From IMG/VR virus record IMGVR_UViG_3300025140_000014, positions 1 through 33,708 of that record: DNA of 33,708 bases; one strand, given 5' to 3'. Below are positions 1-33,708 of the stretch, in pieces (positions within the stretch are counted from its first letter, which is position 1; the number at the start of each line of letters is the position of its first letter). The stretch is from a virus. Taxonomy: Duplodnaviria; Caudoviricetes. Made by a program: the position numbers and the translations under genes. Below the pieces are notes generated by a model that was not told where the DNA came from, made no database searches, and saw nothing but the letters and a program-made list of their open reading frames with translations.

Positions 1-1
1 T

Positions 2-448
2 TGTCCATATTGTAAATGATAACCCTTCTTCTTCGTCATAAGAAAGAACACAGGTATAAGGCAATTTTTCGTTCATCCAGAACCTTCCTGAATAATGGTT
101 GTCTTCAATATCCTCTGAATCCTGCCTAATATAAAGACCTTTCCCATAGTCGTCTTTACCATAAATATTGAATATTTTTTGTATGAAATCAGGCAGATCA
201 TATTTATCGAACTCCGGCGTAGAACATCTAAATAGAAAATTGCGAGCGGGTGAGTTATTAAAGCATAGTATTGACAGTTCAGTGAACAGTCCAAAAAATT
301 TATTATCAAATTCATTGTTAAAATAAACAGTCCGATCGTCAGTTGAATGAATTTTATCAATAATGAAGGAATCGTCTGGATATTTAGTTAAGTCAAATTC
401 AAGAACGTCCAGTAAATTAAGTTTTGGTTTTTTCGAAAAGAATCCCAT
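2..448 (-). CDS. Hypothetical protein, truncated by the left window edge (MGFFSKKPKLNLLDVLEFDLTKYPDD...), downstream of the repressor
   Basis: Manual translation gives an open frame from ATG at 448 to the edge (149 codons); absent from the ORF track because it has no stop in the window. Confidence 0.75.
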   Translation of the reverse strand, partial: MGFFSKKPKLNLLDVLEFDLTKYPDDSFIIDKIHSTDDRTVYFNNEFDNKFFGLFTELSILCFNNSPARNFLFRCSTPEFDKYDLPDFIQKIFNIYGKDDYGKGLYIRQDSEDIEDNHYSGRFWMNEKLPYTCVLSYDEEEGLSFTIWT

Positions 449-524
449 ATATAATAGTATTAAGTATCTGCAATAAATTCAAAAACCCAAATGCAAAAAA
501 TCCGAAGACAACTATGCACCACTC

Positions 525-959
525 TCAGGATACTTTGACGTTTTTTCCAAGTTGTGTTTCATACTCCACTATTAATTTGTCTTGTATTCCAATTGTATGT
601 TCAGCTCTTTTTACATCCCTGGTTAGTTCGTCGATTCGCTTTTCCTTCTCAATACAGTCTTTACAGCTAAAGATTTTCACCTCCGGATCATCAGTTTTTT
701 TCAATACTTCTCCTGTATTATAGGCTGGAATATCACTTTTCTTCATCTCGCCCTTACCCAATACAAGCCAATCGGTATTAAAAACAGGAAACACGACAAG
801 TATATTTGTTATCAATTCAAGGCCTGGCTGATTTTTATTATTGACTGCATTGCTTATTGCCTGCTGTCTACATCCAATCTTTTCAGCAAATTCCTTCTGT
901 GTTAGACCAGTTTGCGTAAAAACCAATTTAATCCTTTCATTGACGGGGGAAAGCTCCAT
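525..959 (-). CDS. CI-like XRE/HTH_3 prophage repressor; likely start MELSPVNER at 959
   Basis: GLTQKEFAEKIGCRQQAISNAVN HTH followed by NTDWLVLGKGEM; C-terminal coiled coil; divergent from a cro-like gene. Confidence 0.85.
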   Translation of the reverse strand: MELSPVNERIKLVFTQTGLTQKEFAEKIGCRQQAISNAVNNKNQPGLELITNILVVFPVFNTDWLVLGKGEMKKSDIPAYNTGEVLKKTDDPEVKIFSCKDCIEKEKRIDELTRDVKRAEHTIGIQDKLIVEYETQLGKNVKVS

Positions 960-977
960 AATAAGATCAATTATAAA

Positions 978-1043
978 TAACAAGTATTTGAGTATTTTAA
1001 TACAAGTATTTTTGTTATAAACCCATATACTTGTATATATTTG
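978..1043. promoter_or_regulatory. Immunity-region operators and rightward promoter
   Basis: Quasi-palindromes TAACAAGTATT (978-988), AATACAAGTATT (999-1010) and TATACTTGTATA (1026-1037); the last overlaps the Bacteroidota -7 box TATATTTG (1036-1043). Confidence 0.65.
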
Positions 1044-1085
1044 CAGTGTCTCCGGTAAATATAGCACACTTTAAAGCAATAAACA

Positions 1086-1301
1086 ATGAACGAGATTAAC
1101 ACAGAAGAAAAATTGAACCCAGCAGACTATTATCAGGGTCTGGATCATGCTGTCAAGATGCTCTTTAAGCGCGAGGTGGTAAAGCAACTTGAATGTTCCG
1201 AAAGGACATTTGCGCTTAGAATGAAGAAGGGAGATTTTCGCCCAGCAGAACTCATGATGATCCAAAGCATCATTACAAATAAATCCTTTCTCAATGTTTG
1301 A
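1086..1301 (+). CDS. Cro-like small DNA-binding protein
   Basis: 71 aa, divergent from the repressor, HTH-like VVKQLECSERTFALRM. Confidence 0.6.
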   Translation: MNEINTEEKLNPADYYQGLDHAVKMLFKREVVKQLECSERTFALRMKKGDFRPAELMMIQSIITNKSFLNV

Positions 1302-1842
1302 GATTTACACGAACAGCGAGAATAAATACCTGGTCGTTGAAGATATGTCCACAGGAGTGATGTCTCCGGTCAAAGACATGCCAATATCCTGGTTATTGAA
1401 GGTCGATAATTCTATCAAGGAAACATATCCTGAAACCTACGATCAGCTGGTCAAACTTCATGGAGGAATGAGGGCTGATGTGGCGATGCGCGTCAAACAA
1501 TTCCTTTCATGCAATTTCTCTTGTAAAGATGGAATCCCTGATATTGACGAGCACTTTAATTTTAAGATTGAGAATGTGTTTTGCCCTGCACGTTCAACAA
1601 AGGTTTGCAAATTCGGATTTTGCACTCCAAAGATCAACAGCGATTTAAGCAAATGTGAAAGGTTGGTATTAAGGCTTTTCTGTATTGGAATGAGCGAGGA
1701 GGAGATTGCTGAAAAGCTTTTCATTTCCCGTTGTACGGTCCACAATCACATTAATAACATGTACACAAAAACAGGTATCAAGGGTAAAACTACCCCTGAC
1801 AGGAAGCTTGTGGCATATGCATATTCAAAGAATTTAATATAG
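1294..1842 (+). CDS. LuxR/GerE C-terminal HTH transcriptional regulator
   Basis: LSKCERLVLRLFCIGMSEEEIAEKLFISRCTVHNHINNMYTKTG; Cys-rich linker; no receiver domain. Confidence 0.85.
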   Translation: MFEIYTNSENKYLVVEDMSTGVMSPVKDMPISWLLKVDNSIKETYPETYDQLVKLHGGMRADVAMRVKQFLSCNFSCKDGIPDIDEHFNFKIENVFCPARSTKVCKFGFCTPKINSDLSKCERLVLRLFCIGMSEEEIAEKLFISRCTVHNHINNMYTKTGIKGKTTPDRKLVAYAYSKNLI

Positions 1843-1932
1843 CGTCCCCCAAAGACACCCAAAATATTACCCACGGCGGGCAGCCGGCGTTCTTTCAATT
1901 TTAGTTCCCCTGTTGTGGTGGGAAACAACTGC

Positions 1933-1966
1933 CAAAAAAGGGCGAGATCCGGCAAGATCTCGCCCT
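1933..1966 (-). terminator. Hairpin with U-tract on the minus strand
   Basis: AGGGCGAGATC-cggcaa-GATCTCGCCCT preceded by an A6 run on the + strand. Confidence 0.45.
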
Positions 1967-2107
1967 CGGGCAATCAAAATTTTAGTTCCAGTTCAAGAAA
2001 CATCAAATATCAAAATAGCCGTTGGCCATTCACGTTTCAAATATACGAATAGAGTGGCTAAAAGGTTTCGTCGTAAACAACTATTAACATTTTAATCCAC
2101 TATCGTT

Positions 2108-2452
2108 ATGAGCATTAAAAAAACTATCAGAGAATTCTTCGACCCACGTTTCTCAACAGAAGAGGTCGAAAACTCAAAACTCAAATGCAACCTCCCATTC
2201 GAATCATCCGACATGTTTTATGATGACCTAAAGAGAGGCTACCCAACGACAATTTTAGGCGCGATCAAAACACCTGCAGGCATCCTCATGCAAGTTTCCT
2301 GGAATCAGCATGGCGAATGTACCAATCAAGGTGTAAGGCTGGAATCGTTCGACATGGTACGGCCAACCCAAAAAGAAATCGATTCAGCCAGACCTATCCT
2401 GGTATCAAGTGTTGTGATCTTTTTTGCAGGTGTCATATACGCAATCTTTTAA
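2108..2452 (+). CDS. Hypothetical protein with C-terminal transmembrane helix
   Basis: ORF in operon; hydrophobic C-terminus ILVSSVVIFFAGVIYAIF. Confidence 0.7.
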   Translation: MSIKKTIREFFDPRFSTEEVENSKLKCNLPFESSDMFYDDLKRGYPTTILGAIKTPAGILMQVSWNQHGECTNQGVRLESFDMVRPTQKEIDSARPILVSSVVIFFAGVIYAIF

Positions 2453-2463
2453 TTTTTAAACAG

Positions 2464-2838
2464 ATGGAATTGAAAATGTACGTATCCGGCAAAATTACCG
2501 GACTGGATCCCGAGGCCTGTAAACTCAAGTTTGCAGCCGTTGAAGCAAAACTCAAAATGATGGGTGTCTCCACTGTGATAAATCCGCTGAACATTGGGAT
2601 CCCTGATTCGTGGAACTGGGATGAAGCGATGGAGCTTTGCATGAGAGTGCTCAAAGAAAAAGCAACATGCATTATTCAGCTCAGGGATTGGGTTGAAAGC
2701 GAAGGTGCAATGCGGGAGTATTATTATGCAAGGAATCATGGATACCGCATTTTTGATGAAGACAACACCGAGGAGATCCAGATGCTTGTAGCCCACTCCG
2801 GTCAATGGCCAGATACTTCCAGATACGAATTCCCATGA
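2464..2838 (+). CDS. DUF4406-like (nucleoside deoxyribosyltransferase-fold) protein; start MELKMYVSG
   Basis: YVSGKITG...INP...CIIQLRDWVESEGAMREYYYA motif pattern. Confidence 0.8.
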   Translation: MELKMYVSGKITGLDPEACKLKFAAVEAKLKMMGVSTVINPLNIGIPDSWNWDEAMELCMRVLKEKATCIIQLRDWVESEGAMREYYYARNHGYRIFDEDNTEEIQMLVAHSGQWPDTSRYEFP

Positions 2839-3719
2839 ACAACAAATGGAACTCACAGGATGAACAATTCCTGAAAGATAATTACCCTCAAAAAGGATAT
2901 CTCTTTTGTGCCAAAAAACTGAACAGAGAACTCTCAACTGTAAAAGCAAGGGTTAAGCGGATGAAACTTAACCGAATCGGGTTTATAATAACCGATCAAC
3001 AGAAGGCTTTCGTAATGGAAAATTACAATTCACTAAGCATTAATGAAATATGCGATCAGGCAAAGCTGAAGCATCACCAGGTATATCAGCTTATTCGCCG
3101 GCAGGGAATTAAACTTTCTGTTTGGAATTGGTACACTTCAGAAGATGAAAAAATTATCAGGGATAATTTCACAGAAATGTCGAATGCTGAAATTGGAGCA
3201 TTAATCAATCGTTCAGCCGACTCGATACATGCCAAATTGCAATTACTGAAATTAAAACGTACTTCTAAGCAGGTAGTTAAAATCAGGATGAGGACATGCA
3301 GCAACTCGTTTTTTCCAAAAGGACACGTTCCTCACAATACAAGGTCAGACGGAGCGATAAGCCTTCGGGTTTATGAAAATGCTAAAAGTGAAAAGTATAT
3401 CCGGATATCACCTGATAATTGGATACCCCTACAGATTTTCAACTGGGAGCAGGTGAATGGTCCGATACCTGCCGGTATGATTTTAAGATGCCTGACCGAC
3501 AATAAACTGGATTGCAAACCAAATAACTGGGAACTGATAAACCGGATTGACCACATGGAGAAGTGCATCGGTCGCGACACGCTTGACGATAAGTATATAA
3601 CAAATATATTAACCCATAGAAACAGGGAGCTAAGACCAGCGATCGCCGAAATGCCGGAATTAATTGAATTAAAAAGAAGTCAAATTAAAACAAGGAGAAC
3701 AATCAATGAGCTTACTTAA
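2835..3719 (+). CDS. Phage protein with Myb/SANT-like repeats and an HNH-like domain
   Basis: WNSQDEQFLKDNY and YTSEDEKIIRDNF repeats; FPKGHVPHN...GPIPAGMIL...DCKPNNWELINR; ATGA overlap with the upstream gene. Confidence 0.7.
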   Translation: MNNKWNSQDEQFLKDNYPQKGYLFCAKKLNRELSTVKARVKRMKLNRIGFIITDQQKAFVMENYNSLSINEICDQAKLKHHQVYQLIRRQGIKLSVWNWYTSEDEKIIRDNFTEMSNAEIGALINRSADSIHAKLQLLKLKRTSKQVVKIRMRTCSNSFFPKGHVPHNTRSDGAISLRVYENAKSEKYIRISPDNWIPLQIFNWEQVNGPIPAGMILRCLTDNKLDCKPNNWELINRIDHMEKCIGRDTLDDKYITNILTHRNRELRPAIAEMPELIELKRSQIKTRRTINELT

Positions 3720-4173
3720 ACTTCAGAACTTCATCGATAGCAGCGAACAGCTTGTCTATCGCGATCAGATCGCCGTTATCCGATCGTTCGAAAATAAACG
3801 TGGTGTATATGAAATAGTTGTCGAATTAGACCATACGCCAACCATCTTCAAAAAGCAAAATGAAGAGCAGATCGACCTTTGGCTTGAGAATTTCAAGCCT
3901 GCCAGCATTGCTTCTGAAGAATACGTTGAATTAAAAGTAAACCCACCGTTTGAGAAAGCAGCACTGCCGGCAAAGTATACACCCAGGACAGAACCGGCCA
4001 TCTATACCGAAAACAAAGAAGCACTCATCAGCTTATCGAAAGCATTGCTTGAAGATATTGATAAAGTACGTAAGGATCCTACCTATGTTGCCCAGGCAAA
4101 GCAGATTTGTAACTCTGTGAATACAATCGTCAGTATTACCAAACTTCAGCTGCAGCTGCTAACAAAAGAATAG
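3706..4173 (+). CDS. Hypothetical phage protein
   Basis: Operonic ORF; C-terminal AKQICNSVNTIVSITKLQL helix seen in genes next to such HNH proteins. Confidence 0.75.
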   Translation: MSLLKLQNFIDSSEQLVYRDQIAVIRSFENKRGVYEIVVELDHTPTIFKKQNEEQIDLWLENFKPASIASEEYVELKVNPPFEKAALPAKYTPRTEPAIYTENKEALISLSKALLEDIDKVRKDPTYVAQAKQICNSVNTIVSITKLQLQLLTKE

Positions 4174-4175
4174 CC

Positions 4176-4376
4176 ATGGACGCAAACTCACAACAAAAAG
4201 TAATCGCAAAAGGACTCGTAATCCTCCGGAGCGATGATCAGCCAAATATCCGGATCAAGTTTAAAGGTCCCGGTACCAGTGAATGGAAAACCTTCGAGAA
4301 GCCATTTGTATCAAAAGCGGCACGTGACAGGAGAATGAAGGAATTACTTGAGAAAGAAAATTATATACTAGACTAA
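4176..4376 (+). CDS. Hypothetical protein
   Basis: Tightly packed ORF, 66 aa. Confidence 0.7.
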   Translation: MDANSQQKVIAKGLVILRSDDQPNIRIKFKGPGTSEWKTFEKPFVSKAARDRRMKELLEKENYILD

Positions 4377-4388
4377 TAATCAAACAAA

Positions 4389-4823
4389 ATGGAACTAAAA
4401 ACCGAAGATCAATTACAAACTCAAATTGATACATTTAATGAAATACACCCAATCAGGAGCATCGTTTATATTGAACTTGATTCGCACAAAGTAATCCAGG
4501 CTATAATAGTGAATAAAGCTTCGATTCTTAACCGACATACTGCCGTTGTATGGGTGAATGTTTTAAAAGGATGCTATTTACTTGACAGGGTTATTGAAGT
4601 ATCAACTTACACGCGAGAATCCGGATTAGAATTTACGCACGTTATAATTAACCCGATTGTAAGGGACCGTAAATACCAGGCGTTATTCTCGTTCACATTT
4701 AAACAGCTGGGGGGAAAACTGCTCGCCACAACTATTGGGGGTAACTCTGCAGGAGACTGCAAACATAAAACAGAAGAATTCTTATCTATCAAATTAAACG
4801 AATCTGAATTCACAATAAGATAA
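4389..4823 (+). CDS. Hypothetical phage protein
   Basis: Tightly packed ORF with A-rich start context. Confidence 0.7.
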   Translation: MELKTEDQLQTQIDTFNEIHPIRSIVYIELDSHKVIQAIIVNKASILNRHTAVVWVNVLKGCYLLDRVIEVSTYTRESGLEFTHVIINPIVRDRKYQALFSFTFKQLGGKLLATTIGGNSAGDCKHKTEEFLSIKLNESEFTIR

Positions 4824-4835
4824 ATCAGGATAGCC

Positions 4836-5432
4836 ATGCCATCACTAAATTTTAATAAAGAGTTTGCACCGGGTATCTTGGCCATGCTCGACAAGAACTA
4901 CGCAAAGCGGACGGGAGTAAAACCAAAGTATACCACCATCAGGGCAAAACGGAAACGGCCCATCCGGAAAGGTGATCAGCTTTACCTGTTCTCCGGACTT
5001 CGGACAACAAATTGCCAGAAGCTGGGAGAAGTCGCCTGCAGGAAAACCGAAGATATTTCTATCCGGGAATCGGCTGCAACTTTTTATGAAGTAATTGTGA
5101 ATGATGTGCAATTATCGAATGATGAAATTCAAAAGCTCGCTCAGGCCGATGGTTTCGCTTCGGGTCTCGAAATGGTCAATTGGTTTAAGAAAGCCTATGG
5201 CCTTCCTTTCGAAGACGGCCAACGGATCCACATGGCCAATACTTACGACCGGAAATACTTCTGCAACAAAAAAGTGAAAGATCATGGATTCACTCTGCAG
5301 CTGGAGACAACGCAGAAAACTATCAATGTGCACCAGGAAGATGTGGAAGCAGCCAAAACAGACCGTTATATCAATGAGCTGGCAACCAAGCATAATTATG
5401 GTGTTCAGATTATTAACCCTTTATTCAGATAA
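4836..5432 (+). CDS. ASCH/PUA-like domain protein with C-terminal extension
   Basis: LNFNKEF...KYTTIRAKRKRPIRKGDQLYLFSGLRT...LAQADGF...MVNWF. Confidence 0.7.
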   Translation: MPSLNFNKEFAPGILAMLDKNYAKRTGVKPKYTTIRAKRKRPIRKGDQLYLFSGLRTTNCQKLGEVACRKTEDISIRESAATFYEVIVNDVQLSNDEIQKLAQADGFASGLEMVNWFKKAYGLPFEDGQRIHMANTYDRKYFCNKKVKDHGFTLQLETTQKTINVHQEDVEAAKTDRYINELATKHNYGVQIINPLFR

Positions 5433-5435
5433 ACC

Positions 5436-5735
5436 ATGGAAGACTTAAAAAAAGCGCTATTCGAAATCAGAAACGCGCTTGAGATGATGGAATTTCAAAT
5501 TGAACCAAAGCAAGATGCACCCTATAAAGTTAAACTTTGGATGCCTGAATTAAAACAGGCTGTTAACCAGTTGGATGAGATTAGTAAAACCTTTCACAAG
5601 CAATACGATATCATCGAACTTCACAATATGACGCGTGATGAAATAGACTATATAGCAGATAATTACGATATAAATCGGCTAAGCGTCCCAAAGCAGACCA
5701 TTATCTACGAAATACTTGATAAACAAGCCAAATGA
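5436..5735 (+). CDS. Small protein with a Rho-termination-factor N-terminal-like (Rho_N) domain
   Basis: YDIIELHNMTRDEIDYIADNYDINRLSVPKQTIIYEILDKQA resembles the N-terminal helical bundle of Bacteroidota Rho. Confidence 0.65.
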   Translation: MEDLKKALFEIRNALEMMEFQIEPKQDAPYKVKLWMPELKQAVNQLDEISKTFHKQYDIIELHNMTRDEIDYIADNYDINRLSVPKQTIIYEILDKQAK

Positions 5736-5941
5736 AAGCAAACAAATTAACCGAAGGGGATGGGTTTAAATTAAAAGGGCAACGGAAATTCAGAACCGTA
5801 GCTAGCAGTATCGTTATTCCCGATTTGGGTGGAAGCCAGCCTAAAGAACATATCGGTAAAATGCTGATTGTCGATACGAATTGCCACCAATGGATGATAG
5901 ATCCTGAAACTGAAGTCCAGTTGTTTAATCCCTTTATCTAA
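5732..5941 (+). CDS. Hypothetical protein
   Basis: ATGA-coupled ORF. Confidence 0.65.
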   Translation: MKANKLTEGDGFKLKGQRKFRTVASSIVIPDLGGSQPKEHIGKMLIVDTNCHQWMIDPETEVQLFNPFI

Positions 5942-5951
5942 AAACCATCCC

Positions 5952-6266
5952 ATGAAAAACCTTATACACCACGGCATCCCAAAGCAGGATTATTTTGCGA
6001 TCGCAGTTCCGCCAACATGGCTTTATAAATCACTCGATGCTGAAGGCGAAGTGATCACACTGCAGGACCCGAAAACACATGATAAAACACAGGTTCAAAT
6101 CATGGATACCTGGGAATTCGAAATGAAAGATTTCGCAAGAATGAACGGATTCAGCCTGTTGACGTATGGTCTGTCTGCTGCAAAGCTGTCGCATGTTCTG
6201 AAAGCCAAATATCCTGAGATTGAACAAACCAACCAAGTACGTTTCGTTTTACTGAAAAAACTATGA
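5952..6266 (+). CDS. Hypothetical protein
   Basis: ORF coupled (ATGA) to the primase gene. Confidence 0.7.
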   Translation: MKNLIHHGIPKQDYFAIAVPPTWLYKSLDAEGEVITLQDPKTHDKTQVQIMDTWEFEMKDFARMNGFSLLTYGLSAAKLSHVLKAKYPEIEQTNQVRFVLLKKL

Positions 6267-9259
6267 TCTATATTGACGCAGATAAAATCCTTGATGCAAC
6301 GGAGCATGGTTTGACCATCTTTCAGCATTACTTCCCCGGGGTTGATTTTCGTGACACAAAGCATTTTATAAAGTGCAGGGAATCAGAAAAAACAGCATCA
6401 GCCAAAGTATCATGGTACAAGGGTTCATGGCGAATTACCGATTTTGGCAATCAGTCCGAAATGTCGGGCATGAGCGCTATTGGCTATGTTGGCTGGGCCG
6501 AGAACCTGATCTACATCGATTCGCTGCGCTTTATCCAGGAAGTGATCGTTCGGCGCGAAGTCGGAGGAAGCGATTTCAAACGGCCTTCATACAAGGCCGA
6601 ATACTCCTGGAGAGAAGTCGGACCCGAGGACAAAAAAGGTGAATACAACTTTGAATACAAGCCCAAACCCACTGAAATTGATCTTAAAAGCATTGGCCGT
6701 TATATGGAATTAGGTCATGTTGACAGGTATAATATGAAATCACTTGTGAAATATGAGATGGTTGGTTATAGTGAAAAATACAAAAAAGATATTGTCCATA
6801 TCTTCAAGTCAACAGATGACTTTCCCATCTTCCTGCTCGATGAAGGAAGCTTCAAAAAGATCTACAAACCCCACGAACTTGATAAAAAATACCGGTTCGG
6901 GTATGTAGGCACTAAACCCACCAATTACATTTTTGGCCTTAAACAGCTGCAGTCGATGGATAATGAGTTTGTAAATCCTGAAACCGGCGAGTATGAATAT
7001 AAAGGTCCTGAGTGGAAGAAACCAAAGGTAAAGGACCTGATCCGCTGCAGTGGAGAATCGGATGCGCTGAACATGGCCAGCCTTGGATTTAATGTGTACT
7101 GGCTAAACAGTGAGTCTGCAGAAGTTCCCCGGGATGTCTGGGAAACACTCGATGGTTTATGTGAACGTCATTACCAGCTTATGGATCTAGATGCAACCGG
7201 CAAGGAAATGGCCATGAAATTTGCCCACCGTCACATTGACCTGGTAACGATCCAGCTTCCGGAATGGCTAAAGTTTAAAAAAGACTGGAGAGGAAATCCC
7301 TGCAAGGATATTAAGGATTTTATCAATATCTCAGGTGTCGACCTGGAGGACACCATCAATAATTTTATCACTATTAAGGCCAGTAGTTTTCCGATGAAGT
7401 TTTGGAAGAAGTCGATTGATGATGTGAAAGGTAAAAAGGTTGTCAATTACAATATAGGGCTCGAAAACTATTACTATTTCCTTCAATCACACGGCTTTTA
7501 TGTGACTGATAGTCCGTATCACCGGAAAGCAGGATATTGCTATGCTCACATCAACGGAAAGGTTGTAGACCTGATCAATCCGGATAATATCAAAAAGATC
7601 ATCAAGCGATTTACAAAAGACTGGATCCGGAGCAAAAACCTGATCGATGGTGTGGCCATCCTCGATAAAATCAATTCGAGTAACCAGATATCAGAAAATA
7701 ACCTGCAGGAGTTAAAAGAATTGACATCACTTAATTTTATCAATCACGATAAACGAACTGAGTACCTTCATTTTAATAATGGCAGTCTAAAGATTCAAAA
7801 GGATTCGATTGAGAAGGTCAAACACCAGGATGTACCCAATTTTATCCTGGGCAAACTGGAACTGGGGACCGATATCATCAGCCATGTGATCGATAAGAAT
7901 ATCACGCTGATCAAACAGCCGGCCATCGAGGTGAAACCTACTCCGGACTATGCCTTGCTTCTCGAAAAGCAGAAGGGCGCCAAAACATCTGAAGAGCGCG
8001 AAAACTGCAATATCGAACTGGCCAACTTCCCGGAGCTCGACCGCTACGAAGTCACCATTAATGATGATAGTTTCATCTTCACAAAGTTTCTGACCGACCT
8101 TGCACACATCCACTGGCGCAAAGAGATTGAAGATCATTCGAAGCTTACCGATGCCGAAACGAAAGAACAAAACCTGTCGCTGGCCAACCTGATGTTTGTA
8201 TTGGGATATATGACCTCTCAATACAAAGATCCGGGTAAACCATGGCTTGTTTTTCTCCAGGATATGAAGATCTCGCAGATTGGCCAGTCATCCGGACGCT
8301 CCGGAAAATCGTTGCTTTGTGCAGCACTTTCGCACACCCGGCCACGCTTCTATATTGGTGCCAGGCGCAAGGACATCACCGACAAAACGGAATTCCTTTA
8401 CGATGGCTTCACGAAGTTTCACAACATCATCGAAGTGGATGACTTGTATGAGTTTGCAGACTTCAATTTCTTCTATACACAGGTCACCGGTAACCGCGAA
8501 GTGAACAGCAAACACATCTCGAAACAGATCCTTGCTTACGATACTTCAGGCAAGATGGTTGTAAGCTCGAATTTTGAGTTGCAAAATGTCGACAGCTCAA
8601 CGATCGCACGTATCCTGAACGGGGCAGCATCGGACTACTATCACGAAAAGACGAAGTTTAACGACTACAAGGAATCACGTTCACCACTCCTCAAGTTTGG
8701 CAAGTTACTGTTTGATGATTTCACAGAAGAGGAATGGATCAAGTTCTACAACTTCATGGCTTATTGTGTGCAGCTGCAGATGCGATTTTTCAAGATTCAA
8801 CCACCAATGGACAATCTGTTGAAACGTCAGTTGCGCAGACTGATGACGCGCGGAGTATCGAAAGATGAAGAGTTCTTTATCTGGGCAAACCACTATTTCG
8901 TTATACCTCCTGATCCGCGCCCTGCAGTCTGTCCGGACAATGCCGGTTATTTCAATGTGTTCTTCAAACGTGAAGCTGCATTCGAAAATTTCAAAACAAC
9001 ACTGAGCACGTCACAGTCGAGCAAATACAAATCAAACCAGTTCAAATCATCCTTGGGAGCATGGTGCGAGTACCATGGTTACACGCTGAACCCGATACAC
9101 GTCTGCACAGGTACCAATGCCAACGAAGACCGGCGCATCATCAAGAAGATCGATGATAAGGCAGTCGAATGTTTCTTTATCTCGACACTAAGCGCCCAGG
9201 CAATGGAGGAGGATGATACAATCCCAACTGGAGAGGAATTAAACGGATTACCATTTTAA
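6263..9259 (+). CDS. DNA primase-helicase (TOPRIM plus C-terminal P-loop NTPase)
   Basis: TOPRIM CSGESDAL...LMDLDATG, KDIKDF; Walker A GRSGKS; Walker B-like IIEVDD; 998 aa. Confidence 0.85.
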   Translation: MIYIDADKILDATEHGLTIFQHYFPGVDFRDTKHFIKCRESEKTASAKVSWYKGSWRITDFGNQSEMSGMSAIGYVGWAENLIYIDSLRFIQEVIVRREVGGSDFKRPSYKAEYSWREVGPEDKKGEYNFEYKPKPTEIDLKSIGRYMELGHVDRYNMKSLVKYEMVGYSEKYKKDIVHIFKSTDDFPIFLLDEGSFKKIYKPHELDKKYRFGYVGTKPTNYIFGLKQLQSMDNEFVNPETGEYEYKGPEWKKPKVKDLIRCSGESDALNMASLGFNVYWLNSESAEVPRDVWETLDGLCERHYQLMDLDATGKEMAMKFAHRHIDLVTIQLPEWLKFKKDWRGNPCKDIKDFINISGVDLEDTINNFITIKASSFPMKFWKKSIDDVKGKKVVNYNIGLENYYYFLQSHGFYVTDSPYHRKAGYCYAHINGKVVDLINPDNIKKIIKRFTKDWIRSKNLIDGVAILDKINSSNQISENNLQELKELTSLNFINHDKRTEYLHFNNGSLKIQKDSIEKVKHQDVPNFILGKLELGTDIISHVIDKNITLIKQPAIEVKPTPDYALLLEKQKGAKTSEERENCNIELANFPELDRYEVTINDDSFIFTKFLTDLAHIHWRKEIEDHSKLTDAETKEQNLSLANLMFVLGYMTSQYKDPGKPWLVFLQDMKISQIGQSSGRSGKSLLCAALSHTRPRFYIGARRKDITDKTEFLYDGFTKFHNIIEVDDLYEFADFNFFYTQVTGNREVNSKHISKQILAYDTSGKMVVSSNFELQNVDSSTIARILNGAASDYYHEKTKFNDYKESRSPLLKFGKLLFDDFTEEEWIKFYNFMAYCVQLQMRFFKIQPPMDNLLKRQLRRLMTRGVSKDEEFFIWANHYFVIPPDPRPAVCPDNAGYFNVFFKREAAFENFKTTLSTSQSSKYKSNQFKSSLGAWCEYHGYTLNPIHVCTGTNANEDRRIIKKIDDKAVECFFISTLSAQAMEEDDTIPTGEELNGLPF

Positions 9260-9281
9260 TCAATAATTAATAATTAAAAAA

Positions 9282-9725
9282 ATGAAAAACGTATTGTTTA
9301 CAAATCTCCCTGGTGTAAAATGTATTGACAGCAATTCGATAATGCTCGAAATTTTACTGCCTAAAGGATGGGAATTAACTGATTTTGATAAAACGGAAAA
9401 TTTATTTGAAATTCAGGTTTCAACAGACGGAGGTAAATTCTGGACACCTCCAGAAGAATTGTTAAGAGCCATTCCGGGAGCACAAATAGGTTTGAAAATG
9501 AAAGTTGTAAACCTGGATAAAGGGATAATGGTCGACTCGTGGCTTTCTGCTTTTATTGTCGACTTGCGTAAAAAGCGCAATTATTTACAAGCATATTTTA
9601 GACCATTTGGCAAAATAGAATCTGTTGATAATAAAACTGTCTACGCTCAGATTCAGGGAATAGTCTATGATGGCTTATTTGTACCGGACATAAGCAGTTC
9701 ATTGGAAGATGATATGCCATTTTAA
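9282..9725 (+). CDS. Hypothetical protein with SSB-like acidic tail (EDDMPF)
   Basis: 147-aa ORF; C-terminal motif. Confidence 0.7.
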   Translation: MKNVLFTNLPGVKCIDSNSIMLEILLPKGWELTDFDKTENLFEIQVSTDGGKFWTPPEELLRAIPGAQIGLKMKVVNLDKGIMVDSWLSAFIVDLRKKRNYLQAYFRPFGKIESVDNKTVYAQIQGIVYDGLFVPDISSSLEDDMPF

Positions 9726-9743
9726 TCAATAAATCAAAGTATT

Positions 9744-10073
9744 ATGGAAAAAGTAACATTGAATGTGGAATTTTTATTTGCGCTGAATAGTAAGCGCGAA
9801 TGGATCAACCGGGTTCCGGCCATCCTGCCAGATAAGAAAAATAAGGCTGAAGCATGGGTATGGATCGATGTAAACGGGAATACACTGGCGATCGGTGAAG
9901 ACTTCGCTGCAGCCGAAAAAATGGAGTCATACCCGGTAAAGGTTTACCGTAAAATAAGGGTGGCTGAAGCTATTTTGAACATTGAGTTTTGCGATTGCTT
10001 GACTCCTATTAATATAAAGCATTATGGGCACTGTAATAATTGCGGACGAAAATTTCATAAGTCATACAAATGA
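9744..10073 (+). CDS. Hypothetical protein with C-terminal zinc-ribbon-like motif
   Basis: FCDC...HCNNCG. Confidence 0.7.
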   Translation: MEKVTLNVEFLFALNSKREWINRVPAILPDKKNKAEAWVWIDVNGNTLAIGEDFAAAEKMESYPVKVYRKIRVAEAILNIEFCDCLTPINIKHYGHCNNCGRKFHKSYK

Positions 10074-10411
10074 AACCAATTATGGAAAACCCAATTAAAA
10101 TGGCTGCAAGGCTTTACCAATGCCGGGACACGGCTAAAAGGTTCTTCAGAGATGAATACCAGGAGAAGCTCAAGCCCTATACTCATATTTTATCAGCAGT
10201 AATGAAGGCGAATAACCTTGACGAAATACCTGCCTTGCTTAAAATAAGCGAAACGCACACTTACCAGGATAATGCGATGGGCCAAATGATGTTCATGGCT
10301 GCTGTTGTTGAGATGATAGAGCCTTCAGAATGCCTGCACGATAGATATTGTGACCAGCAAACAAAGGATATGAAGTGCAAATCAAAATCAGGATGCAATT
10401 TCAAGGAATAA
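10070..10411 (+). CDS. Hypothetical protein with Cys-rich tail
   Basis: ATGA-coupled ORF. Confidence 0.7.
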   Translation: MKPIMENPIKMAARLYQCRDTAKRFFRDEYQEKLKPYTHILSAVMKANNLDEIPALLKISETHTYQDNAMGQMMFMAAVVEMIEPSECLHDRYCDQQTKDMKCKSKSGCNFKE

Positions 10412-10432
10412 TTAACTCATAACAACTTAAAA

Positions 10433-10924
10433 ATGAAATTCAAAGTATCAGAAGGAAATGAAACCTATGAAAAATTCATGGCATTAGGAGTTAAAATCAG
10501 CTTAGCCAATAAAGAATCCGAAGTTTTAGTTAAAAGTTTGGGAGGCAAAAGGTTTTGTAAAGGTCAAAACGTTGCATTTGGAGGAATTGCAGCAATTGAG
10601 TTTGACGAAAAACCGAAAGGCTGGAAAATGGTAGGCGAAGAATACCAAAAAATTTACTATCCAAAAGTGATCCTAAACAGCCTGATCAAAAGATTCAATG
10701 AACTTCCAACAATCAGTTACGATGAAATAAACGAAATAGTCAATTTTAATGCACCACAGACAATATGTTGTGATGGTGGTTTACAATGGGTTAGTTGTAT
10801 TGGATTGGTATGGGGGGAAGATTGTGTTTTATTATCCGTCCCTGATGGTGCAAAATATACGGCCCCAGCTGATGTAATTGAAATTCTGGAATCGGAATAT
10901 AATCGTTTATCTAACAATCAATAA
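10433..10924 (+). CDS. Hypothetical phage protein
   Basis: 163-aa operonic ORF. Confidence 0.7.
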   Translation: MKFKVSEGNETYEKFMALGVKISLANKESEVLVKSLGGKRFCKGQNVAFGGIAAIEFDEKPKGWKMVGEEYQKIYYPKVILNSLIKRFNELPTISYDEINEIVNFNAPQTICCDGGLQWVSCIGLVWGEDCVLLSVPDGAKYTAPADVIEILESEYNRLSNNQ

Positions 10925-10929
10925 ATACA

Positions 10930-11232
10930 ATGAAAACAATTGAACAAGCAGCAAGTGATTTTTCTAAAACTCGAAACAACGAGAAAGAAATTCAATTTAT
11001 CTTAGATGTTGAAGCTTTTAAACATGGTGTTGAATTTGCTCAAAGATGGATTTTACCAACTGAAGAATTGCCAGAACACAGAACAGTTGTTTTAGGAAAA
11101 GTTCCTATGATTAACTATCCACACCTCTTCTGTTACAATCAGATTAGCTCCAAATGGTACCACCTTGATGAAGGAGACTTTTTCGAGTCCGATACAATTC
11201 CAATCTGTTGGAGATACATAGAACGAAATTAA
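10930..11232 (+). CDS. DUF551-like protein
   Basis: AFKHGVEFAQRWILPTEELPE...CWRYI. Confidence 0.65.
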   Translation: MKTIEQAASDFSKTRNNEKEIQFILDVEAFKHGVEFAQRWILPTEELPEHRTVVLGKVPMINYPHLFCYNQISSKWYHLDEGDFFESDTIPICWRYIERN

Positions 11233-11242
11233 ATATCAGACA

Positions 11243-11518
11243 ATGAAAACAATTGAAGAAGTAGCATTTGGTCGCTATCTATCAGATCAAAGCTTACCGG
11301 CACATAAAAGGATGGACATTACCTGTTACATTGATTGGGCGCAGTTAGGTGCAAGAGAGGCCCAGCGATGGATTGATGTAAACGACAGGGATAATCCAAT
11401 GCCGGCGAACACCGACTTTCTGATTAAACTGGAAGATGGACAAATATTCAGGTATAACGAAGACTGGTCTGACGAAATGCAGTTAGTAACTCATTGGAGA
11501 CCATTTGAACGCCTATAA
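11243..11518 (+). CDS. DUF551-like protein (paralog of 10930-11232)
   Basis: AQRWIDVNDR...VTHWRP; same MKTIE start. Confidence 0.7.
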   Translation: MKTIEEVAFGRYLSDQSLPAHKRMDITCYIDWAQLGAREAQRWIDVNDRDNPMPANTDFLIKLEDGQIFRYNEDWSDEMQLVTHWRPFERL

Positions 11519-11569
11519 AACTACAGATAACCCAATAGTATATAATACAATCTATTTAAATTTAAAGCT

Positions 11570-11929
11570 ATGTTACACGCACGTAAAGATTACAATAGGA
11601 TTCAAGATCCTTCCGGAAAAATCGGAGAAGATGAACCGGTATTTCTACTCAGGGCCAAAGATGTGTTGGCACCGATATGTTTGATACTCTGGGCTGAAGA
11701 ACTAATTCATCGTGGTGGTGATAAGAAGATGGCCAATATGGTAGCAGAGCACGCTGCTAAGATGATTGATTGGCAAGAAAAGAATGGCTGTAGACTTCCA
11801 GACCTTCCAGTAGATTACATTAAAAAGGTAGATATACCTGCAATATCCATTAAGCAGGTTGATATCTGTTATAAAACAAACGAACCCTGCAAATATGGTT
11901 GTGAGGGGCTCTGTAAAGAAAGCAGTTAG
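11570..11929 (+). CDS. Conserved-looking phage hypothetical protein
   Basis: EDEPVFLLRAKDVLAP motif; Cys-rich tail. Confidence 0.7.
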   Translation: MLHARKDYNRIQDPSGKIGEDEPVFLLRAKDVLAPICLILWAEELIHRGGDKKMANMVAEHAAKMIDWQEKNGCRLPDLPVDYIKKVDIPAISIKQVDICYKTNEPCKYGCEGLCKESS

Positions 11930-11931
11930 TC

Positions 11932-12119
11932 GGCAGTACCACTAACCCAACACTATTCAATCCGATCATGTAGCCAGCCTGATCCCGCAAGGGTCAGGCT
12001 GTTTTAATACGTACCGGCCATGGCCGGTACACCGCGTGAATGATCATTGCGTGCGCAAGCAGGTATTATGTAGCGAAACAGACTTGGACTAGAAAAGTAG
12101 TTGGTTTGGGTGGGTCGCC
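11932..12119 (+). ncRNA. Candidate structured ncRNA or ssDNA hairpin element
   Basis: Multibranch fold by eye: outer imperfect stem, hairpin 11975-12001 (GCAA loop), 20-bp palindrome 12011-12030, TGC-GCAA-GCA hairpin. Confidence 0.45.
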
Positions 12120-12153
12120 CTTCCCCCTTAAACCCCAAATTTTCAATATATAT

Positions 12154-12432
12154 TTGTAACCTGTAACTTTATTTATAATATACGAAGAATCAAATAATTA
12201 CAGGGTTACAACTTGGTTACAACTTCAAAAAAAAACTGTAACTTTTTGAATTTGTAACCGAAGAGCACCTCCGGTTTTTCCCAATTTCCGCTCCGGTTAC
12301 AACTTTCACTGTTTTTGCACCCCTTTGAATTAACTGTTTTTCAATAGGTTACAAAACACCCCTAAAACAAGTTGTAACTTTGTAACCACTGTATATCAAA
12401 ATGTTGCAAGGGCAAAACAGGGCCGGTTACAA
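12154..12432. repeat. Iteron-like repeat cluster (GGTTACAA/TTGTAACC), candidate replication origin
   Basis: 11 copies of the GTTACA/TGTAAC core in both orientations in an AT-rich non-coding stretch. Confidence 0.7.
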
Positions 12433-12604
12433 ATTTTAGCCATTTTTTGATAAAATCTATGGGGTATGTTTTTTCAGTATCAATTTTTCATAATCCTAAA
12501 ACACCAGACAAATATTATTTTATTGTTATTTAAGCAAAATTTCATATCTTCGCATGTTCCCACCACAAACAGGGTTTTCATCAACCGTGAAACCCTATAC
12601 TCCT

Positions 12605-13120
12605 ATGAATACACGTCCGTCAATTACCATCTCGCTTTCTCCGCTGCTGCAATCCTATTGCCGGTTTGTTTTTAATTCGGATCCCAATGAGAAAGAGATC
12701 CGCCTTCGTCGAAACCACGACATCGCAAAATTGATACACTCAAATGTGATCGCCTTTGACAGATCAATGGTCCGGCCTTTCGAAGCCGATTCAATTACCT
12801 TTATTTTGGCACTGGATAATATTAATGAAACTGCATTGCGGTATCATTTTTTGCATGTCTCCAGATGGGGAGAACAGAAGATCACGGAAGGTATTGAATA
12901 CGAATTTAGACACTGGATTAAAAACTGCTTTGACAGAGGATACGAAAAAGGCTACCAGCAGAAGGTAATCATCGAAGCGATTCTCCGGGGCCTGAATGAC
13001 CGGAACAATTCCGCAAATTTCGACATGATTAAGAAAATCGACTACCGATATCGGCGTAAAGTGGAAGAAACACGGTTCAATGATCTCCTTAAAGAGTGTC
13101 AAATATTTGAATACCAATAA
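12605..13120 (+). CDS. Hypothetical protein, possible late-gene regulator; likely start MNTRPSIT
   Basis: ORF preceded by a TATCTTCG -7-like box at about 12546; basic helical C-terminus MIKKIDYRYRRK; located ahead of the structural module. Confidence 0.65.
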   Translation: MNTRPSITISLSPLLQSYCRFVFNSDPNEKEIRLRRNHDIAKLIHSNVIAFDRSMVRPFEADSITFILALDNINETALRYHFLHVSRWGEQKITEGIEYEFRHWIKNCFDRGYEKGYQQKVIIEAILRGLNDRNNSANFDMIKKIDYRYRRKVEETRFNDLLKECQIFEYQ

Positions 13121-13196
13121 TATATTACACACGAAATAAATGTTCCGATACTTTTTGCAAGATTGTTAACAATAATCATCGAAAAACCGATAGAAA

Positions 13197-13574
13197 ATGA
13201 ACAGCGCAGTAATCATAAAAATAGAATTCCGTTTTCCAAATGTTGAACTATTCACGCCGATCGATTATACCGGATTTTCGGCAAGTCTGACAGCGCAAAC
13301 AACTAAATCCTTTGCGGGAGTACTTCATACTGCCGTACTTCAGTTCCGGATTCCCAAATGTGATGCTGAAAAAGACCGGTTGATGTTATCACTCTCACAG
13401 CGACGTGCCATTTACCAGGCTACCGATGCAAACGGATGCGTTCACAAAATAGGTTCCTCAAAACTGGGAGCACTGTTATTGTATAACCGGACCATCGATG
13501 GAAAAGCGGGTGGCTTTAACGGTTATGAAGCGGTAATTACATTTAAATTTAAAGGGAGTCCGTTAATATCCTGA
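13197..13574 (+). CDS. Hypothetical protein preceding the head genes
   Basis: 125-aa beta-rich ORF. Confidence 0.7.
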   Translation: MNSAVIIKIEFRFPNVELFTPIDYTGFSASLTAQTTKSFAGVLHTAVLQFRIPKCDAEKDRLMLSLSQRRAIYQATDANGCVHKIGSSKLGALLLYNRTIDGKAGGFNGYEAVITFKFKGSPLIS

Positions 13575-13582
13575 AATTAAAA

Positions 13583-13619
13583 GTCCTTTAAATTGGCAAT
13601 TCACCAGAGTAACATTGTA
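13583..13619 (+). promoter_or_regulatory. Putative phage late promoter 1
   Basis: GTCCTTTAA...AACATTGTA; the motif recurs at 23353 and 32607. Confidence 0.6.
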
Positions 13620-13634
13620 AAAAATGATACTCAG

Positions 13635-14819
13635 ATGTTGAATTATCAGCTCATAAAATCTATTCTTTCCGAGCCCTGGGCAATCGACAGCCTGGCCATC
13701 GACACGATGAGCCCGCTTATTGCCGGCCTGTTCACTCCGAACATGGCATTTGAAGCATCTGAACCAATGCAGCCATCGGCATCAGCTTACGCCGATCCGA
13801 AATCGGGTACCACCAAAACCGTTCGCATTATTCCCATTCAGGGAAGTCTGACCAAGTATGATCAGAGTTGCGGACCAGTAGGAATGGCAACTGTAGGCAG
13901 ATGGATCCAGAGTGCCGATTCAAATCCTGATATTGATGCAATAGTTTTGTGCCTCGATTCTCCTGGTGGAACAGTATCCGGAACAGAGGAACTGGCAAAC
14001 ATCATCAAAGGAATTTCAAAACCAATTATTGCCTATGTTGAAGACATGGCTTGCTCAGCTGCTTACTGGCTGGCAAGTTGCTGTAATGAGGTAATTGCAA
14101 ATAATTCAACGGCACAGCTTGGCAGTATCGGTGTATTAATGTCGTTTGCCGATGCACAGCCCATGTGGGAAGCAAAGGGTGTGAAATTTCATACTGTCAC
14201 AGCTCCCCAGTCAACCGACAAAACAAAAACCTTTGAAGATCTTCGTGCCGGTAATTACGAGGAGTACAAAAACACAGTACTAGGTCCGCTGGCACAAAAG
14301 TTTATTGCTACAGTCCAGGGCAACCGTCCGGGAATAACCGATGCTCATTGTACCGGCAAGGTTTATTTTGCCCAGGACGCAATCGGATCGTTTGTCGATT
14401 CAATCGGAAACCTCGATTTTGCCGTCCAGCGTGCTGCCTCACTTGCTTCAGCACCTTCCGCTTCAGTAAATACCCCCAAAATTTTAAATATGAGTTACAA
14501 AAGACTTGCTACAGTAGCCGGTGTCGAAGCGTTTGAGAGCGCTGACGGCACCATCGCGCTCACTGATCAGATGGCTTTGGCTGTTGAGACTGCACTTGAG
14601 AGTGCAGAGGCAGAGCGAAACCATCTTACTGAGCGCACGACCGAACTTGGAACGGCTAATGGCCGTGTTCAGGAACTCGAAGCCCGCGTGGCTGAACTCG
14701 AAGGCGCTGCCGGTGCCGGAACTGCAAAAGTAATTGTGGACACCGATAAAGGCGCATCAGGTGAAACAACCTTCTGGGACCGCTTAAGTGCATGCCAGGA
14801 ACATTTAAAGAAATCTTAA
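13635..14819 (+). CDS. S49 (SppA-like) prohead protease with C-terminal scaffold region; likely start MLNYQLIK
   Basis: LDSPGGTV, MACSAAYWLAS and GSIGV motifs; coiled-coil C-terminus. Confidence 0.9.
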   Translation: MLNYQLIKSILSEPWAIDSLAIDTMSPLIAGLFTPNMAFEASEPMQPSASAYADPKSGTTKTVRIIPIQGSLTKYDQSCGPVGMATVGRWIQSADSNPDIDAIVLCLDSPGGTVSGTEELANIIKGISKPIIAYVEDMACSAAYWLASCCNEVIANNSTAQLGSIGVLMSFADAQPMWEAKGVKFHTVTAPQSTDKTKTFEDLRAGNYEEYKNTVLGPLAQKFIATVQGNRPGITDAHCTGKVYFAQDAIGSFVDSIGNLDFAVQRAASLASAPSASVNTPKILNMSYKRLATVAGVEAFESADGTIALTDQMALAVETALESAEAERNHLTERTTELGTANGRVQELEARVAELEGAAGAGTAKVIVDTDKGASGETTFWDRLSACQEHLKKS

Positions 14820-14831
14820 TTTTTTTGAGCA

Positions 14832-15779
14832 ATGATAAATATCAATCAAGCATTAATCGACGCCGGCAAACAGTTTAGGAAGGAACTTCTTACCATGCCG
14901 GTAGCTGTATTAAGCGACATGCTTCAATACATGACGCTTAGACAAGGCATTCAGGGCACAGTAGTCGGTGGAACATTAGACACCGATGCTCAGCTTAGAC
15001 CTTACCGCACTGCCAAAGATGCGACGGACAACACTACCATCGTTCCTTATGAATGGTCAACATTCCTGGGTGATGTGGTTAAAGAGTTCGACCCGAACGT
15101 GATCCTTGGTACGCTCTACACCGAAATGACCAACAAAAAACCTACCGAGCGCGAAATCGCGAAAATGGTTGCTTTAGAGATGGCAAAGAAAGTTGGTGAA
15201 GCATTATACGATGCATCTTTCACCGCAGTACGTAATGCTGTTGGCACTACCTCTGCCGATCTGTTCAATGGTTGGGCCACTCAATTGGCTGCCAAAATCA
15301 CAGCAGGAGAACTTACTACTGCAAAAGGTAACTATGTCGATGTATCGGTGACTGCTATTACTTCCGTTAATGTTGTAGATGTATTAAAGGATGCATGGCG
15401 CGGATTAAATCCTTTGCTGAAAAAGCAACGCCCAAATCTTTATCTTCCATATTCAGTTCTTGAAATGTACGAAGATGGTTTTTTTAATGAATTTGGTCAT
15501 GCTCCATGGAATACCGACTTTACTCAAAGGACGCTGATTGGATCTGACAATAGATGTAACTTTGTTCCTCTTGACAATATGGAGGGTACTGATAAGTTAA
15601 TCTTTACACTTCCAGGCAATATGCTTGTTGGTTGCGATCAGGACAGCGACAAAGAGGATGTTAAAATCCGCGAATGCGACAACCCAAAAATGGTTCAGTT
15701 CTTTATGATGGCCTATTATGGTGTTGGTTTCGATACTCTTGACAAGAGGTTTATGAAAGTAATGAAATACTCAGTTTAA
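14832..15779 (+). CDS. Major capsid protein
   Basis: 315 aa, directly after the protease; DLFNGW motif; HK97-like size and pattern. Confidence 0.75.
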   Translation: MININQALIDAGKQFRKELLTMPVAVLSDMLQYMTLRQGIQGTVVGGTLDTDAQLRPYRTAKDATDNTTIVPYEWSTFLGDVVKEFDPNVILGTLYTEMTNKKPTEREIAKMVALEMAKKVGEALYDASFTAVRNAVGTTSADLFNGWATQLAAKITAGELTTAKGNYVDVSVTAITSVNVVDVLKDAWRGLNPLLKKQRPNLYLPYSVLEMYEDGFFNEFGHAPWNTDFTQRTLIGSDNRCNFVPLDNMEGTDKLIFTLPGNMLVGCDQDSDKEDVKIRECDNPKMVQFFMMAYYGVGFDTLDKRFMKVMKYSV

Positions 15780-15789
15780 TCTCTGAAAT

Positions 15790-16368
15790 ATGATCTTCGA
15801 AAATCTATTATGGCCAGCCGGGAAAATAAACCCGTCTGGCATCAAGACTGAAGTTTACTTTATTGACAAGAGCTTCATTATTACCTGGCCTAAAATTATT
15901 GGCGCTCCGCTAACTGCTACTGATAACGTTACCTTAGCAGGTGACTTTGGACTTGTAGTAGGTAAAAAGTGGAATAGACTCTACACAACCCAGGGAAAAG
16001 GGAAAGTTGATTTTGAACCAATTGGAGAAAAGGATTGTAAAATGTTCAACAACAAAGGGACATTCAAATTTCCTGATATCAGCAACGAGGCCAAAAGCCT
16101 GGCGAAATCAGCTATCAACTCAAATGTCATTTTTATTGTGCCCCTTCCTCACGAAAGTGAAAAACGGTACATTGTACTTGGAGACGAAAACTATGACCTT
16201 GAAGTAACTGTAAAAGGCGATTCAGGCGATGCACCCGGATCCGCAAAGGGTATTACCATCGAGGTAACAGCCCCTGCCACTACCCCGCTCCCGAATTATG
16301 TCGGTGCATTGGTAACAGCAGAAGGCTCACTTGATATTGAAACCGGCGTATTTACCCCCACTGTATAG
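15790..16368 (+). CDS. Virion structural protein, probable major tail (tube) protein
   Basis: NPSGIKTEVYFI...YIVLGDE...GITIEV, beta-rich; followed by a terminator. Confidence 0.55.
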   Translation: MIFENLLWPAGKINPSGIKTEVYFIDKSFIITWPKIIGAPLTATDNVTLAGDFGLVVGKKWNRLYTTQGKGKVDFEPIGEKDCKMFNNKGTFKFPDISNEAKSLAKSAINSNVIFIVPLPHESEKRYIVLGDENYDLEVTVKGDSGDAPGSAKGITIEVTAPATTPLPNYVGALVTAEGSLDIETGVFTPTV

Positions 16369-16386
16369 ACACTATCAATTAAAATA

Positions 16387-16417
16387 AAGCCGGGGCCAAC
16401 GCTCCGGTTTTGTTTTT
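16387..16417 (+). terminator. Rho-independent terminator
   Basis: AAGCCGGGGC-caac-GCTCCGGTTT followed by TGTTTTT. Confidence 0.7.
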
Positions 16418-16429
16418 AAAACTGTGATT

Positions 16430-17200
16430 ATGACACCACATGAAGAAATAAAAGATTGGCTGGATTCTGAAACAAAGGATTTTGAAGCCGGTTATGTCTT
16501 GTTTGTACGATTCTCGCACAACCGGGCACTTGCGTTATACCTGGCACGGAAACACGATTTATTGAAGCTGACGTATGAGCTTCAAAAGATCAGCGACCGG
16601 CCCACACTGAAGGATGCTCCGGTTATGCCGATAGGTCCGATTTTGAAGATGGTTAAATCTTCCGGGGAGAAAGTAAACGGAATTACCGATGCCGGCAATG
16701 TAATCGACACTGCAGAGCAGAAGGTACGGATCATCAAGGATGGCAAAGTTCAGTATGATGATCTTCCGGAAGAGCTTAAAAAGCTGTACGACGAGAACAC
16801 TGCCAGTTATAAAAACATGCGTACGCTCCACGAACAGATGAAGCTCGCTAAAACCGACGAGGAACGGGCCGAAAAACGGGCTATCATCGACACGCTTGAT
16901 GATGGTATCACTGCCAACTGGAAAATCATTGATGACTGGGCTGCAGGGAAAATATCGGCTGATGATTTAGTGGCAGCAACCGGAGAGCAGGAAGAGTATA
17001 AACAGATCAATGCTGCCAGGACCTACCTTTCACGCAATATCTCTAAAATGGAAACGCTGAAAGATGAGAAGCACGAAAAGATGAAACTTGATCTTCGTAC
17101 CAGGGTAACATTTCTGAGATCGAAGAAAGCGGATATCAGTCTTGAAACGCTGGTTAAACTGGCCAAACATGGCGTCATCGACGAAACTGAATTGGGTTAA
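16430..17200 (+). CDS. Hypothetical helical phage protein
   Basis: About 256-aa ORF between the structural genes and terminase. Confidence 0.8.
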   Translation: MTPHEEIKDWLDSETKDFEAGYVLFVRFSHNRALALYLARKHDLLKLTYELQKISDRPTLKDAPVMPIGPILKMVKSSGEKVNGITDAGNVIDTAEQKVRIIKDGKVQYDDLPEELKKLYDENTASYKNMRTLHEQMKLAKTDEERAEKRAIIDTLDDGITANWKIIDDWAAGKISADDLVAATGEQEEYKQINAARTYLSRNISKMETLKDEKHEKMKLDLRTRVTFLRSKKADISLETLVKLAKHGVIDETELG

Positions 17201-17288
17201 CATTCACACGATGTGTTTGATATCCTGTCTGATAAATTCGAAAGAGCTGATAATTATCTTATCGGCTCTTTTGCTATTAAAACCCTGA

Positions 17289-17870
17289 ATGAGCCGAAAA
17301 CCCAATCTCGATAAGTTTCACGATGTGTTGTTCAACGATTTCGACGAACAGCAGCATCTTACGCCGGTTGAATGTGACCAGCTGAAGCGTTACCGGGCTG
17401 CCTATGCTCAATCACTCGAAAACCCGTCTATTCCCGACATCAAGTTGCGCGATTACCTGGTTAATGAATTTGGAATATCAACGACACAGGCTTATTGCGA
17501 TATTGCCAATATCAGGGTTTTACTTGGGAACGTTCGCAATGCCAGCAAAGAGTGGATGAGGTACCTGATCAATGAAACCCTGAAAGAAGCCATTGCAGCA
17601 TGTAAATTAACCGGCGACTGGAAAAAGGTAATTCTGGCTACAAACGTTTTGGGTAAATATAACAGACTGGACAAAGAAGATGCAACTGAATATCCCTGGG
17701 AAGAGATCCTTCCAACATCAATTGAGCCAACCAACGATGTGACGGTTCTGAAGGTGAAACCGCTTGCCAATAAAGAAGAGGAAATCCGAAAGATGTACGA
17801 AAAATACAAAGGTGAAATTGATATTGAAGATATTGGCTATGAGGAGGTAGATCATGAGCGAAACGATTGA
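17289..17870 (+). CDS. Putative terminase small subunit
   Basis: HTH-like EFGISTTQAYCDI; overlaps the terL start; acidic tail. Confidence 0.6.
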   Translation: MSRKPNLDKFHDVLFNDFDEQQHLTPVECDQLKRYRAAYAQSLENPSIPDIKLRDYLVNEFGISTTQAYCDIANIRVLLGNVRNASKEWMRYLINETLKEAIAACKLTGDWKKVILATNVLGKYNRLDKEDATEYPWEEILPTSIEPTNDVTVLKVKPLANKEEEIRKMYEKYKGEIDIEDIGYEEVDHERND

Positions 17871-19482
17871 AACTAAAAAGATCTATTATAACGATCCGCA
17901 ACTGGAATTTAGATACACAGCTGCTCACACTTCTGTATTTGTTGGGGGACGTAGAATCGGGAAAACACACGGCATAGCAGCTCCATGGTTACTTCGAAAT
18001 CTTCAGTATATGCCCCGGAGTGCAGGAGCTATTGTCGGTTCCACTTTTCAGCAGATCCTTACCCGGACACTCCCTGGAACATTGACCGCTCTCGAAGATA
18101 TGGGTTTTCGTCGTAATGTTCATTTTTTTGTTGGCAGAAAACCGCCCGAATCAGCAGGTTTTAAGAAACCTGTCCGGGAACCGGTTTCCTTTGACCATGT
18201 TGTATCCTGGTATAACGGATCTGTTCAATATTTGATTTCGCAGGATATTCCGGGATCATCCAACTCACTCACGCTTCAGTACGTAATGGGTGATGAAGCA
18301 AAGTTCCTGAACTTCGATAAATTAAAGGATGAGACTTTTCCGGCTAATGGTGGATTTAAAGGAGATTGGGCCAGTTGTCCCTGGTTAAATAGCATGCTGT
18401 TTATCTCAGATATGCCAACGACCAAGAAAGGATCATGGTTCCTGAACTATGCTGATAAGATGGACCCGGAGTTAATCCATATGATTCAATCCCTGGTAAG
18501 AGAGATCTTCAGACTTAAATTACAAACACAAAATACCTACACTGTGCGAATGATCAGGGAATATCAGCTGAAGCTCGCACAGTTCCGGAGCATCGCTGTC
18601 TATTACCGTGAATGTTCATCTATTGAAAATATTGAACTATTGGGAAAGAAGTATATCCAGCAAATGAAGCGGGATCTCCCTCCCCTTGTATTCCAAACTT
18701 CTATTCTTTGCATTCGCCCTGGGAAGCTGAAGGACGGGTTTTATCCCGCATTATCAGAGACCAGGCATATGTATTCTGCATACGATAACTCATACCTGCT
18801 TAATCTTGATTATGATCTGGATAAGATCAAAGAACCCGACTGCCGGCAGGATGGAGACTTAGATCTGGATGACCCTATCAGGGTTGCATTCGATTATAAC
18901 TCTGATATCAATTGGCTCGTATGTGGACAGCCATCATGGTCGAAGGTTAAAGTAATCAAATCATTCTATGTGAAGTATGAGCGTAAATTACGTGAGGTAG
19001 TAGATGACTTCTGTAAGTACTATCGTTTCCATCACTCGAAAGAGGTGGTCTATTACTATGACAATACAGCGCTGGGCAGCAACTATGCAGTAAGTGATGA
19101 AGATTTTGCATCTGTTATCTGCTCACAGTTCGAGAAGAACAGATGGACAGTAAACAGGCAGCACATAGGCAACCCATTACGCCACAACGAAAAGTACCTG
19201 ATCTTTGACCAGGCATTCAAAGGACAGAAGTACCTGATGCCACAGATCAATCAGCCTAACAATGAAGCCCTGGTATTAGGTCTGCAACATGCAGGTGTAC
19301 GCATTGGTAGGTATGGCTTCCAGAAGGATAAGTCTGAGGAGAAGAACAAGGAGACAGAGGAAAGCCTGTTGGAACATCGCACCGATGGTACTGATGCCTT
19401 TGATACATTGATGATAGGCATGATGCTCTACCCTGTCAAAGGTAGTGTAGGTGGCGGGCTTGGCAGCTCATGGATACAATAG
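17854..19482 (+). CDS. terL: Terminase large subunit
   Basis: Walker A GGRRIGKT, Walker B VMGDEAK, nuclease AFDYN and TDGTDAFD. Confidence 0.9.
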   Translation: MSETIETKKIYYNDPQLEFRYTAAHTSVFVGGRRIGKTHGIAAPWLLRNLQYMPRSAGAIVGSTFQQILTRTLPGTLTALEDMGFRRNVHFFVGRKPPESAGFKKPVREPVSFDHVVSWYNGSVQYLISQDIPGSSNSLTLQYVMGDEAKFLNFDKLKDETFPANGGFKGDWASCPWLNSMLFISDMPTTKKGSWFLNYADKMDPELIHMIQSLVREIFRLKLQTQNTYTVRMIREYQLKLAQFRSIAVYYRECSSIENIELLGKKYIQQMKRDLPPLVFQTSILCIRPGKLKDGFYPALSETRHMYSAYDNSYLLNLDYDLDKIKEPDCRQDGDLDLDDPIRVAFDYNSDINWLVCGQPSWSKVKVIKSFYVKYERKLREVVDDFCKYYRFHHSKEVVYYYDNTALGSNYAVSDEDFASVICSQFEKNRWTVNRQHIGNPLRHNEKYLIFDQAFKGQKYLMPQINQPNNEALVLGLQHAGVRIGRYGFQKDKSEEKNKETEESLLEHRTDGTDAFDTLMIGMMLYPVKGSVGGGLGSSWIQ

Positions 19483-19520
19483 CTAAGTAATCAATCCCTT
19501 ATACATACGTAACAATCATC

Positions 19521-19815
19521 ATGTGATTACATCAACCATGTAATTACATGCTTGTTTGCGATCATTTGCACGATGTAATCGACATACAATAATCATAAGC
19601 AGCCAGGCATATACCGTAATATTATGTATAAAGTAATGACATATCCGGACAGGGCGGGGCGGGGTCTTCCGTCTGAAAGGGGGAAAAAACGGGGTGTTTG
19701 TCAATACTACATAACAGAATATTAGACAAATAGCATTTTATTCACCGGAATGCCGTGATACCGGGAAAAACGTATTTTGACGGATGGAAATTGCTGGCGG
19801 TTGCCTGGTAATTAC
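19521..19815. repeat. GTAATTAC-type palindromic repeats and G-rich tract after terL (candidate packaging site)
   Basis: ATGTGATTACAT 19521, CATGTAATTACATG 19537, GATGTAATCGACAT 19572, GTAATGACAT 19633, GGTAATTACA 19806; GGGCGGGGCGGGG at about 19652. Confidence 0.45.
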
Positions 19816-19884
19816 AGTCGGGTTTTGGTTTTGACCTGTAAAAGTTTTTTGTTAAGTTTGTGGGATAAACTTAAAATCAACAAA

Positions 19885-20379
19885 ATGAAAAAACTACTGT
19901 TTTACGTATTTATTATTGTTCTCTTATCGGGTTGTACCACTGCGTTTAAAATAGCAAAGCTTGATGAACTTCAGGAAATTGCTGAAATTAAGAACTTCAA
20001 TTCGATTGATTTCACAACATACACTGCAAAAGGGTTTTTCATCACTCCCGAAAAGTACATGGGTGAATATAATTCGATTGGCATTGTACGTTACGAAGTT
20101 TATCCAGGTGCAACGTATGTTAAGACATCGAGTATTCCGAATCCCGAATTTGGGAAAACCACTGGAGCATCAGCTGTTATTTTTCTGAAAGAATGGAAGG
20201 TTAATTATATTTCATTACAGGAAGTTTTGGGAGGGATGTATGAACAATGTAAAAAGATGGGTGCCGATGCGCTGGTTAATTTTGAAGTTAAACCAAGCGC
20301 CTTTCCCTATTTAGGCATCTCGAACCCGACTAGTATTAATGGATATATCATTTCAGGCTTTGCGATAAAGCGAAAATAA
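19885..20379 (+). CDS. Moron lipoprotein (YbjQ-like C-terminal motif); start MKKLLFYV
   Basis: Signal peptide with lipobox LSGC; CKKMGADALVNF...SGFAIK; own -7 box TAAGTTTG at 19853-19860. Confidence 0.8.
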   Translation: MKKLLFYVFIIVLLSGCTTAFKIAKLDELQEIAEIKNFNSIDFTTYTAKGFFITPEKYMGEYNSIGIVRYEVYPGATYVKTSSIPNPEFGKTTGASAVIFLKEWKVNYISLQEVLGGMYEQCKKMGADALVNFEVKPSAFPYLGISNPTSINGYIISGFAIKRK

Positions 20380-20401
20380 ACCTTCAAACACAGGTATTTA
20401 A

Positions 20402-20438
20402 AACAGAAAACCCCGGTCATGCGCCGGGGTTTTCTGTT
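20402..20438. terminator. Bidirectional terminator between the lipoprotein gene and hicB
   Basis: AACAGAAAACCCCGG-tcatgcg-CCGGGGTTTTCTGTT. Confidence 0.85.
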
Positions 20439-20456
20439 ATATAGAACAATCTAATA

Positions 20457-20861
20457 TCAGATCAGTTTGATAGTTGCAAACTCATTGGCCATTTTATGAA
20501 AGGCTTCTTCGATTTTAGAAACCTGATTTTCGGAAATGTATTGTTTGCCCGTCTTATACTGGCGCATCAGTGAGGCATTGATACCTGCTACCTGTGCAAA
20601 CTTACTGACGTTGATGAAATTGTAATAATTGAACAACGAAGAGATATCATATTTATATTCAAACTCGACGCCATTCAATTCGGCTGGCATCTCTATTCCG
20701 CGTTCGGAATACGATGCAAGCATTTCCTTTACAGAGTTTTCGAAATCGGTTTTCGATTCAGCAACTGTATTGCCTTCGCCGATGATGGTATGATCTAAGT
20801 CTGGTGTAAATACACCGAAGGTACCATCTTTCCCCTTCTCGATTAATGCTGTTGTTTTCAT
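20457..20861 (-). CDS. hicB: HicB family antitoxin with C-terminal HTH
   Basis: IEKGKDGTFGVF...GEGNTVAE...; INVSKFAQVAGINASLMRQY. Confidence 0.85.
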   Translation of the reverse strand: MKTTALIEKGKDGTFGVFTPDLDHTIIGEGNTVAESKTDFENSVKEMLASYSERGIEMPAELNGVEFEYKYDISSLFNYYNFINVSKFAQVAGINASLMRQYKTGKQYISENQVSKIEEAFHKMANEFATIKLI

Positions 20862-20895
20862 GTTTATCTTTTATTTTTATCTGGCAAACAGGATT

Positions 20896-21078
20896 TTACA
20901 ACCCTATTTGCTTTTTAAGTTTATTGTAAAGACCTGTTTTAACTTCGTGAGCATCGTGCCTTGGTATTTGTATTTGATTACTCGTATCCGGGTGCCCGTA
21001 AATGTCATGCTCTTTGCCATTTCTTATTAAGTACCACCCCTTCTTCATTGCCTTGCGTTTTAATTCCGACCATTTCAT
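20896..21078 (-). CDS. hicA: HicA family toxin (mRNA interferase)
   Basis: 60 aa, basic; GWYLIRNGKEHDIYGHP...IPRH...TGLYNKLKKQIGL. Confidence 0.9.
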   Translation of the reverse strand: MKWSELKRKAMKKGWYLIRNGKEHDIYGHPDTSNQIQIPRHDAHEVKTGLYNKLKKQIGL

Positions 21079-21101
21079 ATTCTATTTGGATTATTAGATT
21101 A

Positions 21102-21127
21102 CAAATATATAACAAATACGCTATATA
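21102..21127 (-). promoter_or_regulatory. hicAB promoter and putative HicB operator
   Basis: TATATTTG on the minus strand (21102-21109) overlapped by the inverted repeat TATATAAC-N6-GCTATATA. Confidence 0.55.
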
Positions 21128-21146
21128 TACAAGCGTTTTTAAAAAG

Positions 21147-21304
21147 AATAACCCATATGTGGGTTATTTCATTCCGGCAATCTCCGGTTTGAATACGCGG
21201 AATTCCGCGTTTATAGTGGTTAGAATAAACGGGAATTCCCGTTTATTATTTAACTTCAGTCACCTTGCTCACCAAGGCAACTGTGGGGCTGATCACCATA
21301 GTTG
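21147..21304. repeat. Array of six short palindromes/hairpins related to the KilA-N internal palindrome
   Basis: AATAACCCA-tatg-TGGGTTATT; CCGG-caatct-CCGG; ACGCGGAATTCCGCGT; AATAAACGGGAATTCCCGTTTATT; CCTTG-ctcac-CAAGG; CAACTGTGG-N9-CCATAGTTG. Confidence 0.7.
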
Positions 21305-21312
21305 TATCCAAT

Positions 21313-21345
21313 AAAAAACCCGGTCATTCGCCGGGTTTTTCTGTT
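21313..21345. terminator. Bidirectional terminator-like hairpin, near-copy of 20407-20438
   Basis: AAAAACCCGG-tcattcg-CCGGGTTTTT. Confidence 0.75.
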
Positions 21346-21479
21346 GATTGCTTTTCTTGCATGTGCTTTAACAGGATCATTTCAATGTAGTTATTTACAT
21401 TCCTAAAATCATCCTTTGCTTCTCTTTTAAGAAACTCAATAAGCTCTGAGTCCAGACGTAATGATATATTTTCTTTCAT
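21324..21479 (-). CDS. Ribbon-helix-helix (Arc/CopG-like) regulator; start MKENISLRLD
   Basis: ISLRLDSELIEFLKREAKDDFRNVNNYIEMIL; minus-strand -7 box TATCTTTG at 21497-21504. Confidence 0.8.
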   Translation of the reverse strand: MKENISLRLDSELIEFLKREAKDDFRNVNNYIEMILLKHMQEKQSTEKPGE

Positions 21480-21531
21480 TATAAAATGTTTGATTGCAAA
21501 GATATGCAAAATAATTAAAAAAATAAATTAT

Positions 21532-21568
21532 TTTGTGATACATTGTATTGTTTTATAATGTACATTTG
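21532..21568 (+). promoter_or_regulatory. Promoter of the KilA-N operon with possible RHH operator
   Basis: -7 box TACATTTG (21561-21568) overlapped by the palindrome AATGTACATT; divergent from the RHH gene. Confidence 0.55.
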
Positions 21569-21595
21569 TGCCATTATTAATTAATACTTCAAAGT

Positions 21596-22162
21596 ATGAA
21601 TATTCAAAAATTTAATTTTGGTGATGTTGAGATCGAGTTTGATCTCCGTCAAGGAAAAAACATGATGGTAAATGCAACCGAAATGATGAGTGCGTTTCCA
21701 AACAAAAGAATGAGTGATTTTTTAGCAAGCCAGAACACTGAAGATTTCATTTTAGAGTGTTTAAATAACGGGAATTCCCGTTATTTAATTGTTGAAAAAC
21801 GAGACGACTTGATAGTTTCTAGTCAAAAATCTGGCACTTGGATGCACCGTGTTTTGGCTTTAAAGTTTGCTGCATGGTTAAGTCCAAAGTTTGAAGTTTG
21901 GGTATATATAACCATTGATCAACTTATTTCTGGATTTGCCCAAGAAATTCAAGAGTCCATAAGCGAAACCGTAATATTAAAAGCGAAACAAGATGATTTA
22001 AAAACCCAACTTGCAAAACGGGATCCTGACTTTCTGGAATATCTGTTAATTGATCAGAAATTGATCAATGCGAAAAGTCGGAGAAGTAACGCCACAAAGA
22101 ACAAATTCAGGGAGACAATGGAAGATTTATTTTCACAAAAAGGAAAGGAAGAAAAGCAATGA
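21596..22162 (+). CDS. KilA-N domain DNA-binding protein (antirepressor-like)
   Basis: MMVNATEM...GTWMHRVLALKFAAWLSPKFEVWV. Confidence 0.9.
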   Translation: MNIQKFNFGDVEIEFDLRQGKNMMVNATEMMSAFPNKRMSDFLASQNTEDFILECLNNGNSRYLIVEKRDDLIVSSQKSGTWMHRVLALKFAAWLSPKFEVWVYITIDQLISGFAQEIQESISETVILKAKQDDLKTQLAKRDPDFLEYLLIDQKLINAKSRRSNATKNKFRETMEDLFSQKGKEEKQ

Positions 22163-22356
22163 ATACTTGCAAAGAATGTGGTCACTATAACAATCAGGAA
22201 GGCGAACACAAAGGTATATGTATGATAATGGGAATAGAGAGATTAATTTCCAATAATAGTACCATAACTGATTGTTCCGAGGACGATCTGCACCCTTATT
22301 TTGCTGAAGTAGGTGAAAACTTTGGATGTATCCACTTTGATCAGAAATATCGATAA
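22159..22356 (+). CDS. Small Cys-rich hypothetical protein
   Basis: CKECGHY...C...FGCIHF; ATGA-coupled. Confidence 0.65.
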   Translation: MNTCKECGHYNNQEGEHKGICMIMGIERLISNNSTITDCSEDDLHPYFAEVGENFGCIHFDQKYR

Positions 22357-22441
22357 ATCAAAAACCCCCGGCAGTGCTATCAACACTAACCGGGGGCAAG
22401 TTTAAATTTTCAACTCATTAAAAATTCAACACCACAAAAAT

Positions 22442-22705
22442 ATGAAAAATTCAGGAACAAAACCAAGCATGTCGGTAGAGATTGAAGGTGTTACCCTTAC
22501 CATGGATGCTATTACCCAATTGCAAAACCTTCAGAAGAAAGACAATGAAGATCTTGACGCCATGCGTGTTGATATTGCCGATGCGGTTTGCTTCCTTGCC
22601 AGTTGCCTTGATGATCTGGATAATCCCGATAATGGGAAAATCATTCTGATCATGAATAACCTAAGCCATCACCGCGATAACGTAAACAATTTAAGAAAGC
22701 CATGA
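22442..22705 (+). CDS. Hypothetical protein (paralog of the next gene)
   Basis: IEGVTLTMDAITQLQNLQKKDN. Confidence 0.7.
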   Translation: MKNSGTKPSMSVEIEGVTLTMDAITQLQNLQKKDNEDLDAMRVDIADAVCFLASCLDDLDNPDNGKIILIMNNLSHHRDNVNNLRKP

Positions 22706-22965
22706 GAAAATCACAAAGCGAATCAAAAACAGCTACAATAATCAATGGTGTGGTTCTCACAGAGGAGGCAATTGCCTTTTTAGATTCAATGCAGAATGGT
22801 GATAACGATCTCATTAAAGAGACTCGTGATGAAATAAACAATGCTATATCACAATTGATTCTATACACTGAATGGTGCACTGATAAGCAGATAACCGAAG
22901 TCCTCGATACAATTAAATACATAAACGTTTTTAACCGTAGTCTTAAAGATTTAATGAAACCATAA
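22702..22965 (+). CDS. Hypothetical protein (paralog of the previous gene)
   Basis: INGVVLTEEAIAFLDSMQNGDN; both are 87 aa. Confidence 0.7.
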   Translation: MRKSQSESKTATIINGVVLTEEAIAFLDSMQNGDNDLIKETRDEINNAISQLILYTEWCTDKQITEVLDTIKYINVFNRSLKDLMKP

Positions 22966-22977
22966 ATCCGTATAACC

Positions 22978-23226
22978 ATGAATACAATAGACTTACAAAC
23001 CGTAAAAGAATTAAAGGCCAGTGAATTATCAGAACCACTACAGGCCAAAGTTCGCCGTATCTGTGAACAGGCAAAGATGAACTTTGACAATATTCATTTC
23101 ATTCGTGACAATAAAGATGAAAAATTGATGACGGGGTTTGATGATTGCGAAAACTATCTGAAGATGTTCCATGGTGATGAGTTCACCTGTTGGGGATATT
23201 TTATTGACACAAACGAAATTGATTAA
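22978..23226 (+). CDS. Hypothetical protein
   Basis: 82-aa ORF followed by a terminator. Confidence 0.65.
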   Translation: MNTIDLQTVKELKASELSEPLQAKVRRICEQAKMNFDNIHFIRDNKDEKLMTGFDDCENYLKMFHGDEFTCWGYFIDTNEID

Positions 23227-23256
23227 TACCTGTTCTTTATTTTTGCATATTTCACT

Positions 23257-23287
23257 AAACCCGTCTCCCCAAAAGGCGGGTTTTTTT
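23257..23287 (+). terminator. Rho-independent terminator closing the accessory island
   Basis: AAACCCGTCT-ccccaaa-AGGCGGGTTT with a T7 run. Confidence 0.8.
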
Positions 23288-23292
23288 CGCCC

Positions 23293-23343
23293 TGTCATTG
23301 CGAGCGCAGCAATGTTGTCATTGCGAGCGAAGCGAAGCAACCT
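23293..23343. repeat. REP-like element remnants
   Basis: TGTCATTGCGAGCG twice (23293, 23316); the second continues AAGCGAAGCAACCT. Confidence 0.5.
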
Positions 23344-23352
23344 CTCTGCATT

Positions 23353-23388
23353 GTCCTTTAACCCGCTGTGCGAACGGTTTATCTTGCA
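23353..23388 (+). promoter_or_regulatory. Putative phage late promoter 2
   Basis: GTCCTTTAA-N18-TATCTTGCA. Confidence 0.65.
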
Positions 23389-23405
23389 ATAAAAAAAGAT
23401 AAGCT

Positions 23406-23627
23406 ATGCTGCACATTTCACAATTACACAAGGTAGTAGAACTCGGCGAATTCTCAATCAAGTTCGTTGAGAAGAGCGGTGCCATTATCCATGGTCCGCG
23501 CTGTATCTGCACTTCGTTCCACGCTACGGGCCGGACAATGAACCTGAAGTTTTGCGACAGTGAAGAGATCCGTAAAGTGCGCCGGCTTTCGGTTATCGAA
23601 TTCAATGGAGAGGAGGTTACGCTATGA
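23406..23627 (+). CDS. Small hypothetical protein preceding the portal gene
   Basis: ATGA-coupled to the portal gene; follows the late-promoter motif. Confidence 0.75.
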   Translation: MLHISQLHKVVELGEFSIKFVEKSGAIIHGPRCICTSFHATGRTMNLKFCDSEEIRKVRRLSVIEFNGEEVTL

Positions 23628-24973
23628 GTGATAATTTTATAGAGATTGGTGGTTTTACCTACCTCCCTGAAGCGAAGGCTATCATAGCGATGGAATCGAG
23701 CCGTGAAATGTTTTCAGAAGCAACAGACCTGAAGCCAGTATCGGTTGATGGCTATACAATTTCTCCCTGGGGATCAACCAACGATATGCCACAGCTCATT
23801 ATTGAGAAAGCCAAAAAGAGCGAAATTGTACAATCGAATCTGTTGTTTAATATACAATCTGGTTACGGACAGGGTATCAAACCCATGCGCAGGATTCTTG
23901 AGGGGAAGAAACTGGTATGTTATGAGGAGATCTATGAAGGCGAAGTGGTTGATTTCTTTGCACAAAACGATATCAACGGTTTCTTCCTGGAACAACTCTC
24001 CGACATGCATCACTTTTACAATGTATTTCCGGAGATCATTCTGAGCGGTGATAAGCGTAAAATCGTTTCACTCCGGAGTAAGGAGGCAGCATTCTCCAGG
24101 TGGGGTGTTATGGATCCTAAAAAAGGTTGTATCACAAAGCACTACTATTCTGCAAAGTGGAACGATGGAGCGAATAAAGCGACGATTGCTGAGTCAGATG
24201 TTCTCAATAATTATAACCCATACCAGGATCTTGTATCAAGGATAAGTACCGGCAGTTACTCCCAGCTGCGTTTTATTGTTCCGGTCAACTTCCCGACTCC
24301 AGGCAAAACCTATTATCAGGATCCGTACTGGTGGAGTATATTTCTGTCCGGATGGTACGACTTCCTGATGATGATCCCCGAATTTAAGAAGGCACTGCTA
24401 AAGAATCAGCTGGCATTAAAGTATATCATTTACCTGTCTGATAAGTATTTTACTGAAATATTTAAAGATGAAGGCATCGACACTTCCAATGTCGAAGCGA
24501 TGAAAGCAAGAAAAGCCCTGGAGTATGGCCGCTTTCGTGACTTCCTTGCCGGTGAGAAGAATGCCGGGAAAGGAATTGTGGCCTTGAAAAAACTCATTGC
24601 TTCCGGCACCAGTTCCACCGAAGAAAAATACATCGAGATCGTTCCGCTCAAAACAGAGATTGCCGGTGGTGAATACCTCGAAGATTCGGAGGAGGTGAGC
24701 AATATCATCAGTTATGCGATGGGTGTTCATCCTTCATTGATCGGATCAGTACCAGGGAAGAATTCCGGGAGCCAATCGGGTACCGATAAACGGGAACTCT
24801 TCCAGATTAAACAAGCACTGATGAAACCCTTCAGAGATCGGCTGTTGAAACCGCTTGAGCTGATAAAGCTCTATAATAAATGGGATAAGGATATTGTTTT
24901 TGCAATTCCAGAACCTGTTTTCACAACTCTCGATAAAAATAAAACCGGGCAGGAAACTGCTGTAAATAAATAG
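23624..24973 (+). CDS. Portal protein
   Basis: 449 aa; PWGSTNDMP, YYQDPYW, IISYAMGVHPSLIG...SGTDKRE patterns. Confidence 0.8.
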   Translation: MSDNFIEIGGFTYLPEAKAIIAMESSREMFSEATDLKPVSVDGYTISPWGSTNDMPQLIIEKAKKSEIVQSNLLFNIQSGYGQGIKPMRRILEGKKLVCYEEIYEGEVVDFFAQNDINGFFLEQLSDMHHFYNVFPEIILSGDKRKIVSLRSKEAAFSRWGVMDPKKGCITKHYYSAKWNDGANKATIAESDVLNNYNPYQDLVSRISTGSYSQLRFIVPVNFPTPGKTYYQDPYWWSIFLSGWYDFLMMIPEFKKALLKNQLALKYIIYLSDKYFTEIFKDEGIDTSNVEAMKARKALEYGRFRDFLAGEKNAGKGIVALKKLIASGTSSTEEKYIEIVPLKTEIAGGEYLEDSEEVSNIISYAMGVHPSLIGSVPGKNSGSQSGTDKRELFQIKQALMKPFRDRLLKPLELIKLYNKWDKDIVFAIPEPVFTTLDKNKTGQETAVNK

Positions 24974-24976
24974 GCT

Positions 24977-25816
24977 ATGGTAATCATTGGCAGTATTGAT
25001 GTTTTAAAACAGTATATCCCCACAATCGTTTCGGCTGACTTCGCAAAGTATGAAAAATACATTGCCGATGCTGAAGCCTGGCTAATAAAGGAGATCACCG
25101 GAAAAGAACTTTTTCTTATCATCAGCGAGGAGGACGAAGCGTTGTTGAACTATGCCAGGGCAATTGTCGCCAATAAAGCATATGGCGATGGGATCCCGTT
25201 TTTTGACCTCGTAGAAAACGAATCAGGTTTTGCAGTGGTGAGTAATCCCAATCTTGCACCGGCATCACAGGCACGAGTTGCAGCGCTGCAATCTGCAACC
25301 TACCGGAAACTGGATGAAGCGGTCGAGTCGTTACTTGAGTACCTTGAAGAAACGGTCGATTATCACGATGAGTGGAAAGGAAGTCCCGCCTATACCCTGC
25401 TTTCAAATCTCTATCTCACAACCGTAAAAGAATTCCGGCGTTATGTGGTTTACCCCGGAAGCCGTCGTGAATTTATGGCGCTTAAGCCCGAAATGCTGAA
25501 CGCCATTAACCTGAAGATAGCCCCGGTGATCAGTCAGGAATTATCCGATCAGGTAGTAGAGCAGCTGCGCGATGGAGATCTTACTCCAGATAATAAAACG
25601 ATACTCGAGCACCTCCGGTTTGCATTCGCCAATTTCACGATGCATCAGGAAGAAACCGCACAGTCGTACCTCTCGCGGGTCCGAAGGTTGCTTTATGCTT
25701 CACCCGATAAATATCCATTGTTCCGCGATAGCGAAATCTATATTAATTGGCTTGCAGCGCAAAAAGTTACAGCCATCAACAATGCTGATTCACCTTTATT
25801 CTTCGCAGGATTATGA
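24977..25816 (+). CDS. Putative head-tail connector (DUF6712-like)
   Basis: Follows the portal gene; GFAVVSNPNLAPASQARV motif. Confidence 0.6.
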   Translation: MVIIGSIDVLKQYIPTIVSADFAKYEKYIADAEAWLIKEITGKELFLIISEEDEALLNYARAIVANKAYGDGIPFFDLVENESGFAVVSNPNLAPASQARVAALQSATYRKLDEAVESLLEYLEETVDYHDEWKGSPAYTLLSNLYLTTVKEFRRYVVYPGSRREFMALKPEMLNAINLKIAPVISQELSDQVVEQLRDGDLTPDNKTILEHLRFAFANFTMHQEETAQSYLSRVRRLLYASPDKYPLFRDSEIYINWLAAQKVTAINNADSPLFFAGL

Positions 25817-26580
25817 GAGAAATACATTTACATGCCCCGTCCGGATGGCACGATATCACACCGGAGCAACTCCTGTTTGTATCGAAATTGTTCGAAGATC
25901 AACTATCAGAAGCTGAATTTTTGACCAGATGTATGATCACCTTCACTGGTATTGAACCTGTAAAACATGGTTTAGAAACTGGTGATGGTGAATTGCTTTT
26001 TGAATTTCTGGATCCTGCCGGCGAAGTCTTTTCGCTGTCAGCTGACGAAATGAAAAGCCTGCTGGATGAATTGCGTTGGCTGATTGATAGTGTTGGTCTC
26101 TGTCGCCTGCCAGAAAAACTCGGAGGACTATCGCCAGTTGATTCCAGGTTGTTTGGTGTCACACTCGAAGAATACCTGTTGGCTGATCAGCTCTATGCAA
26201 ATTATTCAGCAAGTAAAAGGGTAGATGATCTGAATCAATTGATAGCCGTATTCTACCGGAAGCCTGGTGAAAAATGGAATGAACGCAAATACAAGATGTA
26301 TGTCAATATCCTGCGCTCGGTTCCCAATCACGCGAAAACAGCTGTGTATATCTGGTTCTCTGGATTAAAAAAATGGATCATCGATAAGTATCCCTACATG
26401 TTTGGAGATGGTACCACCGGCGAAACTTCGGCACCATCACCCGATGAGCACATCCTACGGTTGTTTACCTCGCTGAACAATGGTGATGTAACGCGAAATA
26501 AACAGATCCTTCACACACATGTGCATGAGGTATTCTATGAACTGAATCAGAAACTTGAAAATCAGCAAAGTCATGTTTGA
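25813..26580 (+). CDS. Hypothetical virion morphogenesis protein (possible tail chaperone)
   Basis: PSGWHDITPEQL start; position in the late operon. Confidence 0.6.
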   Translation: MREIHLHAPSGWHDITPEQLLFVSKLFEDQLSEAEFLTRCMITFTGIEPVKHGLETGDGELLFEFLDPAGEVFSLSADEMKSLLDELRWLIDSVGLCRLPEKLGGLSPVDSRLFGVTLEEYLLADQLYANYSASKRVDDLNQLIAVFYRKPGEKWNERKYKMYVNILRSVPNHAKTAVYIWFSGLKKWIIDKYPYMFGDGTTGETSAPSPDEHILRLFTSLNNGDVTRNKQILHTHVHEVFYELNQKLENQQSHV

Positions 26581-27019
26581 CGCACTTGAATACGCTAAAA
26601 GCAGAGCTTCACAATTGCCCGAAATAAAAGCAATATATGCCTGCTCCGGACTGGCCGAAATGGAAGGGATGTTGCAAAACCTTCGCAGCCCGGCAACACC
26701 TGTTCTGGTAGTTGAAGATAGCGCCGATGGATATCTTGACCTGGAGAATGGAAACTTTGCAAACGAATACAATACCGTTTACTTTTTCGATAAGGCAAAA
26801 CTGAACGATAGTGCCGATCGGAGACGCGCACAGGAAGTAACCTTTTCCCTGGGAAAGAAATTCTTCAGTCAACTTGGAAAAGATGCCGGCGAATTTGGCG
26901 ATATCGCTTTTGGATTCGACCGGAGCAGGATCGACTTCGCGAAACTCGGACCCATTGGCAACGGATATTATGGCTACTCATTTTCGTTCATCGTGAAAAA
27001 CGAAAACTTTGAAATCTAA
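26573..27019 (+). CDS. Hypothetical protein, possible tail terminator/completion protein
   Basis: 148 aa from MFDALEY; position. Confidence 0.55.
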   Translation: MFDALEYAKSRASQLPEIKAIYACSGLAEMEGMLQNLRSPATPVLVVEDSADGYLDLENGNFANEYNTVYFFDKAKLNDSADRRRAQEVTFSLGKKFFSQLGKDAGEFGDIAFGFDRSRIDFAKLGPIGNGYYGYSFSFIVKNENFEI

Positions 27020-27022
27020 CAG

Positions 27023-27409
27023 ATGGCCGATAATACGAACCTTTCACTCACCGTTGAAGCCTGGGCAAAGATCGTAGTAGAGCGCTGGGAAAATAAGATT
27101 GTCAGACTTCGCATACACAACACTGGTGATCTTTACAAAAGCTTCGCCATCCATGTTTTCACACAGGCAAATGGAGACCCCGATAAGATTGAATTTGCAT
27201 TTAACTACTATGGCAAGTTCAGTGATATGGGAGTCGGAACCGGTGTAACTGCAGGTGAAGCCGGATCGGGAACCAGAAAGAAAAAGCCCTGGTATTCGAA
27301 AGTGTTTTTTGGCCAGGTAAAACAGCTCGGCGTAATCCTGCGAAGTAAATATGAATACAAAGCCCAATTAACAATCATCACAAATATTACCGACGATGGC
27401 ACAAAATGA
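27023..27409 (+). CDS. Hypothetical protein, possible neck/tail completion protein
   Basis: NTGDLYKSF...YGKFSDMGVG...KKKPWYSK pattern. Confidence 0.6.
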   Translation: MADNTNLSLTVEAWAKIVVERWENKIVRLRIHNTGDLYKSFAIHVFTQANGDPDKIEFAFNYYGKFSDMGVGTGVTAGEAGSGTRKKKPWYSKVFFGQVKQLGVILRSKYEYKAQLTIITNITDDGTK

Positions 27410-30400
27410 AACTGCAAGGACAACCGTCTATCTCGATGGCAAACAGGCTGAAGCTGCATTGGGAGCACTGGCAGATAAAGCGAAGGATCTCAGAAAAGAT
27501 CTCAACGACGCACTGGAGGCAGGTGACAATGTGAAATTCAATAAGCTTAGAAATGAATTAAGCCGGGTGGAGTCTGTTCAAAAAAGCGTTACAAAGGAAT
27601 CGTTTGATGTGCAGAGTGTATTAATGAATATCAATAAGGTAAGCTGGAAAGATCTGGAAAAAGCACAGAAGGCGGTGATTGCCCAGATGAAAGGAATGAC
27701 ACGCGGGACTGAAGAGTATGCAGCCAAACAAAAAGACCTGGGACTATTGCGTGCCGAATTGAGTGGGATATCGGGTGTTGCCACTAAGCAAACAGGGATA
27801 TTGGGCAAACTGAGAGATACAGCTGCACAATTATTACCCGCCTTTGGATTGGCAGCTATTGCTTTGGGATTGAAAAACATATTTTCCACGGCTGATCAGT
27901 CGTATGTAAAATTCGAAGAGCGCGTTGATAATCTTTCTGCATTAACCGGGTTGGAAGGCGAACAACTTGATTGGCTTAGCAAAAAAGCAAAAGAAACTTC
28001 AGTTTCAACGGTTGAAGGTAATGTTCGCATCACACAATCAGCAGAATCTATCGTGGATGCTTATACAAAGGTTGGTAGTCAGCGACCTGAGTTATTAAAA
28101 GTAAAAGAAGATTTGGCAAGTGTTTCTCAGGAAGCTATTATACTTTCAGCAGCTGCAAAAAGTGAGCTTCAACCTGCTGTTGAAGGTTTAACCATGACAC
28201 TAAATCAGTTCGATATGGCTGCTGATCAAAGCAGACGTATTATCAATGTTTTAGCTGCAGGGTCAATGGTTGGCGCGGGAGAAATACCCTATTTGACCGA
28301 AGCTATGGAGAAATCGGGAACGACAGCGAACCTGATGAAAATTCCGCTTGAGCAATGGGCAGGTGCCATTGAATCCATTGCACCATTTTACAAACAAGCA
28401 TCGGAGGCCGGTAATAGTTTCGATAAGGTTTTGCTCACGATGAAGCAAAAGCAAATTGGTTATGTGAACGGGGTGTTTGATCTGAATACTGCTCTCGATC
28501 AACTTGAAAAAAGATATGCTTCAGGCGAATCTGCAACGGACATTTTCCTGAAAGAGCATTCTAAAATGGGTGAACTATTAGTACTGAACCGAGGCAAAAT
28601 GGATGAATATACCAGGGCAGTTACAGGATCAAACATCGCAATTGAACAGGCAGCAAAAAACACCGACAATGAGGCTGCAAGAAGGGCACAGGCGCAAAAC
28701 GGAATCAATAATCTTTACCTCGAATTTGGTGAAAAAATTGCACCGCTAATCACAAGAGGGATCACATCTGGCACCGAACTGTTGAAAATCGCCATTGAAT
28801 ACAGGGCCATCCTGATACCGCTAACCGCAGCTTTAGCCGCTTATGCTGTTATGGCAAAATTGAAAGTATTCTGGGATGTGGCACAGAAAGGATCTGTTAT
28901 CCTGGCATCGGCAGCGCAGGCGTTGTTTACCGGGAACCTCACCAGGGCAACTGCAGCCATGCGACTGTTTAATACGGTCACGAAGCTAAACCCTTTTATA
29001 TTACTGGCTTCGTTTATTGCATCGGCAGGGATCGCGATGTTTGCCTATACCAAACGTGCGGATGCTGCAGCAGTGGCTCAAAGATCGATCAATGAAATCA
29101 GTGTAACGGCTCAGCAAAACATTGCAAGCGAAAGGGTCGAATTGCAGCAGTTATTGAAAGTAGCACAAAATGAAGCGCTTTCGAAGGTTGCACGTCAGGA
29201 AGCAATGGCCAAAATCAACCTGATATCACCCGAATACCTGGGAGGGTTGACACTCGAAAAGATCAACACTGAGCAGGCCACAACAGCAGTGAAACAGTAT
29301 ATATTAAGCCTTGAGAAAAAAGCGAAGGCACAGGCCAATTTCGACCGAATGGTAGAGATTCAGAAAGAAGAAAGTTCGCTCAATGCCGGAATTGGAGGTG
29401 AACCAGGTGTGGGAACCAAAGTTTGGAATGCTGTATCAAGACCATTCTTATACAACCAATTAAACGCATCCTCAAAACAGAAAAACATAAATGCCAGACT
29501 TGAAGAATTAAGAATAGAAAAGTTATCACTCAATGATGATACTTCCAGTAATTATATACCACCACCGAAACCTTCCGGGGGCAGTGGTGGGAATGGCGGA
29601 AAACCTACTGAAACCCCCGAAGAGAAAAAAGAAAGAGAAAAAAAGGAAAAGGATGCCCTAAAAAAGGAAAAGGACGTCAGAAAGACCGCGCTTGAAGAAT
29701 TAAAAGCTGCCTACGATGATCGTTTAGTGATTATTAAAAATGCTTATCTCAACGAAGGTCTTGCAAAAGAAGAGTATGAAGCAAGAATGGAGATGGCCTC
29801 CTTAGCTCATCTTGAGGCGCAAAAACAATTGTTGATTTTACAAAAACAAGACACAACATCAATTGAACTTGAAATTGCAGATGCCAGAATCAAAATACAA
29901 GCTGATGCTTATACGGTAATTGAAGATCTTGCAAAAAAGTATGATGAGCAAGCAAAAGCACAACAGGAAACTGTTGTAAGTCAAATTGAGGAAACAATTA
30001 AATCAGTAGATGACTTAATCAATGAATTAGATGAAATTAAAAAACAAGAGATCGATATAAATCAGGAACGCGCGAAATCATACCTCGATCTTGCCGGGAG
30101 TGTTGGAGACTCATTTGCAGATACACTAATGTCGCAGGAGCAAGACTTCGGACAGTTCTTGAAAAATACTTTGGTGATGGCACTTGATGCCCTTGAGAAG
30201 ATTCTAATAATGCAAATTACGGAAACAACACTAAAGGCTATTGGAAATGCATGGAATCCTGTTGCGGTAGCCAGCGCTGTAGCTAAAATTGTTCTGATGA
30301 AAGCAGCATTTGGAACCGCAAAAGCAATAATTCTTGGAGGTGGCAAAAAAGGCAAACAATCAGGAGGATATGCAGACAGTGATTCAAACGACTCCACACC

Positions 30401-30764
30401 GGTTGGCGTATATCATGCAAATGAGTTTATTGCTTCAGGGCCTGCAGTGCGGAATCCAACGATCAAACCTGTTCTTGATATTATTGACATTGCCCAGCGG
30501 TCAGGAACAATACGCAGTTTGAATCTGCCGGCAATGCTTGGTCAAGCTGGAAGGCAGTCCGGGGGTTACGCGTCTCCAGCTTCACAATCATCAGGAATCC
30601 CATCATCAGGAATCTCAGGGAGAGATCCGGAATTAATATCTGCTATCAAAGAGTTAAATTATCAACTCAAAGCAGGCATCAAAGCAAGTGTCAACAAATT
30701 CGGTCACGGTGGCATCGACGAATCAATCTCTGATATCAACAAGTTCAACGCATTGACGAAATGA
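27396..30764 (+). CDS. Tail tape measure protein (TP901-type core)
   Basis: 1122 aa, Ala-rich helical; LSALTG, INVLAAGS, hydrophobic segments, GVYHANEFIA C-terminal motif. Confidence 0.92.
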   Translation: MAQNETARTTVYLDGKQAEAALGALADKAKDLRKDLNDALEAGDNVKFNKLRNELSRVESVQKSVTKESFDVQSVLMNINKVSWKDLEKAQKAVIAQMKGMTRGTEEYAAKQKDLGLLRAELSGISGVATKQTGILGKLRDTAAQLLPAFGLAAIALGLKNIFSTADQSYVKFEERVDNLSALTGLEGEQLDWLSKKAKETSVSTVEGNVRITQSAESIVDAYTKVGSQRPELLKVKEDLASVSQEAIILSAAAKSELQPAVEGLTMTLNQFDMAADQSRRIINVLAAGSMVGAGEIPYLTEAMEKSGTTANLMKIPLEQWAGAIESIAPFYKQASEAGNSFDKVLLTMKQKQIGYVNGVFDLNTALDQLEKRYASGESATDIFLKEHSKMGELLVLNRGKMDEYTRAVTGSNIAIEQAAKNTDNEAARRAQAQNGINNLYLEFGEKIAPLITRGITSGTELLKIAIEYRAILIPLTAALAAYAVMAKLKVFWDVAQKGSVILASAAQALFTGNLTRATAAMRLFNTVTKLNPFILLASFIASAGIAMFAYTKRADAAAVAQRSINEISVTAQQNIASERVELQQLLKVAQNEALSKVARQEAMAKINLISPEYLGGLTLEKINTEQATTAVKQYILSLEKKAKAQANFDRMVEIQKEESSLNAGIGGEPGVGTKVWNAVSRPFLYNQLNASSKQKNINARLEELRIEKLSLNDDTSSNYIPPPKPSGGSGGNGGKPTETPEEKKEREKKEKDALKKEKDVRKTALEELKAAYDDRLVIIKNAYLNEGLAKEEYEARMEMASLAHLEAQKQLLILQKQDTTSIELEIADARIKIQADAYTVIEDLAKKYDEQAKAQQETVVSQIEETIKSVDDLINELDEIKKQEIDINQERAKSYLDLAGSVGDSFADTLMSQEQDFGQFLKNTLVMALDALEKILIMQITETTLKAIGNAWNPVAVASAVAKIVLMKAAFGTAKAIILGGGKKGKQSGGYADSDSNDSTPVGVYHANEFIASGPAVRNPTIKPVLDIIDIAQRSGTIRSLNLPAMLGQAGRQSGGYASPASQSSGIPSSGISGRDPELISAIKELNYQLKAGIKASVNKFGHGGIDESISDINKFNALTK

Positions 30765-32530
30765 TAAAACTAACCTTAAACGGACAACCGGTGGCGCTGT
30801 TCCCGGACACAAAGATCGGAGTTACCGCAAACAACCCGTATTTTAATGAAATCGGAGCTTTTTCGTATCCCTTCACAATTCCATATATCCCGAACATGGG
30901 AATTCTTAAACATGCTGCCAGGATACAGAATGTTACCCGAACGTTTATTTGGGATGCTGTTTTGTATGTAGATGGCATACAGATATTAATAGGTGAGGCG
31001 ATTGCTCAAGGAGATGTAATAGATGACGCATTCCCTATTGTACTCCGGAGCGCAAAGACATCGTTCGTAAAACTTGCAGAAACAAAAAAATTGCAAGATC
31101 TTGAATTTGGAATTGAAAATACCGATACACTTACAGCCGAAAATGTAATAGCAAGACGTACCGGTACACTGTATCAGAAGTATGGAGAAAGTGACTATGT
31201 ATGTGCACCATTTTACAACAATAAAGCCTGGACCGATCAGGAAGGCGAATGGGTTATTCCGGATTATATCAATGCATTTGACCCAACTACCAGTTTACTG
31301 GTTGATCTTTCAGACGGTAAAAGCAATACAATTACTTACAATTTCTATGTCCGTTATATTCTGAAACGCATCATTGAGATGCTTGGCTTAACCTTGGAAA
31401 GTGATGATATGTCAACAATCACCGATTTAAATCGTTGGTTCTTATTATCCTTTAATAACGCATGGGGAAAATACAATACAAATTACCAATTTTCCTTTTC
31501 ACAAATTAATGTGCGTGATTTTTTGAAAGTTATACGGCAATTTGGAATAGTGATAGTCACTAATGATCGTCTGCGTACAGCATCAATCAAATTGGTGAGA
31601 GATGTTTTCAGAAATCCGGAAATAAGTACATTATTAAATGGCAATGCATTAAAAGAGATCCCAATCATGTCAATACCAAAAGATGGTTACACGATTGGAT
31701 ATGCGGATTCTACATCCGATTTAATAGTATCGCCAATTGATAAACCGCTGGTTCTGCATACTGTAATTTCTAAAATACTTATAATAGTAACTAATTATGC
31801 TGAGATCCCGGCTGCCAGCAGCATCACAACAGCATATGTGTACCGCACTACTTCAACCGGACGTTACTATGTAACCGTATTACAGCCAAAAGAAAATTCA
31901 GGATCTCCCAACGTGTATAAATGGGAGAACGCAGCAAACTATCAGCCATTAGTAGTTGCCGGTGGTGAAGAAAAGATTAGTATTGATGCTACAGTAGTCG
32001 GACAGCGACAAGAAACACGGACAGTTACGAAATCAATAACCGTTACAGGGCCGGTTACAATTACTAAAACATGGGATATCAATATCGAAATGCCTGAAAT
32101 TAATCAGAAGATGAATAACCTCGTCGATGTTTGGTACAATGGCAGCAAGTATGAAGATACTCCACTCGTATTTTTATTCAATTGGGGAATGAAAGTTTAT
32201 GCGAACGCCGAGGATCCGCGTGTCTCCGTTTTTTATCCGGTGATATCAGGTGATGCATATGGACTTGACGAGGTTGACAAAGGTAGTATCTCTATGCGGA
32301 CATCCGGAGCGAAAAGCATCATTGAACAGTTAGCAAAAGACGAACAGGATTGGATGATCCGACGCAAACCTAAGCGTCAATCCTTCATCTTATCGGTTCT
32401 TGATTACGCAAACTTCAATTGGGGAGAAATTCAGAATATCAGTTCAGTCAACTACCTGGTTAATTCGCTCAAGTTCGATATTGGTAAAAACGGCATATCA
32501 CCCATTGAAGCGGATCTTTACACCGTATAG
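30761..32530 (+). CDS. Tail/baseplate protein
   Basis: Follows the tape measure gene; NPYF...FSYPFTIP N-terminal motif. Confidence 0.7.
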   Translation: MIKLTLNGQPVALFPDTKIGVTANNPYFNEIGAFSYPFTIPYIPNMGILKHAARIQNVTRTFIWDAVLYVDGIQILIGEAIAQGDVIDDAFPIVLRSAKTSFVKLAETKKLQDLEFGIENTDTLTAENVIARRTGTLYQKYGESDYVCAPFYNNKAWTDQEGEWVIPDYINAFDPTTSLLVDLSDGKSNTITYNFYVRYILKRIIEMLGLTLESDDMSTITDLNRWFLLSFNNAWGKYNTNYQFSFSQINVRDFLKVIRQFGIVIVTNDRLRTASIKLVRDVFRNPEISTLLNGNALKEIPIMSIPKDGYTIGYADSTSDLIVSPIDKPLVLHTVISKILIIVTNYAEIPAASSITTAYVYRTTSTGRYYVTVLQPKENSGSPNVYKWENAANYQPLVVAGGEEKISIDATVVGQRQETRTVTKSITVTGPVTITKTWDINIEMPEINQKMNNLVDVWYNGSKYEDTPLVFLFNWGMKVYANAEDPRVSVFYPVISGDAYGLDEVDKGSISMRTSGAKSIIEQLAKDEQDWMIRRKPKRQSFILSVLDYANFNWGEIQNISSVNYLVNSLKFDIGKNGISPIEADLYTV

Positions 32531-32552
32531 CTCTGAATTTTTAAAACATCAC

Positions 32553-32581
32553 AACCCGTTGCCACTCGCAGCGGGTTTTTT
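32553..32581 (+). terminator. Rho-independent terminator
   Basis: AACCCGTTGC-cactc-GCAGCGGGTT followed by TTTT. Confidence 0.75.
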
Positions 32582-32606
32582 CGCCACTACTCCACGTCAC
32601 CTTTAT

Positions 32607-32642
32607 GTCCTTTAATACACTGCCCCATCACGCTACCTTGCA
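32607..32642 (+). promoter_or_regulatory. Putative phage late promoter 3
   Basis: GTCCTTTAA-N18-TACCTTGCA. Confidence 0.65.
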
Positions 32643-32656
32643 GAAAAATCAAATAA

Positions 32657-33708
32657 ATGAGTGTAATTGTTCAACAACCCGATTCACTATCTTTTGCAGG
32701 GAACCTCAAAAAGTTTGTTGTCACCTCCACTGTGGCTGTCGCACTGCAGCTGAACAAGGGAGCTGAACAAATCTTGAATGAAGTCTACCAGCCCGGTGCA
32801 GGCAATATTGTCGAAATCGACCTTCGATTAATCATCGACAAAGTACTGTCGGTTACGTTACCAGGCACAAACCTGATCACTGAACAATCATCCGGCTTTG
32901 CTGATTTCACCGCGACAATTGACGGTACCGCCGTCGCATTCCGCGTGATCAAGGGTGGAGTACTTGAACTTGGATCGATGGCCAACGTTTTTGTAAATGA
33001 GCATTTTCTTACCTGGCAGATCCAGGACAAACAGATACTGCAGCATCAACCCGAATGGCTGACAGTTTATACCAATGCAGCCCGAAACCTGAAGGCAAAA
33101 GCCTACTATCAGGACAATACTGATGCTTCGATGCTGCTTACCGCGCTCGATGCCGGTAAGTTGTTGGCTGTTGATGTGAGCTGGGCTTCGGTCAACTCGC
33201 TATTCGTAAAGAAAAACCCAATTGCATGGGAAGTGTGGTTTGAAGATCTTGCCGGTACCCGGTTAAGTTATGTGCAACGATATTGTCTGAGAAATTCAGA
33301 TGACGAAGAAAAGATATTTATCTGGGCCAATACGATGGGAGGCATTGATTCCGTATCACTCACCGGTAGCGCTGAAGATGATAAAAAGCTGGAGCATTTG
33401 ATTGCTGAAATGGGCGATGAATCCCTGCAGGAATATCAAACCGATAAGAAACGCGAAATCAAACAGTCAACTGGATTCCTGACTGTCGATGAAAGCCGGT
33501 GGATTGAAGACTTTTTCTATTCCGGACGCCGTTACCTGGTTGGCGAAGATGGTGCTGTACGATCAATCGTTTTAGCGAGTTCAAAGATTGTCGGATCAAC
33601 TGCTGACGATCTGTTTGATTATGAATTTAATTACCGATTGGCCTCCGAAAGTCAGTTACTCAATCTTGAAAGATCATTTGAATCATTGCCAGCATTGGAG
33701 GTGCCGGT
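32657..33708 (+). CDS. Large tail-associated protein, truncated by the right window edge (MSVIVQQPDSLSFAGNLKKF...)
   Basis: Manual translation from ATG 32657; no stop seen before the edge; follows the late-promoter motif. Confidence 0.75.
   Translation, partial: MSVIVQQPDSLSFAGNLKKFVVTSTVAVALQLNKGAEQILNEVYQPGAGNIVEIDLRLIIDKVLSVTLPGTNLITEQSSGFADFTATIDGTAVAFRVIKGGVLELGSMANVFVNEHFLTWQIQDKQILQHQPEWLTVYTNAARNLKAKAYYQDNTDASMLLTALDAGKLLAVDVSWASVNSLFVKKNPIAWEVWFEDLAGTRLSYVQRYCLRNSDDEEKIFIWANTMGGIDSVSLTGSAEDDKKLEHLIAEMGDESLQEYQTDKKREIKQSTGFLTVDESRWIEDFFYSGRRYLVGEDGAVRSIVLASSKIVGSTADDLFDYEFNYRLASESQLLNLERSFESLPALEVP

Follow-up and report, generated by a model that had tools for sequence, protein, structure and literature searches.

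Why does a phage carry, beside a toxin gene, a row of palindromes related to one that lies inside the coding sequence of its own kilA-N gene? We addressed this question in the window, that is, the whole stretch of 33,708 nucleotides analysed here, which corresponds to a single 33.7-kb virus record whose terminase, Clp-like protease and tail genes indicate a tailed phage. The host is likely a member of the Bacteroidales, since the nearest named relatives of kilA-N sit in Prolixibacteraceae assemblies. From the terminase to the next structural block, the elements follow each other in the order lipoprotein gene, hicAB, palindrome array, terminator-like hairpin, Arc-like ribbon-helix-helix (RHH) gene and divergent kilA-N (Table 1). 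The succession hicA then hicB is that of a type II HicAB toxin-antitoxin system, with a weak match for hicB, and the RHH gene was recognised by a PHROG Arc-like match (E 2.5e-4), its orthologue in locus L047 matching RHH_1 with an E of 1.6e-5. The element at 21102..21109 on the minus strand, a candidate -7 promoter element of hicA, is directed away from the array, and similar motifs are present at 21504 (minus strand, RHH) and 21561 (plus strand, kilA-N). A scan of sigma-70 promoters returned fewer sites than in shuffled sequences.

Table 1 Features of the kilA-N locus and their positions in the window
Feature	Position	Strand	Assignment	Remark
Second terminator-like hairpin copy	20399..20441			91% over 32 nt to first copy; the pair brackets hicAB plus array
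hicB-like antitoxin gene	20457..20861	-	phrog_497, E 1.3e-4	weak match
hicA toxin gene	20896..21078	-	Pfam PF07927, E 1e-11	adjoins array
Unit 1	21147..21168		KilA-N-type site, non-self	peptide compatible with KNPY[MK]G alleles; catalogue DNA match weak
Unit 2	21171..21190		degenerate palindrome, KPxxxG register	no allele match
Unit 3	21195..21210		KilA-N-type site, non-self, TRNSA allele	P0055; also alone in L008
Unit 4	21224..21247		KilA-N-type site, self	16-bp core identical to own gene's; 539 bp from gene copy
Unit 5	21257..21283		P22_AR_N-type site, non-self	20/23 to L246 in-gene site
Unit 6	21278..21304		P22_AR_N-type site	fused to unit 5 by shared 6-bp end; 20/23 to L165 in-gene site
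Terminator-like hairpin	21314..21345		A and T tails	contains RHH stop codon; right border of array slot
Arc-like RHH small gene	21324..21479	-	ribbon-helix-helix	divergent to kilA-N
kilA-N gene, 188 aa	21596..22162	+	KilA-N winged-helix domain, then long C-terminal helices	predicted homodimer
Second domain helix, kilA-N codons 38-45	21707..21730	+	putative DNA-reading helix	co-varies with palindrome core
In-gene palindrome, kilA-N codons 56-65	21761..21788		putative self-encoded binding site	perfect, 28 bp

A variable palindrome and the helix with which it co-varies

The initial annotation had placed a perfect 28-bp palindrome within kilA-N; its coordinates are right, and it is the top-scoring palindrome of the whole window. 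The expectation that this segment is variable and palindromic across homologues was borne out. In a first scan of viral sequences, the palindrome lay at the same kilA-N codons in 32 of 32 loci, some of them duplicates. We then assembled 103 unique kilA-N genes, of which 96 could be anchored and seven were dropped for want of anchors, and a symmetry score of at least 8 was reached by 83 of the 96 genes, compared to 4% of synonymous-codon recodings encoding the same peptides, the other 13 genes falling below this threshold. The 4-bp core at positions 3-6 from the centre took 21 different forms among 82 genes, with arms that were almost always complementary. Two or three tandem palindromes are present at the loop in some kilA-N genes (P0083, P0102, P0299, L131, L148, L161 and L162). 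Among cultured phages, Leef_1, D3 and S9-5 have the in-gene palindrome at the same position and would be tractable models; none was found at threshold in Peternella_1, and PV4-TP1 has only a weak one. Grouped by host, cultured phages of Polaribacter, Pseudomonas and Salmonella have the palindrome and one Winogradskyella phage lacks it. In five cultured phages, the surroundings of the gene contained no stand-alone catalogue site.

Mismatches between the arms at positions 3-10 comprised 4 G.T, 4 A.C and 22 others, without a G.U bias. Complementarity extended to the two innermost pairs (74/82 and 60/82 genes), where pairing would be impossible within a hairpin loop. In these comparisons, the in-gene palindrome behaves as double-stranded DNA rather than as RNA or peptide. 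A peptide-level reading, in which the helix packs on the loop, was ruled out: in L113 and L123 the DNA core of the window is read in another frame (peptide TGIPV) and the helix is kept (KRVHDF and KRMSDF, respectively, for KRMSDF in the window), and non-coding copies of the palindromes exist.

The form of the core followed one helix of the protein. With donors restricted to less than 45-60% backbone identity, the exact core was retrieved from the gene with the nearest helix in 64-72% of 81-82 genes, compared to 5-12% from the gene with the nearest backbone (14 of the 96 genes were left out, 13 for a low score and one for an odd centre). On a backbone tree built with helix and loop removed, 53 core changes were counted for 82 genes. 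Pure phylogenetic co-inheritance as sole cause was ruled out, since the backbone predicts the core no better than random. Excess mutual information with the core peaked at D41 (1.19 bits), S45 (0.86 bits) and S40 (0.78 bits), the maximum over 139 backbone columns being 0.32. At the protein level, where 224 of 234 proteins were used and 10 dropped, the helix triple gave the loop peptide with a purity of 80%; the value was 25% after permutation and 27-47% when any of four residue triples next to it was used instead. None of five sign tests relating a single residue to a base on independent tree pairs reached significance (median p 0.125-1). As helix and palindrome are separated by about 55 nt in the gene, they could travel partly as one block. 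The same arrangement was found in the P22_AR_N genes, 60 of 63 being palindromic in-gene at a fixed codon position, and there the in-gene site followed its helix in 27 of 35 cases, for a permuted mean of 14.7 and a maximum of 19.

The kilA-N product matched Pfam PF04383 with an E of 4e-17 (62.5 bits for a cut-off of 23.8). Its model (pLDDT 90), in which the second helix spans residues 39-44, superposed on the Mbp1 fold with a Z of 8.6 and an rmsd of 2.7 over 82 aligned residues, and on PCG2 with a Z of 7.6; the top seven entries were APSES domains. A Foldseek search gave an E of only 0.065, the PDB sequence search returned nothing useful and the sole PADLOC match was a weak 27-residue stretch of the candidate PDC-S22. 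The homodimer model scored 0.56, compared to 0.00 for the best control, with a run agreement of at least 38% and a pLDDT of at least 76; 20 of 30 homodimers of solved structure attain the mark set for the dimer score, as does 1 of 23 monomers. Residues 38-41 are absent from the listed interface residues. The constant centre and arms of the palindrome may be partly constrained by the protein, because residues 60, 63 and 64 fall within the predicted dimer interface. In PCG2, a fungal relative, helix B enters the major groove and most base contacts are made by the wing rather than by helix B (PMC4333399); judging from helix order, helix 39-44 of KilA-N would be the equivalent of helix B.

Since the helix predicts the core, even where the DNA is read in another frame, the palindrome is very probably the DNA site of the KilA-N protein itself. 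The pairing of helix and palindrome would then represent a natural recognition code of at least 21 specificities with predictable targets, for two domains, KilA-N and P22_AR_N, which are very common in phages and almost without known targets.

The upstream array and its slot

The palindromes described upstream of kilA-N were found where they had been located, and the one at 21224-21247 is the second-best palindrome of the whole window. Three of the six reached a score of at least 7 within 21140-21305 (centres 21157.5, 21202.5 and 21235.5), a number attained in 1 of 2000 Markov simulations. Judged by symmetry alone, units 2, 5 and 6 do not reach significance, because at a looser score of 5 the array was matched by 89 of 2000 simulations. 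The stop-free plus-strand frame noted through the array is unremarkable, as 11% of 5000 shuffles were as good. The codon phase said to be shared with kilA-N holds for units 1-4, but the later units of the sister locus L043 are out of the KilA-N register.

Four of the six units matched in-gene sites of other phages. The proposal that the units correspond to other KilA-N alleles applied to units 3 and 4, was weaker for units 1 and 2, and for units 5 and 6 gave way to a match with P22_AR_N sites. Unit 4 was identical over 18/18 positions to the in-gene site of L003 and unit 3 over 16/18 to that of L087, for a control maximum of 15/18; with its own gene, unit 4 shares just 16 contiguous identical bases. 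Homology is what secures units 5 and 6, with 20/23 identities each, whereas none of about 11,150 control positions exceeded 16/23. They are odd-centred, overlap by 21278-21283, encode the peptides SVTLLTKAT and TVGLITIV, one base off the frame first read, and belong to a second protein family that the earlier reading had missed; none of the window proteins scanned gave a P22_AR_N match. Unit 1 reached at best 12/18 in the DNA catalogue and its peptide fits alleles in 5 of 224 proteins. An unrelated array (L021/L046) contains the identical 16-bp core; a scan of viral sequences for the corresponding gene allele, using its inferred DNA, found none, and the 14 hits for the core were mostly unrelated chance matches. 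For unit 2 the best value was 12/18 among catalogued alleles, with no matching peptide among the 224 proteins. The units, trimmed to 16-27 bp, form a tightly packed row in which two unrelated families are interleaved and even fused, and we consider them probably to be sites kept by selection.

Similar sites were searched for in 247 loci (1.22 Mb), a redundant set from which the loci selected by palindrome pattern (L033-L046 and L130-L167) were excluded. Outside genes, 62 raw hits were obtained, compared to 3 with reversed and 0 with shuffled controls, leaving 56 stand-alone sites in 30 of the 247 loci after de-duplication. A gene of the same family lay nearby for 24 sites, only 2 of which were self copies. 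Non-coding sites were centred at most 45 nt after a stop codon in 20 of 50 cases, for 12% of control positions. Gene remnants or in-frame strings of units were found in L063, L097, L147 and L046, with coding flanks kept in L063; because some stand-alone sites keep such flanks or form such strings, the data point to the loss of neighbouring genes with retention of their sites. An open frame of 244 codons in L046 (1213-1944, the same as L021 from 5857), directly 3' of a kilA-N gene and ahead of a primase-like gene, consists largely of KilA-N- and P22_AR_N-type palindromes. Short open frames that abut the next gene contain tandem in-frame KilA-N sites, five in L147 (730-925) and a series with four catalogue hits in L097 (2388-2657). 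A pattern scan of metagenomes, which selects for packed rows and gives no frequency, added L130, L136, L138 and L146; the rows of KilA-N-type palindromes at L146:1200-1700 and L136:1440-1600 are on GC-rich contigs in which no kilA-N match lies close by. Similar arrays do occur elsewhere, with packed rows in dissimilar contexts (L046, L130, L138, L146 and L147) and clear units at 7 of 21 RHH loci, the window included.

Among these 21 distinct RHH loci, clear units preceded the terminator in seven (the window, L008, L043, L047, L049, L125 and L190), marginal ones in three and none in 11, so that the number of units in the slot of sister phages ranges from zero to about seven. L001, L002, L041, L044, L141 and L150 repeat the window sequence here and are not independent. 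L043 is near-identical to the window through unit 4 and continues with three other KilA-N sites; its seven KilA-N-type units adjoin a gene without KilA-N match, and several units of L043 and L047 matched the catalogues over 18/18 or 22/23 positions. On a contig of run X5, from another study, the hicA start and promoter are joined to the terminator over an empty slot of 18 nt, and another X5 form has units 1-3 plus 212 other bases. One low-depth X2 contig has the arms of unit 1 around the core of unit 4. With regard to polar addition, differences lie at the terminator end in L043, one X2 contig and one X5 contig, and at the other end in one low-depth X2 contig. Cassette exchange at the terminator hairpin is suggested because the cargo in the window, L047 and L125 sits between two copies of it. 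A terminator scan of 335 genomes found 11 places in 9 genomes, with few new slots, and an RHH scan only 3 near-identical loci. HicA was matched in 4 of the 21 RHH loci and in none of five clear-unit slots (L008, L047, L049, L125 and L190), the upstream gene of L190 being HicB-like by eye, with no PHROG match. By these comparisons, hicAB is not required for the array. The sister hicAB locus L003 (2420-2700) has a completely different slot content, with two long palindromes largely unmatched in both catalogues, which are possibly sites of further families.

Possible roles of the array

We favour the reading, to which we give a probability of about one half, that the in-gene palindrome is the protein's own site and that the array is a bank of sites for other KilA-N and P22_AR_N proteins, kept to neutralise them. 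A KilA-N dimer would read two half-sites in double-stranded DNA through its second helix, and binding inside its own gene would limit or disarm the protein. The site of another allele on the phage DNA would serve as a pass or decoy against that allele coming from a co-resident or competing element, a step for which the action of aba toward BstA is a precedent. Such sites would have remained after deletion of neighbouring genes of the KilA-N and P22_AR_N families, and would have been moved as cassettes by recombination, either between units held in common or at the terminator that the loci share. We propose a role that needs mere presence on the phage DNA because the sites are mostly non-self, indifferent to their neighbours and sometimes insulated by terminators. 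The operator/decoy model of the initial annotation survives in this form, with its variable palindrome, the co-variation with the likely DNA-reading helix and the units matching other alleles; its link to HicA expression finds no support, since five of the seven clear slots lack a HicA match and the hicA promoter also occurs with an empty slot. On the other side, a single copy of each site would make a weak sponge in a lysogen, units 1 and 2 have no catalogued DNA allele, units 2, 5 and 6 are imperfect, as decay would give, and 11 of the 21 slots are without recognisable unit. For BstA, several aba copies were needed in trans (PMC8585504).

If the arrays are passes or decoys, they would represent a strain-variable record of competing regulators made of binding sites alone and a layer of phage-phage conflict that our literature search did not find described. 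More tentatively, the system could be a lock-and-key competition, each KilA-N, P22_AR_N or related protein inhibiting DNA that lacks its site, its own codons carrying the key and the arrays collecting the keys of others; if true, this would be an acquired DNA-only immunity record, with multi-immunity and a readable helix-to-base code.

A regulatory input is a further reading, in which foreign or own proteins bound to the units block, loop or activate nearby transcription, so that the prophage senses competitors. Unit 1 starts about 40 nt upstream of what we take to be the hicA -7 element, and the self site of unit 4 and the in-gene site flank the divergent promoter. Many stand-alone sites are just 3' of stop codons, where roadblocks could act as described for the mycobacteriophage stoperators (PMC6550527). 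We nevertheless regard such an input as unlikely, given the missing HicA matches, the hicA promoter found with an empty slot, the L047 and L125 arrays enclosed by two terminators and the scarcity of self sites. Should the in-gene site instead be an autoregulatory operator, the array might be neutral debris from deleted genes, its palindromes persisting as hairpin recombination end points that correct themselves by template switching. The remnants with coding flanks, the imperfect units and the slots without units are compatible with this origin, which appears improbable to us in view of the trimming and tight packing of the units, the full or nearly full matches in L043 and L047, the interleaving and fusion of two unrelated families and the packed arrays in dissimilar contexts.

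Transcription of the array into hairpins acting as RNA decoys, or as antisense to kilA-N-type transcripts, had also been proposed. The stretch does fold into separate hairpins (z -8.2), as any row of palindromes must, and many of the single sites are located in 3' untranslated regions; but the equal counts of G.T and A.C mismatches, the symmetric loop positions and the arrays between terminators are hard to reconcile with an RNA, no candidate promoter points into the array and no Rfam family was found there at gathering score, which makes this account highly improbable. We give hardly any credit to the remaining proposal, that the units are silent donors replacing kilA-N codons 56-65 by gene conversion, although units 1-4 are in the kilA-N codon register, some genes contain two or three units in tandem (P0083, P0102, P0299 and L131) and the X2 contig combines parts of units 1 and 4. 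The identity with the gene is limited to 16 contiguous bases, and no unit includes the codons of the helix; if only the palindrome were swapped, the helix-palindrome pairs would be scrambled, yet they stay matched (80% purity for 25% permuted). Moreover, none of the window proteins scanned comes from a gene matching units 5 and 6, the L043 units lie beside a gene without KilA-N match, and neither reverse transcriptase nor recombinase was found among the window proteins scanned, in a contig that may be an incomplete genome.

Related systems and neighbouring sequences

CRISPR arrays and the orphan immunity gene arrays of Bacteroidales are strain-variable collections of units corresponding to foreign elements. 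Unlike these, the present array is composed of DNA sites of a protein-binding type, without repeats, cas genes or signs of an RNA guide: it has no constant repeat, no Cas family was found among the window proteins scanned and no Rfam family at gathering score. Diversity-generating retroelements (DGR) and cassette switching are likewise not indicated by 16 bp of identity and by proteins scanned, from a possibly incomplete genome, that include no such enzyme. The predicted site within the gene of a phage DNA-binding protein recalls Roi of phage HK022, which Clerget and Boccard reportedly described in 1996 as having its site inside its own coding sequence; Roi is said to concern one phage, to depend on IHF and to lack an allele series or an array of the sites of others.

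A close likeness is with BstA of the Salmonella prophage BTP1, a protein with a KilA-N-like domain whose short cognate DNA element, aba, overlaps its own gene and acts as DNA, allele-specifically, and also in trans when carried on a plasmid (PMC8585504); in our locus the site is predicted. BstA is a demonstrated abortive-infection protein, whereas our KilA-N is known from sequence and model, and aba is an element of 63 bp that lies at the start of the gene and bears direct repeats at its ends (PMC8585504). The word palindrome is absent from the main text of that paper (PMC8585504). No such repeat was seen in our locus among the 20 largest direct-repeat families shown; its conserved element is instead a palindrome in the middle of the gene, coupled to a helix code, with non-self sites in rows. 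By analogy, the bank may work like aba, for many specificities.

As in the repressor and stoperators of Cluster A mycobacteriophages, joint divergence of protein and site has given a range of specificities and sites lie outside promoters; stoperators, however, repeat the phage's own motif in many oriented copies, whereas few symmetric sites of many, mostly foreign, specificities were found here (PMC6550527). The window has one extra self site, and no further stand-alone catalogue site outside the array. The fungal APSES/KilA-N factors Mbp1 and PCG2 share the fold and bind DNA sequence-specifically, but their MCB site is non-palindromic and read mainly by the wing (PMC4333399), and is not known to be self-encoded. 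KilA-N and P22_AR_N have been grouped in the Bro network, in passages that make no mention of such sites (PMC10111431). In our search of mainly open-access literature, neither these palindromes nor such arrays were found described. Taken by itself, an in-gene site is a variation on an idea familiar from aba and Roi, and what sets the present case apart is the variable bank of non-self sites for two protein families. The locus adds a delimited prophage slot for which an empty, a short and a long state are documented, two families per row and a count of self and non-self sites.

Two similar genes of 87 aa (22442-22705 and 22702-22965), with no family match, follow kilA-N; their relatives come after kilA-N in several loci and they are candidates for a cargo controlled by the module. 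Contigs of runs X1-X4 share with 21554-22354 the promoter, the first 90 nt and the end of kilA-N and differ in the middle, the joint running from 21685 to 22085 with 396 other letters between, suggesting that co-occurring phages exchange the middle of the gene. Elsewhere in the window, we observed an intergenic GC-rich perfect palindrome of 20 bp (12011-12030), a palindrome, possibly due to chance, at 3151-3169 within a 304-aa regulator-HNH gene (2805-3719), and overlapping imperfect palindromes (19520-19554) directly 3' of the terminase gene.
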